A stretch of 64,000 bases of DNA from Leptolyngbyaceae cyanobacterium (lineage in GTDB: Bacteria > Cyanobacteriota > Cyanobacteriia > Phormidesmidales > Phormidesmidaceae): positions 704,001-768,000 of the forward strand of contig CBDHHL010000056.1 in NCBI GenBank assembly GCA_965263355.1, in the 5' to 3' direction. Within the stretch, counting starts at the first letter, position 1. Every line of letters starts with the position of its first letter. The position numbers were made by a program, and so were the translations under genes. The notes below the pieces were generated by a model that saw nothing but the letters and a program-made list of their open reading frames with translations, was not told the DNA's origin and did no database searches. Positions 1-64,000 of the stretch are shown here, in pieces.

Positions 1-1284
1 GAAGATCTACAAAAGGCACGTCTGATGGTGTCCTTTGATGGCGGTGAGGCCATTGAACTGTTCCAGTGGACCTCCACCCCTGCCGATGCCACCTTCAAAC
101 CCGATGCCACCAATGAGCGGGTCATCGTGGATCTAAACAATCCAGAAGGAGCCACCAATGCCGTCCTCACCTTTGAGGTATTCGATGGCGGTAACGACTG
201 GTGGTGGGCTATAGACAATATCTCTGTCGATGCCCTGCCAGTTGAACAAGAGAGCATCATTCTCTTCACCGAAGACTTTGAAAGCCTGGAGCCTGTCCTG
301 GGTCCCCTCGTCAGTCCTAGTGAGAGCGGTGGAGACGGCACCGACTTCACTGCCACCCTACCCGAGGGTTGGAGTCAAACCAACGACACCCCCACTGGTG
401 GCCCCGAAGAATTCTTTGGCTGGACCTTCTTTGATTTCAACTCCTGGGTAACCACTGCCGGTGACCAGGACCGGAGTCAGTTTACCAATGCCTCTGGTGT
501 AATCGCAGTGGCTGACCCAGATGAGTATGACGACGGCGACATCAGTATTGATCCCGATCAGTTCCAGGCTGTTATTACGACTCCTGACATTGACCTGATG
601 GAGTCTGCTGCTGGCACCGTAGAAGTCACCTTTGACTCCAGCTGGCGACCTGAAGATCTGCAAAAGGCCCGCTTGATGGTGTCCTTTGACGGTGCCGAGG
701 CCATCGAAATCTTCCAGTGGACCTCTACCCCCACCGATGCCACCTTTAAGCCAGATGCGGCCAATGAGAACCTCACGTTTGCCCTCGACAATCCAGAAGG
801 AGCCAGTACCGCTGTTCTCTCCTTTGAAGTGTTTGACGGTGGCAACGACTGGTGGTGGGCTATCGACAACATTGTGGTAAGTGCGACAACAGAACCAATC
901 GACCCAGTTGTTCCAGTAGAGCCTGTTCCACCCACTACTTTGGTAGGCGTCGCCTCCTTTGTTACGGTCGGTGAAACAGGTGATGATATCTTAGTTGGCG
1001 ATGTTGCTAGCAATATTGTTGCCAGTGGTCTAGGGGACGACATCATTACCGGTGGTAATGGTAGTGATACCTTTATTCTGGCCATCGGTGACGGCACTGA
1101 CACCATTGTTGACTTTGAAGTGGGCACTGACCTGATTGGGTTAACCGATGGGCTGACCTTTGAGCAGTTGTCTTTTGGTCAGCGTACCAATGCTGCTGTG
1201 ATCAGCGTTGGTGATGAGGATTTAGCATTGCTTAACGGCGTTGCTGCCTCAGCCTTAACTGAGAGCGTCTTTACTGTAGTCTAA
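1..1284 (+). CDS. C-terminal part of a large secreted, acidic repeat protein (repeated DGGNDWWWAIDN domain plus RTX/haemolysin-type Ca-binding tail); 5' end outside window
   Basis: Frame is open from the window edge. A domain repeats with a 651-nt period (MVSFDG...WWWAIDN twice). C-terminal GxGDDxxxGGxGxD nonapeptide and DFEVGTDLIGL motif typical of cyanobacterial RTX tails. Confidence 0.75.
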   Translation, partial: EDLQKARLMVSFDGGEAIELFQWTSTPADATFKPDATNERVIVDLNNPEGATNAVLTFEVFDGGNDWWWAIDNISVDALPVEQESIILFTEDFESLEPVLGPLVSPSESGGDGTDFTATLPEGWSQTNDTPTGGPEEFFGWTFFDFNSWVTTAGDQDRSQFTNASGVIAVADPDEYDDGDISIDPDQFQAVITTPDIDLMESAAGTVEVTFDSSWRPEDLQKARLMVSFDGAEAIEIFQWTSTPTDATFKPDAANENLTFALDNPEGASTAVLSFEVFDGGNDWWWAIDNIVVSATTEPIDPVVPVEPVPPTTLVGVASFVTVGETGDDILVGDVASNIVASGLGDDIITGGNGSDTFILAIGDGTDTIVDFEVGTDLIGLTDGLTFEQLSFGQRTNAAVISVGDEDLALLNGVAASALTESVFTVV

Positions 1285-1332
1285 TCGCTTGTAAAAAGTG
1301 GGCCTAATCATAGGTCCATCTTTATTCTCAAC

Positions 1333-1369
1333 AACGCGCAACGAAAACTAGTTCGTTGCGCGTTTTTTT
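1333..1369 (+). terminator. Rho-independent terminator
   Basis: Perfect 13-bp stem AACGCGCAACGAA/TTCGTTGCGCGTT followed by a T-run, about 50 bp after the stop at 1284. Confidence 0.85.
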
Positions 1370-1505
1370 GAACGGTCCGGAAACGAAAACCCATCCAAAC
1401 AATTCCTATTCGGATATGATCGCGAACTTGATCCAGGAGTTTTCTAGGACGCGTTTCCATTGATGATGTGTACAGAACGTATGTATCATTTTTTTTGTAG
1501 ATACA

Positions 1506-1928
1506 GTGCTTTTCTCTCTAAAACTATTCAATGAGGTTGAGGGATTGAGGATGGAAATTACTTCGGAACGTACTATAAAACCACAGCGAAAAGCTATCCG
1601 TCCCGATATAAGTATTTGGAGAGAAGATACTTTACTAGCTGCTATTGAATGTAAAACTCAACTTGGATGGAAACGACACACCTGGGAAGCTGAGTTTAAT
1701 GAGCGTGAAAAAAAGCTTAAAGAAGCTTTTCCTACAGCTAAGTTGTTTTTGCTAGTAATGACAACCTGTAACTGGACAGGCTTCAAAAAAGATGATCCAA
1801 GATTAGGTACGCAATTATTCTGTCTGCTTAAAGACTTATGGCCGACACAGGTGTCTGAGAAAAACTTTAACCCATCGATTATAGAAACTCCGATTGAGGG
1901 ACTGTTAAAGCAAATTAAGCAATTGTGA
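1506..1928 (+). CDS. PD-(D/E)xK nuclease-like hypothetical protein, probably 5'-truncated cassette gene
   Basis: RPDISIW...AIECKTQLG motif; AT-rich; weak start. Confidence 0.45.
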   Translation: MLFSLKLFNEVEGLRMEITSERTIKPQRKAIRPDISIWREDTLLAAIECKTQLGWKRHTWEAEFNEREKKLKEAFPTAKLFLLVMTTCNWTGFKKDDPRLGTQLFCLLKDLWPTQVSEKNFNPSIIETPIEGLLKQIKQL

Positions 1929-2041
1929 ACACCTGTAGCCGTTGCAGGATATATACTGAGATGTGAGGGGTTATGCTAACGTCCGATCATCCATATATTT
2001 GGGGCCTATGACTGCTTTAGGTCAAGAAATTCTTAATAATT

Positions 2042-2308
2042 TTGAGAAGCTGCCTAATACTGAGCATAGTAGCGGTACCAGTACCTATTGTTGGTCCAGC
2101 AATAGGTGCAACAGTTGGTGCAGGAATTGGCGTATATAAAAATCTTACTAAGCCAGGACAATCACCACAAGTTACTGAAACTCAAAAAGAAAAAGTTGAT
2201 ATTTATGGTGAAATGCTCAAACTTGAGGACTTAAAGCAAAAGGGAATCCTGACCGAAGAGGAATTTATGGATATGAAAAAGCGACTCCTCAGCGATAGTC
2301 AATCTTAA
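2042..2308 (+). CDS. SHOCT-domain protein (probably 5'-truncated)
   Basis: C-terminal LKLEDLKQKGILTEEEFMDMKKRLL matches the SHOCT consensus. Confidence 0.6.
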   Translation: MRSCLILSIVAVPVPIVGPAIGATVGAGIGVYKNLTKPGQSPQVTETQKEKVDIYGEMLKLEDLKQKGILTEEEFMDMKKRLLSDSQS

Positions 2309-2540
2309 TTTTAAACAGTAGAAACACATTTGGCATACCTGACTACTCAGACCTGGTTAGGGCACTCAACCTATACACGACTGAACACGTTTTATTTGTC
2401 CTAATCAAATTCCACAGGGTTCAGATGACACTCTAATCTCTCTGTGGGGACACTACAAATCCTGAGCTGATCCAATTGACTTGTTTAGCCAGCCAATTAG
2501 ACATTTGCTACTATTGTAAAGTGATAAATTCGCTTGGCTG

Positions 2541-2873
2541 ATGACTCTAGCAATTGCCCTTGAACCTGCACCTATAGAGACGGATATCCATGGGGTTGTA
2601 CGAGTTGCTAAAACTCGTGTCACCTTGGATACCGTTGTAACGGCTTTTCTTGAAGGATGTACATCTGAAGAAATAGGTGAGCAATATACATCGCTAGAGC
2701 TATCAGATATTTATCTAGTTATTGGTTACTACCTCAGACATCGGGATGAGGTGAATGCTTACTTGGCAGAGCGGCAACGTCAGGCGGATGCGATTCGGCA
2801 GGAAGCCGAACAACGGTTTAATCCAGTTGGAATCCGTGAACGTTTGCTTTCTAGACAGAGTCAGGTCAGGTAG
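2541..2873 (+). CDS. DUF433-family antitoxin
   Basis: GVVRVAKTRVTLDTVV...G.TSEEI..QY..LELSDIY.VI.YYL motif; paired with the downstream PIN-like gene. Confidence 0.85.
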   Translation: MTLAIALEPAPIETDIHGVVRVAKTRVTLDTVVTAFLEGCTSEEIGEQYTSLELSDIYLVIGYYLRHRDEVNAYLAERQRQADAIRQEAEQRFNPVGIRERLLSRQSQVR

Positions 2874-2879
2874 CCAAAA

Positions 2880-3233
2880 ATGATTAAGTTTCTGGCTGAC
2901 GAAAATTTTAACAACCAGATTGTAAGAGGCGTCCTTCGTCAAAATCCAGATATTGATATTGTACGTGTTCAAGATGTCGGCTTGAAAGGGGCAGATGACC
3001 CGGATGTGTTATCTTGGGCTGCTCAAGAGAAACGGATTGTGTTAACCCATGATGTTGCTACGATGATAACGTTTGCTTACGAACGGATTCAAGCAGGTTT
3101 ACCAATGCCTGGATTATTTGAAGTTAAGCGACGTGTTCCGGTAGGATTAGTTATAGAAGAGATTCTTTTAATTGCAGAGTGTAGCCTTGATGGGGAGTGG
3201 GAAGGGCAGGTAAGATTCTTACCTCTCAAATGA
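2880..3233 (+). CDS. DUF5615/PIN-like toxin
   Basis: FLADENF...GADDPDVLSWA...RIVLTHD motif; operonic with DUF433. Confidence 0.85.
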   Translation: MIKFLADENFNNQIVRGVLRQNPDIDIVRVQDVGLKGADDPDVLSWAAQEKRIVLTHDVATMITFAYERIQAGLPMPGLFEVKRRVPVGLVIEEILLIAECSLDGEWEGQVRFLPLK

Positions 3234-3250
3234 TCAGGCTATCGGTCGCC

Positions 3251-3333
3251 GTCTAACATAACGCAGGAGCGGACTGAACTTAAGTATCGGCTAATCTGAA
3301 AGATGCTGGCAGGCGCTCAGCTTCACGTTCGGC
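3251..3333 (+). other. attC-like integron cassette recombination site
   Basis: R'' GTCTAAC, left arm GGAGCGGAC, right arm GCGCTCAGCTTCAC, R' GTTCGGC; 83 bp. R'' is complementary to TTAGAC (2497-2502) upstream of the TA pair. Confidence 0.7.
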
Positions 3334-3740
3334 TGCAATCGAGAAAAGAGAGTTTGCCAAGGGCCAGATCGGTGGTGGAGCAATCGCCCGTTGGTCAGTT
3401 GAGCATAATTCAGGTGTCCCAACTCGCGCTAGGTCCCATAAAGTTGTCGTCGATAGCGTCAGCATACATCTTGTCAACGACTGGCCAAGCCTCAAAAGTT
3501 CCACCAGCTATCGGCGGTCGCTTGCCTCAATATTGCGATCGCCAATCGCATTAACGACGAGTGCGCTCGGTAGGTGTGCGGGGTCTGCCAAGTGGCCAAG
3601 ATTAGGTTCTGTCAACGGTTGGTCAGTGGCCAAGGTCCCAATGGATATCGGTGGATCGCCCAGGGTAAATGGTTTTTAGCGGTTGGAGAGTGGGATGGGT
3701 GCGGGTTGAGATCGTGTCAGCCCCCGCCGGAAGTTTTGCC

Positions 3741-3827
3741 CCCGAACACTGCGTTGGAGTGGTCTGAGCGAGAAATATCGGATAAAATTAAAAAGTGTTG
3801 TACAGCTGCTCAGCTCCACCGTTCGGT
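3741..3827 (+). other. attC-like site
   Basis: R'' CCCGAAC ... TTGGAGTGG ... CTGCTCAGCTCCACC, R' GTTCGGT; 87 bp. R'' matches the complement of the preceding R' GTTCGGC at 6/7 positions. Confidence 0.7.
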
Positions 3828-4006
3828 AGTAGTTATAGCGTTTTTTTAGTTTTCTATAATTGAGCCACTGTCAGACAGCCTGGAGTGGTCTGAGCGAGAA
3901 ATATCGGATAAAATTAAAAAGTGTTGTACAGCTGCTCAGCTCCACCGTTCGGTAGTAGTTATAGCGTTTTTTTAGTTTTCTATAATTGAGCCACTGTCAG
4001 ACAGCC
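3755..4006. repeat. Exact 126-bp tandem duplication including most of the attC
   Basis: 3755-3880 is identical to 3881-4006. Confidence 0.9.
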
Positions 4007-4042
4007 TATAATCTATGAATAGAACGACTTTGGTATAGAGAT

Positions 4043-4690
4043 ATGATCGCGATCGCGCCTATCAAATCGTTACCAGATGGCTCAGTGGCAACTATCCCAA
4101 TGAGCTGGGCAGAGTACCAGCAACTGGTTGCTAACCGAGGAGATCGCAGTACTCCGCGCCTTAAATATGCTAACGGATACCTGACCCTCAAGATGCCAAC
4201 CTTCGAGCACGGCCAGCTAGATGCCATTGTTGCTGATTTAATTGTTGCTATTCTCAACCAACAGCTGCGCGATTACGTTCGAACGACGCCCGTCACCCTA
4301 CAAATTCCCGAACAGGCAGGCATTGAACCCGACCATTGTTTTTGGCTCAGCAACATTGAACCCGACCATTGTTTTTGGCTCAGCAACTGGTCCGCTGTAA
4401 GCGGCAAAAGTCGAATTGACTTGGCAACTGATCCGCCCCCCGATATTGCAGTTGAAGTAGATGTGACTAACTTCACGAATATCGCAGATTACGAACTTTT
4501 TAAGGTTCCTGAAGTATGGCTAATTCGAGGGGATGTTCTAACAATCTTTATTCTAGCGTCTGGGGGGTACACTCAAACAGAGTCTAGTCAGTTTTTCCCT
4601 GATATTGCTATACCGAAACTCTATCAGCAGGTGATTTCAGCAGTTGCCGAAGGTGCTAGTCCTCCTAGAGCAATTCGATCAATTGTCTAA
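4043..4690 (+). CDS. Uma2 (DUF820) family endonuclease, with in-frame 33-bp duplication
   Basis: MPTFEH, GIEPD.CF, PPPDIAVEVD, VPEVW motifs; IEPDHCFWLSN duplicated (4321-4386). Confidence 0.85.
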   Translation: MIAIAPIKSLPDGSVATIPMSWAEYQQLVANRGDRSTPRLKYANGYLTLKMPTFEHGQLDAIVADLIVAILNQQLRDYVRTTPVTLQIPEQAGIEPDHCFWLSNIEPDHCFWLSNWSAVSGKSRIDLATDPPPDIAVEVDVTNFTNIADYELFKVPEVWLIRGDVLTIFILASGGYTQTESSQFFPDIAIPKLYQQVISAVAEGASPPRAIRSIV

Positions 4691-4774
4691 ATCGCTAGGA
4701 CAACGGATACAAAGCGCCACCAATGCACTATCAAAACAGCTTATGCATTCTTGAAACAAGCCGATCGCTGCCTA

Positions 4775-4950
4775 ATCGGGATAGGGAGAATCCTCACGAA
4801 TCCCCCCTCCCACACCACCCGGCATGCGGGTCCGCACCGGGCGGTTCAGTATCACGGAGCAAACACTAACCTGCGTCATCAAACGTAGCCTTGGGCTTTC
4901 ATCCACAAATCTCGTATCGACAACAATCCCTGTTGTGCTAACCACTCATT
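4775..4950 (-). mobile_element. 3' remnant of a group IIC (attC-targeting) intron: IEP C-terminus, domain V, domain VI
   Basis: Minus strand reads GAACCGCCCGGTGCGGACCCGCATGCCGGGTGGTG (short class-C domain V), then a domain VI ending ...CCCTATCCCGAT, then 3' exon TAGGC, the complement of an attC R'' (GCCTA). Upstream peptide NEWLAQQGLLSIRDLW resembles IIC maturase C-termini. Confidence 0.8.
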
Positions 4951-5139
4951 GGCAAGGTCAGCCACATAGCTTTCGACTGGCCCAGCCTGCGGCAATGCTG
5001 CAAGGGTTTGTTCGACTGCTTCTAGCTTTGCGGCGTTCCGTCCGTGAATCAAAACAGTATGGCCCTGGGAAACGAGCAGATTGGCGGTTTCCAAACCGAT
5101 GCCGTCCGTCGTGCCTATGAGCAGAATGGTTTTTGACAT
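4951..5139 (-). pseudogene. N-terminal fragment of an SDR oxidoreductase, fused in frame to the intron remnant
   Basis: KTILLIGTTDGIGLETA...HGRN...ADL Rossmann start; similarity stops after about 63 aa. Confidence 0.75.
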
Positions 5140-5238
5140 TGTCCTGGGTTCCTGGACTTACTGAATCGAGAAGCTGATTGTGAATGGCGTTGAAATGATA
5201 TGGCTTTCTAGCCCTAAAATCGCCTGAGACACGATCTA

Positions 5239-6432
5239 TCATTCTTGGATTTTCAGTTTTGCTTCAGAATTATTAGCAACGCTTAACCTAAATGATAGAC
5301 AAGCAATTAATAAGATCAATGCAAAAATTGGCTGATAAGGTAAAAATGCGCTCAAGCCAATCAATACAGCAAAAAAGAGTAAGCAGGAACTATGCACATC
5401 ATTTAATTGATAGCGATCTCGTACTAACCATAAACCGAGCACGTATAAAGCTAGAGGAATTGTAACTGCCCAAGCTGCAGCTTCTGGTGAAAGGTGCTGT
5501 CCTTCAAGCTGTTTCGTACTCATGAGTTCTGCCATTAAGCTTAAGCCAGCCCCAGTCGCTGCTCCAGATGAAAATACGACAAAATGACCATACGCCCAAA
5601 CAAAAGTACGTTTATTTTCTATACTTTCCAAATGCTCTTCTTCACAAAAATAAAGCCACCACATCGTGAAAGTAATCGCGGCAGCGGCGATCGCTAGAAC
5701 CATTAGAGAAAGATTAAAACTACCACTAATAGATGCTTCGACAGAATGAACGCTGCTAAGCAAAATTTCCCCTAAAACAATAATATTCAGCAAACCAAAG
5801 CGTTCAATAACATGATGACGATGCCAAGGAGTATTTCGTGCTTGCTCCGCGAACCATGGAAGATAGAGTTCTGCAACAATAGCAATCGCTACTGAAACAA
5901 TAAACATCATGCTCCAAGGCTCTACCATAAAGACAATGTAGGCCCAGAAACTCTGGATTAATATTTGTCCTATGACATTCCTTTGCACGGTAACTTTTAG
6001 TTGAGGATTCTTGTCTTTAATTCTTAGCCATAAAACAACAGCGGCACTTCGCAAAATCACATAGCCAATAAATCCATAGATGATTGCTCCACCCTGGAAA
6101 ATAGTAGGAATACTGGCCGCTACCAACATGATTCCACTCATCATTACCATTACACTGATACGATAAGCAGCATCATCGTTATCAAAGCCACTGGCAAACC
6201 AGGTAAACAAGTTCCAAGGCCACCACAAAATAAAGAAGGCTAGGAGGAATTTGATAATTCCCATGAAAAAGTGACCTTCAATTAATTCATGAGTCAATCC
6301 ATGGGCTGAAGTTGCGATCGCGATTACGACTACTAAATCAAAAAGTAGTTCTAGTTGAGTAGCAGCGCGATGAGGTTCATGGGGATCTCGAGCTACAAGA
6401 GAAGCGAAATAATTTTTCTTGGGTAAAGGCAT
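5239..6432 (-). CDS. Low temperature requirement protein A family membrane protein
   Basis: HRAATQLELLFDLVVV, HHVIERFGLLNIIVLGE and WAYGH motifs; multi-TM. Confidence 0.85.
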   Translation of the reverse strand: MPLPKKNYFASLVARDPHEPHRAATQLELLFDLVVVIAIATSAHGLTHELIEGHFFMGIIKFLLAFFILWWPWNLFTWFASGFDNDDAAYRISVMVMMSGIMLVAASIPTIFQGGAIIYGFIGYVILRSAAVVLWLRIKDKNPQLKVTVQRNVIGQILIQSFWAYIVFMVEPWSMMFIVSVAIAIVAELYLPWFAEQARNTPWHRHHVIERFGLLNIIVLGEILLSSVHSVEASISGSFNLSLMVLAIAAAAITFTMWWLYFCEEEHLESIENKRTFVWAYGHFVVFSSGAATGAGLSLMAELMSTKQLEGQHLSPEAAAWAVTIPLALYVLGLWLVRDRYQLNDVHSSCLLFFAVLIGLSAFLPYQPIFALILLIACLSFRLSVANNSEAKLKIQE

Positions 6433-6667
6433 AGGTTCTTACAGCTAGAGCATCAAAATTAAAAATGATAAAAGTACCTAGGACCCTGCGATTAAAATTA
6501 TTTTTGACATGGTTTTAACAGCCTCAATTAATAAAATCAGTTTCCATTTTTTTTAGGCAGTCTGGGTCACTTCATAGAGAGTGAAGTCTTCGACTACAAC
6601 CAAAGTAGCTCTTCGAGAAAAACCATGGCTTCTAACGTTGGAGCGGTTTATGATTATCTTCCTACTG

Positions 6668-7072
6668 TTAATTGTCAATGAACACTTGCTTCACATGAAG
6701 CGTGTCCAAATATTCTCGAATCGAAGTAATCTTGCCGTTGGAGAGAATCACTAAGAAGTGATAGAAATTGTTATAAACAATTCCATTACGCTTCACAGCA
6801 TATGACTCCATTTCGAGCGCCACGCGATCGCCTTCGGCAGTCCAACCAGTTGGCGTTAACCGCATTCCATCTGGGAAAGCTGCCTTAACATTTTCAATCA
6901 GCCCACCGATCGCTGACTTGTCCATTTCACCGGACATAGGCAAGCCACCTTCGCGCCCCATGGCTCGCCAAATGATCGCATCATCGAGCAATTCGAGAGT
7001 TCCTCCGACATCTGCCGCAGAAAATCGCTCAAAAAACTTGCCGACAATTTGTTTGTTTTGCTCAGTATTCAC
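6668..7072 (-). CDS. SnoaL-like / NTF2 family protein
   Basis: AEGDRVALE...YNNFYHF...GKI..IREYLDT motif. Confidence 0.8.
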   Translation of the reverse strand: MNTEQNKQIVGKFFERFSAADVGGTLELLDDAIIWRAMGREGGLPMSGEMDKSAIGGLIENVKAAFPDGMRLTPTGWTAEGDRVALEMESYAVKRNGIVYNNFYHFLVILSNGKITSIREYLDTLHVKQVFIDN

Positions 7073-7917
7073 TAGTTTATTTCCTGAACTTTCATCACCA
7101 AATCATTCCAGTTCCGCTGGTTCTCCATGTCATGCTCCATACCTTTCTCATCAGCAATGGTAAAACGCTTAACGGCAGCGGTTTTGCTGGTTGCTTGATA
7201 GAGCCAGTAAGCTTCCGCCTTGAGAGCTTCATCAATGGGCTTGTCAATGGACTCATAAACCATCTGTTTACAGGCATTGATAGACTCTGCCGGGAATTTA
7301 GCAATACGATTGGCTAGCTCGTCAACGTAGGGACCGATCTCATCGGGGTCGAGTGCTTTATTGATTGTGCCGTATGCTTCAGCTTCATCCGCAGTAAAGT
7401 CACGGGCGCTGAGGATAATTTCCAATGCCCGACCCAGACCGACCTGACGCGCCATACGGGATGCACCACCGCCACAGGGCAAGATGCCCATACCGACTTC
7501 CATCTGCATAAACTTAAATTTCCCCCGTGCCGCAAAACGCATATCACAAGCGAGTGCAAATTCATGACCACCACCGCGTGCAAAGCCTTCGAGTTTAGCA
7601 ATGGTGGCTTGTGGCAACTTGCTGATGCGTTCTAAAACAGATTGCAGATCCAGCAATTTAGCTTCTTCGCGGGAGACGGCTTCCATCGACATATCCTTCA
7701 ACAAATTTGTGTCGTAGTGGCAAACCCAGATTTCTGGATGGGCTGACTGGAAAACAACGACTTTGACTTCGCGATCGCGTTCTAGCCTTAACGCAAGGCT
7801 ATTTAGATCAGCCAGCATTTCCTGCCCCTGAACATTAACCGGGGGATAGTCGAAGGTGACCCAGGCAATCGCATTTTCAACCGTAACCTTGCAGGTTGTG
7901 AAGTTTTCGTACGGCAT
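7072..7917 (-). CDS. Enoyl-CoA hydratase/isomerase family protein
   Basis: IAKLEGFARGGGHEFALACDMRFA; EVGMGILPCGGG. Confidence 0.9.
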   Translation of the reverse strand: MPYENFTTCKVTVENAIAWVTFDYPPVNVQGQEMLADLNSLALRLERDREVKVVVFQSAHPEIWVCHYDTNLLKDMSMEAVSREEAKLLDLQSVLERISKLPQATIAKLEGFARGGGHEFALACDMRFAARGKFKFMQMEVGMGILPCGGGASRMARQVGLGRALEIILSARDFTADEAEAYGTINKALDPDEIGPYVDELANRIAKFPAESINACKQMVYESIDKPIDEALKAEAYWLYQATSKTAAVKRFTIADEKGMEHDMENQRNWNDLVMKVQEIN

Positions 7918-8010
7918 TTTGTATCTCCTAATTTTTGACTAGAGAAATCCTATCTGGCATATCGATGCCAATACAGGGACTTGTTGTTTTTAGCTGGCTA
8001 GACAACTAAA

Positions 8011-9000
8011 TCAATTCTCAATGACGACCTTGCCCATGGCCTTTCGGCTTTCCAAACGAGCATAGGCCTGTCCCGCTTCTTCCAACCCATAGCGTTCTTC
8101 ATCCAGCACGGGCTTGAGTCCACCCGACTCGACAATCTCAGCTAAGCGGCCCAGGATTTCCGCGTGTTGTTCCCGCTTAAAGTTGTGCAGCATCGGAATG
8201 AGCATAAACACAACATGCAATGACAAGCCTTTGAAGTGAGCCAAGGTCAAATCCAGTTCGCACAGCGACACCGTGGATGCCACTTGACCATTCAGGGCAG
8301 CCGCTTCAAATGAATTGAGCATATTTGCACCACCAACAGAATCGAACACCAGATCAAAACCGGTCCCAGCGGTGTGCTTCGCAACGTACTGTTCAACCGA
8401 TTCCGTTTTGTAATTGATGCCAGTGGCACCCAGCTGTTCGATCAGGGCCAACTGTTTGTCGCCACCGCCCGTGGAATAGACATCAGCGCCAAAGTGCTTT
8501 GCCAGTTGTAAAGCAACATGGCCCACCCCGCCAGAACCACCATGAACCAGAACTTTCTGGCCTGCCTTGATGCCCGCACGGGTTAGACCTTCATAGGCCG
8601 TAATCGCCACGAGCGGCAAAGCAGCAGCTTCACGCATCGACAGGTTTTTCGGCTTATGAGCAACTAGATTGGCATCCGCCACAATGTAGTCCGCCAAGGT
8701 GCCTGGCAAGTCAGCCAGTCCCCCAGCACAGCCATAAACCTCATCCCCCGCAGCATAGGTTGACACGCCCTCGCCGACGGCCTCGACTGTTCCGGCAAAG
8801 TCCATGCCGAGAATTGCAGGCGTGTCGGGTGAAAGGGGCAACTCTTTTCCCATCTTACGAATCATCGTATCGACCGTATTCACGCTCGATGCCGCGATCT
8901 TGATGAGGACATGGCCTGGTTTGACCTGGGGTTTTTCGATATCTACAAGTTCAAACTTGGCGTCCTCGCCATACGAGCTTAAGAGCATTGCTTTCATCAC
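8011..9000 (-). CDS. MDR/zinc-binding dehydrogenase family (quinone oxidoreductase-like)
   Basis: SVNTVD, LGMDFAG, VLVHGGSGGVGH motifs. Confidence 0.9.
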   Translation of the reverse strand: MMKAMLLSSYGEDAKFELVDIEKPQVKPGHVLIKIAASSVNTVDTMIRKMGKELPLSPDTPAILGMDFAGTVEAVGEGVSTYAAGDEVYGCAGGLADLPGTLADYIVADANLVAHKPKNLSMREAAALPLVAITAYEGLTRAGIKAGQKVLVHGGSGGVGHVALQLAKHFGADVYSTGGGDKQLALIEQLGATGINYKTESVEQYVAKHTAGTGFDLVFDSVGGANMLNSFEAAALNGQVASTVSLCELDLTLAHFKGLSLHVVFMLIPMLHNFKREQHAEILGRLAEIVESGGLKPVLDEERYGLEEAGQAYARLESRKAMGKVVIEN

Positions 9001-9104
9001 TTCACCTCCACAGGAGTCGTCTAACCATTGCTTTGATAGTAATTTTTTGAATAGAAAAGATAAATAGGCTTTTAGCGAAATGATAATTCGGATATTTTTG
9101 ATAA

Positions 9105-9989
9105 ATGGATATTCTATCGCTCCGTTTATTTCTGAGAATCGCAGAGCTGAGTGGGGTCACCGCAGCAGCGCAAGACCTTTCGCTCTCCCCCGCCAGTGCC
9201 AGCGCCCGTCTGGTCAAGCTGGAAGAAACCATAGGGATTCGTCTGTTCAACCGAACGACCCGCGCCGTGTCTTTGACCACCGATGGCGAGGCGTTTTTGC
9301 CCTATGCCCAAGAGATGATTACAACGCTGGAAACGGGCCTCAGTGCCGTTAAAGGGGAGGATGCAAAGGCTAAGGGAATATTGAGAATTACCATGCCAGG
9401 TTCCTTTGGCCGGATGTATATCATTCCCACCCTGGCTGAATTTCATGCCCGCCATCCCCTAGTCAGTCTGGATTTGCGTCTATCCGATGCAGTTTTGGAT
9501 GTTGTTGAAGGGGCCTATGACCTAATTATTCGCAATGCACCGTTGGTGGATAGCAGCTTAATTGTGCGCAAACTGGCCTCTGATCGGCGTATTCTCGTGG
9601 CTTCTCCTGACTATCTCGAACGATATGGCGAGCCGACCACACCTGATGATTTGCTAAATCATCAATGCGTCTGTCTTGCTGGAGCAACTAAATGGGCGTT
9701 TGAAAATGGACAAACGGTAAGCGTTCCGCGATCGTTCGTGATTAATGACGGTGAGGCGCTACGCAAGATGGTTGAGCAGGGCCTGGGAATTGGCATCAAG
9801 TCGCTGTGGAATGCTAGCGACAGCTTGAAAGCTGGGCGGCTAGTCGAAATCATGACAGAATTTCCCCTTACTACCAACACTGCAATTTGGCTCTTGTACC
9901 CCAGTCGCCGGATCATGGCTCCGAAAGTTCACGCCATGATTGATTTTTTGATTGAACAATTCCAGCCTGTTCCACCTTGGGAGGGCTAA
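9105..9989 (+). CDS. LysR-family transcriptional regulator, divergent from the redox operon
   Basis: N-terminal HTH (AAAQDLSLSPASASARL..LE..IG.RLF.RTTR) plus substrate-binding domain. Confidence 0.92.
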   Translation: MDILSLRLFLRIAELSGVTAAAQDLSLSPASASARLVKLEETIGIRLFNRTTRAVSLTTDGEAFLPYAQEMITTLETGLSAVKGEDAKAKGILRITMPGSFGRMYIIPTLAEFHARHPLVSLDLRLSDAVLDVVEGAYDLIIRNAPLVDSSLIVRKLASDRRILVASPDYLERYGEPTTPDDLLNHQCVCLAGATKWAFENGQTVSVPRSFVINDGEALRKMVEQGLGIGIKSLWNASDSLKAGRLVEIMTEFPLTTNTAIWLLYPSRRIMAPKVHAMIDFLIEQFQPVPPWEG

Positions 9990-10187
9990 TAAAGTAGCAA
10001 GTAATATCTCTGTTATATTGCCTCCCTCAATAAATCTCAAGCTCACTTACAACAACCCCACACTCTACAAGATGGGTGGCTTTCCTAATTGGGCTCCCCA
10101 AAACTGTCCAGAGTGTTGACGTTGGAGGAGTTTAGAAAATTATTAATTATTAAAGATGTAAGTGATTAACCTAAAGCTTCTTATGCC

Positions 10188-10197
10188 GCATAACATA
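10188..10197 (+). other. Left (R'') half of an attC site split by the IS110 element
   Basis: GCATAAC(ATA); joins the arm at 12092-12173 to rebuild a full attC. Confidence 0.65.
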
Positions 10198-10471
10198 GGC
10201 CCTGAGGCGGACGAGGTCAATAGCAAAGGCTAAAATTCTTTTTCTGCTTTAGCTTTAGCGCGGATTCAGACGTTCAAAATTGACCTAATAGTCAGGTGTT
10301 CAGGGAGACTGAACCTGCGCTATTAGATGGGGCTGCGTTGCTGAATGATCATTGATACGGGTTAGCTGTTCATAAGATATTTCTCCAAGTGACTGCATAG
10401 AGTGCTCGATCTTGTTTTGGTTGTTACTGTTTTTATTGCTTGTTTTCAAGTGCAATTTGTTCTTCTTGCAC

Positions 10472-11755
10472 TTATTGTTTAGGTTGTTGTTGAACGCCTA
10501 ATAGCTTTACTAGTGGTGATTTTTTACGTCTCAGTGCAGCCAGATATTTCTCCTCGTCATAGGGTACACCATCTTGCCAACAACGCCAGAGAATTCTCCC
10601 CCACTTATAGGCCAAGGCTCGAATCGCTTTTTGATGTGACTTACCCTTTAGTCGTTGTTGTTGATAAAACGCTTGTGACCAAACCGAGCGAGGCCTGGCA
10701 TGAGCAACCCACTCGACAAAGGTTTGTCTTAGAAAGATGGGGCAAGACCAACGCCAATGAACCCATCGCTTTTTGCCACTCTCTTCTTTGACTGGCGCGA
10801 TGCCAATGTAACTCAAAAAAGACTGAGCGCAATTAAAGCGAGTTCGGTCTTCACCAAAGGCCGCTAACAATCGTGGCGCTAAATGAGGCCCAGCCCCTGG
10901 CAATGCCTTAAAAAGTTCTGCATCCGGCAGCGATTCAAATAACGAGGCAATTTGACGCTCAAACACAATCAATTGCGACAAGACTACTTTCAATAAAGCG
11001 ACTAAGCCTTGCATTAACGCTTGGGCTGGAATGGTGATAGCGTCGTCTCGCGTCAAGGGTGGCCCAGCGTCTTGAATTTGCTGAGTTCGCCGTTGAATCG
11101 TGGTTTTGCGAATGATGTGATGGCTACGAAAGAAGTCTCTCAAGACATCAGCTGTAGCAGCTTGAGCCTCTTGTAAATTGGGAAACTGTTCAAGGAATTC
11201 ACAAAACGCAATGGTGTCTTTATCTTCAAACCAGTCGAGCACTTGAGGAAAATAGGATTTGAGTGCGGCGGTGATCCGATTCGTCAGCCGGACCTTCTCA
11301 CCCACTAACATGCGACGGGACTCAACCCATTGTCTCAATGCACGATGCTTCGGACAACCTGATGTCCAGATATCAAGTTTTTCACCATGTTTTTGCATCA
11401 ATTCGACGATCAGTTTGGCATCGATGGGATCCGATTTGGCCCGCGAGGGCTGAAACGCTTTGCGATAGTTCGCGACCGTTCGAGGATTAACGGGCACCAG
11501 CACCAAATTCTCGTATTGACATAGGCCATAAAGGAGGGGGCCGCGTTTCTGCTCCAACCCAACCAGCAACTTGGACTCTCCATAGGTTTTTCGTAAGCGA
11601 TTGACCCAATCTGCAATGGATTGGGGCTTGGATTGAATCGTGCAATGCTCCCAGGTTTCGTTCTGGCAGTCATAGAGCGCAATATCATGTTTACGATCTG
11701 CCCAGTCAATCCCGATATAAGCCGCATATGCTGTTGGACTTTGATTGAGTTTCAT
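10472..11755 (-). CDS. IS110-family (DEDD/RuvC plus Tnp serine) transposase/recombinase
   Basis: IGIDWAD, GLEQ, KSDPIDA, LPGAGPHLA and GIAPVKEESG motifs; 427 aa, intact. Confidence 0.95.
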   Translation of the reverse strand: MKLNQSPTAYAAYIGIDWADRKHDIALYDCQNETWEHCTIQSKPQSIADWVNRLRKTYGESKLLVGLEQKRGPLLYGLCQYENLVLVPVNPRTVANYRKAFQPSRAKSDPIDAKLIVELMQKHGEKLDIWTSGCPKHRALRQWVESRRMLVGEKVRLTNRITAALKSYFPQVLDWFEDKDTIAFCEFLEQFPNLQEAQAATADVLRDFFRSHHIIRKTTIQRRTQQIQDAGPPLTRDDAITIPAQALMQGLVALLKVVLSQLIVFERQIASLFESLPDAELFKALPGAGPHLAPRLLAAFGEDRTRFNCAQSFLSYIGIAPVKEESGKKRWVHWRWSCPIFLRQTFVEWVAHARPRSVWSQAFYQQQRLKGKSHQKAIRALAYKWGRILWRCWQDGVPYDEEKYLAALRRKKSPLVKLLGVQQQPKQ

Positions 11756-11798
11756 TGTGCTAAATTGAGGGTGTTTTTGTTTGACGGAGAGTCTGCCA

Positions 11799-12066
11799 CC
11801 AGTCGCCTTGCGAAGTGATTATGGAAAGGGTTATTTCCCTGCTCCCTGAGGATTCGTTGGGCAGCGATTGGACTGGCTTGAAGGGCGATTCGATATGTTA
11901 GTAGTCATCTTCTGACTGGCGCTGCATAGTCGTCCCCCCAAGCTAGCAGATTCTCTCCTTTCTTGACTCTATGCTTTTTTCCAGATTTAGAACATCTAAA
12001 GGGAGGAGCGATACGATATGTTAGTAGACATCTATACTGTCGTCCAATGCATAGTCGTCTCCTCCC
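11799..12066 (-). ncRNA. Putative bridge/guide RNA: two target-binding loops (12001-12066, 11876-11943) and one donor-binding loop (11799-11876)
   Basis: Three stem / internal loop / hairpin modules. Loop strands match the attC flank and the element ends. Confidence 0.65.
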
Positions 12067-12091
12067 GTTTTTCTATGCTCGTCCCCCCATA

Positions 12092-12173
12092 AATCCCAAT
12101 GCACACCGACCATACAAAGGTTGAATTCTTAGAACTCAATTTTGGTGACGGCGGGTGATTGGGAACGTTTTCT
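12092..12173 (+). other. Remainder of the split attC (L'', central arm, L', R')
   Basis: TCCCAATGCACACCGAC pairs with GCGGGTGATTGGGAAC, with extrahelical bases; R' GTTTTCT. Confidence 0.7.
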
Positions 12174-12393
12174 AGGTTTGTTCTAATTCTTCTAATAACG
12201 TTTCGATAGCTTGCAGCTTACTTTCATACTGCTGTACCCGATAAGTTAACTCATACTTTGCTTCTGAGTCTGACTTAACTGTTAGTTCCTGCTTCAGCCA
12301 CTTTAACTTTTTTCGAATCTCCTGATACTCTTCTTCAAGATCTTCACGTTTTTGTTGAATGCGTCTTTGAGCAGCTGTTGAAGAAAAAGACAT
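12172..12393 (-). CDS. Small coiled-coil protein resembling cyanobacterial effector-associated (EAD9-like) N-terminal domains
   Basis: RRIQQKREDLEEEY..IRKKL..L..EL....D...KYEL...VQ pattern; family assignment from memory only. Confidence 0.35.
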   Translation of the reverse strand: MSFSSTAAQRRIQQKREDLEEEYQEIRKKLKWLKQELTVKSDSEAKYELTYRVQQYESKLQAIETLLEELEQT

Positions 12394-12959
12394 GGTAGTT
12401 GCTCCTAGGGAGACTGGTTCCGCCTGATGGGATGATTCAGCCAAAACGCTTGTAATTCAAGGGATACAGCCGCTTTAGAAGAAGATCATTCAAACCGTTA
12501 CTCTATAGGCCTTTCAGGCATTTTTCCCATTACACAGAGCCAGTGCCACAGATTGCCAAAGAGCTAAATTTGAACAAAGATAATATTCAGAAAAGGAGAA
12601 TCTTTTCTTAAATCAGATAACAAAATAATTATGGTTAGGGTATCCACTCAAGCCGGGAAATTCTGGTTAAGTAGGAATCTAGAATCCAGGAGCCAGAATT
12701 TAGAAGGGATATGGTTTCTGACTCCTGACTTCTGACGTCTATCCTTAGGAAAACTTCCCGCTTTAAGTTGGTACCCTATGGTTATTACCATAGGTTTATT
12801 AAGACGTAGACTGTTGACTGGGTTAAGTAGTGACGCAGAGTTCATACATTTTTGACAGTATCTGGACAATTGATGGGTACAGCTGTCATAACTAGTGGGG
12901 ACACGGTCAAAACCCTCTATATCCTTTTAATTTTTGGGAGTTTTCAATCCAAAAAACCT

Positions 12960-13811
12960 ATGCCCACCCTGTATGTTTCAGACCTTGATGGCACTCTACT
13001 TACTCCCACAGCCAACCTCTCTACTTACACCAGAGACACCCTAAATCGCTTACTTGCCGATGGCCTGCCTTTTACCGTAGCCACCTCCCGCAGCGTTAGT
13101 TCTATAGGCCCTATCTTTCAGGGGGTGTCGCCGCTACCATTGCCGGTAATTGAACTCAATGGTGCCTACATTACTGACCTGGCTACAGGACAGCATTTGA
13201 TTGTTAATGATATTGCCACGGATCTGGCGACTGAAGTGCTTAGCTTGGTACAGTCCTGGGAGATTAAACCGCTAATTTCTAGTGATAACGGTCAAGCTGA
13301 CCATGTGTATTTCACCACGGATGTAAACCCCGGCATCCAATGGTATATCGATGATGCCGACCGCAATGAAGATGGCCGCTGGCACTGCTGTGCCGATCTG
13401 ACACAAATTTTGGATGAACAGATCATGCGGTTTACTTTGATTGATACCAAAGAGCGGTTGACTGAGCTAGAACAGGCGTTGAAAAAACATTTTCCCGACT
13501 GCCTTGATATGCATCTATTTGAAAACCCCTATCAGCCAGACTGGTACTGGTTGACTTTACAAGACCAGCAGGCGACAAAAGCCAATGGTATTTGCAAACT
13601 GCAAGAACTTTACGACCTGCACGATCACGATTTGACGGTATTTGGGGATCACAACAACGACATCTCGATGTTCAAACTGGCGAACGCAGCCGTAGCTACG
13701 GCGAATGCTACCCCCGAACTGCAGAAACATGCAACCGAAATCATTGGTCACCACAGTGAAGATAGCGTGGTGAAATATTTGGAATCCCGTTGGTCAATGG
13801 TGAATGTCTAA
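12960..13811 (+). CDS. Cof-type HAD-IIB hydrolase
   Basis: SDLDGTLL, TVATSR, KANGI, FGDHNND motifs. Confidence 0.9.
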   Translation: MPTLYVSDLDGTLLTPTANLSTYTRDTLNRLLADGLPFTVATSRSVSSIGPIFQGVSPLPLPVIELNGAYITDLATGQHLIVNDIATDLATEVLSLVQSWEIKPLISSDNGQADHVYFTTDVNPGIQWYIDDADRNEDGRWHCCADLTQILDEQIMRFTLIDTKERLTELEQALKKHFPDCLDMHLFENPYQPDWYWLTLQDQQATKANGICKLQELYDLHDHDLTVFGDHNNDISMFKLANAAVATANATPELQKHATEIIGHHSEDSVVKYLESRWSMVNV

Positions 13812-15117
13812 AGCTAAATCCTCTGATAACTTATCCGGCAGCTCATCTGATAAATCCTCTGATAAAGTACCTAAGCGTTTGTCGATACATACCAAATTAG
13901 CCAAACGTAAAAAACGCTGGCGCTATTGGGCATTGGCTATGGCGACGGTATGGTTAGTGCTGGCCTGTTGGCAGGCTCCGACAGTCAAACTGGCCAACAG
14001 CAACCAGATTCGAGGGGTGTGGATGACCAATGTGGCGGCGGCCATAAACTACTTTAGCTTTCGTTTAGATGATGCGGTGGCCAATCTAGCGGAGCATCGG
14101 ATCAATACTCTTTACCCCAGTGTTTGGAACCAGGGATATACGCTGTACCCTAATCAGGTGACAAAACAGGCGGGGGGGACGTGTTGCGATCGCATTGCCA
14201 ATGTTCCGTTCTACCCCTTTGACGACATTCTCCATAGCCTCACCCGTCAGGCCCATCGCCATAATATGCGTCTGATCCCCTGGTTTGAATACGGTCTGAT
14301 GGTTCCCGCAACATCCCCCGTTGCCAGAGCCCACCCCGAGTGGTTAACCACTAACCGCACAGGAGAGATTATCCCAGCCCCCCTATCTCCTCACCCCCTA
14401 TTTCCTAAACCCCTGCAAAATTTCCAAATGGAAATTACCGGTGGCAATATTGCCTGGCTCAACCCCATGCACCCAGAGGCTCGACAGTTTCTCATCGATC
14501 TAATTGTCGATGTGGTTAAACGCTATCCCGTCGACGGAATTCAGCTAGATGACCACTTTAGCCTGCCCATATCCATGGGCTACGATCCTTACTCAGTCCA
14601 GCTTTACCAGGACAGCCATGGAGGTGCACTACCCCCAGATGATCCTAGCGCCCCAGATTGGATAGCCTGGCGGGCCGATTTTATTACGTCACTATTAACC
14701 GAGATTACCCAAGCCGTAAAACAAGTAAGGCCAGACGCCATCATTTCAGTTTCTCCCAACCCACCTGGGTTTGCCTATCGCAAGTATCTCCAGGACTGGG
14801 TTAACTGGGTTAATCTGGGCATCGTCGATGAAGTGGTCGTACAGCTATATCGCGATGACCTAACCATCTTTGAAAACGACCTATACAACAGCGGATTTCA
14901 TAACCTGCGCAATCAGGTCCCCATTGCCATTGGTCTCTATACAGGTCCAATGGAGGCCGCCAAAGACTTTAATCGTACAGTGGATGAGATTTCAGCTGTA
15001 CAACAGGCAGGCTATCGCGGGGTTGCTTTTTTCTCGTGGGAAACAACATTCTGGATGATGAAAAAAGCCTCTGACTTAGAAGTGAGACAAACCTTAGAAA
15101 GGTTATTTCAGTCTTAG
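13804..15117 (+). CDS. Glycoside hydrolase family 10-like (DUF187) protein
   Basis: IRGVWMTN, WNQGYTLYP, IPWFEYG, WLNP.HPE, DGIQLDDHF motifs. Confidence 0.9.
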   Translation: MSKAKSSDNLSGSSSDKSSDKVPKRLSIHTKLAKRKKRWRYWALAMATVWLVLACWQAPTVKLANSNQIRGVWMTNVAAAINYFSFRLDDAVANLAEHRINTLYPSVWNQGYTLYPNQVTKQAGGTCCDRIANVPFYPFDDILHSLTRQAHRHNMRLIPWFEYGLMVPATSPVARAHPEWLTTNRTGEIIPAPLSPHPLFPKPLQNFQMEITGGNIAWLNPMHPEARQFLIDLIVDVVKRYPVDGIQLDDHFSLPISMGYDPYSVQLYQDSHGGALPPDDPSAPDWIAWRADFITSLLTEITQAVKQVRPDAIISVSPNPPGFAYRKYLQDWVNWVNLGIVDEVVVQLYRDDLTIFENDLYNSGFHNLRNQVPIAIGLYTGPMEAAKDFNRTVDEISAVQQAGYRGVAFFSWETTFWMMKKASDLEVRQTLERLFQS

Positions 15118-15313
15118 TGCAGTATCCTGCAATGCCCCTACTGGGAGGGGGCACGGAAGGTAGGAATCTTAGCTAGTTCAGCAAAATCAGAAAACGTAAA
15201 TATAACTCAACAGCTTTTAAGGTTCATAGAAAATCAGACGGTTTACAGGCTGACTTCAGCCTAGATTAAGGCAGCATTTGTAACGTCTAAAGCAGGTATG
15301 TAATTTTTAGGCC

Positions 15314-17026
15314 ATGGGATTCTCTAAGGTCAAACGCTATGTCCTATGGTTAGCCCTAGGCTTGTCTTTAGCTATTTTTAGTTGCCAGCAGGCAGTATCG
15401 CGCCCTGCACCAGCGGTAGACGTCACACAATTGAGCGAACCACTTGTGCCGTTGAGTCAACCGGGGACCTGGGCTGAAGTCAGTCACCTGATTAGCTATG
15501 GTGATCGACTGTGGTTTGCCAATAGCATGGTTTTTAATAACCATAACTCTGCCGATATCTATAGTTATGGTCCCAGTAAGGGGGATACTCGCCTGGAGCA
15601 ACACCTATTTAGCCAAAGTACAGGGGAGCCAGTTGTGGCCAATGACCTGCTGTATTGGCCATTTGAAGACCCTCGTTTTTCAGCCGATATCGGGGAATAT
15701 ATGGTGACCAACGGTGACCAATGGCAATGGCATATTTTGCCTCAGGGTGAGGCCTTTCATGTGCATGCCATGGCTAGTTATGGTGATCAGCTTTGGGCTG
15801 CTACCGGAGCCTGGAGTGGCGGTGTTCAGCGTTCTACCGATGGTGGTAAAACATGGGAGTTGGTCTATACCTATCCCACACCAGCCAGGCGGGTGAGTCG
15901 TGTTACTAATTTAGTATCGCTAGACGATCGACTATTTGCTGAGATTATGGCTTTCCATGAGCGAGGCAGTAAAGTATTGCTGTGGCAGGAGGATACCTTT
16001 CAGCCTGTGGCTAGCTGGCCCAATGGCAAACGAGTTAAAGCCTTAACGGCTTTTCAAGGGCATGTGTATGGGGTTAACCAAAATCTAGACGATAGTTATC
16101 GGGTTTGGCGCACTGATGGTAAACGCACGGAACCGCTCACTGATCTAGATGGCCAGCTTGTGCGAGCATTTGTGGCGACAGAGGATACTTTGTGGGCCGT
16201 AAGCTCCGCCCAGGGTACTGGCTACCTGTGGCGTAGTCAGAATGGGTTGGAATGGACGGCGGTGCAGCACTTGAAAGACATGCGTCCATTGGATGTGGCT
16301 GTCCATGCTGGCAACGTTTATGTGGGGGGACGGGGTAATAATGGCCGGGGTGTTTTGTGGGGACCACCGTCTTCTAAAACTTTATCGTCTCAAACTGCAG
16401 CCCATGATAGTCAGAAAAAAACTAGCTCGCTGCCTGAACAACGCGTATCTCCCATTGACTCCCAGCAACAATTCTCGAATTTGACAGAGTTGGAGACTGT
16501 TCTGACGAGTCAATCCACCTACACTGATGGTAATGCTCAAGATGTGTTGGCTAAGGCATTAATGCCTGTGGCAATGGGCCATAAACCTGAGATTGGCGAG
16601 CAATTAACTGGTTATCTTGATCAACCCTTACCAGTTGAATCAGCTCAGTTATTTGCAGGAAATGCATCGGCATCGGCAACCCACGTAATGCAGTGGTATG
16701 TGCTGTGGGCGATGGGGCTAAATGGCCATGGTCAAGTACCTCTGGAAATTTTACAGGAACCCTGGACCGAAGCCGCTAACGACCGAGAGAAATATTGGCA
16801 TCCTGCTCCAGCCGCCGCATGGACGGTTGCACAGCTGGGTCAAGATGATGAGGCAACTATAGGGGCCATCATTGAACGGTTAACAACCCAAGACAATCCC
16901 CTTTGGCTAGTGGGAGATTTTGTCGGTGCTTTGCATACGCTGACGGATGAACAGTTTGGCTATGACATAACGGCATGGCGACAGTGGTGGACTGAGCAGC
17001 ATGAGAATAATTCATCAGATAACTGA
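15314..17026 (+). CDS. Hypothetical lipoprotein, probable beta-propeller plus helical C-domain
   Basis: Lipobox-like AIFSC; BNR-like RSTDGGKTW and RSQNGLEW. Confidence 0.6.
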   Translation: MGFSKVKRYVLWLALGLSLAIFSCQQAVSRPAPAVDVTQLSEPLVPLSQPGTWAEVSHLISYGDRLWFANSMVFNNHNSADIYSYGPSKGDTRLEQHLFSQSTGEPVVANDLLYWPFEDPRFSADIGEYMVTNGDQWQWHILPQGEAFHVHAMASYGDQLWAATGAWSGGVQRSTDGGKTWELVYTYPTPARRVSRVTNLVSLDDRLFAEIMAFHERGSKVLLWQEDTFQPVASWPNGKRVKALTAFQGHVYGVNQNLDDSYRVWRTDGKRTEPLTDLDGQLVRAFVATEDTLWAVSSAQGTGYLWRSQNGLEWTAVQHLKDMRPLDVAVHAGNVYVGGRGNNGRGVLWGPPSSKTLSSQTAAHDSQKKTSSLPEQRVSPIDSQQQFSNLTELETVLTSQSTYTDGNAQDVLAKALMPVAMGHKPEIGEQLTGYLDQPLPVESAQLFAGNASASATHVMQWYVLWAMGLNGHGQVPLEILQEPWTEAANDREKYWHPAPAAAWTVAQLGQDDEATIGAIIERLTTQDNPLWLVGDFVGALHTLTDEQFGYDITAWRQWWTEQHENNSSDN

Positions 17027-17138
17027 TAAAAGCTCATTTGAGGTTCAGCAAAATCTAAGATTAGAAAAAAGGGTTGATGCAAAGATACCTGTGGTGCTCA
17101 AGCGTAATACCCTCTAGCCCTTAGGAATTATCAGGCCC

Positions 17139-17980
17139 ATGAAAATTAAGTACCTTTCTACTCTTATTGCTGCCTCAATTGTTAGTGTTACCACTGTAAT
17201 TGCGCCTACTCAGTTTATTACTGCCCAAGCCAATCCTTGTGCAGCTACTGCCCAAGCTAACCCTTGCGCAGCGAATCCCTGTGCAGCGAATCCTTGCGCA
17301 GCTAACCCTTGTGCAGCTAACCCTTGTGCGGCGAATCCCTGTGCGGCGAATCCCTGTGCGGCTAACCCTTGTGCGGAATCCCTGTGCGGCTAACCCTTGT
17401 GCGGCGAATCCCTGTGCGGCGAATCCCTTGTGCGGCTAACCCTTGTGCGGCTAACCCTTGTGCGGCGAATCCCTGTGCGGCTAACCCTTGCGCAGCTAAC
17501 CCTTGTGCGACAGCAGCCAATCCTTGTGCAGCAGCGACAGCGTCTGATATCCCAGCTGTTTTTTCTGATCCTCAAGCGGACAACAATCTGGCGATCCGAG
17601 GCTATGACCCAGTAGCTTACTTTACAGCTGGTGCACCTGTTGAGGGGAGCAGCAGCTATGAGTATGAGTGGAATGGTGCTACCTGGCGTTTTTCTAGTGC
17701 CGCTAATAAAGCACTGTTTGCGGCTAATCCCGAAACCTATGCACCTCAGTATGGTGGCTATTGTGCTAAGGCCTTAAGTGAAGGCAATATTGCTTCAACC
17801 GTGCCTGAGGCCTGGGATATCGTTGATGGCAAGCTTTATCTAAATTACAGTCTGGATGTGCAGAAACAGTGGAAGGGAGATGTGCCTGGTAACATTGCTA
17901 AGGCTAATGCCCTATGGCCGAATATTCTAAATACTTCCAATGTTGTGTACTACGACACCGTTGGGGCTGTTTATTTCTAG
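17139..17980 (+). CDS. Exported YHS-like domain protein with ANPCA repeat tract (two frameshifts inside the repeat, probably errors)
   Basis: Signal peptide; about 19 NPC units across three frames; AIRGYDPVAYF...PQYGGYCA...VDGKLYLNY domain. Confidence 0.8.
17229..17532 (+). repeat. 15-bp coding tandem repeat (ANPCA)
   Basis: GCNAAYCCYTGYGCN repeated about 19 times. Confidence 0.95.
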
Positions 17981-18050
17981 GTGGCTCATCTCTCGCTAGA
18001 GACAAGATTTTGTCGGAGGGCACAGCTATGTCCCCCGACAGTTTCTCTCT

Positions 18051-19082
18051 CTACGGGCTTTCGTTTAAGGCAAGCTCAATCAGATGGGGAACCTGTTGAA
18101 TCTGTTCTTCTGTCACCATTAAATTAGTCACAGCTCTGATGGCATTCTGCCCTACAGTCAAAACGTAAACGCCTTTTAACCTAAGGCGATCTACGAGTAC
18201 TTGAGCGGGCACTGTTTTGGTTTGAAAAACAACAATATTGGTCTCGACTGTTTTGGGATCAATCTCAATCCCAGGGATTGATTTTAGTCCTTGGGCTAAG
18301 GTCTGGGCATTGATGTGGTCTTCTTTGAGATGGGCTCGATGGTGTTTGAGGGCATAGATGGCTCCTGCGGCCATCATGCCAGCCTGACGCATGCCGCCGC
18401 CAAACATTTTGCGAAAACGTCGGGCCCGTTCGATAAAGTCTTTTGATCCGGCTAACATCGAGCCCATGGGGGCTCCTAATCCTTTGGAGAAACAAACGCT
18501 GACGGAGTCAAAGGCTCTGACGTAGTCTATTTCGGACGTATTGGTAGCGATACAGGCATTCCAAAGGCGGGCACCATCGAGGTGAAGTTTTAGACCATAC
18601 TGCTGACAGATTGATGCGATCGCATCGATCTCTGCCAACGGATAAATTTTGCCGCCGCCTCGATTATGGGTATTTTCCAGACAGACTAATTTGGTTTTGG
18701 GAAAGTGTACATCGTTAGGGCGTAGGACCTTTTCCAAATCCGCTGCGGTGAAAACGCCTCGATTCCCATCAATCAGACGACACATAACGCCTGAAAGGGC
18801 TGCTGGCGCTCCGCCCTCATAGTAGTAAATGTGGGCCTGGGACTCCAGGATCACCTCATCCCCAGGTTCCGTATGGGCCCGCAGTGCCACCTGATTGGTC
18901 ATCGTACCAGAGGGCATGTAGACCGCTGATTCTTTACCTAAAAGACCTGCGACAAATCGCTCCAACTGCTGCACCGTGGGATCGTCACCCAAAACATCGT
19001 CGCCCACCTCAGCAGTGGAAATGGCCTCTCTCATGCCATCGGTAGGTTGTGTAACTGTGTCACTTCTTAAATCAATTGGCAT
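18051..19082 (-). CDS. ltaE: Low-specificity L-threonine aldolase
   Basis: IDLRSDTVTQP, PSGTM.NQ, LENTHN, HLDGAR, SKGLGAP.GS motifs. Confidence 0.93.
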   Translation of the reverse strand: MPIDLRSDTVTQPTDGMREAISTAEVGDDVLGDDPTVQQLERFVAGLLGKESAVYMPSGTMTNQVALRAHTEPGDEVILESQAHIYYYEGGAPAALSGVMCRLIDGNRGVFTAADLEKVLRPNDVHFPKTKLVCLENTHNRGGGKIYPLAEIDAIASICQQYGLKLHLDGARLWNACIATNTSEIDYVRAFDSVSVCFSKGLGAPMGSMLAGSKDFIERARRFRKMFGGGMRQAGMMAAGAIYALKHHRAHLKEDHINAQTLAQGLKSIPGIEIDPKTVETNIVVFQTKTVPAQVLVDRLRLKGVYVLTVGQNAIRAVTNLMVTEEQIQQVPHLIELALNESP

Positions 19083-19125
19083 GGGTTTGGGGGTATCCTA
19101 TGGGCCTTTTCTTGTCGGCAGACCG

Positions 19126-19551
19126 CTATAATCGGCAGGCTTCCTCGGGCTGACAGCGCTGGTTGCGTTGGGCAATGATGGTGGCTAAATCAGGACGACC
19201 CGTCAGTTTCAAACGCCAGTCGGCCCAAATGTCATAAAACTTGTCTACCAGAGGACCAAGGAGAGGCCATTGGGTCGGTGCATACATCCAGCCAATCCCT
19301 AGCACCGTATACACCTGGCGAAACACCTCGATATTTTGAATCACACTACCATCGGGTAGAACCGCGTGAATACGGTCCATGGCTGCTTCAAAGGAAACAC
19401 CACCATTGGCAGCTGGATCGTAATCGTCAGCTGCAATGTCTGTAAACGATACTAAACCACGACCATTGTCTTTCTTTTGCAAGAAATTCACCTCGCGCAG
19501 ACACAAGGGGCAATCGCCGTCGTAAAGCAGCTTAACTTTCCAGTCGGTCAT
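19126..19551 (-). CDS. DCC1-like thiol-disulfide oxidoreductase (DUF393)
   Basis: LLYDGDCPLC motif. Confidence 0.9.
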   Translation of the reverse strand: MTDWKVKLLYDGDCPLCLREVNFLQKKDNGRGLVSFTDIAADDYDPAANGGVSFEAAMDRIHAVLPDGSVIQNIEVFRQVYTVLGIGWMYAPTQWPLLGPLVDKFYDIWADWRLKLTGRPDLATIIAQRNQRCQPEEACRL

Positions 19552-19825
19552 GGAGATGAGGTTCAATGGGGTTTGTGTACACTGGTAGTCTAAATTGGTT
19601 TGTTAATTCTTGCTGGCGAGGGGTTGCCATGAGCGCCATAATCCTTAACTGGCCCAAAGGGGAGTCAGTAGATCGGGGATAATACTAGCCAGACCATAAA
19701 ATTCTTTCAGCTGATAACGGCATTGATCCGAAATTCTAGGTAATCTAAACTGCAATCTCCACCAAAAGAACTGCAGAAATCCAGTAATTTCGCTATTGAA
19801 TCATTGAATTATTCAATTTCCTTTC

Positions 19826-20704
19826 ATGTCCCTTGTCGCCTTCCTTGGAGCTATTGAAACCGGTTTGCTCTATGGCTTTCTAAGCCTTGGAGTTTACCTT
19901 TCGTTTCGAGTACTCAAGTTTCCTGATCTGACGGTAGACGGTAGTTTTCCCCTGGGGGCAGCGGTGGTGGCCACCCTGATTACCCAAGGTGTAAATCCTT
20001 GGATGGCTACCGTCGTTGCCATGGTAGCCGGGGCGTTAGCTGGGCTATGCACCGCCATTCTGAGTGTGCGGTTTAATATCCTTAACTTGTTGGCCAGCAT
20101 TCTTACTATGATTGCGCTTTATTCCATTAATTTGCGCATTATGGGACGGCCCAATGTACCTTTGCTGAATAAAGCTACGCTGTTTGATGGTTTGGAGTCC
20201 ATTGTGCCTATCTGGGTTCTTTTGCTGGTAGGTCTAGGGGTAACCAAACTGCTGCTCGACTTTTTTCTGACGTCGGACTTAGGGCTGGCGATGCGGGCAA
20301 CGGGAATGAATCCGGTGATGGCCAGTGCCCAAGGCATTTTTGCTGACCGGCTGATTTTGCTGGGTATGGCTATGAGCAATGCTCTGGCGGCGTTATCAGG
20401 CGCTTTGTTTGCCCAGGTAAATGGGTTTGCAGATGTGTCTTTGGGAGTGGGTACAGTCGTGGTTGGTTTAGCTACGGTGATTTTAGGGGAAGCGATTTTT
20501 CCTAGTCGCACGGTGCGCTGGGCGACGCTGGCGGTCGTTTTGGGCTGTCTTATTTATCGTTTGGTGATTGCTGTGGCTCTAAATGCTGATTTTCTGGGGT
20601 TACGGGCCCAGGATCTAAATCTGGTGACGGCTATTATTGTGGTGATGGCGTTAGTGTTGCCTAAGGTGACTGTGTTGGCGAAATTTAAGACCATTGACCA
20701 TTGA
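19826..20704 (+). CDS. ABC transporter permease (putative aromatic amino acid type)
   Basis: FPDLTVDGSFPLG, LYSINLRIMG, GLAMRATG motifs. Confidence 0.88.
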   Translation: MSLVAFLGAIETGLLYGFLSLGVYLSFRVLKFPDLTVDGSFPLGAAVVATLITQGVNPWMATVVAMVAGALAGLCTAILSVRFNILNLLASILTMIALYSINLRIMGRPNVPLLNKATLFDGLESIVPIWVLLLVGLGVTKLLLDFFLTSDLGLAMRATGMNPVMASAQGIFADRLILLGMAMSNALAALSGALFAQVNGFADVSLGVGTVVVGLATVILGEAIFPSRTVRWATLAVVLGCLIYRLVIAVALNADFLGLRAQDLNLVTAIIVVMALVLPKVTVLAKFKTIDH

Positions 20705-20797
20705 CCATTGCTGTGGTTTGTTGGGTTTCGTGCCTCTGCCTACGGCCCATTGACCATTGCTGTGGTTTGTTGGGTTTCGTGCCTCTACCCAACCTAC
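20698..20797. repeat. CCATTGA heptamers plus REP-like GTTGGGTTTCG..CTACCCAACCTAC palindrome; 40-bp duplication
   Basis: 20698-20737 is identical to 20747-20786; the palindrome ends in CTAC (GTAG on minus). Confidence 0.65.
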
Positions 20798-20816
20798 GGT
20801 TTACGGTTTATTGCCT

Positions 20817-21602
20817 ATGATTTCCCTGACCGATATTTATGTCACGTTTAATTCTGGGACGCCGTTGGCTAAACCGGCGTTATTGGGGATTAATTTGGAT
20901 ATTGTGGCTGGGGAATTTATTACGGTAATCGGTAGTAATGGGGCGGGTAAATCTACGCTGCTTAATATTATTAGTGGTGATAATCGGTGTGACCGGGGAC
21001 GGATCGCCGTTGATGCTCAGGATGTGACGGCTTGGCCAACGGCCCGACGGGCTGCTCTGGTGTCGCGGGTGTTTCAAAATCCCCTGGCTGGGTCCTGTGC
21101 TGATTTGACTATTGAAGAAAATTTGGTACTCGCGCTTCGGCGGGGCCAGCTACGGGGGCTGAGACCAGCTCTCAATCATCGTTTGCGGGATCAGTTTCGG
21201 GCGCGGTTAGCCAGTTTAGAGTTGGGGTTAGAAAATCGACTTTGCGATCGCATCGGTTTACTATCCGGTGGTCAACGTCAGGCTATAAGCCTAGTCATGG
21301 CCACCCTGGCCCCAGCCAAAATCCTATTACTCGATGAACATACCGCCGCCCTAGACCCCAAAACAGCCCATTTCATCATGCAGCTCACGGACCAACTTGT
21401 AAACGAGCATCGCCTAACCACCCTAATGGTGACCCACAGCATGCGTCAGGCCCTATCCGTAGGTAACCGGCTGCTGATGCTCCACGAAGGCCGGGTTGTC
21501 TTTGATGCCGACTCATCCGAGAAAGCGCATCTTTCCGTTAATAATCTCCTGGAACGCTTTGCTAGTGATGGTCTGAGTGACGATAGTCTGTTGCTGAGCT
21601 AA
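20817..21602 (+). CDS. ABC transporter ATP-binding protein
   Basis: GSNGAGKST, LSGGQRQ, LLLDEH motifs. Confidence 0.92.
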   Translation: MISLTDIYVTFNSGTPLAKPALLGINLDIVAGEFITVIGSNGAGKSTLLNIISGDNRCDRGRIAVDAQDVTAWPTARRAALVSRVFQNPLAGSCADLTIEENLVLALRRGQLRGLRPALNHRLRDQFRARLASLELGLENRLCDRIGLLSGGQRQAISLVMATLAPAKILLLDEHTAALDPKTAHFIMQLTDQLVNEHRLTTLMVTHSMRQALSVGNRLLMLHEGRVVFDADSSEKAHLSVNNLLERFASDGLSDDSLLLS

Positions 21603-21893
21603 TGGGGCACAGGCGTCAGGGTAAACAAAGCAATCGCTTATCAAGCTGTTAACATACCGTGACTTAAATTTGCAAAAACTGGCTCAAAATACCGCAGATT
21701 GAGTCTAAAAACTTAATCTGATAGGTCGTATTTATTTAACTTCATTAAAAAATACTTAACGACTTAACGATGCTTTTGTCACGATTGATGCAGCCTAGTC
21801 CATATAAATCAGGTATTCTATGACTCAATTGATAGGGGACAGTCAGGTAAGATTAAAAAATCTACTAGAGGAATAATTCTATCTCTAATAAAA

Positions 21894-21920
21894 GTTACAT
21901 TACTTAAAATATGCTAATCT
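21894..21920 (+). promoter_or_regulatory. Possible HLR1 (RpaB)-like direct repeat next to an extended -10, upstream of sigD
   Basis: GTTACATT-AC-TTAAAATA then TGC-TAATCT; second half-site imperfect. Confidence 0.3.
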
Positions 21921-22209
21921 GGGTTTACTAGAGAGCGGCATTACTATTTCTGTTCAGTAGTCCGTACAATTTTCTTGATCTATCTAATTTATCTGTGTAC
22001 TTGTAACCGTCGTTTATGTAGTTGTCTCAATATCTGCAAACGTTCTTTGTTATTGCGAAACATCCTTCGGTTTCGATGCGACTGGTGTTTCAAGAGTTTT
22101 CAGATATATTTCATTTCGCATTTGTTTGCGTTTCATCTGTTTATTTAATTTTTCCCACCCTGGTTAAGGGGCATTGATTTCTCTCTGTAGTTTGTGATTT
22201 AGCATATCT

Positions 22210-23166
22210 ATGAAAGCTGCTCAAACATCCAGCGATTTGGTTCGCACATATCTCAAGGAAATTGGGCGAGTACCGCTGTTAACCCATGAGCAAGAAGTTG
22301 TCTATGGAAAGCAGGTACAAAGACTCGTCACTCTTCACGGTTACAGAACTGAGCTTCAGGAAAGTCTGGGATGTCAGCCTAGTAAGTCGGAATGGGCTAA
22401 GGCTGCTGGTGTTTCTGTTGATGAGTTAACTAAGGCCATTAATGCTGGCGAACTAGCCAAGCGTCGCATGGTAGAAGCTAACCTGCGTTTAGTTGTGTCA
22501 GTGGCCAAGAAGTATATTAAGCGTAATGTGGACTTGCTGGACTTGATTCAGGAAGGCACCATCGGCATGCAGCGTGGGGTGGAAAAGTTTGACCCACTCA
22601 AAGGGTACCGTTTTTCCACCTATGCCTACTGGTGGATTCGACAAGCCATTACTCGTGCTATTGCGGAGAAGAGTCGTACTATCCGTTTACCGATTCATAT
22701 TACAGAGAAGCTCAACAAGATTAAGAAAGCTCAACGTCAGTTATCCCAAAAGCTAGGGCGGGCTGCGACTGTTGCTGAACTGGCGGAAGAGGTACAACTT
22801 ACGCCTAAGCAGGTTAGGGACTACTTAGAAAAGTCTCGTACGCCCCTTTCTTTGGATCTGCGTATTGGTGATAACCAAGATACAAATCTGGGTGACTTGT
22901 TGGAGGATCCGGGACAGTCACCTGAAGACTATGCTACTCAATCTCTGCTGCGTAAGGATCTCGATGTCCTGATGGCAGAATTAACCCCACAGCAGCAGCG
23001 TGTGTTAAATCTGCGATTTGGTTTAGATGATGGCAAGCACATGACCTTGGCAAAAATTGGAGAGATATTGAGCATTAGCCGTGAGCGGGTGCGTCAAATC
23101 GAGCGAGAAGCACTAACTCGGTTACGCAAGCGTCAGGCTGATATGCGTGAGTACTTGGCTAGCTAA
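22210..23166 (+). CDS. sigD: Group 2 sigma-70 factor (SigD-like)
   Basis: [50 protein letters not shown]; short N-terminus of SigD type. Confidence 0.75.
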
Positions 23167-24108
23167 ATGGTAAAACTTGTTCCCAATGGTCCTGAAATTT
23201 CGCCGTTAGGCGTGGGCACCTGGTCCTGGGGAGATTCTTTATTTTGGCAGTACGGCAAAGGCTATGGTGCCAGCGATGTACAGCAGGCATTTGCCGCTTC
23301 TCTGGCCGTAGGTGTAACCTTCTTTGATACGGCTGAGATTTATGGGTTAGGTAAATCTGAAGAGCTGTTGGGGCAATTTATCCAGGCGACCGAGACGCCA
23401 GTGGTCGTAGCGACCAAGTATTTCCCATTGCCCTGGCGATTTAATGCCCAAGCAGTGGCGGATGCGCTGACGGCTAGTCTAAAGCGATTGCAACTACCAA
23501 CGGTGGCACTCTATCAAGTCCATTGGCCCTTTGATTTTTTGATGGGGCAAAAAACATTGATGAATGCTCTGGCGGATGAAGTTAAGCAGGGTCGCATTCA
23601 GTCCATTGGGGTGAGTAATTATTCCGCTAGCCAGATGCATCAGGCCCATGGTTATCTGGCTGAGCGAGGAATTCCCCTGGCGGTTAATCAGGTGCAATAT
23701 TCTCTTTTGCATCGCAAGCCTGAATCTAATGGGGTGCTTGATGCTGCTAAAGATCTAGGCATGACAATTTTGGCCTACAGTCCGCTGGCCCAAGGTTTGG
23801 TGACTGGCAAGTATACGGTGGAGAACTATCAGCCACCTACGGGAGCACGTCGCCTTGACCCACGGTTTAGTAAAGACGGTTTGCGCAAAATTGAACCAGT
23901 GATTGCGGTGCTTCAAGACCTGGGGCAGCAGTACAATAAAACCTCTGCCCAAGTTGCCCTTAACTGGCTCATGGGTCAGGGTGATGTAGTACCGATTCCA
24001 GGGGCAAAAAATGCTCAGCAGGCAGAGCAAAATGCGGCTGCCCTAGGGTGGTCAATGACCTCGGCAGAGCGAGAACAGATTAGAGCTGTGACTGAACCCT
24101 GGCTTTAG
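23167..24108 (+). CDS. Aldo/keto reductase
   Basis: LGVGTWSWG, FDTAEIYG, IGVSNY, AYSPLAQG motifs. Confidence 0.92.
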   Translation: MVKLVPNGPEISPLGVGTWSWGDSLFWQYGKGYGASDVQQAFAASLAVGVTFFDTAEIYGLGKSEELLGQFIQATETPVVVATKYFPLPWRFNAQAVADALTASLKRLQLPTVALYQVHWPFDFLMGQKTLMNALADEVKQGRIQSIGVSNYSASQMHQAHGYLAERGIPLAVNQVQYSLLHRKPESNGVLDAAKDLGMTILAYSPLAQGLVTGKYTVENYQPPTGARRLDPRFSKDGLRKIEPVIAVLQDLGQQYNKTSAQVALNWLMGQGDVVPIPGAKNAQQAEQNAAALGWSMTSAEREQIRAVTEPWL

Positions 24109-24169
24109 ACAGGAATTCTAAATTCGGTCATGTCCCATAGGAAATCGGATTACCTGCGACCGATATTCC

Positions 24170-24249
24170 AGGGCGGACACAAGGCACCGCACCTACCAGG
24201 TTGGTTTTCTATTTAAAATCGAAGGGCATCCACAAGGGAGTGCCCCTAC
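24170..24249. repeat. Two REP-like palindromes ending CCTAC
   Basis: GGGCGGACACAAGGCACCGCACCTAC and GGGCATCCACAAGGGAGTGCCCCTAC, between convergent genes. Confidence 0.6.
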
Positions 24250-24382
24250 GGGATTGTCCATTTTTAATCGGGTTTAATGAATTCGGATTTGGTGTAACTT
24301 CTGCATTTCGTAGAGCTTTGCTCTTCTCGCAGAGTATTTCGCATTCTAACCCAGCCAAGATTTCCCGACTAATGTTGATACC

Positions 24383-26746
24383 CTATAGTTGCTTAATCGG
24401 CAGCGTAATGGTGAAAGTTGTTCCCTGGCCCGGTGCAGTATCGTAATTGATGGTGCCACCATGGGTTTCAGTAATAATTTGATAGCTGATCGATAGACCG
24501 AGACCGCTGCCTTTTCCCACTGGTTTAGTCGTAAAGAAGGGATCAAAAATGTGTTCGATGGCACGCTGATGGATGCCTGGACCATTGTCGCAAATTGCGA
24601 TCGCAACTGCCGGATGCGTTAACTGCCCCAGCAACTGAGTCCAAATTTTAATCGTACTGGGCTCCTGTTCCATCTGTTGCCAAGTGCGATGTTTATCCCG
24701 CTCTTCCAAAGCATCCACCGCATTGCTCAACAGGTTCATAAAGACCTGATTGAGTTGGCCAGCATAACATTCAATTTTTGGTAGCTGGCCATACTCTTTG
24801 AACACTTGAATGGCTGGACGCCAGGGTTGGGCCCTTAGCCGGGTTTTCAAAATAGTCAGCGTACTATCTAGACCGTCATGCAGATCTACCTGCTTAATTT
24901 CCGCCTCATCTAGACGAGAAAACAACCGTAGGGATTTGACGATCTCTCGGATGCGTTCAGTCCCCACTTCCATGGATTGAAACAGTTTTGGCAAATCATC
25001 CTTTAGAAAGTCCAATTCGATATCATGGATGGTGGCCTGAATATCAGGGTGGGCGTTGGGATAATGAGATTGATAACGCTCAATTAGAGTGACTAAACCC
25101 TGGGTATAGTTCTTAGCATGGACGAGATTTCCATAGATAAAACTCACCGGATTATTAATCTCATGGGCTACCCCTGCTACCATTTGTCCAAGGCTAGACA
25201 TTTTTGCGCTTTGTACTAATTGAGATTGGGTTTTTTGTAGCCGAATAAGCAGTGTTTCTAATTCTTTATTGGACGTCAGCAGTGCTTGTTCAACCTGCAT
25301 ACGTTCTATTTCTGCCCCTGCCCGTGCTGCAAAAATCTCTAAAATAAATGCCTGCAATTCTCTCTCCGGCCCCATAGGATCAGTGTCAACGACCGAAATA
25401 AATCCTAAGAGATTGCCGCTAGAATCTGAAACTGGAACACCAATATAACTTTCGGCACCGAGGACGACAAGAAGACCTTCTTCAGGAAATTGTTTTTGAA
25501 CGGAATGCTCATAACGACAGATCTCATGGGTCTGAACGATTTTAGAGCAGGGATTGTTTACTAAAACATACTGAAAATTATCACCAAACTCTGAATTGTT
25601 CCAAAATGCCAGGGTTCTAGCAAATTTTTGATCTGCTTCTTGAACAACTTCAGCAATCAGCGCATAGCGGCCATCAAGGGCTAAGGCTAAATGTTTAACA
25701 CAGGCTTGAAAAAAAGCTTCGCCAGTTTGGGTAGCAGTGCCTTCTACAATCAGGCGCAGCGCCTGCTCCTGACGTTTACGTTCAGCGTCCAGTTGGATGC
25801 GCTCACGGATATCTTGTAAAACGCATAGGGCATGAAGTTTTCCTTGATACAGATAAGGAATTCCCCTAATTTCAAGCTCAATGAAACTGCCATCACGATG
25901 AACATTCTTCGTTTGCCCCATATAGATATCGCCCGTTTGCACAACTGCGATCAATTCTTGGTAAACGTACTGAAATTCTGGATGGATATAGGTTTCAGGT
26001 GGTAGATAGATAAAGTCTTGATAGGGATAACCATGCATTTGGTAGTAGGCCGGATTGGCTTCTATCAATTCTCCAGTTTCCAGATTTAGAATCCCTAGAC
26101 CATCGGTAACCGTTTCAAAAATTTGTTGATATTGAGCTTGTTGCTGATGTAATCGTTCCTCAGCCTGTTTTCGACCGGTGATGTCGCGTGATACCCCAAC
26201 CGTTAAGCTAATCTCTCCTTGAGAATTGCGAATGGCAGATTTAATTGTGTTAAAGTGTCGGACTTCGCCATCATGGCGAGTAATCGGTTCTTCTACTTCA
26301 ATCGATTGCCCGGATGTAAACACATAGGCATCGTCACGAATATATTGTTGCGTGTAATCAGGGTCATTAAAATCAGCATCAATCAGGTCTTGGAGCTCGT
26401 CATTGCCCATATCGTAGTAGCTTCGAAATGCCTGATTGGCCCAGACGATATGGGAATTTTCACGCTTCACTAGTACCATATCGGTAATAGAGTCAAGTAT
26501 TTTATGAGCTGTAGTATCCATAAGTGTTCCTGAAACACCTATAACGGCACCTTGGGAATCATGCAGTTGTGTCTGCAGACTCTGTAGCTCATTACGTACA
26601 TCCTGAAGTGCTTGGGTTGTTTGCTGGTGTGCTTTTTGCTCGTTAGCTAATTGCTCTTGCAGGCGTTGGTTAACGGCCTCTAGCTCCCCCATTCGTTGCT
26701 GATAATTTTCCAGATTTTTATCCATCAGTATTTTGAATATGAGCAA
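24383..26746 (-). CDS. PAS-PAS-GAF sensor histidine kinase
   Basis: VAHEINNP H-box; NQVFMNLLSNA, DNGPGI, FTTKPVGKGSGLGL motifs. Confidence 0.93.
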   Translation of the reverse strand: MLIFKILMDKNLENYQQRMGELEAVNQRLQEQLANEQKAHQQTTQALQDVRNELQSLQTQLHDSQGAVIGVSGTLMDTTAHKILDSITDMVLVKRENSHIVWANQAFRSYYDMGNDELQDLIDADFNDPDYTQQYIRDDAYVFTSGQSIEVEEPITRHDGEVRHFNTIKSAIRNSQGEISLTVGVSRDITGRKQAEERLHQQQAQYQQIFETVTDGLGILNLETGELIEANPAYYQMHGYPYQDFIYLPPETYIHPEFQYVYQELIAVVQTGDIYMGQTKNVHRDGSFIELEIRGIPYLYQGKLHALCVLQDIRERIQLDAERKRQEQALRLIVEGTATQTGEAFFQACVKHLALALDGRYALIAEVVQEADQKFARTLAFWNNSEFGDNFQYVLVNNPCSKIVQTHEICRYEHSVQKQFPEEGLLVVLGAESYIGVPVSDSSGNLLGFISVVDTDPMGPERELQAFILEIFAARAGAEIERMQVEQALLTSNKELETLLIRLQKTQSQLVQSAKMSSLGQMVAGVAHEINNPVSFIYGNLVHAKNYTQGLVTLIERYQSHYPNAHPDIQATIHDIELDFLKDDLPKLFQSMEVGTERIREIVKSLRLFSRLDEAEIKQVDLHDGLDSTLTILKTRLRAQPWRPAIQVFKEYGQLPKIECYAGQLNQVFMNLLSNAVDALEERDKHRTWQQMEQEPSTIKIWTQLLGQLTHPAVAIAICDNGPGIHQRAIEHIFDPFFTTKPVGKGSGLGLSISYQIITETHGGTINYDTAPGQGTTFTITLPIKQL

Positions 26747-26929
26747 GCCAGTTCAATGGTTAGCTAGTCGATAGGCAAATGCATTATCAAATAGATTTTT
26801 GACTATCAAAAAATAATAAAATTTATGATGGCTTTAGAGCGGACTTATTCAAGTATTGAAGCTGTATGGGGAGATTGAGTTCCTTTTTACTGGGTTACAT
26901 CACTGATCAACCATGTTAGGGCATACACA

Positions 26930-27730
26930 ATGACAATAAATACATTGACAGAGGGCAAAACTCAGGACGTTTACGGTGTTTTGAGTCAGACTCAACGCCA
27001 GCGGGTTAGTGATGGTATCGAGTCTACATTGCTAACAACTGCGACCAAGCAGCTGGTACTGGTTTGGCCCCAGCTGGGTGACTTTGATAGTTTGGAATAT
27101 GCCTGGTGGCTGCAACGGGGTGCTAGGGAGCTGGCGGCCAAGGGCTTCACTGTAAGGGCGGTTGGTATTGGCGATCGCAACTCAGGCAAAGCGTTTTGTG
27201 ACTATACAGGCTTTCCCGAAGAGTCGCTGCTGTTAGACCCAGACGCTACCCTCCACAAGCAATTGGGCCTTTACCCAGGTCTGACACTTGCCATACCCGG
27301 ATTAAATCAGCGTCAGAATGCCTGGTTAAATCTGTTGCTGATGTGTGCAGGCATTGGCAGTCCTGGGACGCTGTCGGAAGTATTTCGAGGGTATTTGGGC
27401 GATCGCAATGCGCCCCAGCTGATTGAGGAGGATGAAATAGTCCAGGCAATGCCACTGCCACCGATTAAGGGAAAATTCTTTAATCGGGCTGGGGGCAAGG
27501 GTTTTCAGCGACCGTTTGAGTTGGCCACACTACGCCTACGAAATATGGTGGAAGTGTTGGGCAAATGGACGACCTATGTGCCAGACGTGAGTCACATTAC
27601 CCAGCGTGGGGCCACCTATGTGATTGTCAATAGTGCGGTAGTTTATGGGCATTGCGATCGCAACATTCTGGGGTTTGCCGCCAACATGAGTCGTCCCCTA
27701 TCATTTCTAGATGAGTTAGAAATACCTTAG
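26930..27730 (+). CDS. AhpC/TSA peroxiredoxin-like protein
   Basis: PQLGDFDSLEYA, MCAGIGSPGTL.EV.RGY, QRPFELATLRL, TQRGAT motifs. Confidence 0.75.
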   Translation: MTINTLTEGKTQDVYGVLSQTQRQRVSDGIESTLLTTATKQLVLVWPQLGDFDSLEYAWWLQRGARELAAKGFTVRAVGIGDRNSGKAFCDYTGFPEESLLLDPDATLHKQLGLYPGLTLAIPGLNQRQNAWLNLLLMCAGIGSPGTLSEVFRGYLGDRNAPQLIEEDEIVQAMPLPPIKGKFFNRAGGKGFQRPFELATLRLRNMVEVLGKWTTYVPDVSHITQRGATYVIVNSAVVYGHCDRNILGFAANMSRPLSFLDELEIP

Positions 27731-27749
27731 AAACATCGATGTGCCCCAG

Positions 27750-28583
27750 TTACACACGCTGACGTGAGAGTTTTTGCTCCAACTGTGTGATCAATATGCC
27801 AGGGAAACCAGGCTCCCGATATAAATGAGAGGGAATTTTATCCTTAATCTCGTCATGCAGCTTCGGCAGCTCGCTCCAGTGGCGTCCACATTGAAGATGA
27901 TGGGCCGTATGGTATCCCAAATTACAGGTAAAAAAGTTATACCACCGATCGGTAATGTTGTAAGTCGCTTGATAGGGATCTGGGTGATCTAACCCGGCAT
28001 GGTGATAGTAGGTTTTGTGGATAGTCATAAAGAACAATATGACCATCGGAATAATGAAAATAGTCAAGGCTTTGAGCCAGTTTATCCAAAGAAACAGCCC
28101 TAGAACCGATAGGGTCAACACAATATTTTGAATTAGCCTGTAGCGAGATTTTGGGTAACGTTTTCCCACATTGAATGCCGTTGGATAAGCCATCAGACCA
28201 ACCATAAAGGTATATTCCATCTGGGACATTACCTTACCCTCTGGGGTTTTCCAGGCAGATTCATCTTTAGACTGGTCCAGGTAATTGATATGGTGACCCA
28301 AGGTATGGTGTAAAACCCAGCCTTCACCAACAATTCCTGTCTGTAAGCCCATTATCAATTCGATCAGGCGGTTGGCCCAAGGACGGGTAAAAAAATTGCA
28401 GTGTTGGTGATTATGGTTCCAGCTGCAGATTAAGCCTTTAATAATAAGACTCGCGCTTACCCATAGAATCGGGACAACGATGGCAGTACTGAACAGAAAA
28501 ACGCCTAAATCAATTACAAAAATAAATAATATGACTGTAACAGGATAATAATCAATCCGGTTTCTGACCAGCGTTGTGCTCAT
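27750..28583 (-). CDS. Fatty acid desaturase family protein
   Basis: His boxes HNHQH, HHTLGHH, YHH, HTAHH. Confidence 0.88.
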   Translation of the reverse strand: MSTTLVRNRIDYYPVTVILFIFVIDLGVFLFSTAIVVPILWVSASLIIKGLICSWNHNHQHCNFFTRPWANRLIELIMGLQTGIVGEGWVLHHTLGHHINYLDQSKDESAWKTPEGKVMSQMEYTFMVGLMAYPTAFNVGKRYPKSRYRLIQNIVLTLSVLGLFLWINWLKALTIFIIPMVILFFMTIHKTYYHHAGLDHPDPYQATYNITDRWYNFFTCNLGYHTAHHLQCGRHWSELPKLHDEIKDKIPSHLYREPGFPGILITQLEQKLSRQRV

Positions 28584-28703
28584 AGTTGGGCAGAGTTTTT
28601 AACAATGGTGACTTTAGTAGTCGTTTTTTCACTATACGGTCTCCGTCTGCCTAATAATTGAAGTCTGTATCACAAAGCGAAGCCATCAGAGCTTTAATCC
28701 GCC

Positions 28704-29429
28704 TTAGCCTGCCGTACCCCAAAGCAGCATTATCCCTAAAGCAATTAGCAACATAGATATCAGGTGCTTAAAACGTCGAGGTGAAATTCGTTGATTGAGG
28801 TAACGCCCTATGCCGACTCCGGCCAAAATCCCTGGAATACTCCAAAGGTAAAGACTGATGACCTGCTCGGTCCATGAACCTGCTAAGCCATGGCTAACGA
28901 GGATAGTAAGGGCGGTAGGCAGAAAATAGCCCTGGAGGGTTGCCTGAAATCGGGTTGGGGGCCACTGTTGCATGGTTCCATAGATGACGACAGGTGGACC
29001 GCTGGTGTTGTAAGCTCCCCCTAAAATGCCAGCAACAAAGCCAAAGCCGTAGCCCCAACTAGGGTAATGCAACTTTGGCAAGGGAGCATTGGTACAACGA
29101 TAGATGCCGAAAAGGATCAGCAGAATTCCTAACGCTCCGACTACTAATGGTTCGGGTACAGTGCGAATTAGTACAATGCCCAAGGGGACTCCTACAACGG
29201 TACCTAGAAATAACCGCCATGCTGGCCCGATAAAAATCTTTTTCCAGTTCAGCAGCACAATGCAAAAGGTGGCAGTGGTTGCCGCCAGGTTGAAGAGGGG
29301 GGCCGCTGTTTGCAGACCTAACACTGCTGTCAGCAAAGGCATGGATAGTAAGGCAGCGCCAAAACCAAAGGTGGCGGATGTTGCGATCGCGACAAACAGA
29401 ATAAGGGCGATCAAAAGGGGTAAGGGCAT
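28704..29429 (-). CDS. TauE/SafE sulfite exporter family
   Basis: GFGAAL..MP.L, GILGGAY.TSGPP; multi-TM. Confidence 0.85.
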   Translation of the reverse strand: MPLPLLIALILFVAIATSATFGFGAALLSMPLLTAVLGLQTAAPLFNLAATTATFCIVLLNWKKIFIGPAWRLFLGTVVGVPLGIVLIRTVPEPLVVGALGILLILFGIYRCTNAPLPKLHYPSWGYGFGFVAGILGGAYNTSGPPVVIYGTMQQWPPTRFQATLQGYFLPTALTILVSHGLAGSWTEQVISLYLWSIPGILAGVGIGRYLNQRISPRRFKHLISMLLIALGIMLLWGTAG

Positions 29430-29533
29430 TTGTGATACGGTACCGCGTTAATGGTCGAACGCATCTACCGTATCAGGCAAGGGGAGGATTTTAGGTAAGG
29501 AGAGAATGCGATCTCATTATCCAACTCATTGGT

Positions 29534-30127
29534 CTACTCTCCAGAGACTCTTCTAAGCACAAAAAAGAAGGGTTGAGGGGACTCTTTAAAGTCCATGAGT
29601 CCTAAAACCGTATTGTCATCTACTTTTCTAAAGACATCATTGATGGGAAGATAGTCATAAATCATGGTGGCGCTGACTTTGCCGCGATAGTCCATCATCC
29701 GCAGTCTGGCTTGACTTTGTTCTGTTTTTAATAGCGAATTAGTTAGACCCAGCAGGGGTTTCATCCATTCATTCTTAGTAACGGGTATTTTCAACGCCCA
29801 TTTCATGGCCATGGGTTTGGGTTCTACTTTAATAATCTCTCCTTGACCATCTAAAAACAACAACGGATGTACGGTCTCGGGGTCGACACAACCATCTAAA
29901 AACAACAACGGATGTACGGTCTCGGGGTCGACAAATTCTTTGCCGTACCAGTTGGAGGCTTCTAGTAGGCCATCCATGGGGTGGGCGGTGTGGAGGCCGG
30001 AGCCTTGCCAGCGGCCTTGCATAAAGCCTAGATTGACGGGGTCTAGGGAATCAAATAGCTGTAATGCTTTTTCAGTTGTTGTTTTGCCTGCTTGCAGGAT
30101 TGACTGGAGGCTTTCTAGGGTTTCCAT
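29534..30127 (-). CDS. GXWXG/DUF4334 protein, with in-frame 45-bp duplication
   Basis: GRWQG, HPMDG, WYGKEF, MIYDYLPIND.F motifs; VDPETVHPLLFLDG occurs twice. Confidence 0.85.
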   Translation of the reverse strand: METLESLQSILQAGKTTTEKALQLFDSLDPVNLGFMQGRWQGSGLHTAHPMDGLLEASNWYGKEFVDPETVHPLLFLDGCVDPETVHPLLFLDGQGEIIKVEPKPMAMKWALKIPVTKNEWMKPLLGLTNSLLKTEQSQARLRMMDYRGKVSATMIYDYLPINDVFRKVDDNTVLGLMDFKESPQPFFFVLRRVSGE

Positions 30128-30670
30128 TGGTGTTGTTTGGTGGTAACTACTCAGACAGCTAAATTGTTTTCTGGTGGATAAAGACAGCATATAATGAGCC
30201 TCCTCCATTCGACTAAAGGATTTGGACGTCTAATGAAGTGGTAGATTCCTGAGATTGTGTATCAAATCTCAGCGGCATAAAAGAATAGCTCCTCCAGAGA
30301 TTCGTCCGGAGGTGACGGTCTATTCACTTTGTATTCTTTTATTATAGAAGATCCTCAAAAGAACGTTCAGAAAACATTCCCCGACAAGGATACCTTCAGT
30401 AGGTAGAACTTCTTATTTATAGGAGTAAGTTTTGTGATGAGCATATTGCACTAGGTAGAGCCATATTTCCTGATCCACCAAGTTTTATACAGTTAGAGGG
30501 ATCCTCCAGACCTAGACAATTAATGTCATAGGCGAATCTTTCAACAACTGCTTAGCAAAAATAAAAGATATTTTTCTTATCAAAACTCCACAAGCTAATT
30601 TTTCTCTCCCATGATGAAGATATAGGCTAACGTATTTTCACTCGCTTCTCTGGCCTTAGTGATTTGACAT

Positions 30671-30693
30671 TCACAAGTTCCTCAACTTTCTGA
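30671..30693 (+). promoter_or_regulatory. Conserved upstream motif, copy 1
   Basis: TCACAAGTTCCTCAACTTTCTGA; 21/23 identical to 31372-31394. Confidence 0.55.
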
Positions 30694-30732
30694 ATTAATC
30701 TGGGAGCAGAACAAAAGTATTTCTGATAGTCT

Positions 30733-31233
30733 TTGGGATATCTACCGATGAGACACAATGTACAACCTAGGAATGCTACGTCTGGATTGCCTCGAATAGT
30801 ATTTTTTGGTGCCTTTCGTCTCAGCATGTTTTGGGATTTGCTGACCACCTTTTTGGGCACGTTGTTAATTTTGGATGGTACTCACTTTATTGCCATTGGT
30901 CTTAGTTTAGTGGGTACTCTGATTGCCTGGGCATTTAACTTTTTCACCTGGCCCATTTGGAATATCAAGGGAATTAAGTCGATCGAGCGATATTCGCTAA
31001 GGTTTGCCTTAATTTTGGCGATTGTTTTTGATTTTGTTACATCTTTTATTTGTAATGCCTCTTACGTTGCTTTAGGGCAATTTACATTTGGCCGATCCGT
31101 CATTTTTAATGAAATTTTCTCAATGCTAACACTTGATCAGTGCATTCTTATTTTTGTGCTGACGGTGTTCACTACGATTAGTCCAATGATGCTGCGGCGT
31201 ATACGATACGATAGCCCTAATTTTTTGGTATAA
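30733..31233 (+). CDS. Hypothetical membrane protein
   Basis: Four hydrophobic segments; no recognised motif. Confidence 0.55.
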   Translation: MGYLPMRHNVQPRNATSGLPRIVFFGAFRLSMFWDLLTTFLGTLLILDGTHFIAIGLSLVGTLIAWAFNFFTWPIWNIKGIKSIERYSLRFALILAIVFDFVTSFICNASYVALGQFTFGRSVIFNEIFSMLTLDQCILIFVLTVFTTISPMMLRRIRYDSPNFLV

Positions 31234-31371
31234 AATTACTTCTCAATGCAATGTCTGTTAAAACCCTAGCTTTGATCAATTGACCCTTATTATGGACCCT
31301 TATTGATCCGACCTGTAGGAACAGGTTACCTACTGATTATGATTTGAATATTTATTCTATTTGATATCTTC

Positions 31372-31394
31372 TCACAAGTTCCTCAAGCTTCTGA
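31372..31394 (+). promoter_or_regulatory. Conserved upstream motif, copy 2
   Basis: TCACAAGTTCCTCAAGCTTCTGA upstream of the CBS gene. Confidence 0.55.
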
Positions 31395-31456
31395 CATACA
31401 AAGTGAGTTACAGGAGGCTCCTGATTTACTATAGTTACTGTTGAGGAAGGACAATT

Positions 31457-32014
31457 ATGTTACTTGTGAAAGATATAATGACTAAGCCGGTTATTGTCGT
31501 TCGCAGCTCAGCTACGGTAGAAAATGCTATTTGGCTAATGCGAACTAAACGGGTAAGATCATTAATTGTAGAGGAGTTCTATGAACAAGGTCCCTATGGG
31601 ATCTTAACTGAACGAGATATTGTCTATAACGTTATTGCTAGGAGTAGGTCTCCTCATTTTGTTCGTGTACATCAAATTATGCGGCAGCCTTGTATTTGTA
31701 TGCCGATGAACGCCACATTAAAAGAGGCAGCCCAAATCTTCTCAGAGACTGGAATTCATCGGGCTCCTATAATTGAAAATGAACAACTTCTGGGAATTGT
31801 TTCATTAACGGATATTTTGATGAAGGGGTATCCAGGAGCCATATCTCGGGACGAACTATCCCAGCGAGTTAATACTGCCCTTCAACATACGCGTGTCATT
31901 GATGACAAAGATGCACAGATTCAACAAGAATGTGATATTGCCTGGCAGGTGTTTGAGGATATTCAATCAAATCCTGGAGTTAATAACCAGTTGATAGATG
32001 AATATTGTCGATAA
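31457..32014 (+). CDS. CBS-pair protein with degenerate CP12-like C-terminus
   Basis: Two CBS domains; C-terminal ECDIAWQVFEDIQ resembles the CP12 AWD.VEE motif. Confidence 0.8.
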   Translation: MLLVKDIMTKPVIVVRSSATVENAIWLMRTKRVRSLIVEEFYEQGPYGILTERDIVYNVIARSRSPHFVRVHQIMRQPCICMPMNATLKEAAQIFSETGIHRAPIIENEQLLGIVSLTDILMKGYPGAISRDELSQRVNTALQHTRVIDDKDAQIQQECDIAWQVFEDIQSNPGVNNQLIDEYCR

Positions 32015-32083
32015 ACCCCATCATTTCCTCATATTGTTTAAGTAAGCTTTGAGTAAAGCAGAGCTTATAAGGGTAATGGTTCT

Positions 32084-32599
32084 ATGCTTCCATCTACTCA
32101 GATATCAAAAGCGTTTGAATATGATTTTTTAGTGATTGGCTATGGTGATGAACGATATGGCGATGATGCTGTTGGTCCTCGGGTAGCTATGGCGGTTTCC
32201 GATTGGAATGTGTCTGCAGTTAAAGGGCTAGCAGTTCCCCAACTCACACCAGAACTGACAGCTGAGTTAGCAAAAGCGAACTATGCCATGTTTGTTGATG
32301 CCTGTGCTCATCAGAATATTCAAACAGTGCAAATCGACCCGATTTCTGTCTATGACGAGCAGCCATCCTCTATGGCATTTGCAGCTAACAACTACGATCC
32401 TCTTCCTCTGCTCAATCTTACCCAGCGTCTCTATAAGCGTCACCCCCAGGCATGGTTGGTGCAAATTCCGATTAAATCCTGTGACTTGGATAGTGAACTT
32501 TCGTCTCTAGCACATCAGGGATGCGATCGCGCTCTGAAATCGATTGCACAATTCTTAGTCACCTATCGACAGCCAGACCGATGCATGGAATCAACCTAA
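32084..32599 (+). CDS. Hydrogenase maturation protease-like protein
   Basis: LVIGYG...GDDAVG, QLTPEL, FVDA motifs. Confidence 0.8.
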   Translation: MLPSTQISKAFEYDFLVIGYGDERYGDDAVGPRVAMAVSDWNVSAVKGLAVPQLTPELTAELAKANYAMFVDACAHQNIQTVQIDPISVYDEQPSSMAFAANNYDPLPLLNLTQRLYKRHPQAWLVQIPIKSCDLDSELSSLAHQGCDRALKSIAQFLVTYRQPDRCMEST

Positions 32600-32621
32600 T
32601 GTAGAGCCCAAGGAGGATCTA

Positions 32622-32744
32622 ATGGATACACCTGGAATATTGTCATTAGAACAAGAATTTCAACTTAAAGTCTTTAAGGCACAGGTTGAAAATCTCTCGA
32701 AGGAACCCCCTGGCGTCCTTACACTATGTTTCCAAAGTTTATAA
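32622..32744 (+). pseudogene. nblA: Truncated NblA-like phycobilisome degradation protein (not in ORF track)
   Basis: AGGAGG RBS, then MDTPGILSLEQEFQLKVFKAQVENLSKE (NblA helix 1 LSLEQ.F motif); second helix replaced by unrelated sequence. Confidence 0.7.
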
Positions 32745-33553
32745 TCCCTGACCATATGGCTATGGGTTCACGAGGATTCTCCATATTTCAGAAACTGTTG
32801 AGTGAAGGTTGGGAAATTATTGCCAGCGATAAGGCCAATCAGCTATCGCTATTTAATGCCCCAGAGTCAACACCATGACAGAGTCCGTGCGAATACAGAG
32901 TCGCCCTGCGCTGTGGTTACTCATACAGTCCCCATGATTTCTTGGTACTTTGGAGGTACAAATGAGGTAATCAAAATCAAAAGGTTGTTTCTACTACTGA
33001 GGTGCTTAGGAGATATGACACTACTTTATTGGAAAAGATCACGAACCCCACTGTGAGATGCGACTCCTGGTAGGTATCCACAGGCATCGATGGCAGCTAC
33101 AGTCTGGCCATAGATCGCGTAAACGACACTTTAAGGCAAAAGTGCTGGTGGGTTCCCATAGACAGTCACAAAAATCACAGATAGAGCCACGGGAACCACT
33201 GATAGATTTAGCATTACTGCTGGGCGTACTGATTGTCGTGATACCTAGACTACTCTTTCCACCACAGCCGTTACAGCTAAAGCCTATGGTGGCAGAGTTT
33301 GGATTAGTCGCTCTCCGCATCAGTGTTGTGCATCTGTCCCAGTAATACTGCGATTGATGTAAAGATTCCCCGGACATCGATGCGATAATAGTAGATCCAT
33401 AACACCCCAGATAGACACATTCGTTTTAGTTAGTCTATTATCCCCTAAGCTATGTATAAACGGGCTTTACGGAATCCCGCCATGCGGAACCAGTGCCGCA
33501 TTTGCTGATGGCCTGATAAATATGCCAAAGCTTGTCAGTTAACCATAGAAGAA

Positions 33554-34342
33554 TTAAAACGTAACAAATTTTGGCTTACGTTTGTCGATAAAGGCAGCCA
33601 TACCTTCTCGTCCTTCAGCTGAGTTAGCACTAATAACAATCGCCTCACGTTCTGCATCTAGTTGTTGAGTCAAGGGTTGGTCAAATGCCTGGTCCATTAA
33701 CCGTTTTACCTGGCCAATCGTACCAATCGGCATATTCCCAACTCGCACGGCTAGGGCATAGGCGGCGGTATTAAAGGTATTATCAGAGGCAACACTGGTG
33801 ACCAAACCTAAATCCAACGCTTTAGCCGTCGGAATTTTTTCATCGAGCAGAACAATCTCTAACGCCCGACCCATACCCACTAACCGAGGCAGATTGAAAG
33901 TGCCACCTGCTGGTAAAGAGAAACCGTGGGAGGTATTTGATTGTTTGAGATAGGCAGTGCCAGCCATGATTCTGAGATCGCAAGCGAGGGCTAAAAACAA
34001 ACCTGCTCCAACAGCAGGACCATTAATAGCGGCAATAATCGGTTTAGACATTCGGCGCATTTCTCGGACACAGTCATGTAGCACGGTGGTCAACCCGAGA
34101 AATGCTTTGCCTGGATTATCGGGATTGACTTGGTGAACAAATTTGAGATCACCCCCTGCACAGAATCCAGGTCCTTGACCGGTAACAATTACTGCGCGAG
34201 TATCGTCATCTTTGGCCGCATCCACGAGGGCTTGCCAGAGGGCAACTGCCATGTCTAAATTAATGGCATTTAAGACCTCTGGGCGATTAAACGTAATGGT
34301 ACGAATTTGATTATGGGTAGTTACTAAAATGGGAGGTGTCAT
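33554..34342 (-). CDS. Enoyl-CoA hydratase/isomerase
   Basis: NRPEVLNA, FCAGGDL, AAINGPAVGAG..LALACD motifs. Confidence 0.92.
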   Translation of the reverse strand: MTPPILVTTHNQIRTITFNRPEVLNAINLDMAVALWQALVDAAKDDDTRAVIVTGQGPGFCAGGDLKFVHQVNPDNPGKAFLGLTTVLHDCVREMRRMSKPIIAAINGPAVGAGLFLALACDLRIMAGTAYLKQSNTSHGFSLPAGGTFNLPRLVGMGRALEIVLLDEKIPTAKALDLGLVTSVASDNTFNTAAYALAVRVGNMPIGTIGQVKRLMDQAFDQPLTQQLDAEREAIVISANSAEGREGMAAFIDKRKPKFVTF

Positions 34343-34787
34343 GGGTAGAAGAACTCCTGAATTGGTTAATGGAACTTTAAGTGTGAATAGGTAGCCTATG
34401 GAGAAAATCTGACGAATAATCCTAGAAACAGGATATTTAACAAGTCAGGCTTAAAGAAACAGACAATAACAAATCGATTTCGAGATTTTTTAGGTGATCT
34501 TTAGTCTGTTAAGTTGTGATTTATCTCACTAAAGCAACAACTAACGCATTGTTGCCAAAACTGGAAAAACTATTTTTTCATCTTGCCAAGAATGGAAAGA
34601 TAAGGCTAAATGGCTTAAGCATACTGGTATTAATCAATCAATACAGCGAGTATATTGGGGTATTAACTTTTCTTCGAAAACATATTTCGTGGGAGTTAAC
34701 ACCCCATTTTTCTAACTTATTTTTATTAGAAAGTATTGGTCAGGTAACAAATAACGGTAGTATGAGTATGGTTTTTATCAGGTAATT

Positions 34788-35966
34788 GTGGTGAGGAAGC
34801 AATTTTCCTCTTTTTTCTCAACTCTTCCAGCTTGGTTTTCTCGTTCTGCTACCCCTGAGCCGACTGAAGATCTGGTTAATGCGCCGCCAAGGGTACTTAA
34901 TAGTTTGGGTAACCAGTTGACCCAGTTATCGATACCTCAGCCTTATCAGACAACCATCCAAGATACATTAGGCCAGGCGCTTCAAGACTGGCAGGCAAAT
35001 CCTGAATTTGAAAATAATAGTTTGGTGGTTTTAGGGCGACCGGTGGAAGACATTGGTCCCATTCTTAAAGCCAGCTTGCATGAAAAATTTCCTGACTGTG
35101 AGGTGCGTTTTTTCTTGGGAGGCTACCATCGCCCACCGGATCCGTTAACGGTTCCTCAGCATCTTAAGCGAGAGTTAGAATCTGGAACGGAAGTCCCTAA
35201 CGAAGTCGCCACACCTGTCACTCAAACGGATCTGGATAACCATGTGCCCACCATTATGGTGGTATCTAGTTTGGAGCAGTGTTTTCTGCGTTGCATTCAG
35301 GGCTGGGAAGGGGTTGAGTATCTACAAACGCTAAGTACCCAGGACTCATCACGATTTTGGGTATTTGGCTGTAATCATTGGACCTGGAGTTTTTTAGAAC
35401 GGGTTTGCCAGATCAGTGCTTATTTTGAACAGGCAATAGCGTTACCCAAACTGTCTGGTCCAGAGCTAAAGGCGTGGTTAATGCCGTTACTAGAGACGGC
35501 GTTGGCATCCCAGACAACGGGGCCTATGGTGCAGGTTACAGCGGCCAGCGATGGCTATTGGAATAGTCTGGCGAGTACGGCGGATGGGATTGCGAGTACG
35601 GCAGCTCAGATTTGGCTCAAATCTTTACGAATTCGGGCGGATGCATTGACGGACGAAGGGGCGGTGACGGACGAGGTTGATTTGATTGAGCTATTGCCCA
35701 CTAAACCCGCACTGCCAGGACTGATGACCCTGGAGCCTATGGATCGGTACTTGCTTCATTCGTTATTGATTCATCGGGAAATGACGCGATCGCACCTGGC
35801 CATCAGCCTAGGCGAAGCTGAACGTAAAATCCGGTCCCGTTTGCAAGTCTTAAGGCGCGAAGGCATTATCCGCCAGCGGGGACGTCGGTTTAGCGTTCAT
35901 CCAGCCCATTATCCTAAGCTTTACAACGAACTGGGCAATAACAACTTTTTAATCGGTGATGCCTAG
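34788..35966 (+). CDS. Hypothetical protein with C-terminal winged-HTH, coupled to MscS
   Basis: 392-aa ORF; HTH-like LLIHREMTRSHLA..LG......RSRLQVL..EG.I. Confidence 0.6.
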   Translation: MVRKQFSSFFSTLPAWFSRSATPEPTEDLVNAPPRVLNSLGNQLTQLSIPQPYQTTIQDTLGQALQDWQANPEFENNSLVVLGRPVEDIGPILKASLHEKFPDCEVRFFLGGYHRPPDPLTVPQHLKRELESGTEVPNEVATPVTQTDLDNHVPTIMVVSSLEQCFLRCIQGWEGVEYLQTLSTQDSSRFWVFGCNHWTWSFLERVCQISAYFEQAIALPKLSGPELKAWLMPLLETALASQTTGPMVQVTAASDGYWNSLASTADGIASTAAQIWLKSLRIRADALTDEGAVTDEVDLIELLPTKPALPGLMTLEPMDRYLLHSLLIHREMTRSHLAISLGEAERKIRSRLQVLRREGIIRQRGRRFSVHPAHYPKLYNELGNNNFLIGDA

Positions 35967-35976
35967 GGAGAACGCT

Positions 35977-36879
35977 ATGATCAAGGTTTGTCGGAGTGCG
36001 ATCGCAACTGCCATAGCCACCCTCGCCGTAGTGCCCCTGGCAAACATTGCGGTGGCTCAAGACACCATTCCAGCCGCAGAGACCCTGGAAACCCTCGACC
36101 TATTTAAGCCACCCAAACCGGCAGAGATTGGTCAAGCCGGTTTAACCGTGCTGGTGGCCTACGGCTTATTATTCTTAATTCGCGTTGGCACCAACATCCT
36201 GTCAGAACAGGTACCCCGTCGATTCAGATTGATTATCAAACAGTCGGTCCCGTTTCTCAAGGGAATAGTCCTGATCTTTACCATCGGCTATGTGTTACCC
36301 CTGTTTCTCAATCTGACAGGGCGTAACCTGATTGCCCTAACCGGCACCATTGCCGTTGCCCTGGGCTTTGCCTTTAAGGACTACGCGAGTTCCATTATTG
36401 CCGGTGTAGTCAACCTGTTTGAAGGTCCCTTCCGCATGGGCGATCGGGTCCAAATTGGCGACCACTATGGCGAAGTGATTGACTATGGTCTGCGGGGCGT
36501 ACGGTTACAAACTCCGGATGACAATGCCGTTACCATTCCCCACAACACCACCTGGACCAATCCCATTTCCAATGCCAACAGCGGTCAGCTCGAAGCCCAG
36601 GTAGTCACCGAGTTTTACTTTGCCCACCAGGCCGATACGGAGCTGGCGGTCGAAATCCTTTATCAGGCTGCCTACAGTAGTCGCTATACCCAGCTTCAAC
36701 TGCCGGTCATGGTGGTGGTCTCGGAAGAGACCTGGGCCACCCATTTAAAGCTAAAGTCCTACCCTATGGATGCACGGGATGAATATATCTACAAGACTGA
36801 TCTGATTTTGCGGATCAAAAAAGCTTGCACCCGACATCAATTGCCCTATCCAAGAACACCCAGCGAAGAAGAAATTTAA
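35977..36879 (+). CDS. Small-conductance mechanosensitive channel (MscS family)
   Basis: ALGFAFKD...IIAG...PFRMGDRVQI...GEV..YGLR motif. Confidence 0.9.
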   Translation: MIKVCRSAIATAIATLAVVPLANIAVAQDTIPAAETLETLDLFKPPKPAEIGQAGLTVLVAYGLLFLIRVGTNILSEQVPRRFRLIIKQSVPFLKGIVLIFTIGYVLPLFLNLTGRNLIALTGTIAVALGFAFKDYASSIIAGVVNLFEGPFRMGDRVQIGDHYGEVIDYGLRGVRLQTPDDNAVTIPHNTTWTNPISNANSGQLEAQVVTEFYFAHQADTELAVEILYQAAYSSRYTQLQLPVMVVVSEETWATHLKLKSYPMDARDEYIYKTDLILRIKKACTRHQLPYPRTPSEEEI

Positions 36880-37067
36880 ACGTCGCAAGCGTTTCACGCG
36901 TAACTTGGGTTCGAGGAACTAAGAAGGCTAGAACACGGGGTGTGGTGGTTTCACTTTTGGCGAAGAAAACTTGCTGATGAGCGAATTTGCGTACGGTCGG
37001 CTTGTTGGTCAGAGACTCAGTTCTCTCGAAACCTATTAACCGTAGATAAATATGTGGATAATCCCCC

Positions 37068-37868
37068 TTAAGGAATCGACTTTTCAAAAACTGGAGATTC
37101 TAAGTGAAGATATTTTGACAGCCAATACACACATACATAAAACGGCCCTGTATCCAATAGTGCGGCCACCAACTTAAATACATAACCGTAGCCAATAAAT
37201 AGAAACAACTGAGGCCAAAGACCTTGGGTTGGATCAATGGGCAACACCCCTGCAAAAAAGTGGGTAATTAGAACAACGGCTGAGGTGTCTACTAGCTGAC
37301 TGAGCAGTGTGGACCCATTGTTTCGTAACCAAAGATATTTCCCCTGGGTCAACTCTTTCCAAAAATGAAACAGTTGCACATCCACAAACTGTGCTGTCAG
37401 GTACGCAATCATTGACGCCGTTACCGTGCCAAATGTGAGATTACGAATCTCAAAAAACACAGGCACCCGACCCGCCGCATCTCTTATCAGGTCCCCTGTA
37501 CTCGGATCAATCGCCTCAAACCCTGGTAAAACACCCCCTAACCAAACAATAAACACCACCCACAAATTCAGCAACAAGCCAACCCAAACCACCTGATTAG
37601 CCCGTTTCTGCCCATATAGCTCAGAAATCAAATCAGTGCACAAAAACGTCAGTGGGTAGGGCAATGCCCCAACCGCCACCGTCACCGCAAAATCATGCCA
37701 GGTAAACACATTGACAAATCGGCTAATGCCGAGAATATTCAGCATTGCCAAGGTACCGAGAAATAGGCCTGCTAGAACTAAAAAAACAACCGCACGACGC
37801 TCTTGAATACGCTCAGGTACTAATTTTTGGGAAACTTCAGAGACTGAAGATTTTATGCTGGCTGTCAT
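37068..37868 (-). CDS. Queuosine precursor transporter (YhhQ/VUT family)
   Basis: YPLTFLCTDLISELYG, AQFVDV..F, LWLRNNGST..SQLVD motifs. Confidence 0.88.
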   Translation of the reverse strand: MTASIKSSVSEVSQKLVPERIQERRAVVFLVLAGLFLGTLAMLNILGISRFVNVFTWHDFAVTVAVGALPYPLTFLCTDLISELYGQKRANQVVWVGLLLNLWVVFIVWLGGVLPGFEAIDPSTGDLIRDAAGRVPVFFEIRNLTFGTVTASMIAYLTAQFVDVQLFHFWKELTQGKYLWLRNNGSTLLSQLVDTSAVVLITHFFAGVLPIDPTQGLWPQLFLFIGYGYVFKLVAALLDTGPFYVCVYWLSKYLHLESPVFEKSIP

Positions 37869-37928
37869 AGATATAGGTACTGTTAAAAAAGTAGACCTGA
37901 ATGATACAACAAACAAAATTGCATAAAC

Positions 37929-38426
37929 TTAATCAGTTCCCCCCCACGCCCAACGAGGATTTCCTTCACGCATTCCCTGAAAAAGAATCACAGAGGTAAA
38001 TCCATTTGGATCGCCTACCCCAGTCATATCTAAAATCGCTCTGGCCTTACCATCACTGATCTGTACTCGAATATATGAATGGCCCTGAAAATTCTCACCA
38101 TCTATAGTTGTAATCCCAGCCGTCGCTTCGCAACTGGCATATTCAGGCTTAAGCGTACCAACCCAAACAACTGTAAAGTCAGTTGCTTGGGAAACACTGA
38201 TATCCATCGCAATCTCCCTCAGCTGAATCATACCGTCGGTGGCATATCCTCCTGAAAACGGTGGGCGAGGTGTTTCATAGGCTATCAGTTTTTTAGGACA
38301 ACCTGTATCTGACGAGTCGAGGGTCGGCAAAATAATTAAGTCAGCTTGTCTGGCCAATGAGACACTACCCAAGCTACTCAAAAGGCTCAAGGGCAGAGCC
38401 CACAATAGTGCTTTGCTCAGATTCAT
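37929..38426 (-). CDS. Hypothetical exported protein
   Basis: Signal peptide; C-terminal PRWAWGGTD. Confidence 0.6.
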   Translation of the reverse strand: MNLSKALLWALPLSLLSSLGSVSLARQADLIILPTLDSSDTGCPKKLIAYETPRPPFSGGYATDGMIQLREIAMDISVSQATDFTVVWVGTLKPEYASCEATAGITTIDGENFQGHSYIRVQISDGKARAILDMTGVGDPNGFTSVILFQGMREGNPRWAWGGTD

Positions 38427-38663
38427 TGATCATCCTAGAACTGTGGTCAATGCTTCTTTTATATAGCTGATAAATAGATTTGGCACTATCAGCCCAAGAA
38501 TACGTGTCATTTCTTATGACGGTTTTTAGCTTTGATACCTTACCAATTCCATCCAGATGGGCGACAGACGACTAGAATTGATTAGGCAATTCTGTAAGGC
38601 TGCCGAACGTAGGTAACCACAGATGTATCCAGTAGAACAATAGCTAAAAAGGGGAAACCAAAC

Positions 38664-41249
38664 GTGGAGTCTCGATATAATCCAGCCGACATCGAGAAAA
38701 AGTGGCAGCAGCAATGGGCTGAGCAGGATCTAGACAAGACGCCTGCTTCCCCAGGGCAGAAAAAATTCTATGCCCTGTCCATGTTTCCCTATCCCTCTGG
38801 TAACCTGCACATGGGCCATGTGCGCAACTACACTATTACCGACGTTATTGCCCGAGTGCGACGGATGCAGGGGTACAACGTATTGCATCCTATGGGCTGG
38901 GATGCCTTTGGCCTACCGGCAGAGAATGCGGCGATTGATCGGGGTATTCCGCCAGCCAAGTGGACTTATCAAAACATTGGCCAAATGCGGGAGCAGCTAA
39001 AGGAACTGGGCCTTTCCTATGACTGGGATCGAGAAGTGGCTACCTGCTCACCCGATTACTATCGATGGACTCAGTGGATCTTTTTGCAGTTTTACAAAGC
39101 AGAGCTAGCCTATCAGAAAGAAGCGGCGGTTAACTGGGACCCCATTGATCAAACCGTACTGGCAAATGAACAGGTGGACAGCGAAGGGCGGTCCTGGCGG
39201 TCAGGTGCAAAGGTGGAGCGTAAGCTTCTTCGTCAGTGGTTTCTAAAGATTACGGACTATGCCGATCAGTTGCTGGCTGACCTTGACCAGCTGGATGGTT
39301 GGCCTGAGCGGGTGAAGCTGATGCAGGCCAACTGGATTGGTAAGTCCACTGGAGCCTATGTGGTATTCACCACCGAAGACGGCGACGATATAAAAATCTA
39401 CACCACTCGCCCAGATACACTTTGGGGCGCATCTTTTATGGTGCTGTCCCCGGAGCATCCACTGGTAGAAAAACTCACGACAGCGGACCAGGCGGACGCG
39501 ATTAAGGCCTACCAGGATATGGCAGCAGGCATGAGCGAAATGGACCGCACCGCCGAGAACCGCGAGAAGACTGGTGTGTGGACCGGTAGCTATGCCATCA
39601 ATCCAGTTAATGAGCAGAAAATCCCTATCTGGATTGCAGACTACGTGTTGATGGATTACGGTACTGGTGCAATTATGGCGGTGCCTGCCCACGATCAGCG
39701 AGACTTTGAGTTTGCTCGAAAGTTTAATTTACCGATCCATGTGGTGGTGCAACCCGAAGGAGAAGCCTTAGAAGCAGACCTCATGGAAGAGGCCTATTCC
39801 CACGATGGGGTGATGGTTAATTCTGGTCCCTTGGATGGGATTGCTGCCGGTAAGGGAGAAGGTCAGAGCGTACCAGCCGCGATTAAATGGCTAGAGGACA
39901 ACAACCGGGGAGAAGGGACCAATAACTATCGTTTGCGAGACTGGTTGATTTCTCGTCAGCGCTATTGGGGTGTACCCATACCCATGATCTACTGCGATAC
40001 CTGTGGTACGGTGCCGGTGCCTGAGGAGCAGCTACCAGTGGTATTGCCTGAGGACGTGGAGTTTAGCGCCCGTGGCGGTTCTCCTTTGGCGAAGATGACA
40101 GACTGGATCAATTGTAAGTGTCCTATATGTGACGCGGATGCTAAGCGGGAAACGGACACGATGGATACATTTATCGATTCATCCTGGTATTTCTTACGCT
40201 ACAGCGATGCAAAGAATGAAGCGTTGCCCTTTGCCAAGGAGAATGCGGATGAATGGCTGCCTGTAAACCAGTATGTGGGCGGTATTGAGCATGCAATTTT
40301 GCACCTGTTGTATTCGCGTTTTTTTACCAAGGTATTGCGCGATCGCAACCTGGTCTCCATTGACGAGCCCTTCCAGCGACTGCTCACCCAGGGCATGGTT
40401 CAAGCCATGACCTACAAAAATCCGATCACCGGTAAATACATCGCCCCAGGCGACATTGCCGACCTCGACGAGCCCAAAGATCCCGAGACCGGCGATCCAC
40501 TCCAGGTGTTCTACGAAAAAATGTCCAAATCCAAGTACAACGGTGTAGAACCCCGTGTCGTATTGGGTAAATATGGGGCCGACACCGCCCGCATGTTCAT
40601 CCTATTCAAAGCTCCCCCCGAGAAGGATCTGGAATGGGACGATGCCGATGTAGAAGGTCAATTCCGCTTCTTAAATCGGGTGTGGCTATTGGTAAGCGAC
40701 TTTGCGGAGTCCCAAGCCAACCAGGGTTTGATCACCGATATTGATCAAAGTAGCCTAAGCAAAGCCGATAAAGATCTGCGTCGTGCTATCCACACAGCCA
40801 TCAAAGAAGTTTCAGAGGACGTAGAAGAAGGCTATCAGTTCAACACCGCAGTCTCTGAGCTAATGAAATTGAGCAATGCCCTTAAGGATACCGAACAGCA
40901 GGACAGCGATGTCTATGGGGAGGGTATCCAGGCCTTGGTCCGTCTGTTAGCCCCCTTTGCCCCCCACATCTCTGAAGAACTGTGGCAACAGCTAGGCTTT
41001 AGCGAGTCAGTGCATCGTCAAAGCTGGCCAACATTTGAAGAAAGTGCACTGGTCGCCGATGAGATTACCCTGGTGATCCAAATCAAAGGCAAAACCCGAG
41101 GCACCATTTCAGTGCCCGCCAACGCCAGCAAAGACGAGCTAGAGCAGTATGCTCGCGATTCTGACATTGCCAAGAAACATCTCGAAGGTAAAGAGATCAA
41201 AAAAGTGATTGTAGTTCCAGGCAAACTGGTGAACTTTGTCGCTGTTTAA
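38664..41249 (+). CDS. leuS: Leucyl-tRNA synthetase
   Basis: [32 protein letters not shown] motifs. Confidence 0.98.
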
Positions 41250-41353
41250 GATTAAGCCCTTGAGGGATGTTACATCAAATACGCTGAAAATATTATATTT
41301 GCTTAAATCCAGTATTTTAAGCTTATTATAAGTGCATGTGCTTCACTGACGTG

Positions 41354-41422
41354 TTAAGCCACGTCCAGGTTGAAATCGGTAGGTTCTTCTACAGAAAAAC
41401 CACCATTCTGGACGTGGACAAG
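41354..41422. repeat. Dispersed ~70-bp palindromic element, copy 1
   Basis: CCACGTCCAG...CTGGACGTGG inverted repeat; homologue in opposite orientation at 51905-51974. Confidence 0.75.
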
Positions 41423-41471
41423 ATTTAGTTTGCACCTTTCTCATTTCCCAAACTTGGAACATTAAACCACC

Positions 41472-41792
41472 ATGGCTGCTGAATATATTCTCGATGAAAC
41501 GGCCCTTGATAATCTGCTCACTAGCCAACCCTTAGTAGTTTTAGACTGTACGGCTTCCTGGTGTGGCCCATGTAAGCTAGTAGCTCCACTTATGGATCAA
41601 CTAGCTGAAGAATATGGTGATCAAGTCACCGTTGTTAAACTCGACATTGATCAAAATAAGGCGATCGCCAAACGATTTGGCATTAAAAGTATTCCCGCCG
41701 TATTGTTCTTTAAGCAAGGAGAACAAGTAGACACAGTAATCGGAGCCAAGCCCTATAGCGAGTTTAGTTCTACATTAGCCAAGTATCTCTGA
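41472..41792 (+). CDS. Thioredoxin
   Basis: WCGPC motif. Confidence 0.95.
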   Translation: MAAEYILDETALDNLLTSQPLVVLDCTASWCGPCKLVAPLMDQLAEEYGDQVTVVKLDIDQNKAIAKRFGIKSIPAVLFFKQGEQVDTVIGAKPYSEFSSTLAKYL

Positions 41793-42052
41793 GCAATAAA
41801 AAAAGTTGGCAGGTGTAGATTGTCTATAACTTTTTACATCTCTTGGAGATAACAACTTAAGCAGTTCACCCATATAAACTTAAGCTAGATAGCTTAATCA
41901 GCTAAATAACAACACCATTAGACTAAATGAACATCTTAGCTAAATAGGTAAGTTCGTAACTCAAACGAGACCAACATTCTCTTCGAGAGAATCTCCATGG
42001 GAACAAAAACCTATTTGTAGCTGAGTTGCTCATAACCTTCGAGAACAAGTCT

Positions 42053-42789
42053 ATGAACTTAACAAAACGCTGTATCGCCGAAGCTATCGGTACCATGTGG
42101 CTAGTATTAGGTGGCTGCGGCAGTGCCGTTTTAGCAGCCATCTTTACCGCTGGCGATCTCAATATCGGTATTGGTCTAGTCGGTGTTTCCCTTGCATTTG
42201 GTTTAACCGTTATGACCATGGCCTATGCCATTGGCCATATTTCTGGTTGTCACCTCAACCCAGCGGTTTCTTTTGGCCTTTGGGCAGGTAAACGCTTTCC
42301 TGGTTCAGAACTGTTGCCTTATATTATTGCCCAAGTGATTGGGGCAATTGTGGGTGCTGGCATCCTGCTGATTATTGCCAATGGTCAACCTGCTTTGAGC
42401 TAATCGGCTCAAACCCTCTAGCCACTAATGGATTTGGAGCCCATTCCCCCGGTGGATATTCTCTCCTGGCTTGTTTAGTGACCGAAATCGTCATGACCTT
42501 TATGTTTTTGATGATTATCCTGGGAGCAACAGATAGTAGAGCACCCAAAGGATTTGCGCCCATTGCCATCGGTCTTGGCCTCACACTGATTCACCTAATC
42601 AGTATTCCGGTTACAAATACCTCAGTAAATCCAGCCCGCAGTCTTGGACCCGCCATTTTTGCCGGTCCTGAACTGCTATCTCAAACCTGGTTATTCTGGA
42701 TTGCACCTATCTTAGGAGCCCTATTGGCAGGTTTCGTCTATAACTCTATTTTTGCCCCCAGTCGAGACACTGTACGTGAGCTGACCTAA
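42053..42789 (+). CDS. aqpZ: Aquaporin Z, single frameshift near 42393 (error or pseudogene)
   Basis: SGCHLNPAV and TSVNPARS lie in two frames; adding one base restores [17 protein letters not shown]. Confidence 0.88.
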
Positions 42790-43016
42790 TTTATAGACAT
42801 AGCAATCCTTTGAATGCATTCAATCGAAATCAACAGTTCAGTCATTCTCTCAAGGAAAATTCAGCTACATTGCGCAAACAATCCTTGATTTTCGAGACTA
42901 GACTGAAAATGCATCAATTAAACAAGTAGATTTGCGACTTACTGTATTGCTACTACTTGACCAATTGGCTGGTTTGTGTTTCCAATTTTTTATTCTCTGA
43001 CACGTTTGTGTTTTAT

Positions 43017-43052
43017 CTCCCAATGGGCTGTGGGCTCGTTGGGAGTTTTTTT
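43017..43052 (+). terminator. Rho-independent terminator
   Basis: CTCCCAATGGGC/GCTCGTTGGGAG stem plus T-run. Confidence 0.7.
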
Positions 43053-43384
43053 ATTCCTTAAATATACTGAAATCAATCCGGTGAGCCTGTATATTTTTGC
43101 AGCATGACAGTATCTCAAGCTTGGGATCCGCTGGCTAACGTTACAACTACCCCCTAGGTAGAGTTTGTAACCTGATCAAGCTGGGTAAACTATGGACTGA
43201 AACATCCCCTCATCTTTATCCTAAAAATTACGGGTACAGATCGTTGAAATCCAGCAGCTATTTCCGTAAACCTACTTACTTATTGCGCCAACTTCATCGA
43301 TTTTTTAACAAACACAGAAAGTAGCTAAGAAAATAGATCCACATTACTTTTTGTGACATTGCTGCTCACTCGTAGATCTACTAT

Positions 43385-44092
43385 ATGACTACACTTACCC
43401 TGAAAAAGTCCATGCGGCCCGATCTTCTAAGTGAACTATTTCCACTATTCAACGCCGCAAATCCTGAAACCTTAACGGGTCTGCTGTCTGCATCCACTGA
43501 GCTGACCTATCCAGCTGGTCGCACTGTCCTGATGGAAGATTCCTGGGGCAATGCCATCTATCTGATTGTGGCTGGCTGGATTAAAGTACGTCACAATACA
43601 GGCGGCGACTACGTTACCTTAGCTGTGCTAGGCAAAGGCGACTTCTTTGGGGAAATGGCAATTCTAGACGAATCACCCCGCTCCACCGATGTCGTTGCCC
43701 TATCTCCAGTCCAGTTGCTAAGTATTCCAGCCCAGCACTTCATCAATACGCTTTTCCAAGACCATCATCTGCACCATCGCATGTTACAGATGATGGTGAG
43801 ACGACTGCGCCATACTAATAGTCACTTTCAGCGGCGGCGTAAACCTACGGCAATCAAGTTAGCCCATACCCTCACAGTCCTAGCCGAGGCATACGGTGAG
43901 AACAAAGATACTGTGCCAGAAATTTTTAACTTAGCTATCGATGATCTAGCAGCCATTTCCGATATTCCCAAAGAAGACGCCGCCAAAATTATGGAAAAGT
44001 TGCGGGAAAAGGGGTGGATTGTCACAGGGCAAAATGGGCAGACACTTCAGTTAAAAGGGTTTAATCATTTAACTCAGTTGGCTCAAAAGTAG
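43385..44092 (+). CDS. Crp/Fnr family regulator
   Basis: GDFFGEMAILDESPRS cNMP-binding motif; C-terminal HTH. Confidence 0.9.
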   Translation: MTTLTLKKSMRPDLLSELFPLFNAANPETLTGLLSASTELTYPAGRTVLMEDSWGNAIYLIVAGWIKVRHNTGGDYVTLAVLGKGDFFGEMAILDESPRSTDVVALSPVQLLSIPAQHFINTLFQDHHLHHRMLQMMVRRLRHTNSHFQRRRKPTAIKLAHTLTVLAEAYGENKDTVPEIFNLAIDDLAAISDIPKEDAAKIMEKLREKGWIVTGQNGQTLQLKGFNHLTQLAQK

Positions 44093-44234
44093 TTTAGGGG
44101 TGAGGGGTGAGTAGATAAACGCTATTGCCCACTGCCCATTGCTCAGTGCCCTGATTACAAATCATTGCAAAATATTGAAAAAAAGCTTGCTCTCTAAAGG
44201 TGCTTTTGAAAGTTAGGCAGATACTTAAGGTGCC

Positions 44235-44744
44235 GTGCCAGAGTTACGCTTCATGGATTCTAAACTGCCTCCTTCCATTAGTCCTCGTCAAATGAATCTG
44301 CTGCGCATAGTGCTAGCGTTGGCATGGGCTGATGGCAACTTAGCAAAAGAAGAAGCTGATGTTATGCTCACTAGCTTCAGCCAGGTGTTTGCCGCCACAC
44401 CTGATAGTCGAGAGGCTGTCAAACAAGAACTCCAAGGTTATCTAATTCAGGACGTTCCCCTAGAAGAAGTGGTCCCCAGTATCACCACTCAGGCAGAAAA
44501 GGAATTTGTGCTACGTCTGAGCTACGAAGTCATTAGCGCCAGTGCCCGCACACCAGACGAAGAGCTAATTAATCAGGATGAACGGGCTACTTATCAAAAG
44601 TTGGTAGATTTGCTGGACTTACCCAGTGAAACCGTTGAGCGGATTGAGCAATCCGCTCAAACAGCCCTTGGACAAAACCAGACCGAGGGAAATAATGTAG
44701 TGGATTTACTGACGTATCAACTGCGGGAGCATTTGAATGTTTAG
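44235..44744 (+). CDS. TerB-like protein
   Basis: ALAWADG.L..EE; E...Y..L..LL.L motifs. Confidence 0.75.
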   Translation: MPELRFMDSKLPPSISPRQMNLLRIVLALAWADGNLAKEEADVMLTSFSQVFAATPDSREAVKQELQGYLIQDVPLEEVVPSITTQAEKEFVLRLSYEVISASARTPDEELINQDERATYQKLVDLLDLPSETVERIEQSAQTALGQNQTEGNNVVDLLTYQLREHLNV

Positions 44745-44816
44745 TTAGTGCAATGGGCAATAGGAGTACCTACCTATTGCCATTACGCCTAAGCCAATTT
44801 CTTAATCCTTATGCAC

Positions 44817-45773
44817 TTAAGCACTCATTGTGAGCATGCGCTGAATCGGTACCAGAGCCTGTTGCTGAATATCTGCAGGCAGGGTAATTTCTGGGGTACG
44901 GTTTTTCATGGCCAGATAGAGTTTTTCTAGCGTGTTTAGTCGCATATGGGGACATTCATTGCACTGGCAATTGGCATCGGGAGGAGCAGGAATAAATAGC
45001 TTATGAGGCACCTGCTTTTCCATTTGGTGGATAATGCCAGACTCCGTAACCACGATAAATTGCTCAGTGTCACTGCTTTCTACATATTTGAGTAGGGCTG
45101 TAGTTGAGCCAATATAGTTAGCATGACGCAAGATTGCCTGTTCGCATTCGGGATGGGCCACAATTTCAGCATTGGGATGCTCCATTTTTAGCTGCAGCAT
45201 CTTTTTTTCGGAAAAGGTTTCATGCACTATACAGCTGCCCTGCCACAACACTAAATCCCGACCAGTCTGGGCAGCAACATAGCGTCCCAAATTACGATCC
45301 GGCGCAAAAATAATTGGTTGCTCTGGCGAAATCTGATTCACAAGCTTTACAGCATTTGAGCTAGTGCAGATAATGTCGCTCATAGCTTTAATTTCAGCGG
45401 TGCAGTTAATGTAAGACACCACAATATGGTCAGGATGGTCGGCCTTAAACTTGGCAAACTCTGCTGGTGGGCAACTATCTGCCAGGGAGCAACCGGCTGC
45501 CAGATCCGGTAGAAGTACCAGCTTATCAGGGTTCAAAATTTTGGCCGTTTCAGCCATAAAGTGCACCCCTGCAAACACAATCACCTCAGCATCAGTCGCC
45601 GCTGCCTTCTGGGATAATCCCAGCGAGTCCCCAATGTAGTCAGCAATGTCTTGAATATCTGGCTCCTGATAATAATGCGCCAAAACAATAGCATTGAGTT
45701 CTTTCTTCAAATCCTCAATGGCACTAAATAGGTTCTTGGGTAGGGGGGCGGAAACCGATGCAGTTGTGAACAT
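44817..45773 (-). CDS. nadA: Quinolinate synthase
   Basis: [41 protein letters not shown] motifs. Confidence 0.97.
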
Positions 45774-46082
45774 AGAGATAAACTCGTGGCTAGTTTTGGT
45801 TTTGATATTAGTTTTAACGTGACCTAATTATAGTTATTTCAACCATAAATATCAGCAAATACTTTTGTATGTCTTAATTAAAAGTGTTTAACGGGGAACG
45901 TAGCTACCCTTAAAGCAGCGAATTCCTTTAAGGGTTTGGAAGTACTGCTTTAAGGACATCGCTGACAAAGAAGTTATCGGTTATTTAGGCCCCCTTCAAG
46001 CCTGTAAGAGGGGAATTTTCAACCGATGTAGCCTTTCAAAAAATGCTTAAACGCTCTTTCTAATTTCTTCTTAGCCCAACTT

Positions 46083-46919
46083 TTAGCTTGCTAATTCAAT
46101 ATCAAATTGCTTACAGAGGCTTGTCACAGCCTTTACCCAACCATCGGGAGCTGGTGATGGTGCAATCTCCCAACCACGATTTCCCAATTGAGGGTGAGGT
46201 CCCTTAACTCCCGGTAACACAATCGGATGGTCAACATGCTCTAGCATGTCTAAATCATTGGGACTATTCCCTAGGCCAATGGTGATGATGGTTTCCTCTG
46301 GAGGCAATATGCTTTGGTAAAGAGAGACCAAGCGTTTCACAGCATTCCCTTTACCAGCCTCAGGCCCAATTAGGTGGGAAAACCGATCGCCCACAACTAC
46401 TTTGAACCCCATTGACTCAACAGCCTCAACGATTTGCTCAGAGGGCACGGCTTTGGGCGTAATAAATGGCTCACTAAATTCACGGGCCTTGGCTTCTTGG
46501 GCGTCTTTAGCCGAAAGTCCTGTATATTTTTGCAACCGGGCTATGGTCATGTCACCAAACCCGAGCAAAGAATGGCGCAACTCGTTGGCAATTACCCGTA
46601 AGGCTGCCCTGGACTGTACGTAAGGACAGCCTAAATCTACTACGTAATAATTTCCCTCCTGCTCCCCTGGAGGTTCATTAAAGGGATTATGATTAATTTC
46701 AACAAAAATACCGCTACCGTTCTCAGTAACAAATGGATCACTTAACCCTACGTCTTGGCGCAGTGTAGAGACTTCAGCTCGGGTTTTGCTGGTTACTGGT
46801 ACAACTGGAATTTTTAATGACTTTAATTGCTGGATAATGGGCACGGTCGCAGCGTAATCATAGGTCTCACTGTTGAGTAGCGTGCCGTCGAGGTCGGTAA
46901 AAATAATCAGCTGGGTCAT
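46083..46919 (-). CDS. Mannosyl/glucosyl-3-phosphoglycerate phosphatase (HAD-IIB)
   Basis: FTDLDGTLL, TSKTRAE, ENGS, REFSEPF, GLGNSPND motifs. Confidence 0.85.
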   Translation of the reverse strand: MTQLIIFTDLDGTLLNSETYDYAATVPIIQQLKSLKIPVVPVTSKTRAEVSTLRQDVGLSDPFVTENGSGIFVEINHNPFNEPPGEQEGNYYVVDLGCPYVQSRAALRVIANELRHSLLGFGDMTIARLQKYTGLSAKDAQEAKAREFSEPFITPKAVPSEQIVEAVESMGFKVVVGDRFSHLIGPEAGKGNAVKRLVSLYQSILPPEETIITIGLGNSPNDLDMLEHVDHPIVLPGVKGPHPQLGNRGWEIAPSPAPDGWVKAVTSLCKQFDIELAS

Positions 46920-46974
46920 TGGAAGTAAACGTACCTTGGACCAATCAGAATATGTCTAGATTAAACAATGATGT

Positions 46975-47943
46975 ATGACGCTGATAGAGGCAAATAAAAT
47001 TGGAGCGATCGCATCCCAGTCAATAACCATCGCTATCATCGGCGATGTGCATGATCAGTGGAGTCCCGCAGATGCCCAAGCACTGGCAGCCCTGGATGTA
47101 GACTTAGCATTGTTTGTAGGCGATTTTGGCAATGAAGCAATCGCCATTGTTCGCCAGATAGCTGCCCTATCCGTCCCCAAAGCCGTTATTTTAGGTAACC
47201 ATGATGCCTGGTATACGGCCAGTCAACGCAACCGCAAAAAGTGCCCTTATGACCCAACTAAAGAAGATCGGGTGCAGCAGCAGCTAGATGCCTTAGGCCG
47301 CTGTCATGTTGGCTTTGGCAAGCTAGAGCTGCCCCAGTGGAATATAACTGTGATCGGCGCACGTCCGTTTAGCTGGGGTGGGGCTAACTGGCGTTACAAA
47401 CAGTTCTATAAAGAGCGGTATGGCGTTTCTAGTTTTGCCGAATCCACTGCCAGAATCTGCGCAATGATAGACAGGGCAGACCATGACACGTTAATTTTTT
47501 TAGGCCATAACGGCCCAGCGGGCTTAGGCAATCAGACGCATAACATTTGTGGACGGGATTGGAAACGTAAAGGGGGTGATTATGGAGACCCGGATTTTGC
47601 GGATGCGATCGCATCCGCTCACCAATCGAACCGACAGGTGGCTCTGGTCGCCTTTGGCCACATGCACCATGAGCTTAGGCATGATAAAACGCGACTACGA
47701 GAACGTTTAGTCGTAGACGACTACGGTACTGTGTACGCCAACGGAGCCCAGGTGCCCCGAGTCGTAGAAACTGACAGTGGCTGGCGGTACAGCTTTACCT
47801 TGGTGACCCTGCAATCTGGCATAGTCCAAACTGTGCGGTTGATTTGGGTAAATAGCCTAAACAAAATCGTATCTGAGGACTATCTATATCCCTCGCCACA
47901 AAAAGTTAACGTCCCTCTGGACGCCATGGTGAATTTGGGCTAG
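46975..47943 (+). CDS. Metallophosphoesterase (DevT-like)
   Basis: GDVH, VGDFGNE, LGNHD, GHNGP, FGHMH motifs. Confidence 0.85.
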   Translation: MTLIEANKIGAIASQSITIAIIGDVHDQWSPADAQALAALDVDLALFVGDFGNEAIAIVRQIAALSVPKAVILGNHDAWYTASQRNRKKCPYDPTKEDRVQQQLDALGRCHVGFGKLELPQWNITVIGARPFSWGGANWRYKQFYKERYGVSSFAESTARICAMIDRADHDTLIFLGHNGPAGLGNQTHNICGRDWKRKGGDYGDPDFADAIASAHQSNRQVALVAFGHMHHELRHDKTRLRERLVVDDYGTVYANGAQVPRVVETDSGWRYSFTLVTLQSGIVQTVRLIWVNSLNKIVSEDYLYPSPQKVNVPLDAMVNLG

Positions 47944-47981
47944 CATTACTGATGCTTCTGGCCTATGCTGGTAAGCCGTTT

Positions 47982-48066
47982 GGAGAGGTGGCAGAGTGGT
48001 CGATTGCGCTCGACTTGAAATCGAGTGAGCCGCAAGGTTCCGAGGGTTCGAATCCCTCCCTCTCCG
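47982..48066 (+). tRNA. tRNA-Ser(TGA)
   Basis: GGAGAGG/CCTCTCC acceptor stem, CTCGA-CTTGAAA-TCGAG anticodon arm, long variable arm, GGTTCGAATCC. Confidence 0.97.
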
Positions 48067-48121
48067 TTATAAATTTCAAGCTTTACAGCGTTATTTGAGC
48101 TGCTATCTGGATGGTCAGGTG

Positions 48122-48552
48122 TTTGTCGCTTGAGCGACAGCAGTCGATGAGCGCTCGGTTTTGAACCGGGCGTGGGGGAATGGAGCCTGTCCGAGCTGCA
48201 AATATGCGGTCATGACGATTGGCAAATGGCATGGACCGCCCAGGGTTCAAAATCCAGGGCTAATTGAATCAAAACCCGCTGAAGGAGTTGAGGGTTTTGT
48301 CGCTTGAGCGACAGCGATCGATGAGCGCCCGGTTTTGAATCGGGCGTGGGGGAATGGAGCCTGTCCGAGCTGCAAATATGCGGTCATGACGATTGGCAAA
48401 TGGCATGGACCGCCCAGGGTTCAAAACCCAGGGCTAACCGGATCAAAACCCGCTAAAGTGGTTCGTAGCTTGTAGATGATCCCAATAACATGAGTATTTT
48501 GTCGCTTGAGCGACAGCCCTCAATTAGCGCCCGGTTTTGAACCGTGCGTGGG
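48122..48552. repeat. BIME/REP-like composite repeat: two ~174-bp units plus a partial third
   Basis: TTTGTCGCTTGAGCGACAGC at 48122, 48296 and 48498; copies differ at several positions; internal palindromes. Confidence 0.85.
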
Positions 48553-48587
48553 TGCTTTGCCGCACCCTATAGCCCAAGGGGCATGCG

Positions 48588-49073
48588 CTAAAGCGTGAGG
48601 ACTAGGACTTTTTCCGCAATCGGGTCCACTATCCAATATTCTGGAATGCTTCGCTGGGCATATTCTTGGCGTTTTTCAATATAGTCGCGGTCGCGGGATG
48701 CTTTGTCAGTATCACTACTAGAAACAACGTCTACAACTAACCTGGGGACTGGCTGACCTAGTCGTAATAGCTTTCCATCTTTGAGAATCGCAGAAGCTGA
48801 TTCCTCAGAATGGATAATCAAATCGGGTTGCCGTGCAGTCACCTTGGTGGAGATTACCTGAATCTGATGGTTAGTAGCCAGACAGTAGTAGGGGACACCC
48901 AATTTCAAAAGGTAACTGATCAAAAACAGTGCAATCGTATTGTTGAGAGGGCTTTCCGTTGGCATTGCGACTAAAATTCCATGCACCAGTTCATAGCGAG
49001 TATCGGTGCCGTCGTCATAGGCCAGATACTCCTCCAGCGTCATAGTTTGAGTTGTGGGTTTAGCAACTGTCAT
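48588..49073 (-). CDS. Uma2 family endonuclease, C-terminally shortened
   Basis: RYELV.G....MPTES, RQPDL, RDYIEKRQEY...IPEYWIVDP motifs. Confidence 0.8.
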   Translation of the reverse strand: MTVAKPTTQTMTLEEYLAYDDGTDTRYELVHGILVAMPTESPLNNTIALFLISYLLKLGVPYYCLATNHQIQVISTKVTARQPDLIIHSEESASAILKDGKLLRLGQPVPRLVVDVVSSSDTDKASRDRDYIEKRQEYAQRSIPEYWIVDPIAEKVLVLTL

Positions 49074-49219
49074 GGCAAACCTCTCTGAGTGCCAGCATTC
49101 TAATGGTTCCATGATAACGCTATCAACTAGGTCTACCAGTTGGTTAGAGATGCGTGGTTATGAGATATGCGATCGCACAAGCATTGACTCGTCATCTTGC
49201 AAGCCCAAGCACTCACCAT

Positions 49220-49678
49220 CTATGAATCGATGGGCTCAAATAGGATGACATCAACGGATGGCAGCGATTCAAAGGCTTCTAAAATCAGCGGTTTAACGTC
49301 TGACCAGGTCAAGCCACCATTGCCACAACCAAGGGGAGGAATGGCAATAGACTGGATGCCCAAATCTTGAACTTCGTTAATCAAGGCGGTGAGTCCTGAC
49401 TGAATGTCCTCAATCTTGGACTTCTGTCGCCAGTGACGTTTGGTTGGGAAGTTGATGATGTAACGGGGATTGAACAACGTTTCTGTCGCTACGGTGAACA
49501 TATGCCCAGGCTGCACTTGACTGTTTTTACAGGCTTTTTGATAGTACTTAAAGTTTTCTGGAAAGGCTTGTTTGAACTGCAGGGCAATGCCTTTGCCCAT
49601 AATGCCAACACAATTAACCGCATTGACGAGGGCTTCGGCTTCTTCTTCCAAAAGGTTGCCACGTTTTAACTTGAGCAT
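49220..49678 (-). CDS. Macro-domain protein (DarG N-terminal-like)
   Basis: ALVNAVNCVGIMGKGIALQFK, IINFPTKRHWR, IPPLGCGNGGL motifs. Confidence 0.9.
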   Translation of the reverse strand: MLKLKRGNLLEEEAEALVNAVNCVGIMGKGIALQFKQAFPENFKYYQKACKNSQVQPGHMFTVATETLFNPRYIINFPTKRHWRQKSKIEDIQSGLTALINEVQDLGIQSIAIPPLGCGNGGLTWSDVKPLILEAFESLPSVDVILFEPIDS

Positions 49679-49765
49679 TTGACTGTATGCCTTGATAGGT
49701 CTTCAATAAGGCTGCATTTGAATAGGGCACTTACAATAGGAGTTAATAGCTCAAGGCAATCAATA

Positions 49766-50167
49766 ATGGCCCAAATTACGATTGAAGTTCCTGACGAATT
49801 TGCTCAACGTCTAGAACCTTTCCAAAATCAGCTTTCTGAACTCTTTACTCGTTTTATTTCTGCAACAGTACTGAGTAAAACATCAGAAGCAATGGCCACA
49901 TCAACCGATCATGTTGCCTCTCCACCCAAGACCTATCAGGAGGTGCTCGATTTCCTAATTAGCCGTCCCACATCTCAGGAAATTATTGGCTTTAAGGTAT
50001 CCGAGCAATCCCAAACTCGTCTGCAAACCTTACTGCAGAAAAATCGTGATGCGGGGCTTAGCCTGGAGGAAAAAAGTGAGCTAGACCTTTACGAGCAATT
50101 AGATACTCTGATGAGTCTACTCAAAGCTAGAGCTTTTGTAACCTTCAAGCCTGCAACCGAATCTTAG
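49766..50167 (+). CDS. Hypothetical antitoxin-like partner of the HNH gene
   Basis: EVLDFL...PT..EII.F..S...Q.RL..LL.KN...L..EE..ELD pattern; directly upstream of HNH. Confidence 0.65.
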   Translation: MAQITIEVPDEFAQRLEPFQNQLSELFTRFISATVLSKTSEAMATSTDHVASPPKTYQEVLDFLISRPTSQEIIGFKVSEQSQTRLQTLLQKNRDAGLSLEEKSELDLYEQLDTLMSLLKARAFVTFKPATES

Positions 50168-50174
50168 CCAGGGA

Positions 50175-50591
50175 ATGTCCTACATATCAGACAAGCTAAG
50201 ACTCTCGGTGCGCCAACGGGCCGATGAAAAGTGCGAATATTGCTTTATCCATCAAACCTTTTCGATTTACAGCCATGAAATTGATCATGCAGTGGCTATC
50301 AAGCATGGTGGTCAAACCACTTTCGAAAACCTTGTTTTAGCCTGTCTTCCCTGCAACCGTCATAAAGGCACAGACCTAACCAGCATTGATACAGTAACCA
50401 GCGAAATTACCCCTCTCTTCAATCCCAGAACCCATAGCTGGAAAGATCACTTCGAACTACAAAATGGCTATATTTTGGGCTTAACAGCTATTGGGCGAAC
50501 GACCGTTTTTCTTTTGCAACTCAATGAACCGAATCGTCTGCAACTGAGACAAATGCTTGCATCCCAAGGTCTCTATCCAGATTTAACTTGA
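50175..50591 (+). CDS. HNH endonuclease
   Basis: CEYC...HEIDH...KHGG...NLVLAC.PCN.HKG motif. Confidence 0.9.
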   Translation: MSYISDKLRLSVRQRADEKCEYCFIHQTFSIYSHEIDHAVAIKHGGQTTFENLVLACLPCNRHKGTDLTSIDTVTSEITPLFNPRTHSWKDHFELQNGYILGLTAIGRTTVFLLQLNEPNRLQLRQMLASQGLYPDLT

Positions 50592-50666
50592 ATCAAGAGT
50601 CAGTGAGCATCAGTTCGTTTATGGTAACTTGAGCTTCAAATTCAGAGACCAGGGAGAAACTGAATT

Positions 50667-51575
50667 ATGCATCTGTCATTTACTCAAACCCAAGCTTATA
50701 ACAGTGCGATCTCAACTTCAGCTCAACTAGCAGACCATGGATACTGGGCGATTGACCTGGAGACCACAGGCGTTGGTAGCAACGATGAACCCGTGGAAGT
50801 TGGTATTGTTGACCACACCATGAAAACGGTATTTCACTCCTATGTGATGCCCACTGTCCCCATTAGTCAGCAGGCTACGGCTAAAAATGGTCTGTCGATG
50901 GCTATCCTCAAGGAAAAAGGAGCTCCACTGTGGGATGAGGTACAACCTCAATTAGTGGAACTCTTTAGCAATCCTCCTGCCACTGTGGTTATCCACAATA
51001 AGAACTTTGATCTACGCATTTTAGAGCAGGTCGGTTTTACGTTACCGGATCATGTACCGGTTGTTTGCTCACTAGAGCTATCGCGAATACTACAACCTGA
51101 TGAAGCTGCCCTTAATGGCAGCCACACTGCTGTAGGAGACTGCGAGGAGGTTATAAAACGTCTGCGCCAGTTTGCCAGCACTCCCATGCTGGACTACCCA
51201 GAAATGCAGATGGATGAAGCGACTACCGTGATCGAGACTATTAAACGGTTGCGGCTTCAGAAAAAAGAGCTAGAAGACCAGGAGAAGATGCTATCTGAAA
51301 AGTTAACCCGTCTCATGGTCACTCAGAAGGTGGATGCTATATCTGGCAAGAACTGGCAAGCCGTACTAGAAACCTCATGGAAGCAACCTAAGGTGGCTGA
51401 CGGGTTCACTATTGAGGATGTCATAGAGGCGTATCCAAATCTCTGCTATGACAAGCCCACCCTTAAACCTTCGGCAACTCGATCTTTGCCCAAGATTGTC
51501 AGAGAAAACGGTGGAAAGTTGCCTGATTGCCTGATTGCTACGGAATCACAGGGCATCAAGATTAAGAAGGCTTAG
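50667..51575 (+). CDS. DEDDh 3'-5' exonuclease with C-terminal coiled-coil extension
   Basis: IDLETTG, HNKNFD, HTAVGD motifs. Confidence 0.8.
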   Translation: MHLSFTQTQAYNSAISTSAQLADHGYWAIDLETTGVGSNDEPVEVGIVDHTMKTVFHSYVMPTVPISQQATAKNGLSMAILKEKGAPLWDEVQPQLVELFSNPPATVVIHNKNFDLRILEQVGFTLPDHVPVVCSLELSRILQPDEAALNGSHTAVGDCEEVIKRLRQFASTPMLDYPEMQMDEATTVIETIKRLRLQKKELEDQEKMLSEKLTRLMVTQKVDAISGKNWQAVLETSWKQPKVADGFTIEDVIEAYPNLCYDKPTLKPSATRSLPKIVRENGGKLPDCLIATESQGIKIKKA

Positions 51576-51628
51576 TTGTAGCACAGTGCATCAGTTATCT
51601 ACGTACCGTCAAGGTTAGCCGCTGGCAA

Positions 51629-51697
51629 TTAGATGGTCTGTGATTGTTCTTCGGTTGAAAGAGCTAAAAGCTTGGATTGTAAGTCTTGTAAAGTCAT
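51629..51697 (-). pseudogene. Fragment of a TA-type gene (MTLQDLQSKLLALSTEEQSQTI)
   Basis: Preceded by the same leader as the genes starting at 62691 and 63767. Confidence 0.5.
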
Positions 51698-51904
51698 GGG
51701 TCTGGCCCATTAGCAGGTTCTTAGTTATAGCTGTCGGGGTCTAAATGACACATTTCCTTGGCTGTGGGATGTGACAGTTGGTTATGTCAACTTTAGATAA
51801 TTGGGATTGGTGAGAATAGTTCAGTGCTGATAGCTTATTGAGCAATCGTATAAACACGCAAAGTGTCAACATAGCTGATCAATCAGTAAGATCTAGTAAT
51901 AAAC

Positions 51905-51974
51905 CTTGGCCACGTCCAGAACTGGAGTTTTTCCGGCGGGCAAAGCTACAGGTTTCAACTTGGACGTGGTTTAA
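51905..51974. repeat. Dispersed ~70-bp palindromic element, copy 2
   Basis: Reverse complement aligns with 41354-41422. Confidence 0.75.
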
Positions 51975-52139
51975 ATCAGCAATTTATCCTTATATCTAAC
52001 CAAGGCAATAGCTCCGAATTGAGGCTATAACTCTGTAAGAATTAACAAAGCAAATAATATTGATTACTCACTTATAAGAACACGGGAATCTTAAACGCAG
52101 CTGATAAAACCCTATTCCTTTACCCCCTAACGCTTCAAT

Positions 52140-54552
52140 ATGCAGGTTTCTAGGAATTTTGCATTTCTCAAGGTTCATAGCTTAGAGCTTGTCAGGCTGG
52201 GGACACTAGCTGAAAACTATTTTGCGAATGATCCGAATACTTGCTTGATTAAGCTGCGGCAATTTGGGGAGCAATTGGCCCAGCTAGTGGCGGCCAATGT
52301 GGGCCTTTACGAGGACCCGAATGAAAGCCAATTTGAACTCCTGCGACGGTTAGAGAATCGTGGGGCAATTACGGGACAAACCACCCAACTTTTCCATGAA
52401 ATTCGGAAGGTGGGTAATCGGGCTACCCACGGGAGCTATGGTGAACATGGGGCCGCACTGAGTCATCTGAAATATGCTCGGATCTTAGGTATCTGGTTTC
52501 ACCGATCCTATGGAGGAGCCCAGCAGTTTAAGCCCGGTCCTTTTATTCCACCCGCCGATCCCCGTCAAGAAACGGCTACGCTCAAAGCAGAATTGGAGCG
52601 CCTCAGGGCAGAACTGATTGCCAGACAGGCAGAACTGACGGCCACCCAGTCCCAGGCAGAACAAGCCCAAGCCCAGGCCCAGGAAGAAGCTGAACTACGG
52701 CAGCTAGCTGAAGACCTTTTAATCGAAACGGAAGCTCAAGCTGAGGAAGAAAAAGCTCAACTAGCCGCACAACTAACCGCAATGCAGGCTAAAGCGGCTC
52801 AAGCCCCAGCTCAAACTATTCAATCAGCCATTGCGACTGCTCAAGTGGTTGAGACGGAACTGGATTTAGATGAACGTGAAACTAGACGTTTGATTGATGC
52901 TCAACTGCGTGGGGCGGGTTGGGACGTTGATACGGAAACATTGACCTATAGAAATGGCACTCGCCCACAGAAAGGGAAAAATCTAGCCATTGCTGAATGG
53001 CCCACTGCCGATGGACGGGCTGATTATATTTTATTTGTGGGGTTGGCTGCGATCGCAACCGTCGAAGCCAAACGGAAAAGCAAAGATGTATCTGGATCAG
53101 TAGACCAGGCCAAGCGCTACAGTCGGGGATATGCAATCAAAGGAAATGAAACCTTACCAGCTGGTCCCTGGGGAGAGTACAAAATTCCCTTTGTGTTTGC
53201 TACCAATGGCCGAGAGTTTTTGCCCCAGCTTGAAACCAAAAGCGGCATCTGGTTTTGTGATGTGCGGCGTCCAGAAAATCTGCGACGTCCCTTGAGAAGC
53301 TGGTATAGCCCAGCCGGTTTGATTGATACTTTGGCCCAGGATATCGATCAGGCCCAGGCGCAACTAGCTCAGGAGCCATTTAACTACGGCTTTGACCTAC
53401 GGCACTATCAAATTCGGGCTATTCGAGCAGTGGAAGCGGCCCTGGCCCAGGATCAGCGCAATCTATTGCTGGCCATGGCAACGGGCACCGGTAAAACCAA
53501 GACCTGTATTGCCCTGGTCTATCGATTGCTCAAGACCAAACGCTTTCGGCGCGTCTTATTTTTGGTGGACCGTACTGCCCTGGGGGAACAGGCTGCCAAT
53601 GCCTTCAAAGATACCCAAATGGAAAGTTTGCAGGAGTTTGCCAAAATCTTTGAAATTAAGGAGCTAAAGGATACAGCCCCGGAGCGGGACACAAAGGTGC
53701 ATATTGGCACGGTACAGAGCTTTGTCAAACGTATTTTGTACCCCAGTGATGAAGCCGAACCCCTAACGGCGGATCAGTACGACTGCATTGTGGTGGACGA
53801 GTGTCACCGGGGGTATTTGCTGGACCGGGAGCTAAGTGATAACGAACTCACCTTTCGAGACTTTAAAGACTATGTCTCGAAATACCGCACCGTTCTTGAA
53901 TATTTTGATGCGGTCAAGATTGGATTAACGGCTACGCCTGCGTTGCATACATCCCAAATTTTTGGTGACCCCGTCTTTAAATACAGCTATCGGGAAGCGG
54001 TGATTGATGGTTACCTGATTGACCATGAGCCCCCCATTCGCCCAGTGACGGCCCTGGCTGAAGACAATATTGTTTGGCAGGCAGGTGAGAATGTTCAATA
54101 CATTGATCCAAAAACCGGGCAGCTAGACCTGATCCATGCGCCGGATGAGATCCGAGTAGAGGTAGAACAGTTTAACCGACAGGTAATTACCCAAGAGTTT
54201 AACCGGGTAGTCTGTGACTTTTTGGCCGATGAAATTGACCCGGAGATGGGCAAAACACTGATTTTCTGTGTGAATGATGCCCATGCTGATTTAGTAACAG
54301 ATTTGCTCAAAAAATCTCTCACAGAACGCTATGGCAGTATCGATGACGATGATGTCAAAAAGATTACGGGAGCGTCAGACAAACCGCTAGACTGATTCGA
54401 CGGTATAAGAACGAGGTCAGTCCTAAAATAGCCGTGACGGTTGACTTGCTGACCACTGGGACTGATTCGACGGTATAAGAACGAGGTCAGTCCTAAAATA
54501 GCCGTGACGGTTGACTTGCTGACCACTGGGATTGATGTACCGGCCATTTGTA
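52140..54552 (+). pseudogene. hsdR: Type I R-M restriction subunit (EcoKI-like), frameshifted near 54390 and truncated
   Basis: ADY.L...VEAKR nuclease, MATGTGKT, DECHRG, GLTATP; LLTTGIDVPAIC in shifted frame, then similarity ends; 70-bp duplication at 54391-54530. Confidence 0.88.
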
Positions 54553-54624
54553 AGGAGAAGAGGCCAGTTAATACAAATTAACTAATTCATAGGTACGATT
54601 GCCAAATAACTTGTCTATACTGAA

Positions 54625-54646
54625 ATAGCCATTTAGATAGCCATTT
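54625..54646 (+). promoter_or_regulatory. Direct-repeat operator of the TA operon
   Basis: ATAGCCATTT twice, between a TATACT -10 and the ATG. Confidence 0.5.
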
Positions 54647-54658
54647 CATAATTTTACT

Positions 54659-54967
54659 ATGGTCCAATCTAGCAACCAGTACTCTATTGCCCAGGCGAGG
54701 GATCGCTTTACCCAATTAGTGCATGAAGCAGAGCAAGGCAATGCGGTGGAAGTGACCCGCCGGGGGCAGCGGGTGGCGGTGCTGGTTTCTGCCAAAGAAT
54801 ATGACCGCTGGCATAAGCCCAAGCAAGACTTTTGGCAATCTGTTCTAGCTTGGCGTGAAAAGTTCGGTTTAGATACCCGCGATGAGGACGATGACGACCG
54901 CAAGTTTGAAGAAGTTATGGCCACTGTGCGGGATAAATCCCCTGGACCGGAACCGTTTGAGTGGTAA
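54659..54967 (+). CDS. Phd/YefM antitoxin
   Basis: SIAQARDRFTQLVHEAE.G..VEVTRRG..VAVLVS motif. Confidence 0.88.
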   Translation: MVQSSNQYSIAQARDRFTQLVHEAEQGNAVEVTRRGQRVAVLVSAKEYDRWHKPKQDFWQSVLAWREKFGLDTRDEDDDDRKFEEVMATVRDKSPGPEPFEW

Positions 54968-55386
54968 TGGTGATTCGTTTTTTATTAGATACCAATATTT
55001 TGTCGGAGCCGACTAAGCGTCAGCCGAATATGCGGGTGATGCAGCAGCTAGCGGAAAATAGTGGGCAGTTTGCCATTGCGTCTGTTTCTTATCACGAGGT
55101 GATGGTGGGGTATTTGAGGTTGCCAGAGTCTCAAAAACGGCGGGAGATAGAAACCTATATGCAGCAAAGTGTAGACGGTGTGCTAGAGATTTTGCCCTAT
55201 GACGATACGGCGGCGCGATGGCATGCACTTGAGCGAACGAGGCTGATGCAGGCTGGAAAAACACCGCCCTATGGGGATGGGCAGATTGCTGCCATAGCGG
55301 CTACGAATAACCTTACCCTAGTGACCCAAAATACTGACGACTTTCAATATTTCCAAGATTTGCAAATTGCCAACTGGTTTGAATAA
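54961..55386 (+). CDS. VapC/PIN toxin
   Basis: LLDTNILSE...DGQIAAIA..NNLTLVT.N..DF motif. Confidence 0.9.
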   Translation: MVMVIRFLLDTNILSEPTKRQPNMRVMQQLAENSGQFAIASVSYHEVMVGYLRLPESQKRREIETYMQQSVDGVLEILPYDDTAARWHALERTRLMQAGKTPPYGDGQIAAIAATNNLTLVTQNTDDFQYFQDLQIANWFE

Positions 55387-55406
55387 TTACCCTAACAACA
55401 CTGTCT

Positions 55407-56033
55407 ATGAATGTTACCTCCGATATTGTTGCGAAGCTGTGGAACCTGTGTAATGTCCTACGGGATGATGGCATTACCTATTTGCAGTATGTGACGGAGC
55501 TGACCTACCTGCTGTTTTTGAAAATGATGCAGGAGACCGATCAGGAAGCGGTACTGCCGGAGGGGAAACGGTGGGGTGATTTGGTGGCGCTGGATGGGAT
55601 TAAGCAGCTGGAGTTTTATCGGGATCTGCTGCGAGATCTGGGGCGTGGTGGCGTTAATAAGCGGGTACAGGCGATTTTTGCCAATGCCCAGACAGCCTTG
55701 AAACAGCCGCGCATTATTAAAAAGCTGGTGACCAGCATTGATGAGCTGGACTGGTACTCAGCCAAGGAAGAAGGGCTGGGGGACCTGTATGAAGGGCTGC
55801 TGGAGAAAAATGCAGGGGAAAAGAAATCGGGGGAAGAAGGACGGTTTCGGTGTTTTAGTCGAGAGTTTATCAAGGAGCGGGGGGAGAATTTAGATATTTC
55901 GTGGTTGCGGGACGAGAGTTTGCAGTCGGCGGAAGATTTGCCGGAACCGGATGAGATTGCATCGGCGATCATGGAGAAGTTACGGGTGGCGATGACGGAA
56001 ATGGAAGCGTTGAGTGCGTTGCTGGAGGAATAA
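55407..56033 (+). pseudogene. hsdM: Type I methyltransferase with in-frame internal deletion of the catalytic domain
   Basis: N-terminus LWNLCNVLRDDG...GDLYEGLLEKNAGEKKSG joined directly to C-terminal GRFRCFSRE...LDISWL; no GQYFTP, DPAxG or NPPF. Confidence 0.85.
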
Positions 56034-56037
56034 AGCT

Positions 56038-56340
56038 GTGAGCATTTTAGACACCGTTTTACAAAGGATTCAGCTGCTACCCGTTGATAAGCAGCGGACA
56101 GTCCTCGATTTCATAGATTTTTTGGTGCATGGACTACAGCTTGATCGGTCTTCAAGGGCTGACAGCACCGAAGGCAAAGCGAACGATACCTTTGTACCTC
56201 GATCACCGCTTGGACAAAAGCTATACAGCATTCGCCAAAGAGCTTTTAGCGAAGGGATGCAGTCAGCAAATATTGAGGAAATCAATACCGAAATCGCAGA
56301 TCACCGGAGGCATCATCTTTCTTATGAAGACATATCTTGA
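56038..56340 (+). CDS. DUF2281-like antitoxin
   Basis: IQLLPVDKQRTVLDFIDFL motif; overlaps the PIN gene. Confidence 0.65.
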   Translation: MSILDTVLQRIQLLPVDKQRTVLDFIDFLVHGLQLDRSSRADSTEGKANDTFVPRSPLGQKLYSIRQRAFSEGMQSANIEEINTEIADHRRHHLSYEDIS

Positions 56341-56737
56341 TACAGGTGTGTTGATTACTGCGTTTCGTAACAAGGGACTTGGTGGCATTAGAGCCTTGCA
56401 GATTCTAGATGATTCGCAGCGGACCTTTGGTTCTAGCATTTTTATTAAATTAGAAACTCTGCCTAAGACTATCTATAATCAGCAAGCTATCGAACGAGAA
56501 TTCTATGAAACGTTTTTTGATGCTGTAACCGATTGGGCAAATGATGTTGAGAGAATTGTTGAAGAGGCTTATCGGATATCCTGTGAGTATGGTCTAGCGG
56601 CAATGGACGCCTTACATATTGCAGCGGCGGTAACGATAGGTGCAGAAGAATTTATAACGACTGAGAAAATAACCAAACCGATGTTTCGAGTGTCGGAAAT
56701 TAAGGTGATGCCATTGATATCAGAGCTGGAGAAATGA
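56324..56737 (+). CDS. PIN-domain toxin
   Basis: YLDTGVLI...LETLP...MDALHIAAA...EFITTE motif. Confidence 0.85.
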   Translation: MKTYLDTGVLITAFRNKGLGGIRALQILDDSQRTFGSSIFIKLETLPKTIYNQQAIEREFYETFFDAVTDWANDVERIVEEAYRISCEYGLAAMDALHIAAAVTIGAEEFITTEKITKPMFRVSEIKVMPLISELEK

Positions 56738-57048
56738 ATATGAATGTTACGTTAACCCCTGAGTTAGATCAGTTTGTGCAGACTCAAATTGATAGTGGTA
56801 AATATGCATCTGCGACGGAAGTGCTTCTAGCTGGAGTTGCTTTATTAAAAGAGATTGATCGTGTTTATAAGGGGCGATTTGAAGAGTTAAGGCAAAAAGT
56901 GCTGGAGGGTGTAGATGTCTCTGATAGAGGGGATTATACTCAAGAGCGTCATGGTTGGATTGATCAAACTTCCGTGGATGATATTCTTAGCGCGATGAAA
57001 CAACGGCAGGATGATGATACGGATCGTTATGACGAGGTTATCGAATAG
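56734..57048 (+). CDS. ParD-like ribbon-helix-helix antitoxin, orphan
   Basis: MNVTLTPELDQFV..QI.SGKYASA.EV motif. Confidence 0.75.
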   Translation: MNMNVTLTPELDQFVQTQIDSGKYASATEVLLAGVALLKEIDRVYKGRFEELRQKVLEGVDVSDRGDYTQERHGWIDQTSVDDILSAMKQRQDDDTDRYDEVIE

Positions 57049-57405
57049 TTGGGCAATGGCGTTAGGTGTTGCAGGGCGGACTTCGGCGAGGCTCAGCCAC
57101 CGGGTATAAGGCACTGCCCCTACGAGAGGGGCTATTTTGAATTGGGGTTAATAAATTTGAATTTGTTATTAGCATCGACTCTGATTTTTTGCCCTGACAC
57201 CGCCGTAACTTTGCCCCAACCTGGATTTTTGCTATGAGGGAGAACCTACTTTCGGGGGGTGTGGGGGAGTTAGGCCCCCACGAACAGGAGGGTTTCAGGG
57301 AGGAAAGCCCTGAGCAGCCCTTATCGCGATTGATCGGTTTTCAGTCGATGTTGATTGAGTTGCAAATTGCAATGGATGAGATGGCTGTGTTAATGGATTT
57401 AATGG

Positions 57406-58955
57406 ATGAATGAGAACTTCAAGCCTCTGAACCAAAAGGGTGGAGTTGGGTCAATCTTAATGAACTTGGTGAATTGGCACGGTAGTAATCTAAACATCGT
57501 CCCAGAAATGCTCCAAGACTTTTCGGAAAAACGGGATGCCTTAATTCTTCCATGAATGTGCATTTTGGTGGACTCGATCTACGATGGAACTTTCTGATTA
57601 TTGATGAAAAAGCCTCTGCATTAGTGAATTTTGAAGTTCCGCAAATAGAGTATTTGCTCAAATTACAACTGTCAATAGGTCATCACCCATAGCACCGAAA
57701 TTGAGATATGGCATTCTAGGTTCAAGCCTGCTTTCCTGACACGTGTTGTCGGGCTCATTAAGGATAGAAAATAACTGATCCAAATTTTTATCGAGTATTT
57801 GCCTGAGAGCTATTCAGAAAATGATATGTCTGAAATATGGTGTTCTCGGCAAGCTGCTCAAGCTAATACAAGGCTATTTTAACTTTGAAATGCTCCCCTT
57901 CCCCCCCTCAACGAGCAACACCGCATCGTCGCCAAAATCGAAGCCCTAACCGCCCGCAGTCGCAAGGCCCGCGCAGCCCTGGACGCTATCCCAGCATTGC
58001 TGGACCAGTTTCGGCAGTCCGTCCTCGCTGCCGCTTTTCGGGGCGACCTGACGGCAGATTGGCGGGCACAGAATCCCGATGTGGAACCTGCGGAAACGTT
58101 GTTGGCGCGGATACGCACAGAGCGACGGGCACGATGGGAACAAGCTGGAGAAATGAAAGCGAAGGGTAAGGTGCCGAAGCTGGGGAAGTATAAGGAGCCT
58201 TCTCGTGCTAAAAGAAGATTTTCCAGAGTTGCCCGAAAGTTTTGGATATCAGTTGAGGAATTGGTTTCAGACAAACCTCGTTCGCTACAGAGTAGTATCT
58301 TAAGCATCATGACGGTATCGAGGAGACTCAGGTATTCTCGCAATAGGTATCGATAATGTTTTAGAAGGTGAATTTACTTTAGGCCGCCAAAATAGATAGC
58401 TCAGCATATAAAGAACTTGGTATACAGCTCGATTTAGACGTTTTGATAACGGTAATGGCAACAGTTGGTCATGCTGTGTTGTTCCTGAAGGTCTTGAGAC
58501 TTCAATTATTCCAAGCATGTTTGCAGAGCATCACCAGAACAACAGCTTATAAATTCATACTTTTTCATGAATGCACTTAGAATGGAGTCGTCCTTCAAAT
58601 AGAATAGCACCTCAGAGGCCAAACAAGGCCAGGTATTAATGGTCAAATTCTCAAAGAATTTTTTATTCCATTCCCCCTAAAAGTGAACAGGAAAAGATTC
58701 TGGAAATAATTGAAAGACAATTTTTGGCATGATAGAAGAGTTAGCCCTTCACTAGAACTTAATTCCTCAACTGACCAACTCGACCAATCCATCCTCGCCA
58801 AAGCCTTCCGAGGCCAACTCGTCCCCCAGGACCCCAACGACGAACCCGCCAGCGTGCTGCTTGAGCGTATTCGGGCGGAGCGGGAGAAAACGCAGAAAAA
58901 GAAGGGGAAAGGGGGAAAGGGGAAGGGGAAGAGAGTGAAAGTGGGTGAAGGGTGA
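57406..58955 (+). pseudogene. hsdS: Type I specificity subunit with many frameshifts
   Basis: PKGWSWV start; PLPPLNEQHRIVAKIE...FRQSVLAAAFRGDLT..WR; DQSILAKAFRGQLVPQDPNDEPASVLLERI. Confidence 0.85.
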
Positions 58956-59047
58956 AGGGTGAAGAGTGAGGGGGAGCAGGGGAGAGAGGGAGAGGGGGAG
59001 CAGGGGAGCCCTTCGACTTCGCTCAGGATACGGGGAGAGTAAGTGGT

Positions 59048-59272
59048 TTAAAGGTCTTTGAGGTAAAGAGTTTTAAAGTCTTCTGCGGCCTTGGGTTGAA
59101 TTTGCTTTAGCGCTTTAATCAGGCTAATCACCGTTTCAGAGCTAGGATCGCGCACCTCATTGGCCCAACGATAAATATTAGATGCACCAATACCCATTAC
59201 GGCAGCCAATCGTCCCTGGCTAATGCCGTGCTTCTCCATTACCACTTTAAGTACCTTACCCGCTCTGCCCAT
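59048..59272 (-). CDS. XRE-family HTH regulator
   Basis: GISQGRLA..MG....NIYRWANE.RDP motif. Confidence 0.88.
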   Translation of the reverse strand: MGRAGKVLKVVMEKHGISQGRLAAVMGIGASNIYRWANEVRDPSSETVISLIKALKQIQPKAAEDFKTLYLKDL

Positions 59273-59311
59273 GCCTTTGATCCTTACAAAGGCTGTGACA
59301 TTTCGTATACA

Positions 59312-59353
59312 GTCCAATTGGACCGTGCTATTCTAATTAAGTCCAATTGGACT
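59312..59353. promoter_or_regulatory. Pair of palindromic operators
   Basis: GTCCAATTGGAC at 59312-59323 and 59341-59352, between the divergent XRE and hypothetical genes. Confidence 0.7.
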
Positions 59354-59401
59354 GTGCCTATTTTGGTAATAGATATAGTCTTTATCGCTGAACCCTTCTC
59401 T

Positions 59402-59674
59402 ATGAAAACCCAAGCCTTTGTGACACTACCTGAGCCTAACGTGACTCCTGAATCTGCCCTCCAGCTTTATTCCGTCCCTAAACCTGACCGCGAGCCAGTC
59501 AAAATCCTGATCATTGGCTCCCAGGCTGCCGTCAACACCATCATTCATAGCCTGCACCACCACCGCTTTGCTGAACCATTTGAGTGGACCCCGTTTTTAC
59601 CCACGGATCGTCCTATTCAGATTCAGGCCGGGGAGTCGTTGCGATCGCTAGTAAAATACCTACCCCATCAGTAA
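59402..59674 (+). CDS. Small hypothetical protein
   Basis: RE.VK..IIGS..AV...IH.LH...FAE..EW motif, recalled from cyanobacterial XRE-divergent genes. Confidence 0.6.
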   Translation: MKTQAFVTLPEPNVTPESALQLYSVPKPDREPVKILIIGSQAAVNTIIHSLHHHRFAEPFEWTPFLPTDRPIQIQAGESLRSLVKYLPHQ

Positions 59675-59684
59675 ACTTCTGCTA

Positions 59685-60092
59685 GTGGCAGAGCCACCAC
59701 CTACGCTCCAGGCGGAGCCTGGGAGCGAGTTAGATGAGGAACACACTATGCAAGGCGAAATCGACCAATACGGCTTCGAACGAATCCAACTCACCAGCCT
59801 GACCGCCCTTGACCAACTAATCGCCGAGCGCTTCCACATCCCCCCAAAGCCCTACACCACCGACATCCGCGCCGCCCTAGAACTTGTCATCTGGGCCTTA
59901 GACAACGACAGCCATCCCTACTTCGCCATCTTCAAATCTGCCGATGAAGCCTTCCCCGGTAAACCCTTTGGTGTCGGCTTTGCCCGCAAAACCTGGCACT
60001 ACAACGAAACAGCCACCCTGACTATTTGCATCGATGCCCTCTACCAACTCAAACAAATAGACGTAGACCTCAAACTCGATGAAGCGGAGTAG
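59685..60092 (+). CDS. Hypothetical protein
   Basis: Plausible 135-aa ORF; start may be the later ATG. Confidence 0.55.
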   Translation: MAEPPPTLQAEPGSELDEEHTMQGEIDQYGFERIQLTSLTALDQLIAERFHIPPKPYTTDIRAALELVIWALDNDSHPYFAIFKSADEAFPGKPFGVGFARKTWHYNETATLTICIDALYQLKQIDVDLKLDEAE

Positions 60093-60121
60093 CCATGTCA
60101 CCGTCACCCCATAAGAAAGCG

Positions 60122-60735
60122 TGTGGGTATCGGTGTCAACTTCGTTGGCCTTTTTAAGGGCATCCAGCTCGGCTTTGGTGCTGGCTAATTCTTGCTCGGT
60201 TTGCTTTTGTCGGGTTTCAGCAATTTACCGCATTTATCGGCCAAAGAAAGGCGCGATTCCAGCTCTTGTAGCTGCTTGAGGGTGAGGTCTACCGGGTCGT
60301 CAGCTGGCTTAGGGATGCGGTTACGGTCAAAGGTGAGGGTGTCTAGATTTTTGCCGTCTGGAGCGTAGTAGCGGCATAGCCAGTAGAGGAAATGAAACAG
60401 CTCCTCGACCACACGCAGGGCGTCTCGCTGGCTAACTTTGGTGGAGTCGTGGACGGCCAGGTTACCCACTTTGTGGACGGTGCGGATCTTTGGGAAGAGG
60501 CCGGGTTTGAGGTTTTCTTTAAATGTGCGCTCGCGGATTAGTGCGCCCAGGTTATTGGCGTAGGGCAGCCTCAGGTAGGGGTCGTTGGCATAGAGCCATT
60601 GCACCGCTTGCTCCAGGGTGAAGCGACTGTAAAAGCAACTGACACGGGGGGCAGAGAGATCAACCGTTCGGCATGGGTGGCATGCTCATAAAGGGTGGGA
60701 TAGCGAGTTTGAAGAAAGTCGAAATTGGATGCCAT
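60122..60735 (-). pseudogene. hsdR: N-terminal fragment of a second HsdR (DUF4145-type start), frameshifted and truncated
   Basis: MASNFDF...SRFTLEQAVQWLY.ND...GNLAVH...ELFHFLYWL; ends at ...DTDTH. Confidence 0.75.
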
Positions 60736-60916
60736 GGGTGGTTGCCCCGCGTTTTGCTAATCCAGGCTCAATTTAGTATGTACAGTTTTGCCTAAAAATC
60801 ATCAGGAAATATTGATTAAGCCGTAATATCGACAGATTTCAGATGTTTGGTTAATTCCGGTTGGGTGCCTTACAGTTGAACTAGGCTAAAGTGAGCTGAT
60901 GCTAGAGGGTTAGTCA

Positions 60917-61495
60917 ATGGTGATTGCAGCGCCCCAGTCCCACACCGCTGAAGAATATCTGGCCCGTGAGGTGGCCTCAGATGTACGCAGCGAATTTCGA
61001 TCGGGAGAGATTGTTGAAATGACGGGGGGCACACCTGAGCATAATGAGATTACTGGCACGTTACTTTTTTTGTTAAAAGCGGCCCTTAGGAAAAAGAACT
61101 ACAGCATTTTTGTTACTGATCAGCGGTTATGGATACCTGAACCGGATATTTATACTTACCCTGATGTAATGGTGACGAGTCGGCCACCAGAGTTAAAGCC
61201 GGGGCGCAAGGATACGGTGATTAATCCGGTGATGATTGCAGAAACGCTGTCGGAGTCTACCCAGGACTATGACCGGGGTAAAAAGTTTACTAACTATCGC
61301 ACGATTGAGACGTTTCAGGAATATGTGCTAATCGATCAGTATCGGCCCCATGTGGAGCACTATGTAAAACAGGCGACTAAACAGTGGTTGTTTAGGGAGT
61401 ATGACGGTTTAGAGGCGACCTTTACCCTGGCGTCGGTATCGGTGGAGATTGCCCTGGCAGATCTATATGAAGCGATTGAGTTTGACGCAGATTGA
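60917..61495 (+). CDS. Uma2 family endonuclease
   Basis: MTGGTPEHN, YTYPDVMV, ETLSEST.DYDRG.KF..YR motifs. Confidence 0.9.
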   Translation: MVIAAPQSHTAEEYLAREVASDVRSEFRSGEIVEMTGGTPEHNEITGTLLFLLKAALRKKNYSIFVTDQRLWIPEPDIYTYPDVMVTSRPPELKPGRKDTVINPVMIAETLSESTQDYDRGKKFTNYRTIETFQEYVLIDQYRPHVEHYVKQATKQWLFREYDGLEATFTLASVSVEIALADLYEAIEFDAD

Positions 61496-62061
61496 TTATG
61501 GTACAAATCCCTGTCCCAACGCTTACCTTGGAGTCGTTTCTGGAATTGCCAGATACGCAACCGGCCAGTGAATTTATTAATAACCAGCTGATTCAAAAAC
61601 CGATGCCCCAGGGAGAACATAGCACCTTACAAAGTGAGCTGGTGAATGCCATTAATGCGGTGGGTAAGCCTGCTCGGTTAGCCTATGCTTTTCCTGAACT
61701 GCGCTGTGTTTTTGGTGGGGCGGCTATTGTGCCAGATGTGGCCATATTTCGTTGGCCGCGAATTCCACGTCAGGACTCGGGGCGGATTGCGAATCGGTTT
61801 GAGATTTTTCCTGACTGGGCAATTGAGATTTTGTCGCCGGAGCAGGCTCAGACTAAACCGTTGGAAAAGTTGTTGCACTGTGTTGACCATGGCACTGAGC
61901 TGGGTTGGATGCTGGACCCGGAAGCGGATAGTGTTTTGGCGATTTCTGGGGACGCTCGCATTAAGTTATATCGGGGCGTTGATGTGTTGCCAGTGCTGTC
62001 TGGGTTGGAGCTAATGTTGTCGGCTAGTGATGTTTTTGGTTGGTTGTCGTTGCCAGAGTAA
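61492..62061 (+). CDS. Uma2 family endonuclease
   Basis: KPMPQGEHS, FPELRC, VPDVA, PDWAIEILSP motifs. Confidence 0.9.
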   Translation: MIMVQIPVPTLTLESFLELPDTQPASEFINNQLIQKPMPQGEHSTLQSELVNAINAVGKPARLAYAFPELRCVFGGAAIVPDVAIFRWPRIPRQDSGRIANRFEIFPDWAIEILSPEQAQTKPLEKLLHCVDHGTELGWMLDPEADSVLAISGDARIKLYRGVDVLPVLSGLELMLSASDVFGWLSLPE

Positions 62062-62097
62062 TGGGGCTGAGAATGCCTTCATGGTAAAAAGTAGTGC

Positions 62098-62691
62098 TCA
62101 AATACTTACTAAGGCCTCGGCAGTCAGCACTAAGTCGGAAAATTCTCTGGAATTAATTGGCTCAGCGCTGCGATAGGTCTTTTCTTGGTAAATGCCGTCT
62201 ACTAGCTGTAGAACAGTTACCTGTGACTGGTGCGGGTCAACGATCCAATATTCGGGAATGCCCCAGTCTTGATATTGCTGGCGTTTCCAGACGTAGTCGC
62301 GTTTGTAATTGTCAGTATCAGGATTGCCGGGGCTGACCACCTCGACGACAAATCGGGGTGGTAATGAGTCTAGAAATAGGGCTGTGCGTTTTTTCAGGCT
62401 TTCAATACTTAAATGAGCTGGTTCCAGGATAGCCAGGTCGGGGCGGCGATTGCGTTTGTTATCACCAACAGGGTTAACTTCTAGCTCTAGTACGCCGATT
62501 TTGGCCAACCGTAGCTGAATGAAGGGCATCAGCTTTTCTAGCAACATCATGACGATGGCGCTGTTGATTTCTGCTTCGCTCGGCACGGCTACCAGGCTCC
62601 CATCGGCCAGCAGGTCATAGCGAATGCCGTCAGTGTCATTGCGTTCTAGAAATTCGGCGAAGGTGAGCGGTTTGGTTTTGGCTTGAGTCAT
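62098..62691 (-). CDS. Uma2 family endonuclease
   Basis: RRPDL, VVEVVSPG, RDY..KR.QY...GIPEYWIVDP motifs. Confidence 0.9.
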   Translation of the reverse strand: MTQAKTKPLTFAEFLERNDTDGIRYDLLADGSLVAVPSEAEINSAIVMMLLEKLMPFIQLRLAKIGVLELEVNPVGDNKRNRRPDLAILEPAHLSIESLKKRTALFLDSLPPRFVVEVVSPGNPDTDNYKRDYVWKRQQYQDWGIPEYWIVDPHQSQVTVLQLVDGIYQEKTYRSAEPINSREFSDLVLTAEALVSI

Positions 62692-62772
62692 GGGTTTGGC
62701 CCATTGGCTAAGTTTTAATTATAACGGTAGCTACAAGCATCTGTTCAGGTTCAAACCATGTTGTTATGTTTG

Positions 62773-63261
62773 CTAAGTATTTTCTTGAGCTAAAACGAGT
62801 GCCTGTTGATAGAGTTGATTGCTAATCCTGGTGCCATTGGCAATCAGAGCATCCAAAGCGTCTTTCACACTCTCTAATAACCCTCGTTGCTTTGCCAACA
62901 CAAGAATACCAACTGTACCTATTACAGGCAATTTACAGGCCAGTGCAAATCGTCGGGCAGCCCGTTCATCGATGAGCAGTTGATCAGCATTAAGTTGTTC
63001 TGCCAGAATCATGGCAGCCGACTCTCCTAGATGTAAACCAGTTTTGCTCTGTAATGTTTTGATTTGTTGGGCATCGTCTACTGGATATACCTCTAGCCAG
63101 TCTAAAAAGGGTACGACATTGACGGCTGGGTGGTTACCGGTCGTCAGTTCGTCGTAAACCTCTTGTGGAATTATTACTTGGCCGTATAGTTCAACGAGTA
63201 TATTCAGCTGTCCTACTTTGGCGAGTTCGCTTATGGGGGTGGTGTCTGAAACAACTATCAT
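62773..63261 (-). CDS. DUF3368 PIN-like protein
   Basis: VVSDTTPI..L, LHLGE..A..LA, LLIDE..AR, GTVGIL..AK motifs. Confidence 0.88.
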   Translation of the reverse strand: MIVVSDTTPISELAKVGQLNILVELYGQVIIPQEVYDELTTGNHPAVNVVPFLDWLEVYPVDDAQQIKTLQSKTGLHLGESAAMILAEQLNADQLLIDERAARRFALACKLPVIGTVGILVLAKQRGLLESVKDALDALIANGTRISNQLYQQALVLAQENT

Positions 63262-63767
63262 GCAGCAGGGTGCTCAGGTTTTGACTGATTCAGAGCCTCA
63301 TTTGCTTGGTTGACCTGTTGTTCTAGTTCTGTTGGGCTGAGGGTGTCGTCAAAGACAGAAATATCCCATTTACCCATGTGTTCTAGCATATCTAGCCTTG
63401 ACATATCTAACAGGCTGGCGGCTTTGCCACTGCTGATTTCACCCTCTGCTAGAAGAGTCATGACGTAGGCTTCTTTGGCTTTTGTTAAGGCTTTTGCCTG
63501 GGCAGATTCGGGAATGTTGGTTATTGCCTGACCAATGGCTTTATCCATTTCCTGGGGTGTTTTGGCAGATCCTTCGTGGTGGAGGCATCCGGCGACATCG
63601 GCCAGGGTGGTCTGGGGAAATGGCGGGCAAATGGGTGTTTCTGATGTGGCTACTGTAGTCACTGGACGTCGTCGTTCGAGCAGGAAGCTCATAAAGTCGA
63701 GGACTTGCTGCTGGAGGGTTTTGGGGAGTTTACGCCAGGTTTTGAGCAGGTGTTGTTCGGTGATCAT
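63258..63767 (-). CDS. DUF2281-like / UPF0175 fusion antitoxin
   Basis: N-terminal LP..LQQQVLDFM.FL; C-terminal GEISSGKAASLL.MSR. Confidence 0.7.
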   Translation of the reverse strand: MITEQHLLKTWRKLPKTLQQQVLDFMSFLLERRRPVTTVATSETPICPPFPQTTLADVAGCLHHEGSAKTPQEMDKAIGQAITNIPESAQAKALTKAKEAYVMTLLAEGEISSGKAASLLDMSRLDMLEHMGKWDISVFDDTLSPTELEQQVNQANEALNQSKPEHPAA

Positions 63768-63808
63768 GGGTTTGGCCCATTGGTTAGGGTTTTATTATAG
63801 CGGTGGTT

Positions 63809-64000
63809 TTATAGGTCGCCTCGGAAGGCACGTTGGAGGAGAGAGTTGAATAGGTTATTTGCTTCGGATTCAGATCTTTCTTGCTTTACTTTGCTTGCAG
63901 CAATCTGTTCAGTTAGTCTTCTAAAATTTTCTTGAAAATCTAAGGGTGGCAATGGCAGTGGCATCTTACGTAGATCTTTAACATTAAGATGTTTAGATGT
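63809..64000 (-). CDS. hsdS: C-terminus of a second type I specificity subunit (runs off window)
   Basis: ...HLNVKDLRKMPLPLPPLDFQ...LFNSLLQRAFRGDL*; absent from the ORF track because it has no start in the window. Confidence 0.85.
   Translation of the reverse strand, partial: TSKHLNVKDLRKMPLPLPPLDFQENFRRLTEQIAASKVKQERSESEANNLFNSLLQRAFRGDL

What the first reader, a model, noticed from the sequence alone, without database searches (positions are those of the whole stretch)
11876..12066. IS110 bridge-type RNA with two tandem target-binding loops that spell two different attC subtypes
Seen: the 5' non-coding end holds two homologous stem / internal loop / hairpin modules. On the transposase strand, loop A (12001-12066) is GACGAC-TATGCATTGGAC-[GACA/TGTC hairpin]-TACTAACATATCG-TATCGC. 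Loop B (11876-11943) is GACGAC-TATGCAGCGCC-[AGTCA/TGACT hairpin]-ACTAACATATCG-AATCGC. The outer and inner stems differ between copies but still pair. The 3' loop strand is identical and the 5' strand differs. Known: the IS621 bridge RNA has one target loop and one donor loop, with the left guide equal to the left target and the right guide its reverse complement on the right. Inference: those rules give targets CTAACAT-GTCCAA-TGCA (A) and CTAACAT-GGCGC-TGCA (B), i.e. attC R''-spacer-L'' with 8 versus 7 nt between AAC and TGCA. The element's real flanks match loop A (CCAATGCA at 12096-12103; TAACATA at 10191-10197). This looks like a naturally multiplexed guide that widens the range over variable attC sites. 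An 11-nt repeat TCGTCCCCCCA (11930, 12079) hints that the loops arose by duplication. I do not know of this architecture being described, but cannot search.
Basis: partly seen in the sequence, partly recalled or inferred. Interest (0 to 1): 0.95.

Follow-up and report, generated by a model that had tools for sequence, protein, structure and literature searches.

The report
Three-loop bridge RNA targeting integron attC
A small jumping gene in a cyanobacterium makes a guide RNA with two look-alike loops for choosing a landing site and a third loop for recognising its own ends, and it lands at the recombination sites of integron gene cassettes; the first site-choosing loop clearly picked this site, while use of the second is likely but not proven.

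Summary
Two homologous stem/internal-loop/hairpin modules lie at window 11998-12069 (A) and 11875-11944 (B), minus strand, in the 5' non-coding end of an IS110-family element. The element is 1,897 bp (10195-12091); its limits come from an empty-site contig form.

C is the donor loop: its two strands match the element's joined ends. A and B are therefore both target-type loops, and the RNA has three loops rather than the canonical two.

The target is the 3' (L'-R') end of an integron attC hairpin. The shared 3' strand of A and B reads the conserved R' box plus the element's right tip. The variable 5' strand reads 8 nt of the attC arm.

The tandem A+B pair occurs in 48 of 100 related loci and marks one transposase clade.

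Natural flanks strongly support loop A: 20 of 45 sites match at 7/8 or better, against 8.0 expected. Support for loop B is only marginal: 3 of 45 exact, or 15 of 45 with wobble (p about 0.05).

So "two target-type loops aimed at attC" is supported, but "naturally multiplexed" is plausible and unproven. The 8-versus-7 spacing claim is not supported.

This scan noted a two-target-loop bridge RNA before, on other DNA (e1-7963192).

The parts
10195..12091 (-). The whole IS110-family element, 1,897 bp. One T is shared between flank and element, so the limits may equally be 10196-12092.
   Evidence: Contigs of three runs join 10194 directly to 12092 (skips 1897, 'both' = 1). Homology to copies at other sites (L001, L002, L016) ends at the same places.
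10472..11755 (-). Transposase / bridge recombinase gene, 427 aa.
   Evidence: Pfam DEDD_Tnp_IS110 (E 4.4e-27) and Transposase_20 (E 2.6e-15). NCBIfam NF033542, 'IS110 family RNA-guided transposase', 176.6 bits against a cut-off of 140.
11998..12069 (-). Module A, the target-binding loop used for this insertion. The left guide TGCATTGG lies at 12044-12051. The right strand CTAACATA lies at 12017-12024.
   Evidence: CM hit of 84.4 bits. The 8-mer equals the left flank at 12096-12103. Across 45 sites A guides match their own flanks at 7/8 or better in 20, against 8.0 for permuted guides.
11875..11944 (-). Module B, a paralogous second target-type loop. The left-guide position reads TGCAGCGC (11919-11926). 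The right strand CTAACATA (11894-11901) is identical to A's.
   Evidence: CM hit of 78.3 bits. Stems are kept by compensatory changes. It is conserved in tandem with A in 48 of 100 sources. Use as a guide is only marginally supported.
11810..11858 (-). Module C, the donor-binding loop. The 5' strand CCTCAGGG (11844-11851) equals the right sub-terminus. The 3' strand CCATAAT (11818-11824) is complementary to the joined ends.
   Evidence: Both strands were located in the computed end-to-end junction. The G/A variant of the 5' strand goes with the same variant in the right end in 5 of 5 loci that carry it; 27 of 28 loci agree overall. The hairpin is kept by compensatory changes in 4 of 8 predicted pairs. 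The module is conserved across the whole family, including proteobacterial relatives.
12077..12091 (-). Left tip of the element, containing the sub-terminal repeat GGGGGGACGAG.
   Evidence: Conserved at the start of homology in all copies. The same 11-mer opens module B. An inverted, imperfect copy lies in the right end (read directly).
10192..10220 (-). Outward promoter-like site at the right end: TTGACC, a 17-nt spacer, then TATGTT. In the circular form the second hexamer would instead be built from the last three bases of the right end and the first three of the left end.
   Evidence: Consensus scan, 9 of 12 matches. The junction was computed by slicing. Function is inferred by analogy with IS110/IS1111 junction promoters (PMC11187229, passages).
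12092..12172 (-). The attC-like hairpin that was hit (left flank), lying directly after a 90-aa ORF (12172-12444). Its 3' arm carries TGCATTGG (12096-12103), then a 3-nt gap, then the shared T.
   Evidence: The reconstructed site folds as an imperfect hairpin. Homologous hairpins with a TAAC box upstream and GTTA downstream flank relatives and occur empty in host genomes near intI.
10188..10194 (-). Right flank, the attC R' box GTTATGC.
   Evidence: The empty-site joint places 10194 outside the element. In 28 related copies the two bases after GTT are AG in 20 and AT in 5 (the GTT itself was required by the pattern used).

Best explanation
A 1,897-bp IS110-family element sits at the R' end of an integron attC hairpin. 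Its 5' non-coding end encodes a bridge RNA with three internal-loop modules instead of the canonical two.

Module C is the donor loop. Its 5' strand equals 8 nt of the right sub-terminus. Its 3' strand pairs across the joined ends.

Modules A and B are paralogous target loops. Their identical 3' strand pairs with the conserved attC R' box (GTTAG), the shared T, and the last bases of the element's right end; this is a right target guide plus a handshake guide. Their variable 5' strand carries an 8-nt left guide that equals the attC 3' arm 2-3 nt before the crossover.

Shown: the architecture, the donor match, the attC target, and that loop A matches this and many other insertion sites.

Inferred: that the RNA is made from a promoter completed at the circle junction; that recombination follows the IS621 scheme; and that loop B is a working alternative guide for another class of attC arm (TGCAGCGC here), which would widen the range of cassette sites that can be hit.
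For: Family.

Boundaries and empty site.

Three modules: the CM gives two hits in the window, and a tandem pair in 48 of 100 sources (27 sources have single modules and 25 have none).

Stems: 7 of 19 pairs change on both sides; covariation is 0.236 against 0.120, with 0 of 500 shuffles reaching it.

Module C: 27 of 28 loci agree between the 5' strand and the right end, including 5 of 5 with the G-to-A variant. The hairpin covaries. Both strands were found in the computed junction, 3 nt apart.

Same geometry in the target: an 8-nt guide, a 2-3-nt gap, a T, then GTTA.

Handshake logic as in IS621 (PMC11208158, passages).

Loop A: mean match of own guides 5.64 against 4.98 for permuted guides (0 of 2000 permutations reach it); 7/8 or better in 20 of 45 sites against 8.0.

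attC identity: a TAAC box 60-95 nt upstream, an imperfect hairpin, and GTTA[G/T] downstream. Integron integrase TIGR02249 scores above its cut-off in 4 of 5 host genomes and 0 of 14 controls, with empty sites 2.8, 5.9 and 11 kb from intI.

Loop B kept by selection: the tandem pair marks one clade (21 of 22 rows, SH-aLRT 100) spanning about 70% protein identity, with B-specific compensatory stems and an invariant 3' strand.

Loop B as a guide: exact 8/8 matches to their own sites in L037 and L083. With G-U/G-T wobble, 7/8 or better in 15 of 45 against 11.0 (p = 0.046), and 12 sites fit B only. Where B has C at guide position 2, occupied sites have C there in 8 of 15, against 2 of 25 otherwise (p = 0.002). 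After I corrected two mis-registered rows by hand the table is 7 of 15 against 1 of 25, p = 0.002.
Against: Exact scoring gives no excess for B: mean 5.09 against 5.01 (p = 0.29), and 7/8 or better in 3 of 45 against 3.6 expected (p = 0.77).

Among the 23 sites that A does not explain, own-B mean is 6.04 against 5.85 (p = 0.14).

The position-2 association rests on 4 host genomes and 3 element lineages, so it is not independent.

The window-type B guide has no perfect attC target in the four genomes that carry window-like elements (G001, G002, G003, G043). The pattern gave 4 hits in 5 genomes, and only 1 is an attC; that one is in G005. The A-type pattern gave 17 hits, 9 of them attCs.

Even with wobble, 11 of 45 sites fit neither loop.

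There is no evidence of transcription or of RNA ends. The RNA runs held only short contigs of relatives.

The left guides do not reach the core as they do in IS621.

No Rfam family matched.
Confidence: 0.55

Rival explanations
1. Loop B is functional but is not a site-choosing guide. It could be a second recombinase-binding module that helps assembly, stability or regulation of the complex. It could be a decoy that titrates the enzyme. It could be the loop of a separate truncated target-loop RNA, like the one reported to cooperate with the full bridge RNA in another IS110 element.
For: B is conserved with compensatory stems, yet its guide does not match its own flanks beyond permuted controls when scored exactly. 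The B guide is much less variable than A's: TGCAGCGC recurs in 19 of 45 sites' elements (table). A truncated target-loop RNA acting with the bridge RNA is described in the abstract of 10.1101/2025.10.25.684509.
Against: The variable stretch of B sits exactly where A's guide sits and takes attC-arm-like values (TGCAGCGC, TCCAACGN) that occur as real attC arms. Two exact 8/8 site matches exist (L037, L083). There is a position-2 association. In several elements the A and B guides change together.
Confidence: 0.3
2. Loop B is an inert duplicate of A that is decaying.
For: One nested lineage (L025) has a single module while sitting in an A-type site, so loss of a module does happen.
Against: The tandem pair is present in 48 of 100 sources and in 21 of 22 rows of its clade. 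B's 3' strand is invariant or nearly so, and its stems show compensatory changes of its own. CM scores of B are as high as those of A.
Confidence: 0.05
3. This is a canonical two-loop bridge RNA: one of A or B is the target loop and the other is the donor loop.
For: IS621 has one loop of each kind in tandem (PMC11208160, passages). This was my own first guess.
Against: A and B share the same 3' strand, which matches the R' box plus the right tip and not the left end. Neither 5' strand matches the right end. A separate module C matches both ends and covaries with them. Single-module relatives have one A/B-type module plus C.
Confidence: 0.03
4. The repeats act as DNA, for example as sub-terminal transposase-binding sites like the sub-terminal inverted repeats of IS1111 elements, and not as RNA.
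For: The motif GG(R)GACGA(S) occurs four times: at the left tip, in A, in B, and inverted in the right end.
Against: Compensatory changes preserve three helices. The guide and flank match on the strand expected for an RNA made in the sense of the transposase gene. The family is annotated as RNA-guided.
Confidence: 0.05

Closest known systems
IS621 bridge RNA and recombinase (IS110 group). Durrant et al. 2024, PMC11208160 (passages); Hiraizumi et al. 2024, PMC11208158 (passages).
   Same: The RNA lies in the 5' non-coding end. It has internal loops whose 5' strand equals the left half-site and whose 3' strand is complementary to the right half-site. A separate loop recognises the element's joined ends. 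A handshake guide lies next to the right target guide and pairs with the donor's left side.
   Different: It has three loops (two target-type and one donor) instead of two. The left guides stop 2-4 nt short of the crossover instead of covering the core. Only one T is shared between target and ends here, against a CT core. The right guide reads a conserved box of a structured site.
attC-targeting IS1111 members ISKpn4 and ISPst6 and their seekRNA. Siddiquee et al. 2024, PMC11187229 (passages).
   Same: A DEDD transposase element that inserts in one orientation at one end of integron attC sites, guided by an RNA from its non-coding region.
   Different: In those elements the RNA lies downstream of the transposase gene; here all three modules lie upstream, which is the IS110 arrangement. 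I did not see where exactly in attC those elements insert.
ISPpu10, 'sequence-structure dual match'. bioRxiv 10.64898/2026.03.19.712850 (abstract and outline only).
   Same: The target carries a stem-loop next to the base-paired stretch.
   Different: That target is a single conserved intergenic repeat and the bridge RNA has two loops. Whether the attC hairpin itself is sensed here is untested.
CazIS110-1, with a truncated target-loop RNA acting alongside the bridge RNA. bioRxiv 10.1101/2025.10.25.684509 (abstract and outline only).
   Same: More than one target-loop unit takes part in transposition.
   Different: There the extra unit is a shortened transcript of the same loop. Here there are two different loops encoded in tandem.
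   Same: Two tandem target loops plus a donor loop were reported. There the second loop was said to fit the site.
   Different: It concerns other DNA. I could not see its sequence or test its claim. No look-alike of this leader is in the scan's index.

Membership tests
IS110 family (DEDD transposase / bridge recombinase) | N-terminal DEDD RuvC-like domain plus C-terminal Tnp domain | tested here: met
   PF01548 at 95.2 bits and PF02371 at 57 bits, both above their cut-offs. NF033542 at 176.6 bits against 140.
IS110 group as opposed to IS1111 group | The longer non-coding region, and the guide RNA, lie upstream of the transposase gene; there are no sub-terminal inverted repeats (criteria as worded in PMC11187229) | tested here: inconclusive
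   All three modules lie upstream. The 5' non-coding region is 336 nt and the 3' region 277 nt. However, an imperfect sub-terminal inverted repeat is present: GGGGGGACGAG at the left and its near-complement at the right.
Bridge RNA | A target-binding loop whose two strands match the two halves of the insertion site | tested here: met
   Loop A matches 8/8 to the left flank here and 7/8 or better in 20 of 45 sites, against 8.0 for permuted guides. The 3' strand is complementary to GTTAG of the right flank, which is present in 20 of 28 copies.
Bridge RNA | A donor-binding loop whose two strands match the joined ends of the element | tested here: met
   Module C: the 8-mer and the 7-mer both lie in the computed junction. 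27 of 28 loci are concordant, and the variant covaries in 5 of 5.
Bridge RNA | Exactly two loops, one target and one donor | tested here: not met
   There are two target-type modules plus one donor module in the window and in 48 of 100 sources.
Bridge RNA | The RNA is transcribed, bound by the recombinase and needed for recombination | not testable with these tools
   Only contigs of public runs were available, and they show neither ends nor strand.
Bridge RNA (Rfam) | Match to a curated covariance model | tested here: not met
   No match at E up to 1 in 9500-13000. I do not know whether Rfam 15 holds a bridge RNA family.
Integron attC site (the target) | Imperfect inverted repeat with outer boxes ending in ...TAAC and starting with GTTA..., and unpaired bases in the stem (definition recalled, not from a call) | tested here: met
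   Folds and boxes in reconstructed and empty sites. In the window's own site the upstream box is degenerate (GAAAAC).
Integron attC site (the target) | Lies behind cassette ORFs in arrays next to an integron integrase gene | tested here: inconclusive
   TIGR02249 scores above its cut-off in 4 of 5 host genomes and 0 of 14 controls. Empty sites or copies lie 2.8-18 kb from intI in G003, G001 and G004. No intI was found among the 58 window ORFs scanned (28 against Pfam; 30 against NCBIfam; of 67 ORFs picked, the last eight, beyond 59 kb, were left out), and no second attC was found by a crude scan of the window. The window's own genome is not held.

The most novel reading that the evidence does not exclude
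This is a naturally multiplexed bridge RNA. Two paralogous target loops, both active, share one donor loop, so one element can home to two families of integron attC sites. The constant right guide reads the R' box, and the two left guides read different attC arms. A bolder corollary, which I could not test, is that the two target loops could also synapse two attC sites with each other and so rearrange cassettes without the integron integrase.
Probability: 0.45. Interest if true: 0.85.

Novelty: new variant of a known kind. Interest (0 to 1): 0.74.

Why it matters
Bridge recombinases are being engineered as programmable genome editors that use one target loop and one donor loop. A natural RNA that keeps two target-type loops beside one donor loop across a whole clade would show that the scaffold tolerates an extra guide module. 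It would also offer a template for multiplexed or dual-specificity designs.

Biologically, this is an IS110-arrangement lineage that homes to integron attC sites. Its constant guide reads the conserved R' box and its variable guide reads the attC arm. That adds a second RNA-guided route by which insertion sequences invade cassette arrays, alongside the IS1111-attC group.

The 2-3-nt gap between the left guide and the crossover, tolerated at either length by one and the same element (L166 against L168), is a geometry not described for IS621.

Tried and rejected
1. Own-genome search: no genome is held for this window.

2. Rfam: nothing at E up to 1.

3. My first model, with A or B as the donor loop and a TT core inside the conserved tip, was rejected. 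Module C rules out the first part. The empty-site joint puts GTTA in the flank and leaves a single shared T.

4. A fixed internal or flanking partner for the B guide: scanning each element plus 150 nt on both strands at 8/10 or better found no recurrent place other than the left flank.

5. B aimed at attI: the sequences before the GTTA next to intI in L214, L215 and L218 are AT-rich and unlike any B guide.

6. An exact B-type target with the 10-nt arm: 1 hit in 4 genomes, and it lies in a coding region.

7. The looser pattern CCAACG...TGTTA: counts were no higher than the reversed-pattern control. Only individual contexts were used.

8. A crude attC scan of the window found no convincing second site.

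9. RNA evidence: 21 RNA-labelled runs held only about 6% of the words. In the one that was laid (X21) there were short contigs, 90-95% alike, over parts of A and B and of the gene. These belong to relatives in soil and show neither strand nor ends.

10. The careful tree search did not finish, so the quick IQ-TREE tree was used. About ten rows were wrong ORFs on very long branches (for example L053, L038, L040, L058, L059, L103, L137, L147, L160) and should be ignored.

11. More copies in five host genomes: only 1-8 matching pieces per genome, so few extra sites. A sample of 151 cyanobacterial genomes gave two more hosts.

Full report
**What is there**

The minus strand of 10472-11755 encodes a 427-aa protein. 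It carries Pfam DEDD_Tnp_IS110 and Transposase_20 and NCBIfam NF033542, 'IS110 family RNA-guided transposase', at 176.6 bits against a cut-off of 140.

- The 12-mer ACTAACATATCG occurs twice in 64 kb; 0 of 100 shuffles give two.
- The 11-mer TGGGGGGACGA occurs twice; the shuffle mean is 0.00.
- No Rfam family matches.
- No whole genome is held for the window.

**Relatives**

The transposase recovered 59 loci in species genomes, nearly all filamentous cyanobacteria (Leptolyngbya and allies); the closest are 94-96% identical. It also recovered 80 loci in metagenome contigs.

In most of these, two modules of the form GACGAC / variable 5' strand / short hairpin / constant 3' strand stand about 125 nt apart in the leader.

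An alignment of 55 modules supports the fold.
- 86.0% of cells pair, against 78.2% in shuffles.
- 7 of 19 pairs change on both sides.
- The covariation score is 0.236 against 0.120 (0 of 500 shuffles reach it), and slid controls reach at most 0.112.
- A-type and B-type modules carry different but complementary stems. For example, pair 30/42 is A-U in 31 modules and U-A in 23.

A covariance model built from this alignment finds exactly two hits in the window, at 11998-12069 and 11875-11944.

Over 100 sources it gives 125 hits. By my tally of the table:
- 48 sources have a tandem pair;
- 27 have single modules;
- 25 have none.
Some sources are the same contig held in two collections.

**A third module, the donor loop**

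Downstream of B, every family member carries another internal-loop module, including the proteobacterial outliers that lack A/B-type modules. In the window it lies at 11810-11858.

- Its 5' strand contains CCTCAGGG, which equals the right sub-terminus of the element.
- Its 3' strand contains CCATAAT, whose complement spans the joined ends.
- In the junction computed by slicing, the two matches lie 3 nt apart.

In 28 loci where both the module and the right end could be read, 27 agree. The G-to-A variant of the 5' strand is accompanied by the same variant in the right end in 5 of 5 loci that have it, although one clade carries them all. L025 disagrees at one base.

The module's hairpin is kept by compensatory changes in 4 of 8 predicted pairs.

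This is what defines a donor-binding loop (PMC11208160, passages). So neither A nor B is the donor loop. Relatives with a single A/B-type module have that module plus C, which is the canonical two-loop form.

**Boundaries and target**

Contigs of three runs, from at most two samples of one study, join 10194 directly to 12092 and skip 1,897 bp. One letter fits either side, and there are 29-30 letters on the short side. These runs may be the window's own source.

This is an empty-site form. It fixes the element at 10195-12091, with a single shared T. The same call shows loose ends that are flanks of further copies.

Homology to copies at other sites ends at the same places.

The left flank ends with TGCATTGG (12096-12103), then three bases, then the T. 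The right flank starts with GTTATGC.

Across relatives the left flank is the 3' arm of a roughly 70-90-nt imperfect hairpin. It has a ...TAAC box at its 5' end and lies just behind a short ORF. The right flank starts with GTTA[G/T].

Uninterrupted sites of the same kind occur in host genomes.

The integron integrase model TIGR02249 scores above its cut-off in 4 of 5 host genomes and in 0 of 14 control genomes. Empty sites or copies lie 2.8 kb (G003), 5.9 kb (G001) and 11-18 kb (G004) from intI.

I therefore read the hairpins as attC sites and the insertion point as directly before the R' box. The box names and the GTTRRRY consensus are recalled, not from a call.

The window itself shows no intI among the 58 ORFs scanned and no second attC.

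**How the loops read the site**

The constant 3' strand of A and B contains CTAACATA. Its complement is the right junction: the last bases of the element, then the shared T, then GTTAG.

The part that pairs with GTTAG and the T corresponds to the right target guide. The part that pairs with the element's own tip corresponds to the handshake guide, which in IS621 pairs with the donor's left side after strand exchange (PMC11208158, passages).

Both A and B carry it, which again marks both as target loops.

The 5' strand holds an 8-nt left guide, T-[G/C]-C-A plus four variable bases. It equals the attC arm and ends 2-3 nt before the T.

Module C has the same geometry: an 8-nt guide, a 3-nt gap, then the right guide across the joint.

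The same element is found at sites with a 2-nt and a 3-nt gap (L166 and L168).

Position 20 of the alignment varies between G and C without a compensating change at its predicted partner (9 of 55 modules). It therefore behaves as a guide base, not a stem base.

**Which loop chose the sites**

I scored 45 distinct sites of two-loop elements over the 8-nt guide in the three possible registers.

Exact scoring:

| Loop | Mean, own guide | Mean, permuted guides | Sites at 7/8 or better | Expected | p |
|---|---|---|---|---|---|
| A | 5.64 | 4.98 | 20 of 45 | 8.0 | 0 of 2000 permutations reach either value |
| B | 5.09 | 5.01 | 3 of 45 (L037 and L083 at 8/8, L011 at 7/8) | 3.6 | 0.29 (mean), 0.77 (count) |

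The window's own site is 8/8 for A and 5/8 for B.

Allowing rG-dT and rU-dG pairs:
- A reaches 7/8 or better in 22 sites, against 13.5 expected (p = 0.001).
- B reaches it in 15 sites, against 11.0 expected (p = 0.046).
- 12 sites fit B only, and 11 fit neither loop.
- Among the 23 sites A does not explain, own-B mean is 6.04 against 5.85 (p = 0.14).

Where the B guide has C at position 2 (and A has G), the occupied site has C there in 8 of 15 cases, against 2 of 25 otherwise (p = 0.002). After I corrected two mis-registered rows by hand the table is 7 of 15 against 1 of 25 (p = 0.002). These sites come from only four host genomes and three element lineages.

The window-type B guide (TGCAGCGC) equals a real class of attC arm, seen at the sites of L011, L031, L083 and L169 (table) and at the single-loop site of L103, and in one empty attC (L192, in G005). 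No such empty attC exists in the four genomes that carry window-like elements. The same genomes hold several A-type empty sites: 9 of 17 pattern hits are attCs, against 1 of 4 for B.

Sites that fit neither guide may be old. Alternatively they may reflect insertion on the right half-site alone, as 'half-match' recombination reported for IS621 (10.64898/2026.08.31.748434, abstract only).

**Is B kept by selection?**

In a quick maximum-likelihood tree of 55 proteins, 21 of the 22 two-loop rows form one clade with SH-aLRT 100. The careful search did not finish, and about ten long-branch rows are wrong ORFs and should be ignored.

The only one-loop row inside that clade, L025, is nested next to the window's group. 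It sits in an A-type site while retaining a B-type guide, which points to secondary loss of A after insertion.

The clade spans about 70% protein identity. B has its own compensatory stems, an invariant 3' strand, and CM scores like A's. An inert duplicate is therefore very unlikely.

In several elements the A and B guides differ at only one to three positions and change together between elements (L003, L007, L029, L031, L037). That fits two guides tuned to variants of one host's attC family. It could also reflect gene conversion between the modules: in L019 and L037, B's hairpin is of the A type.

**Promoter**

The right end carries TTGACC, 17 nt, TATGTT facing outward (9 of 12 matches). In the joined ends the second hexamer would be formed from three bases of each end and is closer to consensus. 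This is the arrangement described for IS110/IS1111 circles (PMC11187229, passages). Transcription is inferred, not shown.

**Literature**

Five searches found no paper that describes a bridge or seek RNA with two target loops, or an IS110-arrangement element aimed at attC.

Papers I opened:
- section 8 and passages of the preprint that surveys 86 bridge RNA models (10.64898/2026.10.21.760802);
- passages of PMC11208160, PMC11208158 and PMC11187229;
- abstracts only of PMC13626964, 10.64898/2026.03.19.712850, 10.1101/2025.10.25.684509 and 10.64898/2026.08.31.748434.

This scan has earlier AI notes, unchecked by me, on other genomes:
- a bridge RNA with two tandem target loops, in which the second loop was said to fit the site (e1-7963192);
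- an attC-seeking IS110 bridge RNA (e1-8063227).
No look-alike of this leader is indexed.

**Verdict**

The leader encodes a three-loop bridge-type RNA: two target-type loops (A and B) and one donor loop (C). The element homes to the R' end of integron attC sites.

Loop A's role and loop C's role are well supported. Loop B is conserved and has every structural mark of a target loop, but its use in natural insertions is only marginally supported.

This is a new variant of a known kind.

Noticed in passing
window 10194/12092: Filled and empty forms of this insertion site co-occur in the runs that hold the window. Contigs of three runs (at most two samples, one study) skip exactly the 1,897-bp element. 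The element therefore seems polymorphic, that is recently moved or excised, in that material.
   Followed up: partly
L162 and L184 (G043:C1, about 1919-1921 kb): A remnant consists of the left tip plus module A, joined inside A's constant 3' strand directly to a GTTAGC flank. It looks like a deletion between A's 3' strand and the look-alike right tip. Its left flank matches its A guide 10 of 10. An intact copy lies about 1 kb away.
   Followed up: partly
L025 (MAG REEB459): This is a single-module derivative nested inside the two-loop clade. It sits in an A-type attC arm but keeps only a B-type guide. It is probably an A/B recombination that deleted one module after insertion.
   Followed up: partly
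L052, L056, L053, L019 (G004): Near-identical copies share left flanks in one pairing (L052/L056) and right flanks in other pairings (L053/L056, L019/L052). This suggests exchange between copies or between attC sites after insertion.
   Followed up: no
window 12077-12091 and 10205-10216: There is an imperfect sub-terminal inverted repeat: GGGGGGACGAG at the left and its near-complement at the right. This feature is said to mark IS1111 rather than IS110 elements. The same motif opens modules A and B.
   Followed up: partly
window 17232-17539: About 14 or more tandem 15-nt units (consensus roughly AACCCTTGTGCGGCG), lying largely within the 203-aa ORF 17369-17980, which carries a YHS domain.
   Followed up: no
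window 42026-42786: An aquaporin Z homologue is split into two ORFs (42026-42400 and 42478-42786) that cover profile positions 2-109 and 137-227. The gene is either broken or interrupted.
   Followed up: no
window 49223-50588 and 52140-54529: A short DarG-like macrodomain ORF covers 152 aa of a 338-position profile. A type I restriction R subunit covers 744 of 1123 profile positions. That ORF ends at an exact 70-nt tandem duplication (54390-54529).
   Followed up: no
window 51694, 62688, 63764: Three copies of a 41-nt repeat (76-100% alike) containing a short palindrome. Its nature is unknown.
   Followed up: no
G001:C1 and C5 (L223, L233, L245 and others): A family of near-identical attC sites with the arm TCCAACGAG occurs at seven or more places in one host genome, some of them in tandem 185 bp apart.
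   Followed up: no
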